Shown here: in pieces, positions 1 to 56,877 of the stretch | Numbering within the stretch: the stretch's first letter is position 1 | Layout: the number at the start of each line of letters is the position of its first letter | Assembly: GCA_030605785.1 (NCBI GenBank) | Contig: JAUWHS010000065.1 | Location: 1 to 56,877, forward strand | DNA: 56,877 nt | Source: a bacterium | GTDB lineage: Bacteria; Babelota; Babeliae; Babelales; JAUWHS01 | Direction of reading: 5' to 3' | The notes under the pieces: generated by a model | The model's database searches: none | The model's input: the letters and a program-made list of their open reading frames with translations, nothing else | Told to the model about the DNA's origin: nothing | Program-made: the position numbers and the translations under genes

Positions 1-1
1 T

Positions 2-577
2 TGCGCGTACAAATTGGGTAAAGATGGTCTAGCCTTGCTTTATTGGAGAAGAGCTGAAAATAAATGGGGTGTTTTCGGTCGTGGGGAACTTTTAGAAAAT
101 ATAACCCTACTTCAAAACAGGTTGTTTAGTAAAAATAAAAAAATATCCAAAAATAGTTTTATAAAAGCTTTAAAAAACTTTAAAATTTATTCTATTTCTT
201 TAATTCGATCCGCTCCTGTTTTTTCCTTCCAATTCGCATTTTTAGTTTTATGGTTTATTTTATTTTTGTTCTTAAGGGTTTTGTATAAGAAGAAGAGCAA
301 GGCTGTTATACTCGCGTTGTTTTCTTTTGTTATTTTACTTGGTGTTGGTTTAGTTGTACGCCACAGTTTTGATCTTTCCAGGTGTGGTGTTGTTGTTGTG
401 CCAAAAGCAATTTTGTGGTCAGGTCCAAGTAAGAATTTCCAACAACTAGGTTTTATTCCATTAGCAAAAGAGGCTGTAATAAATAAAAAATCAGATGATT
501 TTTATAAAGTTAAATTTAATGGTCAAGTTGGTTGGGTTAACAGAAAAGATATCAAAAAAATTGTTGAAAAAAATTAA
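2..577 (+). CDS. Membrane protein with C-terminal SH3b-like domain (5' partial; the frame is open to the window edge)
   Basis: The frame has no stop back to nt 2. Hydrophobic segments are present (FQFAFLVLWFILFLFL, AVILALFSFVILLGVGLVV). The C-terminal YKVKFNGQVGWVNRKDI resembles a bacterial SH3 motif. Confidence 0.5.
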   Translation, partial: CAYKLGKDGLALLYWRRAENKWGVFGRGELLENITLLQNRLFSKNKKISKNSFIKALKNFKIYSISLIRSAPVFSFQFAFLVLWFILFLFLRVLYKKKSKAVILALFSFVILLGVGLVVRHSFDLSRCGVVVVPKAILWSGPSKNFQQLGFIPLAKEAVINKKSDDFYKVKFNGQVGWVNRKDIKKIVEKN

Positions 578-579
578 AT

Positions 580-1071
580 ATGAAAAATTCTAAATTCTTT
601 TTATCAATCTCTTTAATCTGTTTTTTAATTCTTTTTTCTAGCTGTGGAAAACATGAAGCATCTGCCGGGACTGCCGGAGCTGTTTCGGGCGCGATTATTG
701 GTGAAGCTGTAAGTAGCAAAGAAAGTAAGGGTACGGGAACGGTTTTAGGCGCGATGATTGGTAATTACATCGGAAGAAAGATTGGTAGAGAAGAGGATAG
801 AAAAGATACCGGAGTTGAAAAAGTAGTTCAAAAAGAAGAAATACAAGAATTAAAAGCCGAAAACCGATATTTGAAAAAAAATCTTAATAAATGGTGCGAT
901 AATTGTCGCAAAAGAGTTTCAATCGCGGGGGCAAGCAATTGTCCATACTGCGGAACAAGACTGATTAAAGAAAAATTTTGTAAAATATGCGCAAGAAGCT
1001 TCAGTCCGGAATCCAATTATCATTATTGTCCTTACTGCAGCAGAGAGAATGTCAGACTAAGTTATAGATAA
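580..1071 (+). CDS. Putative lipoprotein with glycine-zipper segment, coiled coil and C-terminal double zinc-ribbon
   Basis: Signal peptide plus lipobox-like LILFSSC. Gly-zipper-like GAVSGAIIGEAV and GTVLGAMIGNYIG. Two CxxC...CxxC pairs (CDNC...CPYC, CKIC...CPYC). Confidence 0.6.
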   Translation: MKNSKFFLSISLICFLILFSSCGKHEASAGTAGAVSGAIIGEAVSSKESKGTGTVLGAMIGNYIGRKIGREEDRKDTGVEKVVQKEEIQELKAENRYLKKNLNKWCDNCRKRVSIAGASNCPYCGTRLIKEKFCKICARSFSPESNYHYCPYCSRENVRLSYR

Positions 1072-1237
1072 AACCCATTCTTTTGTTGTTTTTGCCTGAA
1101 AAAGCTTTTTCAGGAGAGTAAAATTAATAAAACTATTCACTTTGGGGGTTATTTTATAATAGAATATATTTACGGGGAAAGAGCGGTGTGCGTAGTGTTT
1201 TGAATTTGTTAGCTTTTGAAGATTAGAAAGGAAGTAT

Positions 1238-1489
1238 ATGTTTGCAAAGAAAAGTATGTCTTTTTTGTTTTTTGCGTTAGCTGTAGGTAGTACAATCTTG
1301 ATTACGGGTTGTACTAAAACAGAAAAAACTGTTGCTGGCGTTGTTCTTGGCGCTGGTGTTGGCGCTGGAATTGGCGCTGCTGCCGGTGGTGGAACAGGTG
1401 CTGCAATTGGTGGTGGTGTTGGTGCTGTTGGTGGTGGTTTAATCGGCCATAGTCTTGGTGACGACAAAAAGGAAACAAAAGAGAAATAA
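1238..1489 (+). CDS. Small glycine-zipper lipoprotein (SlyB/Pcp/17-kDa antigen-like)
   Basis: Lipobox LITGC, followed by a Gly/Ala-rich zipper GVVLGAGVGAGIGAAAGGGTGAAIGGGVGAVGGGLIG. An RBS-like aaggaag lies upstream. Confidence 0.65.
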   Translation: MFAKKSMSFLFFALAVGSTILITGCTKTEKTVAGVVLGAGVGAGIGAAAGGGTGAAIGGGVGAVGGGLIGHSLGDDKKETKEK

Positions 1490-1508
1490 TTAAAAATAGA
1501 AAGTTTTT

Positions 1509-1630
1509 GGCCTACTCTAAGTTTTTCATGATAACCTCCAAATACATCAGGGATTAGTTTTTCGAGTATTTTGCTGGTTTTACAAGAACACAGTTCTTGT
1601 TTATTCGATAACTATTTACTTAGAGTGGGC
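1509..1630. repeat. 122-nt element bounded by 12-bp inverted repeats (GCCTACTCTAAG / CTTAGAGTGGGC), flanked by T-runs, with an internal hairpin CAAGAAC..GTTCTTG
   Basis: Inverted repeats were read directly at 1510-1521 and 1619-1630, with one mismatch (a G-U pair in RNA). TTTTT precedes the element and TTTTTT follows it. Confidence 0.4.
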
Positions 1631-1708
1631 TTTTTTATTTATTTATAAACCTGATATATTCATAGAACAGGGGTTTATATTATTTTCTTTTTAAAATTAT
1701 AAGATTTA

Positions 1709-2449
1709 ATGAAACATTTATTATCTATAAAAAATTTACATGTCAGCATAAAAAACAAGGATATTATTAAGGGAATCAACCTTGATATTGATTCGGGTCA
1801 AATTCATGCAATCATGGGGCCAAATGGTTCCGGAAAAAGCACTTTGGCTCTTACGTTAATGGGGCATCCAAAATATTCAATTCAAAAAGGTCAAATTTTA
1901 TTTGAAGGTAAAGATATAATTAATCTGCTTGTTGATCAGCGAGCAAGGTTGGGAATGTTTTTAGCTTTACAACACCCATACGAAATTGAAGGTGTGACAT
2001 TGCGTGATTTTTTGCGTCAATCTTACAATTCAATTTATTCAGATAAGCATTTGAGTCCAAAAGAATTTAACGATTTATTGAATCAGAAAATGAAGGACTT
2101 AAATATAAGTGAATCTTTTGTTTGTCGGTATTTAAATGTTGGTTTTTCAGGTGGTGAAAAAAAATTAGCTGAAACATTGCAAATGGCGGTTTTAAATCCC
2201 AAATTTATAATTTTGGATGAACTCGATTCAGGTCTTGATATTGATGCGCTACAAAATGTTTGTAAAGCCATCAATAAATTAAAAGAATTAAATCCTAAAC
2301 TTTCTATTTTAGTTATTACTCACTATCAAAGAATTTTAAAATTCTTAAAACCGGATTTTGTCCATGTTATGCAAGATGGAAAAATTATTAAATCCGGGGG
2401 AAAAGAGTTGGCTGAAGAATTAGAAAAAATTGGATATAAGAAAACCTAG
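1709..2449 (+). CDS. sufC: Fe-S cluster assembly ATPase SufC
   Basis: Walker A GPNGSGKST, ABC signature-like FSGGEKK, Walker B ILDELDSGLD. The HPKY...ILFEGKDI...RARLGMFLALQHPYEIEGV stretch is typical of SufC. Confidence 0.9.
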   Translation: MKHLLSIKNLHVSIKNKDIIKGINLDIDSGQIHAIMGPNGSGKSTLALTLMGHPKYSIQKGQILFEGKDIINLLVDQRARLGMFLALQHPYEIEGVTLRDFLRQSYNSIYSDKHLSPKEFNDLLNQKMKDLNISESFVCRYLNVGFSGGEKKLAETLQMAVLNPKFIILDELDSGLDIDALQNVCKAINKLKELNPKLSILVITHYQRILKFLKPDFVHVMQDGKIIKSGGKELAEELEKIGYKKT

Positions 2450-2475
2450 AAATTTATTTCTAGGTTTTCTTATAT

Positions 2476-3219
2476 TTATTTTATTTTGTTTATTTGGCTA
2501 TTTAATAATTTTTTAATTTTTAGTTCAGTTTCATTTAATTTAGAATCATCTTTTTCTTTAAAATTATTGAATTCATCGACGTATGGTTTTATTTTTTTAT
2601 TAAAATCATCAAAGGTAAACGTTACTATTTTTTTGGTTTTGTCTAATTCTGAGTCATCAGCTATATCTTCGGTAAAAAACACGGATATTTCTTCATCTAT
2701 TTCATCATCATTTTGATTTGTGTATTCAACTTCTGTGAATTTAGCCCCGAGACAGGTCAAGAGAGCCGTGTTTTTATATTTTTTTTCTTTTATTGTTACT
2801 TCTAGAGGTGTATCGCCATTATACTTTTTACGAGGTGTATTGCCATTATCATTTTTAAGTTTAAGATCTAAATCGTTAAAATTTTTAAGTTTAAAATCTA
2901 AGTCTTTAAAATCTTTTAGTAGCCATAAACAATCTACAAAGTCTACAAAGTTATAAGTTGCGATGTAATGAAGAACCGTATTTCCTGTTTTTTCTTCTTG
3001 ATCATTTATATTAAAAAAGTTATGGAAAGGAGCAACCGAACTTAATGCATTACTTATTTCTTGTGAAGTGGCGTTTTTTTTATAGTTTTCTTTCAAATTA
3101 TTTAATTTAGGACTACCGCTTTTTGCGGCTTGAATTACAGGATTCCCTTTTGCATTTATGTTTGAATTGTTCATTGCTATAAATAATCCTAGCAATATTA
3201 ATTTATTAATTTTTTTCAT
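2476..3219 (-). CDS. Secreted ankyrin-repeat protein
   Basis: Start chosen at MKKINKLILL, preceded by an AGGAG RBS. N-terminal signal-like segment. ANK-like motifs GNTVLHYIA and NGNTP/NGDTPLEV. Internal KDLDFKLKNFNDLDLKLKN repeat. The gene lies antisense between sufC and sufB. Confidence 0.7.
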   Translation of the reverse strand: MKKINKLILLGLFIAMNNSNINAKGNPVIQAAKSGSPKLNNLKENYKKNATSQEISNALSSVAPFHNFFNINDQEEKTGNTVLHYIATYNFVDFVDCLWLLKDFKDLDFKLKNFNDLDLKLKNDNGNTPRKKYNGDTPLEVTIKEKKYKNTALLTCLGAKFTEVEYTNQNDDEIDEEISVFFTEDIADDSELDKTKKIVTFTFDDFNKKIKPYVDEFNNFKEKDDSKLNETELKIKKLLNSQINKIK

Positions 3220-3494
3220 TTTTTGCTCCTGATAGAAAGAATTTGTTTTTACCAAATTGTTTTTTCTTTAAATTTTCCTATTTTTCTTGCAGCTGGGTAA
3301 TCTTATTGAATTGTTTACTTTTTGTCAAAATTTACAAGGTATTTTTACTTTATTTTTGGTCTTTTTCACTAAATTCTCTTTTATGTTAAATTAAAAATAT
3401 AGATTTGGGGGGGTATGGAGTAAAAGCCTTTAATCTATTAATTTCAATTAGATAATTAAATATTTTTAAATGGAGTAAAAAATAACAAAAGTTC

Positions 3495-4892
3495 ATGGAA
3501 ATAAGTAAATTATTTTTTTTGAAAAATTCATTTACGAAAAAAACAAAAACTTTGTGTTGTCCAAAAAAAGGTGGGTTGTGCTCCGAGGTTGTAAGAAAAA
3601 TTTCTGCAAAAAAAAATGAACCCAAATGGATGCTTGATATTCGTCTTCAAGCTTTAGAATCTTTTAAATCAAAACCATTACCAAAATGGGGTCCGGATTT
3701 GAGTTTTTTAAATGTTGATAGAATTTTATACTACTTAAAACCATTTAAGAAACAGGGGAAAAATTGGGCTGATGTTCCGGAAGAAATAAAAAAAACTTTT
3801 GAAAAATTAGGTGTTATTCAAGCGGAACGAGAACATTTGGCAGGTCTTGGCGCGCAGTATGAATCTGAAGTTGTTTATCACAATTTAAAAAAAGAGTGGG
3901 CAGATAAAGGTGTTATCTTTTGTGACACTGATACTGCGTTGCAAAAATATCCGGAGTTATTTAAAAAATATTTCGGCTCAGTTGTTCCTTTTTCAGATAA
4001 TAAATTTTCAGCATTAAATACTGCTTTGTGGAGTGGTGGTAGTTTTATTTATGTTCCCAAGAATGTAAAAGTTGATATTCCGTTGCAGACATATTTTAGA
4101 ATTGATACAGAGCGTTTGGGACAGTTTGAAAGAACTTTAATAATCGCGGATGAAGGAAGTTTTATAAATTACATCGAAGGCTGTACCGCTTCCGCTCTCT
4201 CAAAAAGTTCTTTGCATGACGCGGTTGTTGAAGTTATCGCGAAAAAAGGCGCGCGAATTAGATATTCCACTTTACAAAATTGGTCACAAAATGTTTCGAA
4301 TCTTGTAACAAAAAGGGCGGTTGCTTACGAAAACGCGACGATTGAATGGGTTGATGGCAATTTGGGGAGTGGCGTTACTATGAAGTATCCGACTGTCGTT
4401 TTAAAAGAACCGGGCGCAAAAGCTGAGATTTTATCAATCGCGCTCGCGACGCATGAAAAACAGATTCAAGATGCTGGAGCAAAGGCAATTCACTTAGCGC
4501 CAAATACAAATTCAAGAATTGTTTCAAAATCAATTAGTAGTAATGGTGGAAGATCAAGTTATCGCGGCGTTATAAAAATTATGCAAGATGCAAAAAACTG
4601 TAAATCGTTCGTTCAGTGTGATGCTTTAATCTTGGATGATAAATCTCAATCAGATACTTATCCATTTATTGATGTAAGAAACAATGATGTTGACGTTGGA
4701 CACGAAGCAAGTGTTTGTCAGATTGATGATGAAAAACTTTTTTATTTAATGAGTCGTGGATTAAGCAAAAATGAAGCGCAAGTTTTAGTGGTTAATGGTT
4801 TTATCGAACCGTTTGTAAAAACGTTACCAATGGAATACGCAGTTGAGATGAATCGACTTATTGAAATGGAAATGGAGGGGAGCATTGGATAA
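3495..4892 (+). CDS. sufB: Fe-S cluster assembly scaffold SufB
   Basis: [39 protein letters not shown] and [22 protein letters not shown] are conserved SufB blocks. Confidence 0.9.
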
Positions 4893-5565
4893 CGTGTTTA
4901 AGATCATTATTAACAAAAATTATCCAAAACAAATTACATTACAAAAACTTTTGCAAGATTTTTCGCAAGATTTAATTTTTGATAAAGAGCTTGAATTACA
5001 AATTAAGTTAGAACCTGAAGTTGTTTTAAATCTTTTAGATGATCTTGATGATTTTGAAGTTTTTAAAAGTAAAATAACTTTTATTTTGAATAAAAATAGT
5101 AAATTGGATTATATTTCAAAGCCTTGTAAATCGACGGATAAAGAATTAACGTTCGAGTTTATTGGTTCCGGTTCGGACGCAAAAGTAAAAATTTTGTATT
5201 TGGGTAAAAAAGATCAAACGTTTAATATTAAAACAATTCAAGATCATAAAATTGAAAACACAAAAAGTGATTTAATTATCAAGGGTGTTTTTGATGAAAA
5301 TTCAAAATTAAAAAGTGATAATTTAATTAGAGTTGCGAGAAATGCTCAAAACGTACAAGCAAATCAAATTAATAGAAATATTTTAATTGGTTATCAATCA
5401 AGAGTCGTTACTATTCCAAAATTAGAAATAAAAGCTGATAAAGTAAAATGCCATCATGGCGCTGCAGTTAGTAAATTAAATGAAAACCAGCTTTTTTACC
5501 TTCAGAGCCGTGGTTTTAATGACATCTCAGCAAAAAATATATTAATTGGCGCTTTTTTAAATTAA
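4885..5565 (+). CDS. sufD: Fe-S cluster assembly protein SufD (short form)
   Basis: The C-terminal block [38 protein letters not shown] is typical of SufD. The start is uncertain: in-frame TTG at 4885 lies 6 nt after GGAGG, with alternatives TTG 4861 and GTG 4894. Confidence 0.75.
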
Positions 5566-5579
5566 AATAGGTAGTTATT

Positions 5580-6233
5580 ATGAAAAATTTAAAAAATATT
5601 CTAAAAACTTTGTTATTCGTTTTTTTGTTTTCACCTTGTTTTCTTGGTGTGCAAGCGATGGATGATTTCGATTTAGAAATATTTCAACATGATCTAAAGA
5701 TTCTCGGTAATTTGATAAAAGAGTTTGAAGATGCAGTTCAACTAGCATCATATGATTTTTCAGATAGAGAAATATCTGATTCGGTGTTACAAAATTTTTT
5801 GGAAATTGAAGACTCAAAAGAAGGGAATATTCTAGATAAAATTGAAAGATTAAATCTTTCCGGAAATCAACTAATAAAACTAACGCCAAAGATAGTTTTG
5901 TTAAGAAATCTTAAAGAGCTAGATATTTCAAAAAATCCTATAACAAAAAAATTACCAATAGAAGAACTTGCTCGATTAAAAAAACTTAAAAAATTATATT
6001 TTGACCATGAAGAGAAGAAAATATGTGCTGAATATAATAATAGCATTAATGAAGAAGATGAAGATAGATCCGGTGGTACAATTATTATTAATAAAGGAAA
6101 TGATGATGAATCAGGTGATACACTCATTATTAATGAAAAAAAAGATATTAATGAAGTAACAAATTCAAATAACAATCAAGGTTGGATTGGATGGCTAATG
6201 GGATATTTGGGTTGGGGTACAGAAAGTTCGTAA
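5580..6233 (+). CDS. Secreted leucine-rich-repeat protein
   Basis: N-terminal signal-like MKNLKNILKTLLFVFLFSPCFLGVQA. LRR units LNLSGNQLIKLTPKIVLLRNLKELDISKNPI. Acidic, repeated C-terminus (GGTIIINKGNDDESGDTLIINEKKD). Confidence 0.7.
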   Translation: MKNLKNILKTLLFVFLFSPCFLGVQAMDDFDLEIFQHDLKILGNLIKEFEDAVQLASYDFSDREISDSVLQNFLEIEDSKEGNILDKIERLNLSGNQLIKLTPKIVLLRNLKELDISKNPITKKLPIEELARLKKLKKLYFDHEEKKICAEYNNSINEEDEDRSGGTIIINKGNDDESGDTLIINEKKDINEVTNSNNNQGWIGWLMGYLGWGTESS

Positions 6234-6348
6234 ACATTTTTAATTAAATAATATTTTTACTTCTTTTATTTTTTATTTTTTTATCTACAATACAGTAGTG
6301 AAAATTTTTATCTGAAATTGATAACCTTATAAATTTATAGGAGTAGTT

Positions 6349-7215
6349 GTGAAGTTTTTTTATGAAATAAAAGATATTTTTTCTTCTAAATTGTTTTTAG
6401 CTTTTTTATTTTCTTTTCTAAGTTTTAATTTGCAGGCTGAGCCTGCAAACAAAAGTGAATTTGCGTTAAAGTCTGAGATACAATATAACGGTATAGGAAC
6501 CGATGTTCTTGATTTATCTTATAAAAAATCTTCTGAATCTGGTACTATCATTGATTTTGTTTTTGAAAAATGTATGGATTCTATTTTAAAAAGAAATAAT
6601 AAAAAAAATATTACTTCTTTAAATCTTTCAGGAAACCTTTTAACAGGTCTCCCTCAAAAAATTAAGGAATTAAGCAATTTAGAAGTTTTAAATCTTTCAA
6701 ATAATAAATTTAAAAAATTGCCAAAGATTTTGACAAAATTAAAAAGTCTTAAGAAACTCGATCTTTCTTCTAATAAAGTGTCAAGCGAAAAATATGATGC
6801 TTTAACAGTAAGGGATCAAGATTTAACAGATTTAGAAGACTTGGATGCTTCCAAATTTGGAATTTTTGAATTGACGCATGAAATAGGAAATATAGAAAAT
6901 CTTGAAGAATTAAATTTGGCTGGAAATGGCATCGTGTGGTTGACTTCTAGAATAGGTAAATTAAAAAAACTAAAAAGATTAAATCTTTCAAAAAATCAAC
7001 TTATAGAATTACCGGAAGAAATTGGGGAGCTAGAAAGCCTTATTTATTTAAATATTTCAGACCAAGCAGATGATGAGATTGTAACTATTCCTCGTTCATT
7101 GGAAGAAAAAATGGAGGGGAAAAAGCTAATCATTGTTGTTGATGAAAAAAAAGATGAGCGAAGTTGGGCACGATATTCTTTAGATGTTATAAATTATTAT
7201 TTGGGTAGAAAATAA
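6349..7215 (+). CDS. Secreted leucine-rich-repeat protein
   Basis: GTG start 5 nt after AGGAG. Signal-like N-terminus. Several LxxLxLSxNxLxxLP units (LNLSGNLLTGLPQKIKELSNLEVLNLSNNKFKKLP, LNLSKNQLIELPEEIGELESL). Confidence 0.7.
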   Translation: MKFFYEIKDIFSSKLFLAFLFSFLSFNLQAEPANKSEFALKSEIQYNGIGTDVLDLSYKKSSESGTIIDFVFEKCMDSILKRNNKKNITSLNLSGNLLTGLPQKIKELSNLEVLNLSNNKFKKLPKILTKLKSLKKLDLSSNKVSSEKYDALTVRDQDLTDLEDLDASKFGIFELTHEIGNIENLEELNLAGNGIVWLTSRIGKLKKLKRLNLSKNQLIELPEEIGELESLIYLNISDQADDEIVTIPRSLEEKMEGKKLIIVVDEKKDERSWARYSLDVINYYLGRK

Positions 7216-7255
7216 TAATTGGTTTTTAGCTGATAATTAAAAAAATTTAGAAAGT

Positions 7256-7288
7256 AAAAAGGCTTCCTTTTTTAGGAAGCCTTTTTTT
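7256..7288. terminator. Bidirectional rho-independent terminator between the LRR gene and gyrB
   Basis: AAAAA-GGCTTCC-TTTTTTA-GGAAGCC-TTTTTTT: a 7-bp GC-rich stem with an A-run on one side and a T-run on the other. Confidence 0.75.
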
Positions 7289-7291
7289 GTA

Positions 7292-10200
7292 TTAGATATC
7301 TAAGTTTTTTACAAAGTGCGCATGCTTTTCAATGTATTCACGTCGATCTTCAACGACATCACCCATTAAAGATGTAAACCATTGGTCAGCTTTAATGCCA
7401 TCTTCAATCGTAACTTTAAGAAAACTTCGTACTGCCGGATCCATAGTTGTTTCCCAAAGTTGTTCCGGATTCATTTCACCAAGACCTTTGTATCGTTGAA
7501 TTGTCATTAAAGATTTTCCGGAACCTATTATTGTGTTTGAAAAATTTAAAACACCAATTCCGGCTTTTTCATTTTTATCACTGATTGTAAAAATCCATTT
7601 ACCTTCATCAAGCATTTTTATTGGTTTATAAAGATTTAAAAGGTTTTCAGTTTCTTCTGACGCGAAAAATGTTAATGGAACTTCCCATGTTTTTTTGTTT
7701 TCTTTAAATATTAACATTTCTTTTGTTTGATCTTCTGTTTCAAGCGCGTTTTCATCTTCTTGATCAGTTTTAAACTTGCAGTCTATTTTATATTTTGGAT
7801 AATGTTTTTGTAGATTTTCTAGAATTTCATTTGGTGTATATTTGCCCAATTGCCAATCGATTGAATTTAAAAATCCGGTTAATTCATGACAATGTATTTT
7901 TGATACTTCTATATAGTTACTTAATTTTGTTATTTCGTTTTCGTACTTTAAAGTTTTATTTAACAATTCTGACCAATCTGATTCTTTGTACAATTTTTTA
8001 TCCACTTTTAAGTGTGTGTTTTTTTCAGCCCATTCAAATAAAAATTGTTTTAATTCAGAATCATCTTGTAAATATTTTTCTGCTTTTCCAACTTTTGCTT
8101 TGTAGAGTGGTGGTTGCGCAACATACAAGTAACCTTTTTCGATCATTGGTTTCATATGTCTGAAGAAAAAAGTTAAAAGCAAAATTCGAATATGTGAACC
8201 GTCAACGTCGGCGTCTGTCATTATAACAACTTTATGATAACGGACTTTGTCCGTATCAAATTCGTTGTTCCCGATTCCGGCGCCAATCGCGGTTACAAGA
8301 TCTTTTATTTCATTGTTCGCTAACATTTTATCAAAGCGAGCTTTTTCAGCGTTTATAATTTTACCTCTGAGTGGAAGAATTGCTTGAGTGAAACGGTCAC
8401 GAGCCTGTTTGGCACTGTTGTGAACAAAAACTCCGCAAGCTAACGCGAAATTATGTGTTTCTTCCACTTCTAAATCATAAACATCTATTTTACGATCAAG
8501 CTTTAGAATAGTTTTAATTTTATGGTTATAGTGTTTTACTGCATCTTTTAATTTCTTCTCATCACCATTAAAAAATCTTGAACAAAATGTGTTGTATAGT
8601 AAAAGATTTGGATTTTTTAATTTTTTTCGTTCATTGTCATATTCTGTAAAACATTGTTGTTTGTCATGCAACTCTTTTAAAACTTTTATTGTATTTTCAT
8701 AGTAAGTTTTATTATAAGCCTTTTTTCTATTTTCTCTGAACTCATTTGTCCATTGATTTTTTGTTTTTTCACTACGCCAGGATAGAAGGCTTTCATTTTT
8801 CCATTGTTGCTTTGCAATATTGGAAAGACTTTCTTTTTGTTGTGGATTTTGTTTAAAAAATTCTTTAACTTTTTCAGATTGTTTTTTTCTGTTTTCAGTA
8901 TTTCCCCAGTATTTGATTTGATTTTCATTTAATTGTTTGTTGTTTTTTTTTCTGTAATCTTTATTGTTGTTATAAAAGTCTAGAAATTTCTTTACCATAC
9001 AACTTTTGTATTCTTCATTTTCCCACTGCGCTTTTGCTCTTTTGCTTAGCATCGCTTTCATTTTAGGGGTAGACATAATAGCGCTAACTTTGGCTTTGTA
9101 TTCTTTTGTTTGATGAGCTTTTTTAGCTTTTTCTTTTACGTCTTCTCTGTGAATGGTAAATTCTAACATTTGGCGATGTAGAGCCAGATGGTCATCTTTG
9201 TGCATGCGTACAATATTTTCAGGATTATTGTTAATCTTGTTGAAATTTACATGGTGTTTGTGTGATCCGTTTTTTAAAGAGTATTTATTTTGTCTTAAGT
9301 TAAATTTATCTGATAACAAATGAGTAAAGATCCATTTTTGATTTTTATTATCTAAAACCATTTCATAGCCGGCAATGGTAATTCTTTTTTCGATCTTAGA
9401 AAGTTTTCGGTAAAGAGGCATTAAAGAATCAGTCAGAATTAAATCTTGCGCTTTTTTGTAAGACCCATCTTTTAGCATAAATAAATGATCGGGAGTGCAA
9501 GTGATTTCTTTATCGTTATCTAAAATCACCTTTATTATGCTGGTATTGGTTTTTGTTTTTCTGGGATGCTTGATTAATGCTATCTCTATGTTTCCTTCTT
9601 TTGTTGTTGTATAGCAATAATTTTTTATACCTTTTTCATGTTCTTTAACTAGATCTCTAAAACTTATGTCTCTTCCATCAAGTAATGCTATTTTTGTATC
9701 TCCTGAAAAACAACCGCCGGCGGAATCTCCTTCCACAATGAAAAGTTCTGTTTTTGAAGCATCCGTTTCGGAACAATCGGCAAGTTTTCCCGGTAGGATT
9801 GAACTTTCAAGAACAGTTTTTCTTCTTGTTAGTTCTCTAGCTCTTTTTGCGGCGTTTCTTGCTTGTTGCGCAAGTTGCGCTTTTTGCAGAATTTTTTTAG
9901 CTATTTGAGGATGTTCCTCAAAATATGTGTTTAAAAACGCGTATGTCCAAGAATCAACCAAACCTTTAACTTCACTGTTTCCAAGTTTGGTTTTTGTTTG
10001 TCCTTCAAATTGAGGTTCAGGAACTTTAATACTTAAAACACAAACAATTCCTTCTCTGACATCATCACTTGAAAAACTTTCACCATCTTTTAGAATTTTG
10101 AAAGTTTGAGCAGCTTTATTACAACTTTTTGTTAAAGCTGATCTAAGCCCGGCTTCATGTGTTCCGCCTTCAGTTGTTCTGATGTTGTTTACGAAACTAA

Positions 10201-11029
10201 AAACCTGATCAGCGTAACCGTCATTATATTGACATGCTATTTCTAAGACGTATTGACCATCATCTTTTTGGAATTGTATTATTTCTTTGAATAAAGGATT
10301 TTTTTTAGCGCTTACAGCTTCGACAAATGACGCGATTCCACCTTCAAAGAAAAAGACTTCTTCTTGTTCAGTATTTTCATCTTTGATTTCTATTTTTAAA
10401 CCTTTATTCAAAAAGGCAAGTTCTCTTAACCTTGAAGCAAGTGTGTCGAATTTAAATCCTGTTTCGTCAAAAATTTTAGGATCCGGTGTAAACCGAATAT
10501 ATGTTCCTGTTTTGTCTGATGTTCCGGTCTCTTTTAATGGCGCTAATGGTTTACCTCTTTTGTATTCTTGTTCGTAAACTTTGTCATTTCTATAAACTTT
10601 AATTTTCAAGTTTTCAGATAAAGCGTTTACGACAGAAACACCAACTCCATGTAAACCACCGGAATATTTGTAGGAATCTTTTTCAAATTTTCCGCCGGCG
10701 TGTAATTTGGTTAACACAACCTCAGTCGCGGATATTTTTTCCGTTGGATGAATATCAACGGGAATTCCTCGTCCGTTATCTTCTACGGAACAAGAACCGT
10801 CAGAATGCAGAATTACTTTTATTTTATTACAGTATTCTGCCAACGCTTCGTCAACGGAGTTATCTACAACTTCGTAGACCAAGTGATGAAGACCTGAAAT
10901 ACTTGTTGATCCAATATACATGGCAGGTCGTTTGCGAACGGCGTCTAAACCTTCTAATACTTTAATAGACTTTGCGCCATATTCTTTTGTTGATTTGTCT
11001 GTTTTTTTTATTTTTTCATCTTTTCCCAT
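7292..11029 (-). CDS. gyrB: DNA gyrase subunit B, interrupted in frame by an intein
   Basis: GHKL ATPase motifs are present (YEVVDNSVDEA, DNGRGIP, GGLHGVGVSVVNALS). The Toprim motif EGDSAGG is split from SAKQARDR by 432 aa. C-terminal QRYKGLGEM. The total of 1245 aa compares with about 810 aa once the insert is removed. Confidence 0.95.
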   Translation of the reverse strand: MGKDEKIKKTDKSTKEYGAKSIKVLEGLDAVRKRPAMYIGSTSISGLHHLVYEVVDNSVDEALAEYCNKIKVILHSDGSCSVEDNGRGIPVDIHPTEKISATEVVLTKLHAGGKFEKDSYKYSGGLHGVGVSVVNALSENLKIKVYRNDKVYEQEYKRGKPLAPLKETGTSDKTGTYIRFTPDPKIFDETGFKFDTLASRLRELAFLNKGLKIEIKDENTEQEEVFFFEGGIASFVEAVSAKKNPLFKEIIQFQKDDGQYVLEIACQYNDGYADQVFSFVNNIRTTEGGTHEAGLRSALTKSCNKAAQTFKILKDGESFSSDDVREGIVCVLSIKVPEPQFEGQTKTKLGNSEVKGLVDSWTYAFLNTYFEEHPQIAKKILQKAQLAQQARNAAKRARELTRRKTVLESSILPGKLADCSETDASKTELFIVEGDSAGGCFSGDTKIALLDGRDISFRDLVKEHEKGIKNYCYTTTKEGNIEIALIKHPRKTKTNTSIIKVILDNDKEITCTPDHLFMLKDGSYKKAQDLILTDSLMPLYRKLSKIEKRITIAGYEMVLDNKNQKWIFTHLLSDKFNLRQNKYSLKNGSHKHHVNFNKINNNPENIVRMHKDDHLALHRQMLEFTIHREDVKEKAKKAHQTKEYKAKVSAIMSTPKMKAMLSKRAKAQWENEEYKSCMVKKFLDFYNNNKDYRKKNNKQLNENQIKYWGNTENRKKQSEKVKEFFKQNPQQKESLSNIAKQQWKNESLLSWRSEKTKNQWTNEFRENRKKAYNKTYYENTIKVLKELHDKQQCFTEYDNERKKLKNPNLLLYNTFCSRFFNGDEKKLKDAVKHYNHKIKTILKLDRKIDVYDLEVEETHNFALACGVFVHNSAKQARDRFTQAILPLRGKIINAEKARFDKMLANNEIKDLVTAIGAGIGNNEFDTDKVRYHKVVIMTDADVDGSHIRILLLTFFFRHMKPMIEKGYLYVAQPPLYKAKVGKAEKYLQDDSELKQFLFEWAEKNTHLKVDKKLYKESDWSELLNKTLKYENEITKLSNYIEVSKIHCHELTGFLNSIDWQLGKYTPNEILENLQKHYPKYKIDCKFKTDQEDENALETEDQTKEMLIFKENKKTWEVPLTFFASEETENLLNLYKPIKMLDEGKWIFTISDKNEKAGIGVLNFSNTIIGSGKSLMTIQRYKGLGEMNPEQLWETTMDPAVRSFLKVTIEDGIKADQWFTSLMGDVVEDRREYIEKHAHFVKNLDI
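8417..9712 (-). mobile_element. GyrB intein (432 aa) with HNH homing-endonuclease core
   Basis: Starts with Cys in GG|CFSGDT and ends VFVHN|S. Block-B-like TPDH. HNH-like HKHHVNFNKINNNPENIVRMHKDDHLALH. The boundaries were checked codon by codon on the minus strand. Confidence 0.9.
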
Positions 11030-11370
11030 GAAACATATCCTTGATAAGATAAATTTTTATTGATATAAATTTTGTTTTCCAGAAAATGTTAATTAAAGCT
11101 TTTGTGTAAGTTTTGCCTCCCCCGGTGGCTTTTTACTGTATATATTTTACTCTAGGTTGCTTTATGCTTTGTTATTATATCAAACACTTCTTTCTTATTC
11201 AAAAAACTTATTAAATTAATTTGGTTTTATATTGTTGTTAGCAAAATTTACTAATAATTGTTGCATTAGGAATAAAGAATCTATAAAAAAAATAGAATAA
11301 TCTTTATTTTAGGAATGTTGATGTTAAAGTTTTTTGTTTTTTTGTTTACAATGGTGTTCGTTTTAAAATT

Positions 11371-11856
11371 ATGCGTACTAAATATGGTTTAAATATGATT
11401 AAGAAAAATAACGATTTTTTTATGCAAAAAGCATTAGATCAGGCAAAACTTGCTTTTAAAATAGGTGAGGTTCCGGTTGGAGCTGTCATTGTTGATTCTG
11501 ATGGAGAAGTTTTAGCAAAAGGTTACAACAAAATAGAAAAAGATAAGTGCCAACTATACCACGCTGAAGTGATTGCAATTAAAAAAGCTTGTAAAAAAAA
11601 GGGTGATTGGCGATTGGATGATTGTTGGATGTATGTAACTTTAGAACCCTGTTTAATGTGTTTGGGACTAATGAAGTTGAGTAGATTAAAAGGTGTTATT
11701 TACGGCGCAAAATCACCATTATTTGGGTTAGGATGTAAATTTGATAAACTCCCTGTATTTTATAAGAAAGGATTTGAAATAATTGGAGGGGTTAAAAAAA
11801 AGGAAAGCGCGGATCTATTAAAATATTTTTTCAACCTTGCAAGAGAAAGGGGTTAG
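11371..11856 (+). CDS. tadA: tRNA-specific adenosine deaminase TadA
   Basis: Deaminase zinc motifs HAEVIAI and PCLMCLG, plus EVPVGAVIV. Alternative in-frame starts lie at 11395 and 11422. Confidence 0.85.
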   Translation: MRTKYGLNMIKKNNDFFMQKALDQAKLAFKIGEVPVGAVIVDSDGEVLAKGYNKIEKDKCQLYHAEVIAIKKACKKKGDWRLDDCWMYVTLEPCLMCLGLMKLSRLKGVIYGAKSPLFGLGCKFDKLPVFYKKGFEIIGGVKKKESADLLKYFFNLARERG

Positions 11857-12201
11857 GTGAAAGAAAGATTAAAATTTATTGATAAAATCAAAGAAACGTT
11901 GCTTGAACGCCAAAATGAACTACAACAACAAGTAATTCATCAGTCAAAAGAAAAAGCGTCGGACGGTCAGGTAAGTGATACGGCAGATGAGGCTTTAACA
12001 ATTACAATGGAAAAACTACAGAGTTCTTTACAAAAAACTGAAATTGAAGAATTAAAGTTGATTGAAGATTCTTTAGATAGAATTGAAAAAGGCGAATACG
12101 GAATTTGTATTGATTGTAATGAGCCCATTTCGGAGCGTAGATTAGAAAATTATCCTTATGCTGCCAGATGTATTGTTTGTCAGGAAATACTGGAAAGTTA
12201 A
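11857..12201 (+). CDS. DksA/TraR-family C4 zinc-finger protein
   Basis: Coiled-coil N-terminus and CIDCNEPISERRLENYPYAARCIVCQ. The GTG start directly follows the tadA stop. Confidence 0.75.
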   Translation: MKERLKFIDKIKETLLERQNELQQQVIHQSKEKASDGQVSDTADEALTITMEKLQSSLQKTEIEELKLIEDSLDRIEKGEYGICIDCNEPISERRLENYPYAARCIVCQEILES

Positions 12202-12209
12202 GTTTTTCA

Positions 12210-12285
<76 letters not shown>

Positions 12286-12370
12286 TTCGTCTTCGCTCTG
12301 TGAGCTACGACGCAATGTATTCGTCTTCGCCGCGTCGTAGTGTAACGTAGACGGGCTTATTTTTTTGGTT

Positions 12371-12399
12371 TTGACAAATTAGTCTATATTCTGTATTAT
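12371..12399 (+). promoter_or_regulatory. Candidate sigma70-type promoter upstream of rpsI
   Basis: TTGACA (12371-12376), a 17-nt spacer, then TATTAT (12394-12399), about 105 nt upstream of the rpsI start. Confidence 0.4.
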
Positions 12400-12505
12400 T
12401 CCAAAATACTTGAAGGCCTAATTGGAGTTGCCAATTTTTCTAGTATTTGATTGTTTCAAGATTACAAATTGTAAAATTTAATGATTTTTATGGGGAATAC
12501 CACAA

Positions 12506-12895
12506 ATGATTTCTATAATTCACGGTGTTGGTAGACGTAAACGTTCTGTTGCAAGAGCTTGGTTGAAACCGGGAAAAGGCTCTATAGTTGTTAACGGAAA
12601 AGATTACACCGAGTATTTTGATACCGATGTTACTAAAAATATGATTCTTACTCCATTCAAGGTTGTTGGAAAAGATAAAAATTTTGATGTGAATGTTAAT
12701 GTTCAGGGTGGGGGAATGGTTGGTCAAGCGCAAGCTATTCGTCTTAGTTTTGCAAGAGCTCTTCTTTCAATAGATGAAAATCTAAGATCTGTTCTTAGAA
12801 AGAACGGTCTTTTGACTGTTGACGCGAGAATTAAAGAACGTAAGAAATACGGTCAAAAAGGCGCGAGAGCTAAATTCCAATTCGTTAAACGTTAA
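12506..12895 (+). CDS. rpsI: 30S ribosomal protein S9
   Basis: GVGRRKRSVARAW, GGGMVGQAQAIRLSFARAL, and C-terminal RKKYGQKGARAKFQFVKR. Confidence 0.95.
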   Translation: MISIIHGVGRRKRSVARAWLKPGKGSIVVNGKDYTEYFDTDVTKNMILTPFKVVGKDKNFDVNVNVQGGGMVGQAQAIRLSFARALLSIDENLRSVLRKNGLLTVDARIKERKKYGQKGARAKFQFVKR

Positions 12896-12938
12896 TATTT
12901 GCGATATCTCTATAAATGCAAATTTGATTTTAGATAAA

Positions 12939-12969
12939 ATACCCTCTATTTTTAGAGGGTATTTTTTTT
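12939..12969 (+). terminator. Rho-independent terminator after rpsI
   Basis: ATACCCTCTA-TTTT-TAGAGGGTAT followed by TTTTTTT. Confidence 0.8.
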
Positions 12970-13003
12970 GAGTAATTAATAAAGCAATACAAAAGAGAAA
13001 ATT

Positions 13004-14839
13004 ATGTGTGGAATTGTTGGATATGTAGGTAATAAAAAGTGTCGCGGTTTTATTATTGATGGTTTAAAAAGATTGGAATATCGGGGTTATGATTCCGCGG
13101 GTTTTTCATGCTTTGCTCAATCTGATTATTTAGAATCTGTAAAAGAAGTTGGAAGTGTAAAAAAACTTGAGCAATCTTTAGAAAAAAAAAGTTGTGATGG
13201 TTTTTGTGGTATCGGGCACACTCGTTGGGCGACTCATGGAGTCGCGAGCCAAGCTAACGCGCATCCTCATTTTGACTGTAACCGGAAAATCGCGGTTGTT
13301 CATAACGGAATTATTGAAGGTTTCGAAAAAATAAGAAATGAATTAATTAAATTGGGGCATAATTTTGTCTCTCAAACGGATACGGAAGTTGTACCACATC
13401 TCTTTGAAGAATTATTAAAAGAATTTGAATTAAAGGATGCTTTAAAAGAATTGGTAAAAAAATTAGATGGCGCTTATTCTTTTGTAATTTTAAATAAAGA
13501 TTATGAAGACAGGTTGATCTTAGTTCGTAAAAAATCGCCACTAGTTGTAGGACTTTCTGAAGAAGAGAATTTTGTCGCGTCAGATTTTTTGGCTTTTTCA
13601 GATAAAACTCAAAATGTTGTTTTTCTTCCCGATGAAAGTATTACAGTTCTAAGAAAAGACAAAATTGAAATTTTTGATTTCAGTGGGAACAAACTTAATG
13701 TTGAAGCGCAAAAAATAGATCATAAATTTAATGATGTATCAAAACAAGGCTTTGAACATTACATGCTTAAAGAAATTTATGAACAAAAACAGGCAATAAA
13801 TAAAACAATTTCATTTTTTAGTTTGATTGAAAATCTTTGGGGGCAACTTGGTTTAACAACTGAGCAAGTAAAAAAATTAAAAAAAATAAATTTGATTGCG
13901 GCAGGTACTTCTTGGCATGCATGTAGAATAGCCCAATTTTTTATTGAAAAATATTGTAAAATTCCCGCGCAAATTTATTTGGCTTCTGAATTTAGATATA
14001 TGCCATTTTTTAGGCAAGATGATTCTATTTTTATTTTTGTTTCTCAGTCCGGAGAAACAGCGGATTCTTTAGAAGCTTTAAGATTAGTTAAATCTTTTGG
14101 TGTTCCAACAATTGCTTTGACGAATGTTGTTTCAAGCACAATGGTTCGTGAAGCGGATGGTTATTTACATATGCAGGCAGGGCCTGAAATTTCGGTTGCG
14201 TCAACAAAAGCTTTTTCAACCCAATTAGCCTCTCTTTTTTGGCTTTCTAATAAAATTGCGGAACAAAAAAGTTTAATGACTGACGTTGAAATGAAAAAAG
14301 CGGAAAATGATTTATTTATCGCCGCTGAGATTTTAGAAAGTTCTATTGAAAATTATAAAGTTAAAATAACAGGTCAATTGGCTCCTTTTTATTCAAAATA
14401 TGAAAAATTTATATTTTTGGGACGACATATTAGCTATCCATTTTCTATGGAAGCGGCATTAAAATTAAAAGAAATTTCTTACATTTTCGCGCAGTGTTAC
14501 CCTGCCGGAGAATTAAAACATGGGCCAATCGCGTTAATTGATGAAAAAACACCGATTGTTTTATTTTCTGTTCTGGATGAATTGATTTATCAAAAAATTG
14601 TATCTAATGCTCAAGAGGTTAAAGCCAGAAATGGGCATTTATTAGTTTTTGCGTTTGAAGGACAAGAAGAATTAATTAATTTGGCCGATAATTGCTTTAT
14701 TTTACCAAGAGTTAATCCTATGCTTGTTCCTCTTGCTATGACAGGTTTAATGCAGTTTTTTGTTTATCAAATTACAAAGTTGCTTGGATGTCCGATTGAC
14801 AAACCTCGGAATCTTGCAAAATCAGTAACTGTTGAATAA
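13004..14839 (+). CDS. glmS: Glutamine--fructose-6-phosphate aminotransferase
   Basis: N-terminal MCGIVGY. The length (611 aa), two SIS-domain regions (SQSGETADSL) and the C-terminal KPRNLAKSVTVE are all typical of GlmS. Confidence 0.95.
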   Translation: MCGIVGYVGNKKCRGFIIDGLKRLEYRGYDSAGFSCFAQSDYLESVKEVGSVKKLEQSLEKKSCDGFCGIGHTRWATHGVASQANAHPHFDCNRKIAVVHNGIIEGFEKIRNELIKLGHNFVSQTDTEVVPHLFEELLKEFELKDALKELVKKLDGAYSFVILNKDYEDRLILVRKKSPLVVGLSEEENFVASDFLAFSDKTQNVVFLPDESITVLRKDKIEIFDFSGNKLNVEAQKIDHKFNDVSKQGFEHYMLKEIYEQKQAINKTISFFSLIENLWGQLGLTTEQVKKLKKINLIAAGTSWHACRIAQFFIEKYCKIPAQIYLASEFRYMPFFRQDDSIFIFVSQSGETADSLEALRLVKSFGVPTIALTNVVSSTMVREADGYLHMQAGPEISVASTKAFSTQLASLFWLSNKIAEQKSLMTDVEMKKAENDLFIAAEILESSIENYKVKITGQLAPFYSKYEKFIFLGRHISYPFSMEAALKLKEISYIFAQCYPAGELKHGPIALIDEKTPIVLFSVLDELIYQKIVSNAQEVKARNGHLLVFAFEGQEELINLADNCFILPRVNPMLVPLAMTGLMQFFVYQITKLLGCPIDKPRNLAKSVTVE

Positions 14840-14894
14840 TCATTAACAAATAGTTTATATTGTAATTAAGGGGTATATCTGAAAAATACATATT

Positions 14895-14924
14895 GATCAG
14901 CATAGTCAATTGACTATGCTGATC
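14895..14924. repeat. Perfect 30-bp palindrome GATCAGCATAGTCAATTGACTATGCTGATC in the glmS downstream intergenic region
   Basis: Read directly. It has 15-bp arms, no spacer, and no adjacent T-run. Confidence 0.6.
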
Positions 14925-14951
14925 GTAGTCTAAATTTTCGGGGAAGGGACA

Positions 14952-15938
14952 ATGTTTAAGATAAAAAAAATTATCTTATTTCTATTTATTTATGCATATT
15001 TTTTTTCTTGTAATTCTTTTCCACATATTAAACTTTCAAATAGTTCAATTGCAAAACTGTTTACCAGTTTAAAGCATAGCCCTCAAAAAATAGGTAGACG
15101 TTTGAGTAATGTGTCATCTTTTGATTATCAGCGTTCAGATCGTTCAGATAGTTTAGATTCTGTTGAAACTTTTAATTCAGAATCAACTCAACCTGAATAT
15201 GATTCTGATGGATATTTAACAGATGATTCCAATCTTTCAAGTGGTTCTACTTCATCGGCCGTTTCATTTATTTCAGATGATTCAATTAATTATTTTAATC
15301 AAGCTGTAGAAAAATATCATGAATATTTGCCCAATTTAAAAATTGAAATTAATGGTAACAACAAATCTTTTGAGGAGGTTTTATGTTTAATTATGCAGGC
15401 TGTATTTGATGATAATATTTTATTGGCAGATAAATTATTGTTGATTTTAACCAATACTATAAGTTTAAATATGTTTTTGTTTGTTGATAATGAAGTTCAA
15501 ATAAAATTAAAAAAAGTTTTAAGGGTTTTTATTTATAATTTAAATTTTGACATTCATAGTTTAAAATCGATTAAAAATTTATCTTTTTTTTCAAAAGATT
15601 CATTTTTCTCCAAAGAGTCTAAGTTTTTTTTGATAGAATCAATTGGTTTAATTAAAAAAAATTTTCCAAATTCAACAATAAGTTTAACTTTAGACAAGAA
15701 AATTGGATTTAATGACTGTTTAGTGTCGATAGGAATTGCAATTATTGCTGGTTTATTTAAAGAGGCTTTAAATAATTTTTTAACGTTACTTTATTATATT
15801 TCATTGGAAGATCAGTGGGTTTATGCGACGATTGATGAAAAATATGTTTTTAGAAATGCTTTATTTGATTTTGTTAATAGTTTAAATGACAAACGTTTGC
15901 GTGATGAGTCTTTGCATAGTAAGTTTTTTTATCTTTAG
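14952..15938 (+). CDS. Hypothetical exported or lipoprotein-like protein with a Ser/Asp-rich linker
   Basis: Hydrophobic N-terminus ending FFSC. Low-complexity S/D-rich region. I recognise no family motif. Confidence 0.45.
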   Translation: MFKIKKIILFLFIYAYFFSCNSFPHIKLSNSSIAKLFTSLKHSPQKIGRRLSNVSSFDYQRSDRSDSLDSVETFNSESTQPEYDSDGYLTDDSNLSSGSTSSAVSFISDDSINYFNQAVEKYHEYLPNLKIEINGNNKSFEEVLCLIMQAVFDDNILLADKLLLILTNTISLNMFLFVDNEVQIKLKKVLRVFIYNLNFDIHSLKSIKNLSFFSKDSFFSKESKFFLIESIGLIKKNFPNSTISLTLDKKIGFNDCLVSIGIAIIAGLFKEALNNFLTLLYYISLEDQWVYATIDEKYVFRNALFDFVNSLNDKRLRDESLHSKFFYL

Positions 15939-15942
15939 GTCT

Positions 15943-17298
15943 TTACTCATCCGGGAATAAAGTTAATAATTCATAAATATTTTTAAGTTTAATTGTTTTG
16001 CATGAAGTTTTAACTTTTTGATTTGAAGAAATTAAAATTGTATTTAAGCCAAATTTTTCCGCTTCATTAATTCTTATTTGAGCCTGATTTGTTGGTTTTA
16101 TTTGTCCTGTTAAATTAACTTCTCCGATAGATAGAATTTTTTCAGGTAATGTTTTTTGAAAATAGCTTGAAAGAAGAGCAAGCGCGATTCCGAGATCAAT
16201 TGAACTTTCTTTTATTTTTACACCGCTGCTAACTTTAAAAAATATATCTTGTGAACTAAATCTTATGTGTAAATACTTTTCTAAAATCGCGGCAATTAAA
16301 ACAACTCTTTTAGGATCAATTCCTGTTACAACCCTTTGAGGAATTCCAAATTTTGATGTAACGCAAAGAGCTTGAAGCTCAAGCAAGATTGGTCGACTTC
16401 CTTCCAAACAACAAATTAAGGCTGAACCTGCGCTTGCTGAACTTTCATTTAAGAGTTGTTGGTTAATATTGCTAACTTCTGTTAGACCATTTTCTTGCAT
16501 TTCAAAAAAACCGATTTCATTAATAGCGCCAAATCTATTTTTTACAGATCTTAAAATTCTGGTATGCCAGCGGTCTTCGCCTTGTAAATAAAAAACACCA
16601 TCAACCATATGCTCCAAAAGCTTTGGCCCCGCGATTTGTCCATCCTTTGTTATGTGACCTGTAATAAAAACGGCAACATTATTTTCTTTTGAGAAACGTA
16701 ACAAATGAAAAGATGATTCACGTAATTGACCGATTGTTCCCGGGATTACGGTTGATTGATTTGATAAATAACAATTTTGAATTGAATCTATAATTATTAA
16801 ATCCGGTTTTGCGTTTAAACTTGTCGCGATAATATTTTCAAGATTTGATTCGTCACAAAATAATAAATTTGTATTTTCTAAATTTAATCTGGTTGCTCGG
16901 TTTTTTAATTGTTGCAAGGATTCTTCTGTTGAAAAATAGATAACATTTTTTGTTTCAGCAATTTTATCTGCGACTTGTAGTAACAAAGTTGATTTACCAA
17001 TTCCGGGATCTCCGGTTAAAATCATAAAAGAACCGGGTAGAATTCCTCCACCAATAACTTGATCCCATTCTTTAATACCACTTAATAATCGTTGTTGGGT
17101 TTCTATTGAGATTTCATTTATTTTTAATAAATTTGCCGGAACAGCTGAACTTTGTTGTGTGAAGTTTTTTAGTGGCGATGGTTGAATGTTTTGTTCGACA
17201 AAACTATTCCATTCGCTACACGTTGGGCATTGTCCAATCCATTTAATGGCGATATGATCACAATTTGTACATCGAAAATTTGTTTTTTGTTTACTCAT
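15943..17298 (-). CDS. radA: DNA repair protein RadA/Sms
   Basis: N-terminal zinc finger CTNC...CPTC, Walker A GDPGIGKSTLLLQ, KNRFG motif and a Lon-like C-terminal domain. Confidence 0.95.
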   Translation of the reverse strand: MSKQKTNFRCTNCDHIAIKWIGQCPTCSEWNSFVEQNIQPSPLKNFTQQSSAVPANLLKINEISIETQQRLLSGIKEWDQVIGGGILPGSFMILTGDPGIGKSTLLLQVADKIAETKNVIYFSTEESLQQLKNRATRLNLENTNLLFCDESNLENIIATSLNAKPDLIIIDSIQNCYLSNQSTVIPGTIGQLRESSFHLLRFSKENNVAVFITGHITKDGQIAGPKLLEHMVDGVFYLQGEDRWHTRILRSVKNRFGAINEIGFFEMQENGLTEVSNINQQLLNESSASAGSALICCLEGSRPILLELQALCVTSKFGIPQRVVTGIDPKRVVLIAAILEKYLHIRFSSQDIFFKVSSGVKIKESSIDLGIALALLSSYFQKTLPEKILSIGEVNLTGQIKPTNQAQIRINEAEKFGLNTILISSNQKVKTSCKTIKLKNIYELLTLFPDE

Positions 17299-17737
17299 TA
17301 ATATTTGTTTGTTTGGCTTTTAATTTTTTTACTTTTTCAAAATAATTTATTTTTCTCTTAACAAAGTTATATATTTTTATCGTTTTTTCTATTGCTGATT
17401 GCATATCTTCTATATCAGGAATGTCGTATTCACTTGGATATCTAAAAGCAACCGTATATGGTTTCAAATCTTTTGCGTCATAAAGGATTTTTTCAAACGT
17501 TTGATCGAATTTTTTACATTGCAAGGTTAGAGAGACTAAGTCGTGAGTTTTGTTTACATTGATTTTTCTGTAGACGAGATACGCTTTTAGCATTTTTTCC
17601 GCACATTGTTGACAATGATAAGCTGACGTCCCTAAGAGTTCTAATTTAAATAATCCCTTAGCACTTGCTAAGTCATCAACTGCTATTTTTAACCATTCTT
17701 TGTAATCAAGCTCTCGTGTAAATTTTTTCACCCTCAT
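17291..17737 (-). CDS. HEPN-domain protein (putative toxin of a HEPN/MNT pair)
   Basis: 148-aa helical protein with AYHCQQCAEKMLKAYL and KTHDLVSL, typical of HEPN (PF05168-like). It overlaps the upstream MNT gene by 32 nt and the radA start by 8 nt. Confidence 0.65.
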   Translation of the reverse strand: MRVKKFTRELDYKEWLKIAVDDLASAKGLFKLELLGTSAYHCQQCAEKMLKAYLVYRKINVNKTHDLVSLTLQCKKFDQTFEKILYDAKDLKPYTVAFRYPSEYDIPDIEDMQSAIEKTIKIYNFVKRKINYFEKVKKLKAKQTNINE

Positions 17738-18035
17738 CCTTTATTTTACGACAGAATGCTGAAACGATATTTGAGTGTTTGTCGAATTCTTTTTTTGTAT
17801 AAACGATAATGTCATTTGGAAATTCAAATCTTATAAGTGCCTCATAACCTGCAAGAGGTCGTTTATATTTTTTTAAATCTGATTTTTCAACAATAACAGC
17901 AAAGTCTAGGTCACTATCTTTTGTTGGATGTCCCCAAGCGTAAGATCCAAATAAATAAATTTCTAAGGGATCGTAAGCTTCTACGAGTTTGTTTTTCGCG
18001 TAATCAATTAGTTTTTTTATTTCTTTTTTTTCCAT
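17706..18035 (-). CDS. Minimal nucleotidyltransferase (MNT) domain protein (putative antitoxin)
   Basis: The nucleotidyltransferase signature LFGSYAWGHPTKDSDLDFAV (GS...DxD), in a 109-aa protein. Confidence 0.75.
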   Translation of the reverse strand: MEKKEIKKLIDYAKNKLVEAYDPLEIYLFGSYAWGHPTKDSDLDFAVIVEKSDLKKYKRPLAGYEALIRFEFPNDIIVYTKKEFDKHSNIVSAFCRKIKDEGEKIYTRA

Positions 18036-18044
18036 ATAAACCTT

Positions 18045-18692
18045 CTAAATTTGCGCTTGTGTTATTTTATTATTTTGTAAAATATTTGGATTTATTTGAT
18101 CCGGTGATGATTTTTCAATTTTAAAACAATTTCTGCACCTTGCTTCGTAACATTCACTTGCGCCAACTAAAATTATTGGATCATCGTATTTTGCGGGTTT
18201 GCCATTTATAACTCTTTGTGTGTGATGCGCGTCATTTCCACAAACAACACAAATTGCTTTTAATTTTGTTACATCATCAGATAAGGCCATTAAAGTTGGT
18301 ATGATTCCAAACGGTTCACCTCTAAAATCCATGTCAAGACCTGCGGCGATAACTCTTTTTCCGCTATCAACTAATGTGATAACGATATCGATTATTTCTT
18401 TTGGAAAAAACTGAATCTCATCAAAACCAACAACTTGAATGTTTTTGTTTGCTAATTCTAATATTTTATTTAGGTTGTTTTTGTCGTTGTCAATTGAAAA
18501 CGCGTGTCTTTCTCTGCCGCTATGAGTTGTAATGCATGTTTGGCTTTTACGTTTATCTATTTGATGTTTGATTGTAAGAACATTTTGTTTTGCGTATTCT
18601 GCTCTGTTTAATCTGCGCATTAGTTCTTCTGTTTTGCCTGAAAACATTGAACCGCAAACTATTTCTAATCGACCTTTATTTTTATTTTCCAT
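18045..18692 (-). CDS. tdk: Thymidine kinase
   Basis: GSMFSGKTEEL P-loop, DEIQFF, and the zinc motif CVVCG...CRNC. Confidence 0.9.
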   Translation of the reverse strand: MENKNKGRLEIVCGSMFSGKTEELMRRLNRAEYAKQNVLTIKHQIDKRKSQTCITTHSGRERHAFSIDNDKNNLNKILELANKNIQVVGFDEIQFFPKEIIDIVITLVDSGKRVIAAGLDMDFRGEPFGIIPTLMALSDDVTKLKAICVVCGNDAHHTQRVINGKPAKYDDPIILVGASECYEARCRNCFKIEKSSPDQINPNILQNNKITQAQI

Positions 18693-18785
18693 GAGATTGT
18701 CCTAATTTAAAATTTTTAAAAAAATTAGTTCAGAGTAAAAATTAGAACAATCTTCTTTTTTTGTGAAGCAAAGATTTAAAAATAA

Positions 18786-20294
18786 TTAATCTGTTTTTGT
18801 TTTTGAATTTTGTTCGGTTGGTTTTTTTACAAACCAACTCAGACACCAATTAAAAAATGAATCGTAAGCTTCTTCTTCTCTTGTTAGCTGAGGTGATTGT
18901 TTCTTGCTTTCGTTTCTTGCTATTTCTTCTGATGTTCTGTTATCGCCAATAAACCTGTTTATAGCGAATGGCAATTCTCCGTTGGCATCACGTAGTGCTT
19001 CCTTGAGCCCATCTACGGCGCCAGTCACGGCTTTTTTACCAACTTGTTCTGCTAAATTTTCAATTGTATTAGGTTGCTTTTTATTCTCATCTTCTTTTGC
19101 TCCAGTGTTTTCTTCTTCCATGATTTCATCACCTCTTTCTTGGTGTCGGTGTTCATTTGTTTTTGTTTTGTCTTTTGTCTCAGTTGTTTCATATAGAAGG
19201 TGCCCTACAGGTGTATTACCCAAATTTGTTTTTAGTGTGTCAATTGCGGTTGTAATTGTTTGTTTTACTAATGCATCTATTGTTTGAGGTTCTGTTGATT
19301 CTTCTTCCATTACCTCTTCTTCCTCTTGGTGACGGTTTTCTGTTTGTTTATTTTCGTTTTCTCTTTCTTCTCTTGTTTCATGAGAGCCAAAAATTAAATT
19401 TGATACAAGCGTCCCATTACCATTTTCATCACGGAAGCCCTTTTTAAATCCATCTAAAGCAGCTTCAGTTTGTTTTTCCAGCGTATCTTTTAGATCATTT
19501 TTTGTTTTGTTTATATATTGTGTTGTTTTACTTGTGCCTTCTCTTGCTTTGGCTTTTATCTTTTGAATTCCAGGTTTTATGTAAGGTTTGTAAGTTAAAA
19601 TTATAATTATTGTAATTGTTAAAATTACAGCAGAAGCGATAATTAATCTTTTAGTTGTTTTTGTAACGAGTGGTTGAGCCGCGTTTAAACAAAGTATTCT
19701 AATGAAAAGGTCTAAATCTTTTTTCTTTAAAGTTTCTTTTTCAAATAAAATTTCTTCTTTAATTTGATTTAACAATAACGCAATTGCGCTTTTTCTGGTT
19801 TGATGAAAACTTATTGTTTTGTTTATAACAACCATTTTTATGAATGTTTTAGTAAGAATTGTTCTTGTTTTAAATGTTGGTAGATCTAATTTTTTTAAGT
19901 TTGGTAAAAAAAGATCACTAAGAGTTGATATTAGAGAAATTTTTATTTCTTCATCACATTTTAGATTGTTTATTAATTTATAAAATTCTAAATAATATAA
20001 ATTGTGTAATTTATCTAAAACAATAATGGATTGTTTTGATGGATTTTGTTCAAGAAGTTCGATTAAACCTAAAAGTTTTAAGCCCTCAGATTTAAAGCAT
20101 CTTTTATCAGGATTGACATTGATTTTTGTGTTTTTATCAATTAATCCTAAATCAATTAATTTTGAATAATTATATTTTAATTGTTGCTGAGCATTTTCAA
20201 CTTTGTTATTTAAATACCAGGAATTGTTTGCGTTTAGGTTTGTAAACAAAAAAATGATTGTAAAAAATTTTTTTAACATACAGAGCCCATTCAT
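18786..20294 (-). CDS. Hypothetical membrane protein with an internally duplicated acidic C-terminal region
   Basis: Signal-like N-terminus and a central TM helix (IIASAVILTITIIIILTY). Duplicated modules ALDGFKKGFRDENGNG.. / AVDGLKEALRDANGEL.. and NRHQEEEEVMEEE / HRHQERGDEIMEEE. Confidence 0.5.
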   Translation of the reverse strand: MNGLCMLKKFFTIIFLFTNLNANNSWYLNNKVENAQQQLKYNYSKLIDLGLIDKNTKINVNPDKRCFKSEGLKLLGLIELLEQNPSKQSIIVLDKLHNLYYLEFYKLINNLKCDEEIKISLISTLSDLFLPNLKKLDLPTFKTRTILTKTFIKMVVINKTISFHQTRKSAIALLLNQIKEEILFEKETLKKKDLDLFIRILCLNAAQPLVTKTTKRLIIASAVILTITIIIILTYKPYIKPGIQKIKAKAREGTSKTTQYINKTKNDLKDTLEKQTEAALDGFKKGFRDENGNGTLVSNLIFGSHETREERENENKQTENRHQEEEEVMEEESTEPQTIDALVKQTITTAIDTLKTNLGNTPVGHLLYETTETKDKTKTNEHRHQERGDEIMEEENTGAKEDENKKQPNTIENLAEQVGKKAVTGAVDGLKEALRDANGELPFAINRFIGDNRTSEEIARNESKKQSPQLTREEEAYDSFFNWCLSWFVKKPTEQNSKTKTD

Positions 20295-20404
20295 ATCTTT
20301 ATAATTTTTTAAATGTTGCTTTTTAGTAAGCTTTATTAAACTTATAGTCCAAGTATTCTATTAACTACTTTAATCGTGTCAACTGAATAGGTTTTAATTC
20401 AATT

Positions 20405-21154
20405 TTATAAGATTTTTAGCGCGTGTTTTTCAGCTTTTTTTAAATCTTGAGGAGTATCGATTCCGATTACTTCCTGATCTGTTTCATGAACTTTAATTTT
20501 TAAATTATTCGCGAGAAAATTTAATTGTTCTAATTTTTCAGCATCTTCCAAATAATTGTTATTTAATTTTGAAATTTTTTGTAAAGCTTTTGTTGTGTAA
20601 GCATAAATTCCAACGTGCTTATAATACTTTTGTTTTTCAAATTGGGTTTCATCTCTATAAAATGGAATTGGACTACGAGAAAAATACATTGCATTACCGG
20701 AATTATCGCAAACAACTTTCGCGAAATTTGGGTTATTTACTTCTTCTTTATTTACAATTCTTTTTTTTAATGTCCAAATATCGCAACTGTCGTCAGTTGA
20801 TTGCAATAATGTTTCAATCATTTGTTTATTTATAAATGGTTCATCCCCTTGCCAGTTTACCCAAATGTCACTTTTTATATTTTGTGATTCCATAATTTTG
20901 ATTATACGTTCTGTTCCTGATTGACAACTTGTTGGCGTCATTAAAAAATTTGCGTCAAAAGTTTTTAATAAATTAGCTGTTTTTTCTGAATCAATTCCAA
21001 AAATTATATTACCGAACATTTCTGTTTTTTGCGCCGCGTTCCAAACCCATTGTAATAATGGTTTGCCGTTTAATGACGCAAGCATTTTTTCAGGAAATCT
21101 TGTTGATTTTAGTCTTGCGGGAATAACGCATGTAATTTTTTTATTAATAATCAT
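20405..21154 (-). CDS. kdsB: 3-deoxy-manno-octulosonate cytidylyltransferase (CMP-Kdo synthetase)
   Basis: VIPARLKSTRFPEKML..NGKPLLQWV, WVNWQGDEPF and HVGIYAY are blocks characteristic of KdsB. Confidence 0.85.
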   Translation of the reverse strand: MIINKKITCVIPARLKSTRFPEKMLASLNGKPLLQWVWNAAQKTEMFGNIIFGIDSEKTANLLKTFDANFLMTPTSCQSGTERIIKIMESQNIKSDIWVNWQGDEPFINKQMIETLLQSTDDSCDIWTLKKRIVNKEEVNNPNFAKVVCDNSGNAMYFSRSPIPFYRDETQFEKQKYYKHVGIYAYTTKALQKISKLNNNYLEDAEKLEQLNFLANNLKIKVHETDQEVIGIDTPQDLKKAEKHALKIL

Positions 21155-21258
21155 TTTAAACTTTCTTGTTATCGCAATTATTGTTTTTTAACTTTTACTT
21201 TATTTTTCTGTATTATACAGTCTTTATAAAGTTTTTAAATTTAAAATCAGGGTTAAGA

Positions 21259-22536
21259 ATGTCAAATGAGTATTTACTTGTAAAACAATCATTAAATTTA
21301 AATGGAACAGTTAATATTGTTGGCGCGAAGAATGCGGTTTTAGTAATTATGGCTTCTTTGCTTTTAACGAGTGGTAAATCGGAAATAAGCAATGTTCCTG
21401 ATTCCGCTGATGTACGCCAAATGATCAAGCTATTAAAAAGCTTGGGCGCAAAAGTTTTTTTTGATATTCAAAATAATTTTTTAACCATTGATACAACAAA
21501 TGTTAATAAGTTTGAAGTCTGTCCTGAAATCATGAATAAAATGCGCGCGTCAATTTTAGTTATGGGCCCTTTACTTTCTCGGTTTAATAAAGCAAAAATA
21601 GCGCTTCCCGGAGGTTGTTTAATTGGAACTCGTCCGATTGATATTCATTTAAAAAATTTTTCAAAATTAGGGGTTAGGTTTTTACAACAAGATCATTTCT
21701 TAGAAGCAACTTTTTCAGTTGATAAAAAAAAAGAAAATAAAATTATTTTAGAGTATCCAAGTGTTGGGGCGACTGAAAATTTAATTATGTTTGCGGTTCT
21801 AAGTAAAAGCTATACAACAATTGTAAACGCGGCGCTTGAACCGGAAGTTCTAGATTTAATTGAGGTGTTGAAAAAAATGGGCGCGGACATTGAAGTTTGC
21901 GCGCCTGCAACATTAAAAATCAAAGGGGTTGATAAACTCAATCCGGTTAAACATAAAGTTATTCCTGATCGACTTGAGGCCGGTTCTCTTTTACTTGCTT
22001 GCGCGATAACGGGTGGGCAAATTTATTTGCCGGACGCAAAAGCAAATCATATGGATGTTTTTTTAGAAAAATTACGAGAAATGGGACACGAAGTTTTAGA
22101 AGAAAAAAATGGTGGAATAAAATTTAAAGCGACAAGAAATCCAAAAGCCGTAAATTTTAAAACAGGTCCTTACCCAGGTTTTCCAACCGACTTGCAAGCG
22201 CCAATGATGGCAGCGTTATGTTTTGCGGATGGTGTTAGTGTGATTGAAGAAACTGTTTTTGAAAATAGATTGTTACACGTAAAAGAATTAAATAAAATGG
22301 GCGCTCAAATTACAGTTGATGGAAACAAAGCAACTGTTAGAAAAATAGATGAATTTTATGGCGCGGAAGTTATCGCGACAGATATTAGAGCTTCTTGCGC
22401 ATTATTAATTTCAGGTTTAGTCGCGAATGGTGAAACTAAAATTACAGGATTGCATCATTTAAGAAGAGGTTATGATCAATTAGATAAAAAACTGTGTGGT
22501 TTAGGCGCGGATATAAAATTAGTATTACAGGCTTGA
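21259..22536 (+). CDS. murA: UDP-N-acetylglucosamine 1-carboxyvinyltransferase
   Basis: GTVNIVGAKNAVLVIMASLLL, the CLIGTRPID active-site Cys region and GFPTDLQAPMMA. Start set at ATG 21259; the TTG at 21166 adds a non-conserved hydrophobic extension. Confidence 0.9.
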   Translation: MSNEYLLVKQSLNLNGTVNIVGAKNAVLVIMASLLLTSGKSEISNVPDSADVRQMIKLLKSLGAKVFFDIQNNFLTIDTTNVNKFEVCPEIMNKMRASILVMGPLLSRFNKAKIALPGGCLIGTRPIDIHLKNFSKLGVRFLQQDHFLEATFSVDKKKENKIILEYPSVGATENLIMFAVLSKSYTTIVNAALEPEVLDLIEVLKKMGADIEVCAPATLKIKGVDKLNPVKHKVIPDRLEAGSLLLACAITGGQIYLPDAKANHMDVFLEKLREMGHEVLEEKNGGIKFKATRNPKAVNFKTGPYPGFPTDLQAPMMAALCFADGVSVIEETVFENRLLHVKELNKMGAQITVDGNKATVRKIDEFYGAEVIATDIRASCALLISGLVANGETKITGLHHLRRGYDQLDKKLCGLGADIKLVLQA

Positions 22537-23379
22537 GGATAATTCTGAAACTTCTCTCGTTATTAGCGCTTGTCGTGTTTTATTATATTCTAATGTTAAT
22601 TGTTCTAAGTAATTATCAGCGTTATTTGTAGCTGCGTCCATCGCTAAAAATCTTGAAGCTTGTTCTGATAGGATCGCGTTAAACAAAAGATGGGAGATTG
22701 AGCTTTTAAGATAAGCCTTTGCCAGCGAATCCATTATTTTTTGGCTGCTTTCTGTTTGCATTAAATCTTTTATTTTTATTTCTTCTGTTTGTGTTGTTGT
22801 TGGAATGATTGTTGTTTTGTGTGGATGTTGAGCAAAAAAGTTTTTTATTTTAGCGCTGAAAAAAACAACAGAAGAATAATTTTTTTGGGGATCATAAATG
22901 GTTTTGATTATTTCTTGAGTTAGGGTTAGGTAATTACCGGATCCGATTTCATTAAAACTTAAGATGACTTTTGCGGATTTAGGGAGATTAAGTTCAGGAA
23001 TAAATTTTTGAGATTTCAGTCCAATTGTTATGATTTCCGCTTTTTGATGATTTTCTAATATTAATGTTTTTTGTAGATATTTAAGGAGGTTGGAGTTTAA
23101 ACTTCCGCACAATCCTTTTGTTGTTGATACAATTATAAAAAGAGGTTTTGAATCTAAAATATCTCCTGGTACTAAGATTTTGTTTTTCCATTCCGGATTG
23201 TGAGCTTTCGCATAACTAAATAACTGAAAAATACTGTTTGTATAATTTTGTAAGTTGTCCTTTTGTTTTTCGAGTCTTGAATATAGAGACATTGAAACTA
23301 ATCTTACAGCGTGAGTTATTTTTTTTGTTGTTTTAATTGATTTAATTTTTTGTCTTATTTGTGTTAATTGAGCCATCAT
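22525..23379 (-). CDS. atpG: F-type ATP synthase gamma subunit
   Basis: N-terminal IRQKIKSIKTTKKITHAVRLVSMS and C-terminal LEYNKTRQALITREVSELSSS match the two conserved gamma helices. Its 3' end overlaps murA by 12 nt, convergently. Confidence 0.8.
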   Translation of the reverse strand: MMAQLTQIRQKIKSIKTTKKITHAVRLVSMSLYSRLEKQKDNLQNYTNSIFQLFSYAKAHNPEWKNKILVPGDILDSKPLFIIVSTTKGLCGSLNSNLLKYLQKTLILENHQKAEIITIGLKSQKFIPELNLPKSAKVILSFNEIGSGNYLTLTQEIIKTIYDPQKNYSSVVFFSAKIKNFFAQHPHKTTIIPTTTQTEEIKIKDLMQTESSQKIMDSLAKAYLKSSISHLLFNAILSEQASRFLAMDAATNNADNYLEQLTLEYNKTRQALITREVSELSSSL

Positions 23380-23525
23380 TTGTTCCTTGAGCTTTTAACT
23401 TGCGCCATTTTTGAGTGGTTTTAAAATGAAGTAAAAAAATTGTATGCAATTTGTAAAGATAGTTTACTTTGTATAAGTTTAATTTTCAACGAAACGCTTT
23501 GATTATAAATTAAGGATCTTGTTTT

Positions 23526-24167
23526 ATGATTATTTTGATAGATGGGTACAATCTTTTAAAGCAAGTTTTTCATAAAGTTAAGGGCAAACTTGATAAACAA
23601 CGGCAACAACTAATAAAAGAACTTGGTTTTTACAAACATAAAAAAGAAATTAAAGAGATAATTGTTGTTTTTGACGGTGGGTTGATTAATCACGCGACAA
23701 GAGAAATAAAACATGGGATTACGATAATTTTTTCCGGCCGGAAGCAAACGGCAGATGATTGGATTTTAGATCATATTGAAAAATATAAAAATAATGAATA
23801 TTTGTTGGTTTCCTTAGACAGAGAGTTAAAACAGAAGGCATCTGTTTTTGGAGTTGATTCAATAGATGTTTTTGATTTTTATAAAATATTACAAAATTGT
23901 TTGCAAGATGACGCTAAGAAATATTTTACAAAAAATGGAATGCCGGGAGAATTATTAAAATATGAAACTAATAAAGAAGATATATTTGAAAATTTTGAAC
24001 AAAAAGTGGATACTCAAGCTTTGGATTTGTTGATGGAGGAAGCAAGTTTAAATGGCTTTGATTTTGAGAAGGATGATTTCCATTTAGAAAAAAATAAAAA
24101 AAAGGGAAAAGAAAAAACTTTATCCAGAAAAGAAAAAAGATATGATAAAAAAATTAAAAAATTATAG
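23526..24167 (+). CDS. YacP/Rae1-like NYN-domain ribonuclease with a Lys/Glu-rich tail
   Basis: N-terminal MIILIDGYNLLK and VVFDG are typical of the YacP (DUF901/NYN) family. Its position upstream of the rpmG-secE-nusG block matches the Bacillus arrangement as I recall it. Confidence 0.6.
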   Translation: MIILIDGYNLLKQVFHKVKGKLDKQRQQLIKELGFYKHKKEIKEIIVVFDGGLINHATREIKHGITIIFSGRKQTADDWILDHIEKYKNNEYLLVSLDRELKQKASVFGVDSIDVFDFYKILQNCLQDDAKKYFTKNGMPGELLKYETNKEDIFENFEQKVDTQALDLLMEEASLNGFDFEKDDFHLEKNKKKGKEKTLSRKEKRYDKKIKKL

Positions 24168-24172
24168 AGTTG

Positions 24173-24613
24173 ATGATGGAAATAAAATTTAATATTAATC
24201 AAATAGATGAAATTGTAGATAAATATCTAATACCGGCCTTAAAAAATCATACAATTTTTATGTTTACAGGACCCTTGGGCGCAGGAAAGACAACGATAAT
24301 TAAAGCCCTTTTGAGACACTGCGGAATAAAGCAAAGTATTACCAGTCCTACATTTAATTATGTGAATACATATCAAAATGATAAAAAACAAATTTTCAAC
24401 CATTTTGATTTATATAGAATTGATTCGATTAATAATTTTTTATCTACCGGTTTTGATGAGTTTTTGTATCGATCTAATGAATTTAATTTAATTGAATGGC
24501 CCGGGGTTATTGAGCCTTTACTTGATGATAAAAGTATTAAAGACAAAGTATTTTCAGTTGTTTTAGAACACGTTGAAGATTGTCCTGAATTAAGGATTTT
24601 AAAAATTAATTAG
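24173..24613 (+). CDS. tsaE: tRNA t6A37 biosynthesis ATPase TsaE (YjeE)
   Basis: GPLGAGKTT, SPTFNYVN, HFDLYRI and IEWP are motifs characteristic of TsaE. Confidence 0.85.
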   Translation: MMEIKFNINQIDEIVDKYLIPALKNHTIFMFTGPLGAGKTTIIKALLRHCGIKQSITSPTFNYVNTYQNDKKQIFNHFDLYRIDSINNFLSTGFDEFLYRSNEFNLIEWPGVIEPLLDDKSIKDKVFSVVLEHVEDCPELRILKIN

Positions 24614-24811
24614 ACTGAGAAGGCTAAAATTCAGTTTTTGAATGAAATTGTTAACATTTTTTAAAAAAAAGTTGAAATCTTTATTAAAATCACTATGCTA
24701 ATTTTCACAGGATTTGGTGTTTTTCGATGCAATTTTTTCCATTTTTGAATATTTAAAGCTTTGAAATAATAATTATTATTCAACTTGATAAGTTGTATAA
24801 TGATAAAGAGT

Positions 24812-24896
24812 GGGGAGGTTCCCGAGTGGTCAAAGGGGACGGACTGTAAATCCGTTGACTTCGTCTTCACAGGTTCGAATCCTGTTCTCCCCACCA
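24812..24896 (+). tRNA. tRNA-Tyr (anticodon GUA), class II with long variable arm
   Basis: GGGGAGG / ACGGA-CTGTAAA-TCCGT / variable arm TGACTTCGTCTTC / ACAGG-TTCGAAT-CCTGT / TCTCCCC-A-CCA. Confidence 0.9.
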
Positions 24897-25118
24897 GTCT
24901 TCGCTCTTACGAGCTACGCCTGGCAGGCCAGTATTTTTAAATGACTTTGATAATAAATTAATTTTGTTAACAAATAAGCGAAGACTGTCCGGCGAAGCAT
25001 TTATTTATGTTGTTATTAAATTTTTTTATTGAGGCGAAGACGGACTTAAGTTTCCAAATCCTTTTCAACCTTAATGTTTTTGATAGAATGAAATTTGTAT
25101 AAAAGTATTGAAATATTT

Positions 25119-25194
25119 GCGGGAATAGCTCAATTGGTAGAGCGACAGCCTTCCAAGCTGTAGGTTGCGGGTTCGAGTCCCGTTTCCCGCTCCA
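25119..25194 (+). tRNA. tRNA-Gly (anticodon UCC)
   Basis: GCGGGAA / GCTC-AATTGGTA-GAGC / ACAGC-CTTCCAA-GCTGT / GCGGG-TTCGAGT-CCCGT / TTCCCGC-T-CCA. Confidence 0.9.
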
Positions 25195-25208
25195 TTTTTT
25201 TTGTGAGC

Positions 25209-25284
25209 GCTGGCATAGCTCAGTTGGTAGAGCAGCTGATTTGTAATCAGCAGGTCGCTGGTTCGAGTCCAGTTGCCAGCTCCA
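25209..25284 (+). tRNA. tRNA-Thr (anticodon UGU)
   Basis: GCTGGCA / GCTC-AGTTGGTA-GAGC / GCTGA-TTTGTAA-TCAGC / GCTGG-TTCGAGT-CCAGT / TGCCAGC-T-CCA. Confidence 0.9.
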
Positions 25285-25435
25285 TTTTCTTTTACAATAC
25301 TTTTTTCATTATTTTTTTTACTTTTTTTTCTTTTCATTTAATATAAATGTCTTATAAAGACGGCAAAAAGTTGGGGTGTAGTTTTTTGAAAGAATTGTTG
25401 TGGGGAATTGCGGACGAAGTTTTCTTGATTGAATC

Positions 25436-25511
25436 GTCCGCGTAGCTCAGTTGGTAGAGCACTTCCTTGGTAAGGGAGAGGTCACCGGTTCAATCCCGGT
25501 CGCGGGCTCCA
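25436..25511 (+). tRNA. tRNA-Thr (anticodon GGU)
   Basis: GTCCGCG / GCTC-AGTTGGTA-GAGC / CTTCC-TTGGTAA-GGGAG / CACCGG-TTCAATC-CCGGT / CGCGGGC-T-CCA, with one G-U pair in the acceptor stem. Confidence 0.85.
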
Positions 25512-25538
25512 TAGTTTTGGTTTTATGGAAAGTTAAAT

Positions 25539-25697
25539 ATGGCAAAAAATAGAACGATTATTACTTTTGAGTGTAGTGATTGCAAAATGCGCAATTATAC
25601 GACAAGAGTTTCTAAAAAGAGAGCTTTTGGTAAATTATCTCTAAATAAGTATTGTTCTAAGTGCAGAAAGCATGTTTTGCACAAAGAAACAAAATAA
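25539..25697 (+). CDS. rpmG: 50S ribosomal protein L33 (52 aa; not in the supplied ORF track)
   Basis: Manual translation gives [52 protein letters not shown], with the L33 CxxC...CxxC zinc ribbon and the canonical position upstream of secE. Confidence 0.9.
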
Positions 25698-25711
25698 TAA
25701 GGAGATCGGTA

Positions 25712-25787
25712 GGGTCAGTAGCTCCAATGGTAGAGCAGCGGTCTCCAAAACCGCGTGCTGGGGGTTCGAGTCCCTCCTGACCCGCCA
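25712..25787 (+). tRNA. tRNA-Trp (anticodon CCA)
   Basis: GGGTCAG / GCTC-CAATGGTA-GAGC / GCGGT-CTCCAAA-ACCGC / GGGGG-TTCGAGT-CCCTC / CTGACCC-G-CCA. Confidence 0.9.
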
Positions 25788-25837
25788 TTTGTGTACATAA
25801 TTGTAGTGATGAGCAATTTTTTAATAGGGATTAGTTT

Positions 25838-26023
25838 ATGAGCAAAGTTATTACATTTATTAATGAGGTTAAGGGCGAATTAAGAAAAGTTTCTTGGCCT
25901 AGTAGAGAAGATCTTGTTGGTACTGCGATAGTTGTATGTATTATTGTTGCGATCTTCGCAGTTATTTTGGGTGGGATGGATGCTCTTTTTAGTTCTGTAG
26001 TTAAAAAGCTAATTAGTAGTTAA
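25838..26023 (+). CDS. secE: Preprotein translocase subunit SecE
   Basis: 61 aa, with EVKGELRKVSWPSREDL followed by a single TM helix. It sits in the canonical position before nusG. Confidence 0.85.
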   Translation: MSKVITFINEVKGELRKVSWPSREDLVGTAIVVCIIVAIFAVILGGMDALFSSVVKKLISS

Positions 26024-26072
26024 TAAAGAGTAAGGTTATTATTTTGTTGATTTTATTATTATTGGTTGATTT

Positions 26073-26591
26073 ATGAAACGTTGGTATGTAGTTCAGGTTT
26101 ATACCGGTTTTGAAGATGTCGTCAAAAAAGATTTAGAAAAAAAGATTTCAGAAGAAAAGATAGAAGATTTGATTGACGAGGTTTTGATTCCGACCGGTGA
26201 ACTTGCGAGTTTTTTTCAAAGTTCAGAGTCTAAAAAAGAAAAAATATTTCCAGGCTATTTATTAGTTCACATGGAAATGGTTCCGGAAGCATATATTGCC
26301 GTTTCATCTACTGCGAGAGTTACTCGTTTTCTTGGGGGTAAGGATCCTGTCGCGATTTCAGATAAAGAAGCTGAAAGAATTTTCTCACAAATTTCTGGAG
26401 AAATAGCGCTTGGAGGAGAAGAGTCGCCTTTTGCGGAAGGTGGAGAAGTTCATATTTCAAGTGGTCCGTTTTCAGGGTTTGTTGGAATTATTGATAAGGT
26501 TGATGAAGACAGAGAAAAACTTACTGTTATGGTAAGTATTTTTGGGCGGTTGACACCTGTTGAATTGGGTTTTGATCAGGTTAAAAAATAA
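26073..26591 (+). CDS. nusG: Transcription termination/antitermination factor NusG
   Basis: [16 protein letters not shown] start and the KOW motif [21 protein letters not shown]. Confidence 0.95.
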
Positions 26592-26614
26592 GTTCAAAAT
26601 TAGGTGATATCATT

Positions 26615-27040
26615 ATGGCTAAAAAAATAAAAGCAAAAATTAAACTCCAAATTCGTGGTGGTGGCGCGACGCCTGCTCCTCCTGTGGGATCCAGTTTGGG
26701 TCAGCATGGTGTAAGTATTATGGAGTTTTGTAAGCAATTTAACGCTCAGACTTCAAAACGTAAAGGTGAAACAGTTCCTGTTGTTATTACAGTTTATGAA
26801 GATCGTTCTTTTGATTTTATTACAAAGACTCCACCTGTTTCTGAGTTGTTACGTAGTAAGGCTAATATAAAAAAAGGATCAAAAACGCCGGGTAGCGCTT
26901 CTGCCGGTTCTGTTAAATGGTCCGATGTTGAAGAAATAGCTAAAACTAAGATGCCAGATCTTAATGCTATTGACATAGAAGGCGCTAAACAGATAGTTGC
27001 CGGAAGTGCCAGGAGTATGGGATTAACTGTTGTTGATTAA
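26615..27040 (+). CDS. rplK: 50S ribosomal protein L11
   Basis: [28 protein letters not shown]. Confidence 0.95.
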
Positions 27041-27077
27041 TAATTTTAATGTGTAAACGAGCGAAGTGGAATTTTCT

Positions 27078-27773
27078 ATGAGCAAAATAGGCAAAAAACA
27101 CAAAGAGTCTTTAGAGGCTTTGTCTAATCAGGAGCCTTCTTCTTTGGATGAAAAATTAGAATTTATTATTAAAAATTCTAAGACTAAGTTTGATGAATCA
27201 GTGGATTTAGATCTTACTTTAGGAATTGATCCATCAAAGGGTGAGCAATCTGTTCGTGGAGCGGTTTTACTTCCACACGGTACAGGAAAAAAAGTTAGAG
27301 TTATCGCTTTTGTGAAAGGCGATAAAGAGGAAGAGGCGAAAAAAGCGGGCGCGGATTTTGCGGGTCTTGAAGATTTAATTGAAAAGATTTCCAATGGCTG
27401 GATGGAATTTGACGCGGCTGTTGCTACTCCGGATTTGATGGGGCAAGTTGGTAAGGTTGCTAGAGTTTTAGGTCCTCGAGGTTTGTTGCCAAATAAAAAA
27501 GTCGGAACAGTTACTTTTGATGTTGCTTCTGTTATTGAAGAACTGAAAAAGGGGCGAGTTTCTTATAAAAATGATAAAAGCGGTATTATACATGCTTCTT
27601 TTGGTAAGGTTTCTTTTGGCGTAGAAAAGTTAAAAGAAAATCTTTTGGCTTTAGTTAAAGCTATTCAATCAAGTAAACCGGCATCATCTAAAGGTAAGTT
27701 TTTAAAAAAAATTACTCTTTCTTCTACAATGGGTGTTGGGTTACCGGTTGATTCAGATGAAGTTTTAGGTTAG
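27078..27773 (+). CDS. rplA: 50S ribosomal protein L1
   Basis: FDESVDLDLTLGIDPSKGEQSVRGAVLLPHGTGK and GPRGLLPN. ATG 27078 is preferred over the GTG at 27066. Confidence 0.95.
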   Translation: MSKIGKKHKESLEALSNQEPSSLDEKLEFIIKNSKTKFDESVDLDLTLGIDPSKGEQSVRGAVLLPHGTGKKVRVIAFVKGDKEEEAKKAGADFAGLEDLIEKISNGWMEFDAAVATPDLMGQVGKVARVLGPRGLLPNKKVGTVTFDVASVIEELKKGRVSYKNDKSGIIHASFGKVSFGVEKLKENLLALVKAIQSSKPASSKGKFLKKITLSSTMGVGLPVDSDEVLG

Positions 27774-27796
27774 GTAGCTTTAAGGGGTAATTGAAT

Positions 27797-28312
27797 ATGA
27801 ATCGTCAGCAAAAAGAAGCGGCAGTTACAGATTTTAGGAGTTTGTTTTCAGGAGCAAAAGCTGCCTTTTTAGTTGGATATAAAGGTTTGACTGTTTCTCA
27901 AATGCAAGCCTTAAGGCGAGATTTAAGGAGCGTTGATAGTCTTTTAAAGATTACAAAAGCTCGCTTGATGAAGATCGCGGCAAAAGATGTTGAAGGTATT
28001 GATGGGTTTGTGGATCAATTTAAAGATCAGGTTGGTTTGGTTTTTTCGAATAATGAAGTTCCTCCAACAGCAAAAAAATTAGTTGAATTTACTAAAAACG
28101 GTGTACCGTTAACTATTTTAGCGGGCTTTTTTGAATCAAAAGTTTTATCCGGAAACGAGATAGATTTTCTTGCGAGTCTTCCGGCAAAAGATGTTTTATT
28201 GGCTCAGGTTGTTGGAACAATTCAGGCGCCAATTTCAGGTTTAGCTAGATTGTTGAATATGATGGTTATTCGTTTGCTTTATTGCTTAAAGGAGATTGAG
28301 GGTAAGAAGTAA
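27797..28312 (+). CDS. rplJ: 50S ribosomal protein L10
   Basis: Position between rplA and rplL. The N-terminus NRQQKEAAVTDF..GLTVSQMQALRRDLR is typical of L10. ATG 27797 lies downstream of AAGGGG. Confidence 0.9.
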   Translation: MNRQQKEAAVTDFRSLFSGAKAAFLVGYKGLTVSQMQALRRDLRSVDSLLKITKARLMKIAAKDVEGIDGFVDQFKDQVGLVFSNNEVPPTAKKLVEFTKNGVPLTILAGFFESKVLSGNEIDFLASLPAKDVLLAQVVGTIQAPISGLARLLNMMVIRLLYCLKEIEGKK

Positions 28313-28410
28313 TAAGATTATGATTGCGCGCTTATTTGTTTTTAGCGCTTATGTTTGTTGATGATTGAGAAATTGTATTTTCATATATTTGTTAGATGTG
28401 GGAGGCCTTT

Positions 28411-28797
28411 ATGGCAATTGAGAACAAAATAGAAGAAGTTGGTAAGTTAATCGATAAGTTATCTGTTATAGAGCTTGCGGAGCTTGTTAAATCTTTAGAA
28501 GATAGATATGGTGTTTCCGCAGCTGCGCCAGCCGCTGCTCCGGCCGCTGTTGTAAGTGATGCAGCCGTTCCGGCCGCAGAAGAAAAAACCGAATTTAAAG
28601 TTACTCTTAAAGAGATGGGTGGAGAAAAGATTAAAGTTATTAAGGCTTTAAGATCTGTTACATCTCTTTCTTTAAAAGAAGCAAAAGACTTGGTTGAAGC
28701 AGCTCCATCAGTTGTTGCTGAGTCAGTTTCTAAAGAAGATTCCAAAAAAATGAAAGAAGCATTGGAAGCAGCGGGAGCCAAAGTTGAGCTTTCGTAA
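28411..28797 (+). CDS. rplL: 50S ribosomal protein L7/L12
   Basis: Ala/Pro-rich hinge [12 protein letters not shown] and C-terminal domain [27 protein letters not shown] 28411 lies 5 nt after GGAGG. Confidence 0.95.
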
Positions 28798-28957
28798 AGC
28801 AAGATTTTTTATTTTTTTGTTAATATGCTTGGATCCGTCTTAAATGTTTTTATTTGGGACGGCGTCCATTTCTTGGCTTTTTTGTAAATCATATTTTATG
28901 AATGATTATTAGATGGTTGGTTAGAAATTTATCTATTTACGGTTGGGGAGCGATTTG

Positions 28958-31900
28958 ATGTCTCAATTTCTAGGAAAAATGGGTACTGTTAGAAAGAACT
29001 TTGGCAAGGTCAGAGAGATTGTTTCTTTGCCTAATTTAATTGAAATTCAGTCAAAGTCTTTTAATAATTTTGCTCAATTGGATGTTCTGCCTTCAGAAAG
29101 AAAAAATGTTGGGTTAGAAAAAGTATTAAAGGATATTTTTCCAGTGGAACATAGTGATCGTATTTCTTTGGAATATGTTAGTTATGAGTTAGGAACCTGG
29201 GAATGTGTTTGTGGCCAATTAAAAGGGATAGAAAATCGTTATAAATGGACATGTTCTTCTTGTAAAAAAAGTGGTTGTAGTAGATTAAAAGATGCTTGTG
29301 TTTGTCCTAAGTGTGGTAAAAAAACCGCCAGCTATATATCGTGTAAAAAATGTTTTTCCAGAGTAATTGTAAAAGTTGATACAGGATTAGATGAATGTCG
29401 TTATAGTGGCAAAACATATTCTATGCCATTAAAAGTTAAGATGCAGCTTGGCGCATGGGATATTGATCCGGAAACAAATACAAAGGTCATTAAGGATATA
29501 AAAGAACAGGAAGTTTTCTTTGCTGATTTACCTATAATGGTTGATTTGTATCAGGATGAATACGATACCTTTTTCTTGGGAAGTCAAGGAACGTTTCTTA
29601 TTAACGGTGTTGACCGAGTTGTTGTTAGTCAATTACATCGTTCTCCCGGGGTAATTTTTGGATTAAGTAGAAAAACAAAAGATTTTAGAGGTCAGCCGTC
29701 TCATATCGCGAGAATAATTCCAAGTCGTGGTTCGTGGTTAGATTTTGAATTTGATAGTAACGAATTATTGAATGTAAGAATTGACAAGAAAAAGAAAATT
29801 TTAGTTACGACTTTCTTGCAAGCTCTTGATATTAGTAGAAATGATATTTTATCTCTATTTTATAAGTTTGATAATATTGAATTTAAAGTTGGAAGCTTTT
29901 ATAGGAAAATAGATGATAATTTAATTGGCCAACGTCTAGAAGGGGATGCTCTTCCAACAAAAACTCTTGAAAAAGAAATTGGAATTGGTCATAGATTTAC
30001 AAAGGACATAATTTCTAAGCTACTAAAGAAAAAGGTAAAATCTCTAACCGTTAGGGCAAGTAGTTTAATTAATAGAATTTTAGCTGAAGATCTTATTGAT
30101 AATGAAACAGGAGAAATTTTAGTTGCTCAAGGAGAAATTCTAACTGAAGAGTTACTAGATAAAATTGTTTCTTTAGGTAATAGAACTTTAAGGTTTATTC
30201 AGTCTTCAGGTTATGCTTTTCAGCCAACAGTCGCTATTACATTATCACAGGATAGTGTTTTTTCTTATGAAGACGCGTTGAAAGAAGTTTATAGTAGGCT
30301 TCGTCCCGGTGATGTTCCAACTTTGGATACGATGAAAGAATATATAAATAATTTATTTTTCAATCCTCGTTTTTATGATTTAACTATTGTTGGTCGTATT
30401 CGCGCAAACAGAAAGCTTGATCTTAAAGTTGATGAATCCATTACACATTTAACTAAAGAAGATATTATCGCGACCATTCAATATTTGATTGGTTTAAAAG
30501 AACGCGGCGAAGGTGAATTAGATGATATTGATCATCTAGGGAACCGTTCGGTTAGACTTGTTGGAGAGCTATTACAAAGCCAAATTTATGTTGGTTTTGC
30601 GAGAATAGAAAGAATTATTAGAGAACGCTTTAGATTACAAGACAATTATACGGCTTTAATGCCTTATGATTTCTTAAATGTAAAACCATTAGCTGCTGTT
30701 TTGAGAGAGTTTTTTGGAACAGGGCAGTTATCACAATTTATGGATCAAACCAATCCCTTGGCCGAAATGGCGCACAAAAGAAGGTTATCTGCTCTTGGAC
30801 CCGGTGGTATTACAAGAGATCGCGCGACATTTGAAGTTCGGGACGTGCATAGTTCTCACTATGGTAGAATTTGTCCTATTGAAACACCTGAAGGTCAAAA
30901 TATTGGTCTTATTTCTTCTCTTTCTACATATGCAAAAGTTAATGAATTAGGTTTTATTGAAACTCCATATAGATCTGTTAAAAAAGGTGTTGTTCAGGAT
31001 GATATTTTATATTTGGATGCCTTTGAAGAAATAGGAAAAGCTATTGCTCAAGCATCAGTGCCCGTAGATTCCAAAGGTAAAATAAAAGATGAACAGGTTT
31101 TAGTTAGAAAAGATGGAAACATATCTTTAAATAGTTCAAGTGATGTTTCTTATGTAGACGCGTCACCAAAGCAATTAGTTTCTGTCGCGACAGCATTGAT
31201 TCCATTTTTAGAACATGATGACGCAAACCGCGCGCTTATGGGTTCAAACATGCAACGACAAGCCGTACCTCTTATTAAATGTCAGGCTCCTATGATTGGA
31301 ACCGGAATGGAAGTAGATATTGGTTCTGTTGAAGGTGGCAGTGTTATTGCTAAGAATTCCGGTGTTGTTGAATATGTTTCGGGTGATCGAATTGTAATTC
31401 AAATTGATGAAAAAGGTGAAAATGATAAGAGTTGGGTTTCGCATCCAATTGATATTTATAAATTAAAGAAATTTGCGAGATCTAGTCATAATACTTGGAT
31501 TCAAAATACTTCTTTGGTTCGTGTTGGCGATAGAATTGAAAAAGGTGATGTTATTGCTGATGGCGCTGCTGTTTACAATGGGGAGCTTGCTTTAGGAAGT
31601 AATGTATTAGTTGCTTTTATGCCATGGCAAGGTTACAACTTTGAAGACGCGATACTTGTGAGTAAACGATTTGTGAGTGAAGATGTTTTCAGCTCTGTTC
31701 ATATAGTAGAATTTGTTGTTGAAGCTAGAGAAACAAAATTAGGAGCTGAAGAAATTACAAAAGATATTCCAAATGTCGGTGAAAAAGAACTTGAAGCTTT
31801 AGATGAAGATGGAATTGTTCGTGTTGGAACGCGAGTAAAGCCGGGGGATATTTTAGTTGGAAAAGTTACTCTAAAAGGGGATGTTCAAGTTTCTCCGGAA

Positions 31901-33247
31901 GAAAAATTATTGCGAGCTATTTTTGGTGAGAAATCAAGAGAAGTTCGAGATACTTCTTTACGAGTACCACCGGGAGTTGAAGCAACTGTTACAGATGTAA
32001 AAGTTTTTTCCAGAAGTGGTATTAGAAAAGATAAGCGATATAAAGATATTGTTGTAAAGGAATCTCAAAAGATTGAAGATGATTTTGATTATCAGGTTGC
32101 AATTCTCGAAAAAAGATTTAGAGAAAAGTTGTTTGGATTTTTGAAAGGCGACATTTCATCAAGTAAATTTGAAAAATTAACATTAGAGCAGTTGTTTGAA
32201 ACTAAAACAGGTAAAAAGCAGATAGATTCTAAAATAAAAGAATATAAAGATATTTGGCAAAATCAGATTCATGTTTTAACCGCTCTGAAAGAAGAAAAGA
32301 TTAGTAAGTTAAGAAAAGGTGATGAATTGCCATCCGGTGTTATCAAAATGATAAAGGTTTATGTTGCGGCAAAAAGACATTTATCTGTTGGTGACAAAAT
32401 GGCTGGCCGACATGGTAACAAAGGTGTTGTTTCAAGAATCGCGAGATTTGAAGATATGCCTTACATGGAAGATGGTACACCTGTTGATATTGTTCTTAAT
32501 CCACTAGGTGTTCCGGGTCGTATGAACTTGGGGCAAATATTAGAGACTTTGCTTGGTATGGCCGGACGAAAAATGGGTAATGATTTAGCTAAACAAATAA
32601 ATGATTTGAGCAATAAAGAATTGAAGTCTCGTTTGGTTGGATATTATGGCAATGAAATTGTTGACTCCTTAGAAAAAACTAGTGGTAAAGAAGCTTTATT
32701 TGAATTGGCAAAAAAGACAGCAGCAAAAGGTGTTTATATGAGCACACCTATTTTTGATGGCGCTGATTACAATAAAGAGGTTAAGCCTTTATTAGGTAGT
32801 TTAGGATTGTCTGAAAGCGGAACTTACAAACTTTATGATGGTTGTACAGGTGTTCCTTTTGACCAGGAAGTGACAGTTGGTTTCATTTATATGATGAAAC
32901 TTAATCACTTGGCTGATGATAAATTACATGCTAGATCGGTTGGTCCTTATTCTTTAATAACTCAACAACCTTTGGGGGGTAAGGCGCAGTTTGGGGGACA
33001 AAGGCTAGGAGAGATGGAAGTGTGGGCATTATATTCATATGGCGCTGCTTATACGTTGCAAGAAATGTTAACCGTTAAGTCAGATGATGTTAATGGTCGC
33101 ATAAAAACATATGAAGCAATTGTTCGAGGTGATGAAATACCGGAACCTGGAATTCCAGAATCTTTTAATGTTTTTGTCAAAGAGCTTCAGAGCTTGTCGT
33201 TACAAGTTGATTTATTTAAAGCTAATAAGGAGCAAGTCAGTGAGTAA
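28958..33247 (+). CDS. rpoB: DNA-directed RNA polymerase beta subunit, with an N-terminal Cys-rich insertion
   Basis: Conserved blocks RSPGVIF, GNRSVRLVGELLQ, HKRRLSALGPGG, HYGRICPIETPEGQNIGLI, NMQRQAVPL, GRHGNKGVVS and GGQRLGEMEVWAL. ATG 28958 lies 7 nt after GGGGAG. Confidence 0.97.
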   Translation: MSQFLGKMGTVRKNFGKVREIVSLPNLIEIQSKSFNNFAQLDVLPSERKNVGLEKVLKDIFPVEHSDRISLEYVSYELGTWECVCGQLKGIENRYKWTCSSCKKSGCSRLKDACVCPKCGKKTASYISCKKCFSRVIVKVDTGLDECRYSGKTYSMPLKVKMQLGAWDIDPETNTKVIKDIKEQEVFFADLPIMVDLYQDEYDTFFLGSQGTFLINGVDRVVVSQLHRSPGVIFGLSRKTKDFRGQPSHIARIIPSRGSWLDFEFDSNELLNVRIDKKKKILVTTFLQALDISRNDILSLFYKFDNIEFKVGSFYRKIDDNLIGQRLEGDALPTKTLEKEIGIGHRFTKDIISKLLKKKVKSLTVRASSLINRILAEDLIDNETGEILVAQGEILTEELLDKIVSLGNRTLRFIQSSGYAFQPTVAITLSQDSVFSYEDALKEVYSRLRPGDVPTLDTMKEYINNLFFNPRFYDLTIVGRIRANRKLDLKVDESITHLTKEDIIATIQYLIGLKERGEGELDDIDHLGNRSVRLVGELLQSQIYVGFARIERIIRERFRLQDNYTALMPYDFLNVKPLAAVLREFFGTGQLSQFMDQTNPLAEMAHKRRLSALGPGGITRDRATFEVRDVHSSHYGRICPIETPEGQNIGLISSLSTYAKVNELGFIETPYRSVKKGVVQDDILYLDAFEEIGKAIAQASVPVDSKGKIKDEQVLVRKDGNISLNSSSDVSYVDASPKQLVSVATALIPFLEHDDANRALMGSNMQRQAVPLIKCQAPMIGTGMEVDIGSVEGGSVIAKNSGVVEYVSGDRIVIQIDEKGENDKSWVSHPIDIYKLKKFARSSHNTWIQNTSLVRVGDRIEKGDVIADGAAVYNGELALGSNVLVAFMPWQGYNFEDAILVSKRFVSEDVFSSVHIVEFVVEARETKLGAEEITKDIPNVGEKELEALDEDGIVRVGTRVKPGDILVGKVTLKGDVQVSPEEKLLRAIFGEKSREVRDTSLRVPPGVEATVTDVKVFSRSGIRKDKRYKDIVVKESQKIEDDFDYQVAILEKRFREKLFGFLKGDISSSKFEKLTLEQLFETKTGKKQIDSKIKEYKDIWQNQIHVLTALKEEKISKLRKGDELPSGVIKMIKVYVAAKRHLSVGDKMAGRHGNKGVVSRIARFEDMPYMEDGTPVDIVLNPLGVPGRMNLGQILETLLGMAGRKMGNDLAKQINDLSNKELKSRLVGYYGNEIVDSLEKTSGKEALFELAKKTAAKGVYMSTPIFDGADYNKEVKPLLGSLGLSESGTYKLYDGCTGVPFDQEVTVGFIYMMKLNHLADDKLHARSVGPYSLITQQPLGGKAQFGGQRLGEMEVWALYSYGAAYTLQEMLTVKSDDVNGRIKTYEAIVRGDEIPEPGIPESFNVFVKELQSLSLQVDLFKANKEQVSE

Positions 33248-36200
33248 CAGAATATTAGAACGTTTTAAAGAATATATAAACGCGTCTCAGTTTAACGCGA
33301 TTAAGATAAGTATTGCTTCTCCTGAGAAAATAAAATCCTTATCTTATGGTGAAGTTAAAAAGATAGAAACTATAAACTATAGAACTCTAAAACCGGAGAG
33401 AGACGGTTTATTTTGCGCGCGAATTTTTGGTCCTGTAAAGGATTGGGAATGTAATTGCGGAAAATATAAACGAATGAAACACCGTGGTGTTACATGTGAA
33501 AAATGTGGTGTTGAAGTAATTCAATCAAAGGTTCGTAGAGAGCGAATGGGACATGTTAATTTAGTTTCTCCTGTATGTCACATTTGGTATTTAAAAGGAA
33601 TTCCAAGTTATTTAAGTTTGATTTTGGGAATGACCATAAAGGATTTAGAGCGAGTTATTTATTTTGATAGTTACATTGTGTTGCATCAAGGTAATTCTCC
33701 TTATCCTCAAAAAACATTACTTTCCGCGCAACAGTATGAAGAATATGTTGATGCCCATCCGGAGGATACTGTTTTTAAAGGTGATATGGGCGCTGAGGCA
33801 ATCAGAATTCTTCTTTCAATGATTGATTTAAATTTTGAAGTTCGAAAAATTGAACAAGATTATGAACAATCGACTTCAGTTGCGGTTAAACATAAATTGG
33901 CAAAAAGATATAAAGTTTTGTCCGGAATGTTAAAAGCGAATATTAGACCTGAATGGGTTATTTTAGAAGTTCTCCCTGTTCTTCCTCCTGACTTAAGACC
34001 TTTGGTTCCACTGGAAGGTGGAAGATTTGCCAGTTCAGATTTAAATGATTTATATCGACGTGTTCTCAATAGGAATATTAGATTGCGTCGCTTAATTGAA
34101 TTAGAAGCTCCGGATGTCATTATAAAAAATGAAAAAAGAATGCTTCAAGAGTCTGTTGATGCTTTAATTGATAATGGTCGACGTGGTCAACCCGTAAAAG
34201 GCTCAAACAAAAGACCTCTTAAATCTTTAAGTGAAATGTTAAGAGGTAAGCAAGGTAGATTTAGGCAAAATCTTCTTGGTAAGCGTGTTGATTACTCAGG
34301 TCGCTCAGTGATTGTTGTTGATCCTGAATTACACCTTAGTCAATGTGGGTTGCCGAAATTGATGGCTTTAGAGCTCTTTAAACCTTTTGTTTATGTTGAA
34401 TTACAAAGACGCGAACTTGCTTCTAATTTAAGAGTTGCGAAGAGAATGGTAGAAGAAATGCTCCCGGAAGTTTGGGAAGCTTTAGAAGTTGTTGTTAAAG
34501 ATAGACCGGTTCTTTTAAATCGCGCTCCAACATTACACCGTTTAGGGATTCAAGCCTTTTATCCTATTTTGGTTGAAGGTAAGGCTATTAAAATTCATCC
34601 GTTAGTTTGTACCGCTTTTAACGCGGACTTTGACGGTGACCAGATGGCTGTTCACGTATTGTTAAGTAAAAGAGCATGTATTGAAGCGGAAAAATTAATT
34701 CTTTCAACTAAAAATATTTTGTCTCCATCGAGTGGAAAACCTTTGACCGTCCCAAGTCAAGATATGGTTCTTGGATTGTATTTTTTAACCAAAGGTAAAA
34801 AAAATGTAAAAGGCGAGGGCTTAACATTTTCAGGTATAGATGAGCTTGTTTTTGCTTATCAAAGAGGAGATGTTAATATTCAGGCGCATGTTCGCTTGAG
34901 ATTGAAATCAGGGCGAATTATTGATACAACCATTGGAAGAGCTTTATTATACGAGACATTACCGGAAGATACTGAATTTGAGTGGGTAAATAAAGCTGTT
35001 AAGAAAAAAGATTTATCAAAATTAATTGCTAGAGTATATAAAACTTTTGGAATGGAAAAAACGGTTGAATCCCTAGATAAAATTAAATCTTTGGGATTTT
35101 CCAATGCAACATATGCGGGAATTTCTTTGTCTATGGAAGATTTAATTATTCCGGATTCTAAAAAAGAAGTAGTAAAAAAAGCAAAAGAAAGTGTTGCTAG
35201 GATTGAAGGTCTTTATAGGGATGGCGCGATCACAAATGGTGAGCGTTACAATAATGTTATTCAGATTTGGGCTAGAGCAACGGAAGAAGTTGCGAATGAT
35301 ATGATTTCAGAATTAGAAACTCAGGATATATCTGCCGGATTAAATAAAGATAAAGAAAATAAACCCTTTAATCCTGTATTTATGATGTTAGATTCCGGAG
35401 CTCGTGGATCTAGACAGCAAATAAGACAGTTAGGCGCCATGAGAGGATTGATGGCAAAACCGTCAGGTGAAATCCTTGAAACTCCGGTTCTTGCGAACTT
35501 TAAAGATGGTTTAAATGTTTTTGAGTATTTTGTTTCTACTCACGGGGCTAGAAAGGGTTTGGCTGATACGGCATTGAAAACCGCTGACTCCGGTTATTTA
35601 ACAAGAAGACTTGTTGATGTGGCTCAAGATGTTGTTGTTACGCAGCAGGATTGTAATACTTTAGGTTATATTACATTAAAAGATCTTAAAGAATCCGGAG
35701 AGATTATTCTAGCGGTCGCAGACAGAATTCTTGGTAGAATTTTAGCTGAAGATGTTAAAGATCCCTTGACTGGAAAATTGATTGCGGCGCAAGGTGAAAT
35801 GGTAACAGATAATGTTGTTGAAAAAGTTAGAGACTCTGCTGTTACACGAGTTGCTGTTCGTTCTTCTCTAACATGTCGTGCAAGGCGTGGTGTGTGCGCA
35901 AAATGTTATGGCATGGATTTATCTGCAAGTAGATTGGTAGAGCTTGGTGTAGCGGTTGGAATTATCGCGGCGCAATCTATTGGTGAACCTGGAACGCAGC
36001 TCACGATGAGGACGTTCCATATTGGTGGTACCGCCAGTGGTTTGATTGAACAAAACTTTCATAAATCTCACTTTGACGGAAAAATAAAATTCAAAGGTGT
36101 TCATATTGTTCAGAATAGAGATGGCGAATGGATTGCTATAAACCGAAAAGGTCGAATAGCTATTGTCGCTGATGATGGAAGAGAATTAGAAGAATATAAA

Positions 36201-37364
36201 TTACTATATGGTACGAAATTACTTGTTGAAGATGGCGCGACGGTAAAGAAAGGTGATAAGCTTGCAGAATGGGGTATCTTACAAGTAATTTTAACTGAAA
36301 AAGCAGGTAGGATACAATATGTTGATTTGGTAGAAAATGTTACTTACCGAGTTCAATATGATGAGGCAACTAAACAATCTAAAAAAATAATATTAGAAAA
36401 GAAAGATGAAAAACGTCAACCTTGTCTTGTTGTAGAAGACAAACAAGGAAATGAAGAAGGACGTTATTATCTTCCAACCGGCGCGGTTATCGCGGTCGAA
36501 GATAACGCGGAGATTTTACCGGGTGATGTTTTAGCAAGACTTCCAAAAGAAATAAATAGAACAAAGGATATTACGGGAGGTTTGCCTAGAGTCGCTGAAT
36601 TGTTTGAAGCTAGAATACCAAAAGATATTGCTGTTATTAGTGAAGCTGATGGTGTTGTTAAATTTGGTGGTTTGCATAGAGGTCAACGAAGAATTACTGT
36701 TACAACTGATGATGGTGAAACATTTGAATATAGTATTCCCAGAAGTAAGAATTTAAATATTGAAGATGGAGAAGAAGTAAAAGCGGGTGATCTTTTAACT
36801 TCCGGTACTTCCAATTTACACGATATTTTAAGAATTTTAGGTCCGGATGAAGCTCAAGAAGCTCTTGTGAATGAAGTTCAGGAAATTTATCAACTTCAGG
36901 GTGTTGATATTAATGACAAACACCTTGAAATGATTGTTAAACAAATGCTTAGAAAAGTTCTCATTACGGATTCAGGTGATACAAGTTTTGTTGTTGGTGA
37001 TCGGGTTGATAAACTTCAATTACAATTCGTTAATAATTTGCTCATGAAAGAGGGTAAAAAAATCGCAACAGCGAAACCCCTTTTAATGGGTATAACAAAA
37101 GCTTCTTTGGGTACGGAAAGTTTTATTTCAGCCGCGTCTTTCCAAGAAACAACAAGAGTATTAACTGAGGCTTCAATAAGAGGTGAAGTTGATAATTTAT
37201 ATGGATTGAAAGAAAATGTTGTAATTGGTAAACTTATACCTGCCGGAACCGGTATTCCTTCTTTTAAAGCTAAATATTTGGGTGAAGATATTTCTGATTT
37301 GGAACAACAAGCTCGAAAAGAAGAAGAATTGGAAATTGGATTGGATAATATTTCTTTAGATTGA
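33240..37364 (+). CDS. rpoC: DNA-directed RNA polymerase beta-prime subunit
   Basis: GTG start 33240 follows AAGGAG and overlaps the rpoB stop by 8 nt. Zinc-binding WECNCGKYKRMKHRGVTCEKCG, catalytic NADFDGDQMAVH, and a second zinc site CRARRGVCAKC. Confidence 0.97.
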   Translation: MSNRILERFKEYINASQFNAIKISIASPEKIKSLSYGEVKKIETINYRTLKPERDGLFCARIFGPVKDWECNCGKYKRMKHRGVTCEKCGVEVIQSKVRRERMGHVNLVSPVCHIWYLKGIPSYLSLILGMTIKDLERVIYFDSYIVLHQGNSPYPQKTLLSAQQYEEYVDAHPEDTVFKGDMGAEAIRILLSMIDLNFEVRKIEQDYEQSTSVAVKHKLAKRYKVLSGMLKANIRPEWVILEVLPVLPPDLRPLVPLEGGRFASSDLNDLYRRVLNRNIRLRRLIELEAPDVIIKNEKRMLQESVDALIDNGRRGQPVKGSNKRPLKSLSEMLRGKQGRFRQNLLGKRVDYSGRSVIVVDPELHLSQCGLPKLMALELFKPFVYVELQRRELASNLRVAKRMVEEMLPEVWEALEVVVKDRPVLLNRAPTLHRLGIQAFYPILVEGKAIKIHPLVCTAFNADFDGDQMAVHVLLSKRACIEAEKLILSTKNILSPSSGKPLTVPSQDMVLGLYFLTKGKKNVKGEGLTFSGIDELVFAYQRGDVNIQAHVRLRLKSGRIIDTTIGRALLYETLPEDTEFEWVNKAVKKKDLSKLIARVYKTFGMEKTVESLDKIKSLGFSNATYAGISLSMEDLIIPDSKKEVVKKAKESVARIEGLYRDGAITNGERYNNVIQIWARATEEVANDMISELETQDISAGLNKDKENKPFNPVFMMLDSGARGSRQQIRQLGAMRGLMAKPSGEILETPVLANFKDGLNVFEYFVSTHGARKGLADTALKTADSGYLTRRLVDVAQDVVVTQQDCNTLGYITLKDLKESGEIILAVADRILGRILAEDVKDPLTGKLIAAQGEMVTDNVVEKVRDSAVTRVAVRSSLTCRARRGVCAKCYGMDLSASRLVELGVAVGIIAAQSIGEPGTQLTMRTFHIGGTASGLIEQNFHKSHFDGKIKFKGVHIVQNRDGEWIAINRKGRIAIVADDGRELEEYKLLYGTKLLVEDGATVKKGDKLAEWGILQVILTEKAGRIQYVDLVENVTYRVQYDEATKQSKKIILEKKDEKRQPCLVVEDKQGNEEGRYYLPTGAVIAVEDNAEILPGDVLARLPKEINRTKDITGGLPRVAELFEARIPKDIAVISEADGVVKFGGLHRGQRRITVTTDDGETFEYSIPRSKNLNIEDGEEVKAGDLLTSGTSNLHDILRILGPDEAQEALVNEVQEIYQLQGVDINDKHLEMIVKQMLRKVLITDSGDTSFVVGDRVDKLQLQFVNNLLMKEGKKIATAKPLLMGITKASLGTESFISAASFQETTRVLTEASIRGEVDNLYGLKENVVIGKLIPAGTGIPSFKAKYLGEDISDLEQQARKEEELEIGLDNISLD

Positions 37365-37446
37365 AATTAAAAAAATCATTCTTAAACAAGTTTCCATCTT
37401 TGCGAAAATCGTTTTGGTGGATAAACAGGATGATAAAAAAGTAGGA

Positions 37447-37521
37447 AGGCGCGTAGCTCAGGGGTAGAGCATTGCTTTGACGTAGCAAGGGTCAGCGGTT
37501 CGATTCCGCTCGTGCCTACCA
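37447..37521 (+). tRNA. tRNA-Val (anticodon GAC)
   Basis: AGGCGCG / GCTC-AGGGGTA-GAGC / TTGCT-TTGACGT-AGCAA / AGCGG-TTCGATT-CCGCT / CGTGCCT-A-CCA. Confidence 0.85.
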
Positions 37522-37575
37522 TGTTAAAAAGTTAAGTTGTTTTTATGTTGATAGTATCAACTGGAGTTTTATTTT

Positions 37576-37863
37576 ATGTTGAATAACGAGATCAAAAGTA
37601 AGATCATAGGAAAATATGCTAAGTCCGGGAGTGACACAGGTTCGAGCGAAGTTCAAATTGGTATTTTAAGTGAAAGAATTAAGCAAGTTAACGGGCACTT
37701 AAAATTGTTTCCAAAAGATAACCATTCTAGAAGAGGTTTACTTAAAATGGTTGGGAAAAGAAGAACCTTTTTGAATTATCTAAAAAAAAATGACAATGAA
37801 AGTTTTGTAAAAGTACAAAAGCTTGCATTTGAAAAAACACCGAAACTTGTCGATGCAAAATAA
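37576..37863 (+). CDS. rpsO: 30S ribosomal protein S15
   Basis: [46 protein letters not shown]. Confidence 0.95.
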
Positions 37864-37919
37864 TTATATTTTAATTTTTATTCGCAACTTTGGTTGCATA
37901 ATTCAAAACGGGGTTATTC

Positions 37920-40022
37920 ATGTCTAAAATTTTTAAATCTTCTGAATTGGGTATAGAAATAGAATTAGGAAAATATGCTAGACAGGCAGATGGTTCTGTT
38001 TGGCTAAAAAGTGGAGATAATGTTATCTTGTCTACCGTTGTTATGTCAAAAGAGGCAAAAGAATTTATGGGTTTTTTGCCGTTAACGGTTGAATACAGAG
38101 AACGAACGTCTGCTGCCGGAAAATTTCCCGGGGGCTTTATAAAAAGAGAAGGACGTTTGAGTGAACGTGAAATTTTAACCTCAAGATTAATTGATCGTCC
38201 AATAAGACCATTGTTTCCCAAATATTTTTTTAATGAAGTTCAACTTTTAACAACTGTTTTTTCAGCTGATGGAAAAGCTTCTTTAGATATTCTATCGCTT
38301 TTGGCTTCATCTCTTTCCTTATCTCTTTCATCTATTCCTTTTTTTGGTCCCATTGGCGCTGTTAAATTTACAAACGTTGATGGTGAATGGAAAGTTAATG
38401 TTGATCATGACTCTGTTTTAAAATCCAGTTCCAGTATTATCATTGCCGGAACTAAAGATGGCATTTGCATGGCAGAAGGTTATGGTGATAATTTATCTGA
38501 AAAAGAATTTGTAGAATTATTATTAAAAGCTGATGATGAAATTCAAAAACAAATTAATTGGCAACTTGAGATTGTTAAAGAAATGGGTGTTGAAAAACTT
38601 GAATTAAAAACTCAAGTTGATTGGTCTCATTGGGAAAACAAAGTAAAAGAGTATTTAAAACACGAATTAGTTGAGCCTTTATTTGTAGTTGATAAAAAAG
38701 AAAGAAATGAGAGACTTGAAGCTCTTAGAAATGGTTTATATGAGTTTTTATCCGAAGATCTCAAGAATGGTAAAGTAACTTATCCTGTTGTATTATTTCT
38801 TTTTGATTCTGAATTAAAAGATATTATTCCGGATTTGATTTCCAAAAAGAATGCTCGCTTAGATTTAAGAAAATTAAATGAAGTAAGACCAATTTCTAGC
38901 GCGGTTGGTGTTTTACCTTGTGTTCATGGTTCTGCTGTTTTTCAACGAGGAGAAACTCAAGTTTTATCAAGTTTAACACTTGGTACGGCTCAAGATTCTC
39001 AAACAATTGAACCTTTAATTGGAGACACAAAGGATCAGTCTTTTATGATTCATTATAATTTTCCTCCATTTGCGACCGGTGAAGTTCGTCCTATGCGTGG
39101 GGTTAGTAGACGTGAAGTTGGTCATGGAAACTTAGCGCAAACTTCTTTTAAAAATGTTTTACCTTCACAAAAAGATTTTCCTTATACAGAAAGATCAGTT
39201 TGCGATGTTTTGGAATCTAACGGTTCTTCTTCCATGGCAACTGTTTGTTCAACAACTTTATCTTTAATGGACGCGGGTGTTCCAATTAAAGATATGGTTG
39301 GTGGAATCGCAATGGGTTTAATGAAAGATTCTTCCGGGAAATTTCATGTACTCACAGATATTTTAGGAATTGAAGACGGCTTAGGTTTAATGGATTTTAA
39401 AGTTGCCGGTACTGATAAAGGTATTATGGCAATTCAAATGGACGTTAAAGCTAAGTCAGGATTAACAAAAGATATTTTATCTAATGCTTTAGAGCAAGCG
39501 AGAGAAGCAAGAGTTCACATATTAAATGAAATGAAAAAAACATTATCCGCTCCCAAAAAAGAAGTCTCAAGTCTTGCGCCAAAAGTTTCATCTTTCAGCG
39601 TTCCAACTGATAAAATAGGCGCGATTATTGGACCGGGTGGAAAAACAATAAAAGAAATTATCGCTAAGACGGGCGCTCAAATTGATATTGAAGATAATGG
39701 AACAGTTAATGTTTATTCAAAAACTTCTGAATCCTCTAAAGAAGCTGAAAAATGGATTAAAACATTAATTGGTGATATTGAAGTTGGTTCTGTTTGGGAT
39801 GGAACAATCGCCGGTTTTGCTGATTTTGGAATTTTTGTTGATCTTGTTCCCGGTAAATCAGGATTAATTCATATTTCTGCCATTGACAGAGATTTACAAA
39901 GAACTTTAACTGAAAAATATAAAGCAGGTGATCCATTGAAAGTTAAGGTTTTGGATTATGATAAATACTCAGGAAAAATAAGACTGTTTGCTTCTGAATT
40001 GGCAACGAAATCTAAAAAATAA
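37920..40022 (+). CDS. pnp: Polyribonucleotide nucleotidyltransferase (PNPase)
   Basis: Two RNase PH-like domains, a KH motif (IGAIIGPGGKTIKEI) and an S1 domain (GTIAGFADFGIFVDL). 700 aa, following rpsO. Confidence 0.95.
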   Translation: MSKIFKSSELGIEIELGKYARQADGSVWLKSGDNVILSTVVMSKEAKEFMGFLPLTVEYRERTSAAGKFPGGFIKREGRLSEREILTSRLIDRPIRPLFPKYFFNEVQLLTTVFSADGKASLDILSLLASSLSLSLSSIPFFGPIGAVKFTNVDGEWKVNVDHDSVLKSSSSIIIAGTKDGICMAEGYGDNLSEKEFVELLLKADDEIQKQINWQLEIVKEMGVEKLELKTQVDWSHWENKVKEYLKHELVEPLFVVDKKERNERLEALRNGLYEFLSEDLKNGKVTYPVVLFLFDSELKDIIPDLISKKNARLDLRKLNEVRPISSAVGVLPCVHGSAVFQRGETQVLSSLTLGTAQDSQTIEPLIGDTKDQSFMIHYNFPPFATGEVRPMRGVSRREVGHGNLAQTSFKNVLPSQKDFPYTERSVCDVLESNGSSSMATVCSTTLSLMDAGVPIKDMVGGIAMGLMKDSSGKFHVLTDILGIEDGLGLMDFKVAGTDKGIMAIQMDVKAKSGLTKDILSNALEQAREARVHILNEMKKTLSAPKKEVSSLAPKVSSFSVPTDKIGAIIGPGGKTIKEIIAKTGAQIDIEDNGTVNVYSKTSESSKEAEKWIKTLIGDIEVGSVWDGTIAGFADFGIFVDLVPGKSGLIHISAIDRDLQRTLTEKYKAGDPLKVKVLDYDKYSGKIRLFASELATKSKK

Positions 40023-40028
40023 TAAACG

Positions 40029-40883
40029 ATGGAATTAAAAAGAATTGATGGGCGAACTTTAAATCAGGTTCGCCCTATAAATTTTAAATACGATGCTTTA
40101 GGTTATGCTGACGCATCAATTTTATTTGAGATCGGTAATACCAAGGTCTTGGTTTCAGTAACATTACAAAATAAGGTACCTTTCTTTTTGCGCGGAAGCG
40201 GAACAGGTTGGTTAACAGCGGAATACGCTATGCTTCCTAGCGCGACTCAAAAGAGAACCGTCAGAGATTCAAATCAGAATCAAAAAAACGCGCGTGGGGT
40301 GGAAATTTCTCGCTTGATTGGAAGATGTTTAAGAACGGTTGTTGATCTATCTAATTTTGGTGAAAGAACAATTATTATTGATTGTGATGTTTTGCAGGCA
40401 GACGGTGGCACGCGTGTTGCCTGTGTAACCGCGGCAAGCATGGCGTTAAAATTAGCGGAAGCGCGTTGGTTGGATGCCGGTATTTTGCGAAATAATATTA
40501 TTAGAGATTCTTTAGTCGCAATTTCGGTTGGTAGAGTGGATGGACAGCTTTATTTAGATTTGTCATTCGATGAGGATAGCAGGGCTGACGCGGATTTCAA
40601 TTTTATTTTAACGGAGTCAGGTAAAATTATAGAAATTCAGGGTACATCAGAAAAAGAGCCTCTTGATTGGTCTGAATTTGAAGGTCTGAAAAAATTGGCA
40701 ATTAATGGTGTAGATTTTATATTTAATTTTTTAAAAAGCGCAAGTAATACTTTAAGTAAGATTATTGATGAAAAATCTATCAAAATTGAAAAAGAATCAT
40801 ATCGATCCGGTCAAAATAAAAAACAAAATCACAAGACTCCATTTTTTAGTATTGGAAGTCGTTTACCGGAAAAACCTGTTTAA
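40029..40883 (+). CDS. rph: Ribonuclease PH with a C-terminal extension of about 45 aa
   Basis: RIDGRTLNQVRPI, GTGWLTAEYAMLP and DCDVLQADGGTR. The protein is 284 aa, compared with about 240 aa in typical RNase PH as I recall it. Confidence 0.9.
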   Translation: MELKRIDGRTLNQVRPINFKYDALGYADASILFEIGNTKVLVSVTLQNKVPFFLRGSGTGWLTAEYAMLPSATQKRTVRDSNQNQKNARGVEISRLIGRCLRTVVDLSNFGERTIIIDCDVLQADGGTRVACVTAASMALKLAEARWLDAGILRNNIIRDSLVAISVGRVDGQLYLDLSFDEDSRADADFNFILTESGKIIEIQGTSEKEPLDWSEFEGLKKLAINGVDFIFNFLKSASNTLSKIIDEKSIKIEKESYRSGQNKKQNHKTPFFSIGSRLPEKPV

Positions 40884-40903
40884 TAGTTTATTAAAGTTAA
40901 ATA

Positions 40904-41440
40904 ATGTTGCGCCGCAAGATAAAATTTTTTTTATTTTTTTTTATTCTATCTTTTTCTTCATGTGTGCATGAATCTTCAGTTAGAAATAAATCTTTAGTTG
41001 CTTTAAATAATACTTCTGTTTCTATTGAAATGCCGAAAAATATTTTGGTATTCGAAAACATCGCGCCTGTTATTTATGAAGAACTTTATAATCACCTTAA
41101 TAGAGTTGGGTTTAATTTAAGTGATAAAATCAATCCCGATTTTATTTTAAAAAGTGAGGTTAAAAAATTAGAAAGATTTGGTAAAATTATTTCACCTGAT
41201 ATTTTGTCTTACGGTTTTAATTTCAGGCTTGAAGTTTTGTGTTATCTTTTTGATAAAAATAATAAATTGTTAAAAACAAAAGAGTTTAAGGTTCCAATTG
41301 TTGTATATAAACCGGAAGATCAGATTTTAAACTCTAATTTTTATAGTTATAGCTATGAAAAATTAGCAAAAAGAATAGCGATAAAAATTGAACAATATTT
41401 TAGGCCATATTTTCTAAACAAAAAGATTAATGAAGTTTAA
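40904..41440 (+). CDS. Putative LPS-assembly lipoprotein LptE-like
   Basis: Lipoprotein-like N-terminus (LSFSSC) and a size near 180 aa. It sits immediately upstream of, and overlaps, the putative holA, which is the lptE-holA synteny known from proteobacteria. No strong sequence motif was recognised. Confidence 0.35.
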   Translation: MLRRKIKFFLFFFILSFSSCVHESSVRNKSLVALNNTSVSIEMPKNILVFENIAPVIYEELYNHLNRVGFNLSDKINPDFILKSEVKKLERFGKIISPDILSYGFNFRLEVLCYLFDKNNKLLKTKEFKVPIVVYKPEDQILNSNFYSYSYEKLAKRIAIKIEQYFRPYFLNKKINEV

Positions 41441-42401
41441 AGAATTTATAGATAATTTAAATACAACATCATTTAAATTTAATAAAAGAATCACCTGTTT
41501 TGTCGGTGATGAATCACCACTTTTGTTTTTTAGTAATTTGTTTGAGTTATTAAAAGCAAAATCTAAATTTCCTGCTGAATTAAAAAAAATAAATTTAAAT
41601 TCTAAGGACAAAGCTTATTTTTATTCTTCACTGACACAAAGCTTTTTGGGTCAAAGTAATTTTTATTGGTTAGGAGATATTGCTCAGGTTTTTAGTTCAA
41701 AAAACAAAGTGGAGCTTTTAAAATTTTTGTCTACGTATAAAGGCCCTCACTTTATTTCTTTTTTCTTACCTAAAGATGAAAAAAGAGAAATAAAATCTAT
41801 TTCTAAAAATATTGAGATAATTGAAATTGAAAACAATGTTGATAAATCAATATTTATTGAATTATTAGATTTATTTGAAGTAAAAACAAATAAACAAAAA
41901 CTTAAAGTAATTGGCGATAAGATATTTTTAAATTCTACTTATTCTTTGGATGTCGCCTGCATGTTAATGAAATATTTTGAGCTTATTAACATTCGTTACG
42001 CGGATGAATTTAGTAATTATTTATCTTCTGTTTTAGGATCGCAACCGTCTTTGTACACTCTGTCAGACGCTTTTTTCGCAAAAAAAGAAAAGTTTTTTTT
42101 TGATTTATGGCAAGATATTGGTTCCTGTTATTCAGATATGTTTTGGATTTCTTTTTGGTCGGATCAAATTTTTAGAGCGTATTATGTTGTTAAATTTTTG
42201 GAGCAAAAGGATTTTGTAAAAGCTAAACGATCTAGTTTTAGGTTGCCATACAATTTTATGAAAAGAGATTATAAACAATTTAGCCTGGAAAAATTGGCAA
42301 ATTATTATGAGTTTTTATTTAACATTGATTTTGCAATTAAAAAAGGATCATCCTTTTGTTCATTGGATCTATTTTATTTAAATCACTTTGTTAGCAATTA
42401 A
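41430..42401 (+). CDS. holA: Putative DNA polymerase III delta subunit
   Basis: The size (323 aa), the N-terminal CFVGDESPLL resembling the delta YLLxGEE block, and synteny. This is a weak call made without an alignment. Confidence 0.45.
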   Translation: MKFKEFIDNLNTTSFKFNKRITCFVGDESPLLFFSNLFELLKAKSKFPAELKKINLNSKDKAYFYSSLTQSFLGQSNFYWLGDIAQVFSSKNKVELLKFLSTYKGPHFISFFLPKDEKREIKSISKNIEIIEIENNVDKSIFIELLDLFEVKTNKQKLKVIGDKIFLNSTYSLDVACMLMKYFELINIRYADEFSNYLSSVLGSQPSLYTLSDAFFAKKEKFFFDLWQDIGSCYSDMFWISFWSDQIFRAYYVVKFLEQKDFVKAKRSSFRLPYNFMKRDYKQFSLEKLANYYEFLFNIDFAIKKGSSFCSLDLFYLNHFVSN

Positions 42402-42419
42402 CTTTTTTAGGGAGAATTA

Positions 42420-42674
42420 GTGTCATCCTTGCATGATATTTTGAAAAAAAATGTAAAACAGATGGTTTTAGCAATTGGAACAAATCAAAAAGGAAATATT
42501 CATCCTTTAATTATGCAAGAAGTTGAAAGCTCTTTGATTAGTGTTGTTCTTGATGAAACTAAGCATAATTACTTTGTCGCGGCAAAAATTTTAGGAATTA
42601 GTCGTAGTACTTTGTATCGAAAGCTTGAATTATTAGGTCTTCAAAATAAAAAGTCTGAAGAAAAAAATTATTAA
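42420..42674 (+). CDS. Fis-family helix-turn-helix DNA-binding protein
   Basis: C-terminal HTH_8-type KHNYFVAAKILGISRSTLYRKLELLG. GTG start after AGGGAG. Confidence 0.7.
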   Translation: MSSLHDILKKNVKQMVLAIGTNQKGNIHPLIMQEVESSLISVVLDETKHNYFVAAKILGISRSTLYRKLELLGLQNKKSEEKNY

Positions 42675-42682
42675 TAAGTTTG

Positions 42683-43636
42683 TTATCCGACTTGAAGCGT
42701 TTCAGATTTTATTTTTTGTTTTTCAAGAACTTTATCAAAAACATTACTGAAGAAATTTACTAACAAAGTTGAAAAGCCACCATCTTCATCATTGTCATCT
42801 TCTTGCCCTCGCAGATATTTTAAAAGACCTGTAGCGCGCTTTGCTTTAATGAATCTGATTTCTTCGTCTTCTTTTATTCCGGTTAATTTTTTTATTTCCT
42901 CTATTGCTTCACTTAAAGAACCAATTTTGTCTATAAGTTTTAATTTTAACGCCTCGTTTCCGGTAAAGACTTTTCCGTCGGCCCATTTTTTAAATGAGGC
43001 TTTATCAACATTTCTACAGGAGGAAACGTCATTTATAAATTGGTCATAAATGCTATCTGAGATTGTTTGAAAATATTCTTTTTCTTCCGCTGTCATATCT
43101 TGAAATGGATTACCTGCAGTTTTATATTTTCCGGATTGAACAAAATTAAATTTTATTTTCCAATCTTCCATTAATCCTTTTATATTTGGTAATTGTACAA
43201 AACCTCCGATGCTACCAACCAAGGATGATGGTTGCGATATTATAGTACTGCCTGCTACAGCAATGTAGTATGCAGCTGATGCGCAAACATTTTCAATCAA
43301 AATTACAATAGGCTTTTTTTCTTTGTATTTTTTTAATTCATTAAAAATTGCCTGACTGCTGCCGGGTACACCGCCAGGGGAGTTTATTTTAATGAACAAA
43401 CCTTTGATATCTGAGTTTTTCGCGAAGGATCGGATTTTTTTTACGAAAAAAGTTGAATCACCAATAAAACCATTTATTGTAAGATGTCCGATTTTAGGTT
43501 TTGGCGAAATTGCCTCTTCAATTGTTTTTTTTATGTTTGTAAAAAACATTGGTAAAATTTGCAAAATTATTATGACGAGAAATAATGTTTTTAAAATGCC
43601 CCAAAAAGAAAAAGATTTCTTTTTTTGTTCTTCCAT
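42683..43636 (-). CDS. sppA: Signal peptide peptidase SppA (36K type)
   Basis: N-terminal TM helix, INSPGGVPGSSQAIFNEL, ASAAYYIAVAG and SLVGSIG. Confidence 0.85.
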   Translation of the reverse strand: MEEQKKKSFSFWGILKTLFLVIIILQILPMFFTNIKKTIEEAISPKPKIGHLTINGFIGDSTFFVKKIRSFAKNSDIKGLFIKINSPGGVPGSSQAIFNELKKYKEKKPIVILIENVCASAAYYIAVAGSTIISQPSSLVGSIGGFVQLPNIKGLMEDWKIKFNFVQSGKYKTAGNPFQDMTAEEKEYFQTISDSIYDQFINDVSSCRNVDKASFKKWADGKVFTGNEALKLKLIDKIGSLSEAIEEIKKLTGIKEDEEIRFIKAKRATGLLKYLRGQEDDNDEDGGFSTLLVNFFSNVFDKVLEKQKIKSETLQVG

Positions 43637-43693
43637 TTATTTGCTCCTGAAATTTTTTAAAAATTAATTATGAAACGAGATTAATACTTCTTT

Positions 43694-43927
43694 TTATTGC
43701 TTAATTTTGTCAGGTGTTCTACTTGATTCTACTTCTCTGAAAATTTCTTTTTTAACTCCACAATTTGGACAAGTAAAATCATCGGGAAGATCCGTAAATT
43801 TTATTACTTTGCCTTCTTTGGTTTTTTGCGCGGATTCAATATCATAAAGATACCCGCATACTGAACATTCGTATGCGGGTATTATATTAGTTTCTTTATC
43901 TAATAAAACGTTGTTATTTTTTTTCAT
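43694..43927 (-). CDS. Rubredoxin-like protein
   Basis: YECSVCGYLYD ... DLPDDFTCPNCGVKKEIF, the two CxxCG knuckles of rubredoxin. Confidence 0.8.
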   Translation of the reverse strand: MKKNNNVLLDKETNIIPAYECSVCGYLYDIESAQKTKEGKVIKFTDLPDDFTCPNCGVKKEIFREVESSRTPDKIKQ

Positions 43928-43963
43928 TCATTACTACCATTTTTTATTTAAAGTAATTAGAAA

Positions 43964-44428
43964 TTATGCATGTTCCGGAGTTGCTTTTTGAGGCTTAGTG
44001 TTAAAAGCGATCGTTTGATTTTTTTTATGTTTGATTTTTTGAATTATAATTTTATCATCTGTGCATTTGTTAAATATAAATTCAACTCTAGCGTTTTTAA
44101 GATTTTTGTCATTTGAAGTTAATGGAAATTCTTCACAGTCATAAGATGGATCTTTTCTGTAACTTGTGTGGAAAACTTTTGTTTGTGTTGATTGTAGTTT
44201 GTTCCCTTTCAGCTCATAAGAACATTTAATCATGTGAATGTCTTTTTCAGTTTCAAGTTTTTGTTGAATTTTTGTTTTGGCATCTTCAATAAGATCTATT
44301 TTTTGATTGTCTCGCCAATAATTAGGCTCATTTTTCGTAAATGTTCCTGACATTGAAATTAAATTTACAGTGATGAATAATGTTAAAAAAATGTTAGTAA
44401 TATTTGTTAATTTAAAAATATTTTTCAT
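43964..44428 (-). CDS. Hypothetical secreted protein
   Basis: Signal-like N-terminus. No recognisable motif. Confidence 0.4.
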   Translation of the reverse strand: MKNIFKLTNITNIFLTLFITVNLISMSGTFTKNEPNYWRDNQKIDLIEDAKTKIQQKLETEKDIHMIKCSYELKGNKLQSTQTKVFHTSYRKDPSYDCEEFPLTSNDKNLKNARVEFIFNKCTDDKIIIQKIKHKKNQTIAFNTKPQKATPEHA

Positions 44429-44623
44429 AAACTTTTTTACCTTTATTTTTAATTTTCAATTCTAATAACCAAGCACTTATACCATTTTTATATTGTAACA
44501 AGCAAGTTTTTTATTGTTCCTGAGATACAAAGAAGATGTTGTTTTTTCTTTTAAGTTTGATTACTTAAGAATCTATTAGAAATCGATAGAAAAGTCAAAA
44601 GCCATGAAATCTGAAATTTTTAA

Positions 44624-45493
44624 TTATTTGTAAAAAACTTCGATCCAGCGGTTTTTTTGCTGTAAATCTTTGAAAATTTGCCCTTTAAAGCAATTTTCAG
44701 TTTGAATGATTTTTAAAGTATTATTTCCTTGTTTTTCTCCAATTTCCAATATTAATTGAGGTATTTCGTGTTTAATTAATAAATCGCTTTTTTCTAAAAA
44801 AATGGGAGCTTTTTTAATGATTTTTTCGATTATTTCCAATCCTTGTTTATTGGCGACAAGAGCCTTTTTATCTTCCCATAAAACTATGTTTTTATCTAAA
44901 TTTTGCCATTCTTTTTCCCTAATATAGGGAGGATTACTTATTATTAGATCAAACTTTCGCATGGAAAGTTTTTCATAGAGATCAGATTTTATTATTGTTA
45001 CATTTTTTATATTATTAAACTCTGTGTTTTTTTTAATCAATTTAATTGCTTTTGGATTTATATCCGTACAGGTAACGTGAAAGTTTTTAAATTCTTTTGC
45101 GATTGAAAGTCCAATGCAACCGCTCCCCGAACAAAGATCTAAAATTTTTATTTTTTCATTTTTAACTTTTTCTAGTCTTTTAATTAATAAGTCACATAAA
45201 TATTCTGTTTCGGGTCTTGGTATTAAAATTGGTTCTTCAACCTTTATCGTAAGATTGCAAAATGGAACAGTTCCTAAAATATATTGAATCGGTTTATCGT
45301 CTTTTATTATTAGTTTTAGCCATTTTGCTAATGTTGTTTTTTGTGATGTTGTTAAGTTAATTGTTTTTTGAATTAATAATTTAGATTTGGTTTTTCCGGT
45401 TAATTTTTGCAAAAGATACCATGCGTCTTGTTCAGCATTTGATTCATGATACCTTTTGCAGGATAGAAGTTTTTCTTTTATTGTTTTTAACAT
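44624..45493 (-). CDS. prmC: Release-factor glutamine N5-methyltransferase PrmC (HemK)
   Basis: PIQYILG, RPETE, the SAM motif DLCSGSGCIG and catalytic NPPY. Confidence 0.9.
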   Translation of the reverse strand: MLKTIKEKLLSCKRYHESNAEQDAWYLLQKLTGKTKSKLLIQKTINLTTSQKTTLAKWLKLIIKDDKPIQYILGTVPFCNLTIKVEEPILIPRPETEYLCDLLIKRLEKVKNEKIKILDLCSGSGCIGLSIAKEFKNFHVTCTDINPKAIKLIKKNTEFNNIKNVTIIKSDLYEKLSMRKFDLIISNPPYIREKEWQNLDKNIVLWEDKKALVANKQGLEIIEKIIKKAPIFLEKSDLLIKHEIPQLILEIGEKQGNNTLKIIQTENCFKGQIFKDLQQKNRWIEVFYK

Positions 45494-45513
45494 TGTTTTT
45501 GTTGTAAAGATCT

Positions 45514-46389
45514 TTAAATGTTAAATGGTTGGAATGTTAAATCGTTTTCACTCATTTCAGGAATATTGCGCGGTTTTATTTCAGAGGGATTGAAGACAAA
45601 TTCAGGCTCTTCTGTTTCTTCTTCACCGCGAACTTCAATTCCTTTAGTTTCAATCTCACAGCTGCTTTCTGAGCACTCGTTCCCCTGTTCCTGGTTGGAA
45701 AGATAAAGAGTCGCGAGAAGAAGATTAAATGAATTTCCAATTAAATTGTTAACTTTTTCAATTAATTTATAAAGATTGTCTCTTAAATCATTTAATTTTG
45801 AAATTGTAGAATTTAATTTTTCAGAGATTTTATTATTACTTTTTACTTCAACTCTGTCTTTTAAGTTATCTAAGATTAATATTTGTTCATCAATGTTTTT
45901 TTGTTCTTCTATTAAGTCACTTGCGAAGTTAATGAATATAGTTCTTGGGTTTTCGTAGCTTTCACTTAATTTATAAAAAAATTCACCAAATGAATTAATA
46001 GTATTTTGTCTGGTTTGTTCTTTTTCCATTAATTCAACTAATTCAAATTGATTTGCCCATTTAATAAAATTTTCAATTAAGTTTTGTGAGAATTCTATTT
46101 GATCGTTAGCTTCTTTTTCTACTTTTGAGGTATATGTTGGTAGACCTTTTACAGTTGATCCATGAGCAACTTTTATAATGTCCGCAAGCTGGTTTTTTGG
46201 GTCATTTTCTTTGTTTTCTTTTGTTTGTTCAATATATTTTTTAAAAGAATTTTTATCTAATTTTTCACTATTTTTTAGAGCGTCAACAACAGAGCTGCGA
46301 ACTTTTTGTAACCCAATTGATCCGATTCTCGCGAAATTGTTATTAATAGCAAAGACGCTAATTGTGAGAACAAGAAGTTTTTTATTCAT
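45514..46389 (-). CDS. Hypothetical secreted coiled-coil protein with acidic C-terminus
   Basis: Signal-like MNKKLLVLTISVFAINNNFA. Helical, Lys/Glu-rich body. No family motif recognised. Confidence 0.4.
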   Translation of the reverse strand: MNKKLLVLTISVFAINNNFARIGSIGLQKVRSSVVDALKNSEKLDKNSFKKYIEQTKENKENDPKNQLADIIKVAHGSTVKGLPTYTSKVEKEANDQIEFSQNLIENFIKWANQFELVELMEKEQTRQNTINSFGEFFYKLSESYENPRTIFINFASDLIEEQKNIDEQILILDNLKDRVEVKSNNKISEKLNSTISKLNDLRDNLYKLIEKVNNLIGNSFNLLLATLYLSNQEQGNECSESSCEIETKGIEVRGEEETEEPEFVFNPSEIKPRNIPEMSENDLTFQPFNI

Positions 46390-46414
46390 GATTTTTTCTC
46401 CTTTTTATAATTTG

Positions 46415-47353
46415 TTATTCGAACAATCCTTTCACATATTCTTTGACATCAAAAGGTGATATATCTCCAATGCTTTCTCCAAATGTAACATATAAAATAG
46501 GAAGTTGAAGTTTTTCGGTTATTGAAAAAACGATACCACCTTTACCTGTGCCATCAAGTTTTGTTAATACTAGTCCGTTAAGATTAGTTGCCTCATTAAA
46601 AATTTCAGCTTGAGAAAAAGAATTTTGACCCAGCATTGCGTCAATAGTTAACCAAGTTTTTATTTCTTTGTTTGGTAGTCGTTTTGTTATAATTTTTATA
46701 ATTTTTTCGAGTTCTTTCATCAAATGTGTTTTAGATTGTAATCTTCCTGCTGTATCTATAATTATGTGATCAAAGTTTTCAGATTCAAATTTTTGACAAG
46801 CATCAAAAATAACCGATGCCGGATCTTGATTTTGTTTGCCGATAAAAACTTCAAGGTCTATTTTTTGCGCCCAATTTTGTAATTGTTCTGTTGCCGCTGC
46901 CCTAAAAGTATCACCGGCAACAAGTAAAACTTTTTTGTTTTTTAATAAATTTGCGAATTTTGCAATAAAGGTTGTTTTTCCACTTCCATTTACTCCAACT
47001 ATAAGTAGAACCTTGGGTTTTAATTCTTGTTCCGTTTGATGTTTATTAAGATGATCTATTAAAAGTTTTTCAAGTTCATCCTTTGTTTCTTGTAGATTAT
47101 TTATTTTTTGATTTTTTATATCGGTTTTTAATTTCTCAATTATTTTGTTTGTTGTTTTAACACCTGTATCGGCAGAAATTAAAAGAGAATAAAGTTCTTT
47201 TATAAAAGCTTCATCTAATTTATTTTCTGAAAAAATCGAAGTCGCTTTTGTTGTAAATTGATCATAGACTTTTTTGAATTTATTTTTTATAAAACCAATC
47301 ATTTTGCTCCTGTTTATTAAGTTTAAATTGGACTTGTAATAAAAGGGTATCAT
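46415..47353 (-). CDS. ftsY: Signal recognition particle receptor FtsY
   Basis: GVNGSGKTTFIAK, AGDTFRAAA, DTAGR and TKLDGTGKGG. Confidence 0.95.
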   Translation of the reverse strand: MIPFYYKSNLNLINRSKMIGFIKNKFKKVYDQFTTKATSIFSENKLDEAFIKELYSLLISADTGVKTTNKIIEKLKTDIKNQKINNLQETKDELEKLLIDHLNKHQTEQELKPKVLLIVGVNGSGKTTFIAKFANLLKNKKVLLVAGDTFRAAATEQLQNWAQKIDLEVFIGKQNQDPASVIFDACQKFESENFDHIIIDTAGRLQSKTHLMKELEKIIKIITKRLPNKEIKTWLTIDAMLGQNSFSQAEIFNEATNLNGLVLTKLDGTGKGGIVFSITEKLQLPILYVTFGESIGDISPFDVKEYVKGLFE

Positions 47354-47362
47354 ATAAAAAAT

Positions 47363-47965
47363 TTACAGATTCTCAATTCTGCGCAAAAATAGCTTCATTC
47401 TTCTATAATCATTTCCCGTTAAAATCGAAAATGTTTGGCAAAAGCTATCAAGCTTTATAGTAGTTAATTCATTTTTGGTTTTTAGATTTTGCAGAATTGC
47501 GATTAATAATTCATCTAAATTTGTTATCTGATTTGAAAAGCCAAATAAGATGTATAAAAAATCAGGTTTGTTAAAAAACAATGTGGCTATTTTTTTATCT
47601 GCTTTTTTTATAAAACTATGAATTTTACATGGCTTTGGTGGAATTGTGTAAAATATTTTTTCTTCTTGGAAGGAACCAAGAACTTGAACCTTAAAAGTTG
47701 TTTTTAAAAATTCAAAAATTTGAGGTTGTTCTTTAATTAATTCTTCTTCTGTTTTTTGGTACGCAAATGGATATCGCATGGGATCCATCGAACCGGTTTG
47801 AATTTGTGTTACGCAACCTAAAATTATTTTATCTTCGCTTTTTGCTTGAATTAAAGAACCGAATTCAGGAAAAAAATCCCATTGCCAACATTGAGCTAAA
47901 AAATTATCAAGACTACTCTCAATAACTTCAGCAAAAAAATCAGAACAAATTTTGCTGCCGGTCAT
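47363..47965 (-). CDS. Hypothetical protein (200 aa) overlapping the rnhB 3' end by 26 nt
   Basis: The ORF is tightly packed between rnhB and ftsY. No motif recognised. Confidence 0.4.
   Translation of the reverse strand: MTGSKICSDFFAEVIESSLDNFLAQCWQWDFFPEFGSLIQAKSEDKIILGCVTQIQTGSMDPMRYPFAYQKTEEELIKEQPQIFEFLKTTFKVQVLGSFQEEKIFYTIPPKPCKIHSFIKKADKKIATLFFNKPDFLYILFGFSNQITNLDELLIAILQNLKTKNELTTIKLDSFCQTFSILTGNDYRRMKLFLRRIENL

Positions 47966-56877: not shown

Follow-up and report, generated by a model that had tools for sequence, protein, structure and literature searches.

A probably splicing-competent GyrB intein with an HNH nuclease module in a bacterium of the order Babeliales

Introduction

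In the 56,877-nucleotide stretch of DNA analysed here (the window), the gyrB gene encodes a polypeptide in which the Toprim motif EGDSAGG-SAKQ is split by a long in-frame segment. This raises the questions of whether the segment is an intact intein that can leave behind a working GyrB, whether the nuclease that it carries is still active, and whether it arrived recently or has long been resident. The first-pass annotation of the window had described an apparently intact HNH-type intein and suggested horizontal homing.

The gyrB intein family has been known since the 1990s, and splicing of Ssp GyrB has been demonstrated experimentally; a 1997 paper was reportedly the first to call the Ssp GyrB intein HNH-type. 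Ssp GyrB is used as a split intein (PMC7765530, PMC3443213), and the first of these papers also treats the homing cycle and how mini-inteins arise. GyrB inteins occur in candidate phyla, Archaea and Cyanobacteria (PMC6390638), with 61 intein-bearing sequences among archaeal GyrB proteins (PMC9348778). A full-text literature search returned nothing on a GyrB intein together with HNH, nor on CFSGDT.

The host is a small amoeba-symbiont-type bacterium of the order Babeliales, represented by a 1.18-Mb metagenome-type assembly in 136 contigs with 90.5% completeness and 2.7% contamination.

Results

The 432-codon insertion in the Toprim motif lies exactly where it was first placed and is free of stop codons on the minus strand (Table 1), the strand not having been given earlier; the plus-strand reading of the same interval is full of stops and was rejected. 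The translation begins with CFSGDTKIALLDGR, ends with THNFALACGVFVHN, and is flanked by LFIVEGDSAGG and SAKQARDRFTQ. The split of the motif was thus described correctly, apart from its downstream half, which had been given as SAKQGRDR and is SAKQARDR in the window (relatives have Ala or Gly). EGDSAGG is joined directly to S/TAKQ in 33 Babeliales GyrB proteins, indicating that this junction is precisely where the 432 codons have been inserted.

Table 1. Features of the gyrB locus in the window (residue numbers of intein parts refer to the intein)
Feature	Position	Strand	Basis or remark
gyrB CDS with stop codon	7292..11029	-	ORF translation; 1245-aa precursor, 813-aa GyrB once spliced
N-extein, residues 1-439, ending LFIVEGDSAGG; ATPase, transducer and start of Toprim	9713..11029	-	Pfam HATPase_c, DNA_gyraseB
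Intein P0001, 432 residues, Cys1 to His431-Asn432	8417..9712	-	stop-free translation, profiles, alignment, model
N-terminal splicing (HINT) half, residues 1-105; block A Cys1, block B Thr73-x-x-His76	9398..9712	-	TIGR01445, 6e-11
HNH nuclease domain, residues 106-186	9155..9397	-	phrog_7545 HNH endonuclease, 2.2e-9 on residues 109-200
HNH core, residues 150-179; H153, H154, N161-N163, P164, N166, H175, H179	9176-9265	-	conserved motif
Basic helical repeat array, residues 187-345; W-x-N/D-x-E at helix junctions	8678..9154	-	self-alignment, model
Helical linker returning to the splicing domain, residues 346-395, less conserved	8528..8677	-	39.9% mean identity
C-terminal splicing part, residues 396-432; block F (VYD, D413), block G (THNFALACGVFVHN)	8417..8527	-	TIGR01443, 6.3e-07
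C-extein, Ser+1 onward (SAKQARDR...); Toprim remainder, ~170-aa insert, C-terminal tail, stop codon	7292..8416	-	Pfam

The identity of the host gene is clear from the gyrB profiles, which score 930.7 bits (NCBIfam TIGR01059) and 1032.7 bits (PRK14939) on the 1245-residue frame. The Pfam Toprim match restarts at residue 872, at profile position 13, and DNA_gyraseB_C also matches in the C-extein. This gene accounts for the single GyrB/ParE-type match in the genome, a count that is not absolute because of the 136-contig, 90.5%-complete assembly, and the genome contains one intein.

A fragmented metagenome-type assembly with 2.7% contamination could in principle yield a chimeric contig, or a binning error, in which a Babeliales gyrB carries a foreign intein. 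We regard this as practically negligible, since the reading frame is unbroken across both junctions, the composition is uniform, and the exteins are both ~78-82% identical (N-extein, 81%) to those of a same-genus relative that itself has a mini-intein at the same site. In addition, an independent metagenome protein (P0003) carries a 75%-identical intein in a 76%-identical N-extein.

The splicing domain was recognized by Pfam Intein_splicing (PF14890; 51.4 bits, cut-off 35.8), TIGR01445 (43.2 bits, cut-off 24.5) and TIGR01443 (29.4 bits, cut-off 15.6). The TPDH block B, as first reported, occupies residues 73-76, and the class-1 splicing residues are complete (C1, T73, H76, D413, H431, N432 and S+1). 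Across 50 aligned family sequences, C1, T73 and H76 in the N-terminal half are invariant, as are D413, H420, N421, H431, N432 and Ser+1. An alignment check for splicing-defective substitutions found the catalytic residues intact and departures at 2 of the 115 columns conserved at >=90% in the family (K29I and V59I), which equals the family median.

The AF2 model of the intein (pLDDT 86.9) shows a beta-rich N-terminal splicing half with pLDDT >90, and Foldseek matched its HINT fold to the solved NpuDnaE, NrdJ-1, SspDnaE and SspDnaB inteins (E about 8.5e-7 to 1e-5). By sequence, the matches among PDB chains, which include no GyrB intein structure, were weak and confined to the splicing blocks (NrdJ-1, 1e-4). 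These results indicate that the element is an intact, splicing-competent class-1 intein of the GyrB family with an HNH module, a reading to which we assign a probability of roughly 0.9 and which bears out the initial claim of an intact intein. Because the catalytic residues are intact and gyrB is present as the sole copy in the genome, the precursor would be expected to splice.

For the nuclease domain, two PHROG HNH profiles matched the window copy (2.2e-9 and 7.7e-7), in agreement with its original designation as HNH-type. Pfam HNH_3 matched 46 of the 59 aligned relatives (best 6.3e-7) but did not match the window copy at E <= 0.1. The stretch HKHHVNFNKINNNPENIVRMHKDDHLALH, intein residues 151-179, has the spacing HH(153-154)-x6-NNNP-x-N(161-166)-x8-H175-x3-H179, which is invariant or nearly so in the family; H153, N161, N162, P164, N166, H175 and H179 are invariant in the 50 sequences. 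The model of the core shows a strand at 151-154, a strand at 167-170 and a helix at 172-181, the order of a beta-beta-alpha unit. A Foldseek search of the nuclease and repeat domains against the PDB gave nothing significant, the best match of the nuclease domain being I-PpoI at E = 5.7, so the beta-beta-alpha-metal assignment draws on the motif, the profiles and the secondary structure predicted by the model.

The four W-x-N-E-type repeats noticed at the outset are present as quoted, with motif tryptophans at W230, W269, W304 and W321 and a period of ~35-39 residues. Profile self-alignment of the array scored 51.9, compared with 20.4 +/- 3.2 in 200 column shuffles, none of which reached that value (z = 9.8). 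The array is predicted to be all-helical (pLDDT 92.5), contains 40 K+R against 19 D+E, and includes W230, E234, Y235 and W304, which are invariant in the 50 family sequences. It has no Pfam name, no solved structure and no PDB fold match. An assignment to NUMOD3 (PF07460) was rejected, as neither the 203-residue repeat segment nor a viral GIY-YIG protein matched that profile at E <= 10; the profile also gave no match at E <= 10 in the whole host genome. Helical modules of the W-x-N-E-E/H-Y/R type were found in viral GIY-YIG homing endonucleases as well (33% identity over 75 residues). The basic character and conservation of the array, together with its occurrence in phage GIY-YIG homing nucleases, make a role as DNA-binding modules plausible.

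The window intein belongs to a large family, in which >3,586 database proteins carry an intein at the same gyrB site, with hosts among Patescibacteria, DPANN archaea, cyanobacteria, Chloroflexi and methanogens. All 418 gyrB intein loci in species genomes lie at GDSAGG|S, and the junction is identical in the 70 of 70 named-genome loci with a parsable intein, as well as in 106 proteins drawn from the database and from relatives. Some members are named 'intein-containing DNA gyrase subunit B' by NCBI. These results indicate that the window intein is an ordinary member of a well-populated and already annotated family.

The cyanobacterial GyrB inteins, the group of Ssp GyrB from Synechocystis sp. 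PCC 6803, share with the window copy the insertion point GDSAGG|SAKQ, the order of HINT-N, HNH, W-repeat helical array and HINT-C, and the residues of blocks A, B, F and G. The resemblance suggested at first pass was found, in copies other than Ssp GyrB: in an almost gapless alignment of 432 positions, the window intein is 45-51% identical to eleven copies of 435-444 residues (nine cyanobacterial and two from Chloroflexi). The 435-residue copies compared came from Pannus brasiliensis CCIBt3594, Floridaenema flaviceps, Pseudanabaena, Halothece, Pleurocapsa and others. The cyanobacterial set was fetched with an approximate Ssp GyrB probe, which served for fetching real sequences alone; this probe had no exact match, the best being 84% identical, from an uncultured cyanobacterium.

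The inteins of Patescibacteria (CPR) and DPANN, 431-436 residues long, are closer to the window copy, with 56-64% identity over all 432 residues and the same site, motifs and Ser+1. In the tree, the Babeliales copies fall among sequences that come mostly from these hosts, separate from a clade of cyanobacteria, Chloroflexi and methanogens. The host phylum differs, however, and the window GyrB extein is of a long form (813 residues, with the ~170-residue insert), which most Patescibacteria and DPANN hosts lack.

Same-site mini-inteins of 135-245 residues, found in Desulfonema ishimotonii GyrB (PMC6390638), Methanoperedens, Moorena, Raphidiopsis and three Babeliales (G001, G004 and G040), share the splicing blocks and interleave with full-length copies in the tree, but have neither the HNH domain nor the repeats, both of which are complete in the window copy. 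Among viral structures in BFVD, the whole intein model matched a Hint protein of Bacillus phage SP-15 (E = 1.6e-23, 441 columns) and a terminase intein (27% identity). Phage inteins and free-standing homing endonucleases differ from the window intein in host gene and site, and the free-standing catalytic domain is GIY-YIG rather than HNH. In viral contigs searched for the intein's possible vector, there was no viral gyrB intein; the repeat module alone was found, in GIY-YIG nucleases.

Within Babeliales, the site was compared in 38 gyrB genes, of which 2 carry full-length inteins, 3 carry nuclease-deleted inteins with deletion breakpoints that all differ, and 33 are empty. The window copy has its nearest relatives in other Babeliales, whose inteins are 75%, 65% and 62.5% identical to it; the same-genus mini-intein is 76% identical over 158 shared columns (61% by local alignment, which is distorted by the deletion). 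In the phylogeny of intein against extein, all seven inteins from Babeliales fall into a single clade (support 97/97) with the same branching as the host tree, and for a given pair of genomes the path length in the intein tree is similar to that in the extein tree. A quick tree had set one Babeliales intein (G002) apart from the others, as if there had been two invasions; this was discarded, because the constrained tree was better in, and not rejected by, the AU test and the careful search recovered the single clade. The GC3 of the intein (0.241) equals that of the exteins (0.230 and 0.241); its lower overall GC of 0.289 is due to its Lys/Asn-rich content, and there is no signal of foreign composition.

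Across phyla, the comparison reads differently: over 102 proteins, mostly from Patescibacteria and DPANN, mean identity to the window is 58.9% for the intein versus 53.0% for the N-extein, and the intein value is higher in 80% of cases, suggesting transfer between phyla at some time. This excess, together with the enormous size and patchy distribution of the family, would fit a recent homing event from Patescibacteria or DPANN organisms of the same habitat. Such an event is nevertheless very unlikely, given that the nearest inteins are those of Babeliales in a well-supported clade with host-like branching, that intein and extein distances agree, and that GC3 is that of the exteins. The original proposal of horizontal homing therefore stands in part: the data suggest homing into the Babeliales lineage on a deep timescale only, whereas, from the intein tree and GC3, the window copy looks vertically inherited. 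Judging from these sequence comparisons, the element is an old resident in Babeliales and not a recent arrival.

Vertical inheritance also bears on the nuclease. Mean identity to the window copy is 73.8% for the C-terminal splicing part, 59.8% for the N-terminal splicing half, 54.8% for the repeats, 53.6% for the nuclease and 39.9% for the linker. The intein might splice while its HNH domain no longer homes, being inactive or kept for stability of the splicing fold or for DNA binding, so that the element would be a vertical passenger on the way to a mini-intein. The host-like tree and GC3, which make recent homing needless, the nuclease deletions in three relatives and the window copy's place below the Pfam HNH_3 threshold are all consistent with this. 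We nonetheless consider it unlikely, though deserving of some weight, because every HNH motif residue and 113 of the 115 highly conserved family columns are kept, the cross-phylum conservation of the nuclease and repeats nearly equals that of the N-terminal splicing half, and nuclease loss in the relatives took the form of deletion, not point decay. The conservation of the motif instead suggests that the HNH nuclease is probably still active.

Discussion

The element is best read as a class-1 intein of full length that belongs to the GyrB allele of Ssp GyrB type and is placed six residues past the catalytic glutamate of Toprim. After translation, Cys1 would attack the Gly-1 peptide bond in an N-S acyl shift, the N-extein would pass to Ser+1 by transesterification, and Asn432 would cyclise to release the intein. 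An O-N shift would then form the normal EGDSAGG-SAKQ peptide bond and yield a working 813-residue GyrB.

The excised intein would be a homing endonuclease of the HNH (beta-beta-alpha-metal) type, held on DNA by its basic, tryptophan-marked helical repeats. It would cut intein-less gyrB at the site encoding EGDSAGG|SAKQ, and repair would copy the intein in; both the activity and the target site are proposed from motif conservation and by analogy. If inheritance has long been vertical, the nuclease need not be under selection for activity, and the high conservation could stem from a different function, for example in helping the protein to fold or splice. For the array, we tentatively suggest, at slightly short of an even chance, that it is a distinct, unnamed DNA-binding solenoid that is common to HNH inteins and free-standing phage GIY-YIG enzymes and sets long target sites. 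It is a reasonable target for work on DNA recognition by HNH and GIY-YIG homing enzymes.

The discovery value of the window intein is small, as the family is well populated and annotated by NCBI. For annotation, the 1245-residue 'GyrB' is to be read as an 813-residue enzyme and a 432-residue intein. NCBI lists at least one of the Babeliales relatives simply as 'DNA topoisomerase subunit B'.

In Babeliales, the intein appears to have been inherited with gyrB and lost cleanly in most lineages; three lineages have deleted the nuclease while keeping a presumably splicing-competent remnant, and the window genome and one other have kept the complete element. The order thus offers a compact natural series of full-length, nuclease-deleted and empty alleles, with concordant intein and host trees, and gives a clean picture of the homing cycle in its decay half.

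The gyrB gene and its intein

The gyrB gene, taken from the ORF list and its translation, encodes a product that was identified as GyrB by NCBIfam gyrB (TIGR01059, 930.7 bits) and PRK14939 (1032.7 bits), and that carries the Pfam domains HATPase_c, DNA_gyraseB, Toprim, and DNA_gyraseB_C. The intein lies between ...LFIVEGDSAGG and SAKQARDRFTQ..., and the Pfam Toprim match picks up again at residue 872, profile position 13, indicating that the Toprim domain is split a few residues past the catalytic glutamate. The plus-strand reading of the same interval is full of stops and was ruled out. The coordinates, codon count, and quoted motifs of the first-pass annotation, which had left the strand unstated, are reproduced by the minus-strand translation, with 432 residues between EGDSAGG and SAKQ; its upstream flank EGDSAGG is correct, whereas the C-extein (the GyrB part after the intein) reads SAKQARDR rather than SAKQGRDR.

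Features in the window and at related loci
Feature	Location	Strand	Length	Remark
gyrB	window 7292-11029	-	1245 aa	interrupted by intein
Intein	window 8417-9712	-	432 aa	no stop; CFSGDTKIALLDGR...THNFALACGVFVHN
Leucine-rich-repeat protein	window 6349-7215	+	288 aa	hydrophobic N-terminus (LNLSGNLLTGLP... repeats); adjoins gyrB
TadA-like ORF	window 11371-11856	+	161 aa	HAE...PCxxC
Same-genus intein (G001)	G001:C13 (L004)		158 aa	whole nuclease gone
Babeliales intein (G040)	G040:C11 (L006)		176 aa	shortened
Babeliales intein (G004)	G004:C5 (L005)		239 aa	cut mid HNH motif, ending ...HKHHINFNKHDNSPANIERKKSKNPNLL
Second GyrB-like match (relative, G015)	G015:C8:114-1232		491 aa	no intein at same junction
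Divergent GyrB intein (metagenome)	L095:2501-3670		390 aa	35-39% identity
Divergent GyrB intein (metagenome)	L097:2501-3670		390 aa	35-39% identity
GIY-YIG homing endonuclease (viral)	L015:2557-3396	+		117-kb IMG/VR contig

Leucine-rich-repeat proteins of the type encoded beside gyrB are common in amoeba-associated bacteria. The signature in the TadA-like ORF, recognized by eye, is that of a tRNA adenosine/cytidine deaminase.

Predicted splicing

Pfam Intein_splicing matched the window copy at 51.4 bits (cut-off 35.8), and TIGR01445 (N-terminal region) and TIGR01443 (C-terminal region) both exceeded their own cut-offs. In an alignment of the window copy with 49 relatives from metagenome loci (the family alignment), C1 of block A, T73 and H76 of block B, D413 of block F, and H420, N421, H431, and N432 of block G are invariant, and Ser occupies the +1 position in 106 of 106 inteins parsed from database matches and relatives. 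Of 115 columns with conservation of 90% or more, the window copy deviates at two (K29I and V59I), which equals the family median. An AlphaFold2 model built on the family alignment (mean pLDDT 86.9) matched the solved inteins NpuDnaE, NrdJ-1, SspDnaE, SspDnaB, and Mtu RecA in Foldseek at E values of ~1e-6 to 1e-5. The profiles, the invariant catalytic residues, and the model matches bear out the earlier description of an intact intein with all canonical splicing residues, and, judged from its sequence, the intein very probably splices.

The window's genome (1.18 Mb, 136 contigs, 90.5% complete) yielded a single intein match and a single GyrB/ParE-type match, so that a working gyrase would need splicing. 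The reaction would follow the class-1 route, in which the Cys1 thioester is transferred to Ser+1, followed by Asn432 cyclisation and an O-N shift, and would restore EGDSAGG-SAKQ and free a 50-kDa HNH homing endonuclease.

The nuclease and its repeat array

Residues 109-200 matched two PHROG HNH endonuclease families (2.2e-9 and 7.7e-7), and the motif HH(153-154)...NNNP.N(161-166)...H175...H179 is invariant or nearly so in the family alignment, supporting the HNH core proposed at first pass. The intein model shows the strand-strand-helix expected for HNH at residues 151-181. Of 59 aligned family members, 46 were hit by Pfam HNH_3 (best, 6.3e-7); the window copy gave no hit to this profile, whether scanned directly or within a search of the whole genome at E <= 10. 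Residues 103-396, modelled separately with good confidence (pLDDT 92.5), had no significant match among solved structures, the best being I-PpoI (E = 5.7). In 60-base empty sites of relatives, 37-48 bases are identical to the window's joined flanks. That the HNH nuclease is currently active, and what its target would be, we infer with moderate confidence.

The stretch after the HNH core is all-helical, with W-x-N-x-E motifs at helix-helix junctions (W230, W269, W304, and W321). The four loose repeats seen at first pass are statistically real: the top off-diagonal profile self-alignment scored 51.9, against 20.4 +/- 3.2 in 200 column shuffles (z = 9.8). With 40 K+R versus 19 D+E in 159 residues, the array is strongly basic, and its conservation is close to that of the HNH domain. 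Free-standing GIY-YIG homing endonucleases on viral contigs contain the same modules. In the L015 protein (PF01541, 9.5e-08; phrog_314, 2.3e-18), the C-terminal half is made up of them, in the form W-x-N-x-E-Y/H-R/K (for example, MWKNTEHR, QWENEEYK, and QWQNEDYR), and L014, L016, and L017 are similar. NUMOD3 matched neither the array, nor the viral GIY-YIG protein, nor any part of the window's genome. DNA binding is the natural reading of the array, which presumably reads roughly 30-60 bp around the empty gyrB site; it may be an unnamed, structurally unsolved DNA-binding module of homing nucleases.

The intein family at the gyrB site

A database search confined to the intein portion of GyrB gave at least 3,586 matches at E <= 1e-3 among 8,000 candidates scored. 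The best 120 of these are all GyrB with the intein (54-75% identity over 100% of its length), from a Babeliales bacterium, many Patescibacteria groups, Woesearchaeota, and Pacearchaeota. The inteins in these matches measure 429-436 aa. NCBI already labels some of the matches 'intein-containing DNA gyrase subunit B'; the GyrB inteins of candidate phyla, Archaea, and Cyanobacteria are known to be related to one another (PMC6390638), and 61 intein-containing archaeal GyrB sequences have been taken out of a data set (PMC9348778). The window intein is a further member of an already known family.

The likeness to the cyanobacterial GyrB intein of Synechocystis sp. PCC 6803 (Ssp GyrB), suggested at first pass, holds for other cyanobacterial copies, through which alone Ssp GyrB was compared. 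An approximate Synechocystis-type mini-intein probe gave 418 confirmed loci in species genomes, among which neither an exact match nor Ssp GyrB itself was present; the insertion lies at GDSAGG|S in all parsed loci. Eleven full-length copies (435-444 aa; from Pannus brasiliensis, Floridaenema, Phormidium, Pseudanabaena, Halothece, Pleurocapsa, Xenococcaceae, and two Chloroflexi) showed 45-51% identity to the window intein over 432 aligned positions, almost without gaps.

The divergent variant on two metagenome contigs (L095 and L097) contains only part of the helical repeat array, along with the HNH motif and splicing blocks. Longer GyrB proteins with the same intein were also seen (P0048, 1625 aa; P0055, 1659 aa; P0076, 1279 aa); P0055 and P0076 additionally match LAGLIDADG_3 (PF14528), suggesting that they hold a second intein elsewhere in GyrB.

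Probable transfer, inheritance, and loss

Across 102 mostly Patescibacteria/DPANN proteins, mean identity to the window's counterpart was higher for the intein (58.9%) than for the N-extein, the GyrB part before it (53.0%), and the intein was the higher of the two in 80%. Within Babeliales, the opposite holds, the intein being less conserved than the N-extein. At the deeper level, these sequence identities point to likely transfer of the intein between phyla.

Among 38 gyrB genes read from the order Babeliales (Dependentiae/Babelota), including that of the window's genome, the complete 432-aa intein is present in two (the window's genome and G002), shortened inteins at the same site in three (G001, G040, and G004), with breakpoints all different, and an empty site in 33. 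The assignment to this order goes through G002, which shares its order with the window's genome and whose GyrB contains an NCBI protein named 'Candidatus Babeliales bacterium'. The G001 copy has TPNH instead of TPDH in block B. In the relative G015, the second, shorter GyrB-like match, on another contig, may represent either contamination or a paralogue of ParE type.

The host (extein) tree places the window's genome and G001 as sister to the family of G004, G040, and the empty-site genome G024, and G002 in the other major clade. A quick tree had set the G002 intein apart from the remaining Babeliales inteins, but in the AU test the tree joining all seven came out better than the quick one, and when the search was made more thorough all seven fell into a single clade (97/97) that branches in the same order as the hosts. 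For the same genome pairs, intein and extein path lengths are similar, and GC3 is 0.241 for the intein versus 0.230 and 0.241 for the exteins. These results indicate that the intein is an old resident of Babeliales; the horizontal homing first proposed thus stands as deep transfer between phyla, whereas the host-like tree and GC3 argue against recent acquisition. Either the intein dates back to the common ancestor of the Babeliales sampled, at the cost of many losses, or it moved between Babeliales lineages. It looks to have been inherited with gyrB within the order and then repeatedly lost or reduced, a pattern corresponding to the decay half of the homing cycle reviewed in PMC7765530.

Follow-up and report, generated by a model that had tools for sequence, protein, structure and literature searches.

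The RNA polymerase beta subunit (RpoB) encoded in the window, the 56,877-nt stretch of Dependentiae DNA that was analysed, carries a genuine and ancient insertion domain of beta1 (the protrusion) that is common to Dependentiae and Acidobacteriota. The observations are jointly best explained by an ancient shared insertion into beta1 with two Cys4 sites, presumably occupied by zinc, that are most likely nested one within the other, a combined reading that we regard as probable rather than assured.

The rpoB gene starts with an ATG at position 28,958, and its product contains Rpb2 domains 1, 2, 3, 45, 6 and 7, all above the Pfam cut-offs, which identifies it as a bacterial RpoB. The surrounding gene order is the usual nusG-rplKAJL-rpoB-rpoC. 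The window RpoB shares 63% identity with a second full-length RpoB from Dependentiae, and full-length RpoB proteins of Dependentiae and Acidobacteriota are 43–46% identical to each other. A Cys-rich insert of about 60 residues in the N-terminal part of RpoB had been reported in the first-pass annotation; it is real, comprises 64 residues and is absent from solved beta subunits, with residues 80–143 aligned in 0 of 46 distinct structures. The insert sequence quoted there, WECVCGQLKGIENRYKWTCSSCKKSGCSRLKDACVCPKCGKKTASYISCKKCFSRV, is present as RpoB residues 81–136, and the interval 29198–29386 corresponds to residues 81–143. The insert is bounded by LEYVSYELG before it and ECRYSGKTYSMPLK after it, domain 1 ending at residues 78–80 and domain 2 starting at residues 144–146. 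At this site Escherichia coli beta has about five residues (77–81) versus 64 in the window RpoB, a net gain of ∼58, and in the alignment to solved beta subunits E. coli V82 pairs with residue 144. The flanks align to strand 2 of beta1 and the helix after it in 3MLQ (Mfd-RID) and 4XAX (CarD), the topology of the beta1 sheet being taken from PMC3001067. Ten of the 14 cysteines of the 1429-residue protein fall within residues 83–132 (binomial chance ∼1e-12), and the insert contains 14 K+R versus 4 D+E.

Table 1. Coordinates of the rpoB insert, its cysteine motifs and the neighbouring rpoC features (positions in the window)
Feature	Coordinates	Strand	Remarks
rpoB, RNA polymerase beta subunit, 1429 aa	28958..33247	+	Pfam Rpb2 domains
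RpoB insert, aa 80–143 (64 residues), between beta1 strand 2 and next helix	29195..29386	+	Unaligned in 46 solved betas
First knuckle C83-x-C85, motif WECVCG, proposed outer-site half	29204..29212	+	Invariant 48/48; aligns with beta-prime CxC
Inner segment aa 96–126, C99-xx-C102 and C116-xx-C119, proposed nested ribbon	29243..29335	+	Losses in variants
C107, extra non-conserved cysteine	29276..29278	+	Part of Dependentiae only; missing in Acidobacteriota
C114, extra non-conserved cysteine	29297..29299	+	In only 8/232 aligned inserts
Last knuckle C129-xx-C132, proposed outer-site half	29342..29353	+	Invariant 48/48; kept in degenerate variants
Second small RpoB insert, aa 195–207, VDLYQDEYDTFFL	29540..29578	+	Gap in PDB alignments
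rpoC (beta-prime), likely GTG start, 8-nt overlap with rpoB stop	33240..37364	+	AAGGAG motif before GTG at 33240
Beta-prime zinc-binding domain core	33444..33509	+	Aligns to zinc-binding region of solved beta-prime subunits

An insert of similar length occupies the same site in 23 independent Dependentiae genome loci, recovered in a scan of the contigs of close relatives. It is also present in more than 100 metagenomic RpoB fragments, including the majority of the 120 best-matching N-terminal ones. A homologous insert is found in Acidobacteriota (named Vicinamibacterales, Terriglobales and others), so the module is not specific to one lineage, a possibility raised in the first-pass annotation. 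The anchor-to-anchor length is 66 residues in Dependentiae and 68–69 in Acidobacteriota, and further insert-bearing RpoB lineages are represented by the P0343, P0345, P0226 and P0286 types. The metagenomic homologue search was limited to proteins of up to ∼1.8 times the query length and many of these come from frameshifted long-read assemblies, which accounts for the short or fragmentary RpoB matches; they give no sign of split genes.

Eight cysteines make up the conserved set (C83, C85, C99, C102, C116, C119, C129 and C132). All eight are intact in 211 of the 232 aligned inserts, and C83, C85, C129 and C132 are invariant in 48/48 aligned sequences. This conservation supports two Cys4 sites, and the insert should, from its sequence, bind two zinc ions. 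The earlier proposal of two Cys4 clusters holds to the extent that the eight conserved cysteines suffice for them, but C107 and C114, the latter being the first cysteine of the 'CxCxxC' motif it invoked, are not conserved.

As regards the pairing of these cysteines, we consider it fairly likely, from comparison of sequences, that the two sites are nested, with an outer clip of C83/C85 and C129/C132 and a dispensable inner ribbon of C99/C102 and C116/C119. In such an arrangement the knuckles at the start and end of the insert would form an outer zinc clip that staples its two ends at the point where the chain exits and re-enters the beta1 beta-hairpin loop, while the middle 31 residues would form a second ribbon at the tip, lost in some Dependentiae. 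Nine Dependentiae variants, including P0027, P0039, P0041, P0045, P0057 and P0247, are without C99/C102/C116/C119 (some keep C99), and loss of an outer pair (C83/C85 or C129/C132) was seen in no variant among the 232 aligned inserts. In P0044 the whole inner segment is missing and only the two outer knuckles are left. The loss of inner cysteines with retention of the outer ones favours the nested arrangement and makes the sequential pairing originally put forward (CxC...CxxC followed by CxCxxC...CxxC) probably wrong. In a neighbour-joining tree of the flanking sequence these variants fall in at least three places; however, P0027, P0041 and P0247 have the same Cys-to-Asp change at the C99 position, so that independent losses may be fewer than the tree suggests.

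Alternatively, the two ribbons may lie in series, with site A formed by C83/C85/C99/C102 as a copy of the beta-prime domain and site B by C116/C119/C129/C132 (CxxC...CxxC), joined by a variable linker; we judge this the less probable arrangement, albeit one with a substantial claim. The spacings C85–C99 and C119–C129 are conserved and C102–C116 is variable, that is, spacing is fixed inside each half and variable in the middle, which also fits two sequential ribbons. The contiguous first half, which has CxC-x12-CxxC spacing in Acidobacteriota, aligns to the beta-prime zinc-binding domain with an hhalign probability of 89–94% and a score of 31 (best alignments 31–36), compared with 12.1 ± 3.8 for 200 column shuffles with cysteines fixed, 0/200 of which reach 31. 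Over these first four cysteines the beta-prime HMM gives the Acidobacteriota inserts 16–24 bits versus 9.4 for the best decoy ribbon, and the Acidobacteriota second half (CPxCG-x10-CxxCG) fits the single-ribbon Pfam models DUF7577 (E = 8e-8), Zn_Ribbon_1 and DZR. Against this, the nine variants without C102, C116 and C119 (with or without C99) would have both sequential sites broken, yet their outer four cysteines are invariant, and P0044 retains the two outer knuckles only. Moreover, the spliced outer pair fits the beta-prime domain better than the contiguous half does (45 versus 31–36), and the ends of an insert in a hairpin loop would have to meet, so that the first knuckle would come to lie next to the last.

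The splice that joins the first and last knuckles gives the CxC-x12-CxxC spacing of beta-prime, and the spliced outer halves align to the beta-prime zinc domain without gaps over 27 columns (hhalign 45.3, probability 97%, with splice points picked from 110 trials; shuffles 12.9 ± 4.2, 0/200 as high). The beta-prime motif to which the insert had been likened is located in the next gene at 33444–33509; the rpoC N-terminus read from the GTG at 33240 matches MSNQMLERFKEY of locus L025, and the beta-prime zinc-domain HMM gives the zinc domain of the window beta-prime 65 bits. The zinc ligands of E. coli beta-prime are C70, C72, C85 and C88. The insert and this domain have in common a W/F-E-C-x-C-G knuckle that precedes a V/I-x-C-x-x-C hairpin and the CxC-x12-CxxC spacing (for the insert, in the first half of Acidobacteriota copies and in the outer pair once spliced), and both reside in one enzyme encoded by adjacent genes. 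They differ in that the insert lies in beta1/protrusion across the cleft from the clamp, where the beta-prime domain is found, and in that it has a second Cys4 site. The resemblance thus extends beyond cysteine spacing, as hhalign and the shuffles indicate, and is statistically real in profile comparison; it is most marked for the outer pair and for the Acidobacteriota inserts, and weak for the window insert, which the beta-prime HMM scores at only 2.6 bits compared with 16–24 bits for Acidobacteriota inserts. No beta-prime protein was present among the 150 listed of the 244 clusters matched by the insert profile, or among the Foldseek matches of the insert.

It is possible that the likeness to beta-prime arose by convergence instead of homology. 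A bolder and rather doubtful proposal is that the outer clip is a true paralogue of the beta-prime zinc domain, copied from the 5′ part of rpoC into rpoB in an ancestor of Dependentiae and Acidobacteriota, with the nested second ribbon acquired later. Were this the case, the polymerase would have a second zinc-domain-like contact element on its beta side, opposite the original; the insert would be a rare genomic change uniting Dependentiae and Acidobacteriota, and the fused beta/beta-prime-like proteins of Streptomyces that have this module would owe it to that ancestor.

Structure prediction, a follow-up suggested at the outset, returned a compact domain, and a fold search with it gave weak zinc-ribbon and zinc-finger neighbours only. 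The insert is confidently predicted to be compact, with an AF2 pLDDT of 93–95 in the context of the protein and 89 alone, and DSSP places strands on either side of each knuckle in the predicted models. With the insert alone as query, the only Foldseek neighbours were zinc ribbons and fingers, none significant (best E = 0.22), and with the N-terminal model the matches were beta subunits only. The window insert has no Pfam match. Acidobacteriota inserts exceed the Pfam thresholds for the zinc-ribbon families DUF7577 (32.2 versus 28) and Auto_anti-p27 (24.8 versus 24.1); for DZR (PF12773), with its gathering threshold of 27.3 bits, two Acidobacteriota copies fall short at 21.0 and 22.2 bits and the window copy gives no match. 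Like the generic and double zinc ribbons (DZR, Zn_Ribbon_1 and DUF7577; Rpb12, TFIIE-alpha, Nob1 and MCM), the insert is small, with CxxC knuckles at hairpin turns and short strands; it differs in its CxC first knuckle, its location inside RpoB and its sites, which are probably nested and not in tandem. Archaeal and eukaryotic Rpb2 have a universal C-terminal zinc ribbon in the clamp region. This is likewise a zinc ribbon in the second-largest RNA polymerase subunit, but whereas the RpoB insert is N-terminal, it is found at the other end of the protein.

The zinc assignment is consistent with the layout of the cysteines: each site would have two Cys-x(1–2)-Cys knuckles, which sit at strand or hairpin turns and are conserved among homologues, as is characteristic of zinc ribbons. 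Eight conserved cysteines within 50 residues could in principle hold another metal, as an iron–sulfur cluster or rubredoxin-type iron, in which case the insert would equip RNA polymerase with a redox or metal sensor, and the identity of a metal is not readable from sequence; however, the CxC / CxxC / CxxC / CxxC arrangement with strands around the knuckles is a zinc-ribbon pattern, every fold and Pfam neighbour is a zinc ribbon and variants with four cysteines survive, all of which leaves this reading highly improbable. The least credible reading, to which we attach almost no weight, is that the insert was created by faulty assembly or binning, or that it is a remnant of a mobile element or intein or a recent neutral insertion without a role: the window DNA is MAG-like and gyrB in the same window has an intein, but the insert is in frame in 23 independent genomes and in over 100 metagenomic fragments, which come from many samples and represent two phyla, its cysteines are invariant, its length is conserved and its fold is confidently predicted. 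Its recurrence in the independent loci and fragments shows that it is not a chimera, a concern raised at the first reading, and the same insert across independent genomes and metagenomic clusters rules out a mobile-element origin as well. An intein is ruled out by its 64 residues, compared with at least ∼130 expected, and by the lack of an Intein_splicing match or any other intein match to it in Pfam.

The five insertion sites described in a 2024 survey of bacterial beta inserts lie in uD2, uD3, uD4 and uD5; the survey has no entry for the N-terminal part of uD1, and zinc and cysteines are absent from its text. In the full-text literature searched, no zinc ribbon is described in bacterial RpoB; Lane and Darst 2010 may list the insert for Acidobacteria. 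In the literature covered, the catalogued bacterial RNA polymerase inserts belong to few folds (BBM2/BEAN and the sandwich-barrel hybrid). In common with beta-i4/SI1, beta-i9/SI2 and beta-i11 (BBM2/BEAN), the RpoB insert is a clade-restricted domain that occupies a surface loop within a conserved domain of beta, and it follows phylogeny, but its site and fold are different. Membership of the BBM2/BEAN group was ruled out, as the beta1 N-terminal site is unlisted and the insert is cysteine-rich and ribbon-like.

We infer that the insert gives the beta1/protrusion domain an accessory surface stapled by zinc; such an insert would differ from the catalogued ones in both kind and site. This surface may be rigid and lie on the outer face of beta1, to which Mfd and CarD dock, and it may make contact with nucleic acid or with a transcription factor. 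On this view the conserved clip would play a structural part, and the lineage-specific surface would be carried by the tip. Positive charge was dropped as a sign of nucleic-acid binding, since the Acidobacteriota copies are nearly neutral; as the high charge is not common to Acidobacteriota, it gives no evidence for such binding.

Lineage-specific RNA polymerase inserts are sites of action of clade-specific regulators and phage proteins. We know of no polymerase structure for either Dependentiae or Acidobacteriota, and the latter are abundant in soil. The insert offers several leads: it may be a duplicated copy of the beta-prime zinc-binding domain, it may be a shared derived character that bears on the branching position of Dependentiae, and its variants form a natural series with and without the inner ribbon that is usable for dissecting function. 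The practical consequence would be small if the insert is a structural decoration only.

The second small insert in the same RpoB, at residues 195–207, is missing from the solved beta subunits shown in the alignment and from Acidobacteriota, which read IPLMTDNGTF at this site. AF2 predicts a small hairpin here, with strands at residues 197–199 and 205–207. Elsewhere in the window, the intein carried by gyrB was recognized by its Intein_splicing match.

The gene carrying the cysteine-rich insert encodes a β subunit with all six Pfam β-subunit domains and stands in the usual order nusG-rplK-rplA-rplJ-rplL-rpoB-rpoC, as it does in related loci. Against all 46 distinct β sequences of solved structures, the N-terminal 260 residues align in two pieces, the first ending by residues 78–80 and the second resuming at residues 144–146, with residue 144 paired to E. 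coli V82. Thus 64 residues (80–143) replace five of E. coli, and the location proposed in the first-pass annotation is correct; the cysteine-rich sequence quoted there corresponds to residues 81–136 and its coordinates to residues 81–143. Ten of the 14 cysteines of this 1429-residue protein fall within residues 83–132, a crowding that cannot be attributed to chance.

When GTDB was scanned with a single genome for each species, the N-terminus of this RpoB was matched at 23 loci (61–82% identity), all of which span the insert; these loci and their labels (TM6, Babeliales, 'bacterium' or, doubtfully, 'uncultured Pseudomonadota') indicate that the window derives from a Dependentiae (TM6) bacterium. 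The 120 best protein matches to the N-terminal 260 residues form two groups, one from Dependentiae (53–71% identity, 66 residues between the anchors) and one of high GC content (41–46% identity, 68–69 residues between the anchors at exactly the same site), whose members are named Vicinamibacterales, Terriglobales or Acidobacteriota. Full-length RpoB is 43–46% identical between the Dependentiae and Acidobacteriota groups and similar in length (1417–1448 residues). An insert-only profile searched against 1.84 billion representative proteins matched only 244 clusters; single-stretch matches are mostly RpoB N-termini with the module at about residues 80–143, and multi-stretch matches, which are repetitive zinc-ribbon proteins, were treated as noise. 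The insert is therefore ancient, under selection and common to two phyla, Dependentiae and Acidobacteriota, and the homologous Acidobacteriota insert contradicts the earlier suggestion that it is specific to the window's lineage. An assembly artefact is ruled out by its presence at the same site across the 23 loci and both phyla.

AlphaFold2, supplied with a 48-sequence alignment, predicts a confident module with pLDDT 93–95 over residues 80–140 (89 for the insert modelled alone) and short strands at residues 80–82, 96–99, 105–107, 124–126 and 137–139. A Foldseek search of the PDB with the insert gave no significant match (best E-value 0.22), and the top matches, none significant, are all zinc fingers or ribbons (TFIIE-alpha, Nob1, Rpb12, RNF126, PolD, ValRS and MCM). 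The window insert matched no Pfam family; Acidobacteriota inserts score above threshold for two zinc-ribbon families and nearly reach several others. Eight cysteines (C83, C85, C99, C102, C116, C119, C129 and C132) are conserved and intact in 211 of the 232 aligned inserts, and C107 and C114 are non-conserved. Because of this conservation the two Cys4 sites proposed earlier are well supported at the sequence level, zinc being the presumed metal.

The pairing of these cysteines is probably nested, with C83/C85 and C129/C132 forming an outer clip around an inner ribbon of C99/C102 and C116/C119. In the 48-sequence alignment the outer four are invariant and the middle four variable. In nine variants from Dependentiae, substitutions and small deletions have removed C102, C116 and C119, and in some of them C99 as well, and in one homologue (P0044) the whole middle segment is missing; no variant among the aligned inserts has lost an outer pair. 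The first-pass annotation had instead assumed two ribbons in series, which we consider a less probable, though plausible, arrangement: spacing is conserved inside each half and variable in the middle, the second half of Acidobacteriota inserts resembles a canonical CPxCG...CxxCG ribbon, and likeness to β′ is also seen in the contiguous first half. Serial pairing, however, would leave the degenerate variants with no intact site, yet they keep the four invariant cysteines. In a neighbour-joining tree built on the flanks of the insert these variants occupy at least three places, but an identical Cys-to-Asp change is present in three of them, and loss events may therefore be fewer than their placement implies. 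Since both ends of the insert join the rest of β at one tight hairpin loop, the strands at these ends (80–82 and 137–139) should pair, which should bring the two outermost knuckles next to each other as in nested pairing.

A fourth line that points to nesting is the comparison with the N-terminal zinc-binding domain of β′, represented by ten verified sequences (the window, two related loci and seven solved structures). Profile-profile comparison aligned C83...C102 to the four β′ ligands with 89% probability; when the cysteine columns were fixed and the rest shuffled, the score fell from 31.2 to 12.1 ± 3.8 and none of 200 shuffles equalled the real score, so that the non-cysteine residues of insert and β′ match in register. 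Cutting out the middle segment, to join TWECVCGQLKGIENRY to ISCKKCFSRVI, yields an outer construct whose CxC-x12-CxxC spacing is exactly that of β′ and which aligns gaplessly over 27 columns with 97% probability and a score of 45.3 (the splice point being chosen from 110 trials, the top ten of which all score 43–47), compared with 35.9 for the best contiguous alignment optimised likewise; its shuffles score 12.9 ± 4.2, and 0 of 200 reach 45.3. With this better match to the outer pair, added to the pattern of invariance and loss, the serial pairing first proposed probably does not hold. In a decoy-rich set, the β′ zinc-domain HMM gave 16–24 bits for Acidobacteriota inserts, 9.4 bits for the best unrelated ribbon, about 10 bits or less for Dependentiae inserts and only 2.6 bits for that of the window, and the similarity is undetectable at the scale of the 1.84 billion proteins searched with the insert profile, no β′ protein standing among the 150 of 244 clusters listed. 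The β′ echo first noticed in the window is real at the profile level and clearest in Acidobacteriota; it would fit an ancient duplication out of the adjacent gene, without proving one.

The flanks of the insert align to the β1 domain crystallised with the RNAP-interacting domain of Mfd (3MLQ) and with CarD (4XAX). The domain forms a sheet of four strands, and Mfd and CarD bind to the one at its edge, strand 4 (E. coli I117-E119; PMC3001067). The insert follows strand 2 and comes before the helix that leads to strand 3, which by topology places it at the sheet end away from the strand 3–4 turn, on the same domain but probably outside the Mfd/CarD site itself. The window RpoB retains the conserved IKE motif (D180, K182, E183 and Q184 invariant). 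The module may be a zinc-stapled accessory surface on the outer face of the protrusion, in which a structural role would fall to the clip, and the tip would be the variable, dispensable part. DNA, RNA, sigma and other factors are for now only candidate contacts. The window insert is very basic (14 K+R, 4 D+E), but Acidobacteriota inserts are not, and charge was therefore dropped as a sign of function. A second, Dependentiae-only insert of 13 residues is missing from the solved β subunits whose alignments were displayed and from Acidobacteriota, which have IPLMTDNGTF at that place; AlphaFold2 predicts a small hairpin for it, and topology puts it at the end of the β1 sheet that also carries the zinc module, against which it might pack.

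The catalogue of Lane and Darst 2010 reportedly took in Acidobacteria and may already list the insert. Among the papers searchable in full text, none was found that describes a zinc ribbon in the RpoB of bacteria, and the insert is in none of the solved RNAPs (46 distinct β sequences). A 2024 survey of β and β′ insertional domains gives five insertion sites in β, all of them outside the N-terminal part of the protrusion domain, and contains no mention of zinc or of cysteine. Lineage-specific RNAP inserts are a known kind of feature; the fold and site of this one are missing from the catalogue covered, the 2024 survey, and from all solved structures.

Coordinates of rpoB, its second insert and neighbouring features in the window
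Feature	Position	Strand	Remarks
rpoB ORF	28943-33247		likely start ATG 28958, preceded by GGGGAG motif
Second small insert, VDLYQDEYDTFFL	29540-29578		RpoB aa 195-207, between PIM and GTFLINGVDRV
rpoC probable start	GTG 33240		preceded by AAGGAG motif; N-terminus MSNRILERFKEY as in related locus L025
gyrB	7292-11029	minus	1245 aa, intein inside
Five tRNA genes (Tyr, Gly, Thr, Thr, Trp)	24812-25787		just upstream of nusG-rplK operon
tRNA-Val	37447-37521		between rpoC and following ORFs

The mechanical rpoC ORF begins at 33111, within rpoB, and the GTG start overlaps the rpoB stop codon by 8 nt. GyrB owes its length to the intein (Pfam Intein_splicing, residues 449–871), directly before the Toprim domain. 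No tuf of normal size lies between the five tRNA genes and the nusG-rplK operon of the window.

Record labels look wrong for contigs with clearly Dependentiae-type RpoB (loci L003-L005, L008, L009, L013, L015, L016, L022 and L023, and protein P0015), which read 'uncultured Pseudomonadota bacterium' or 'Candidatus Limnocylindria bacterium'. A fragment with an Acidobacteriota-type insert (P0161) bears the label Escherichia coli. On two long contigs (L024, 10001-14307; L025, 10001-18453) gene calling breaks rpoB and rpoC into several pieces whose tails are out of frame, which looks like long-read frameshift errors rather than truly split genes; such errors account for many short RpoB 'proteins' in databases.

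The insert-profile search also matched an odd set of very divergent Streptomyces proteins outside the window, all four with an N-terminal extension of roughly 90 residues and a Dependentiae-style zinc insert at residues 167–234. Two of these (P0253, S. chartreusis MEU9658726.1, and P0318; 1240–1252 residues), in which the zinc insert spans residues 167–229, carry Rpb2 domain 6 followed by Rpb1 domain 1, with their own β′-like CxCG...CxxCG motif downstream (residues 804–831 in P0253), and look like fused divergent β-like and β′-like polymerases. In P0294 (773 residues) Rpb2_6 is the sole Pfam match, and P0300 (357 residues) has none.
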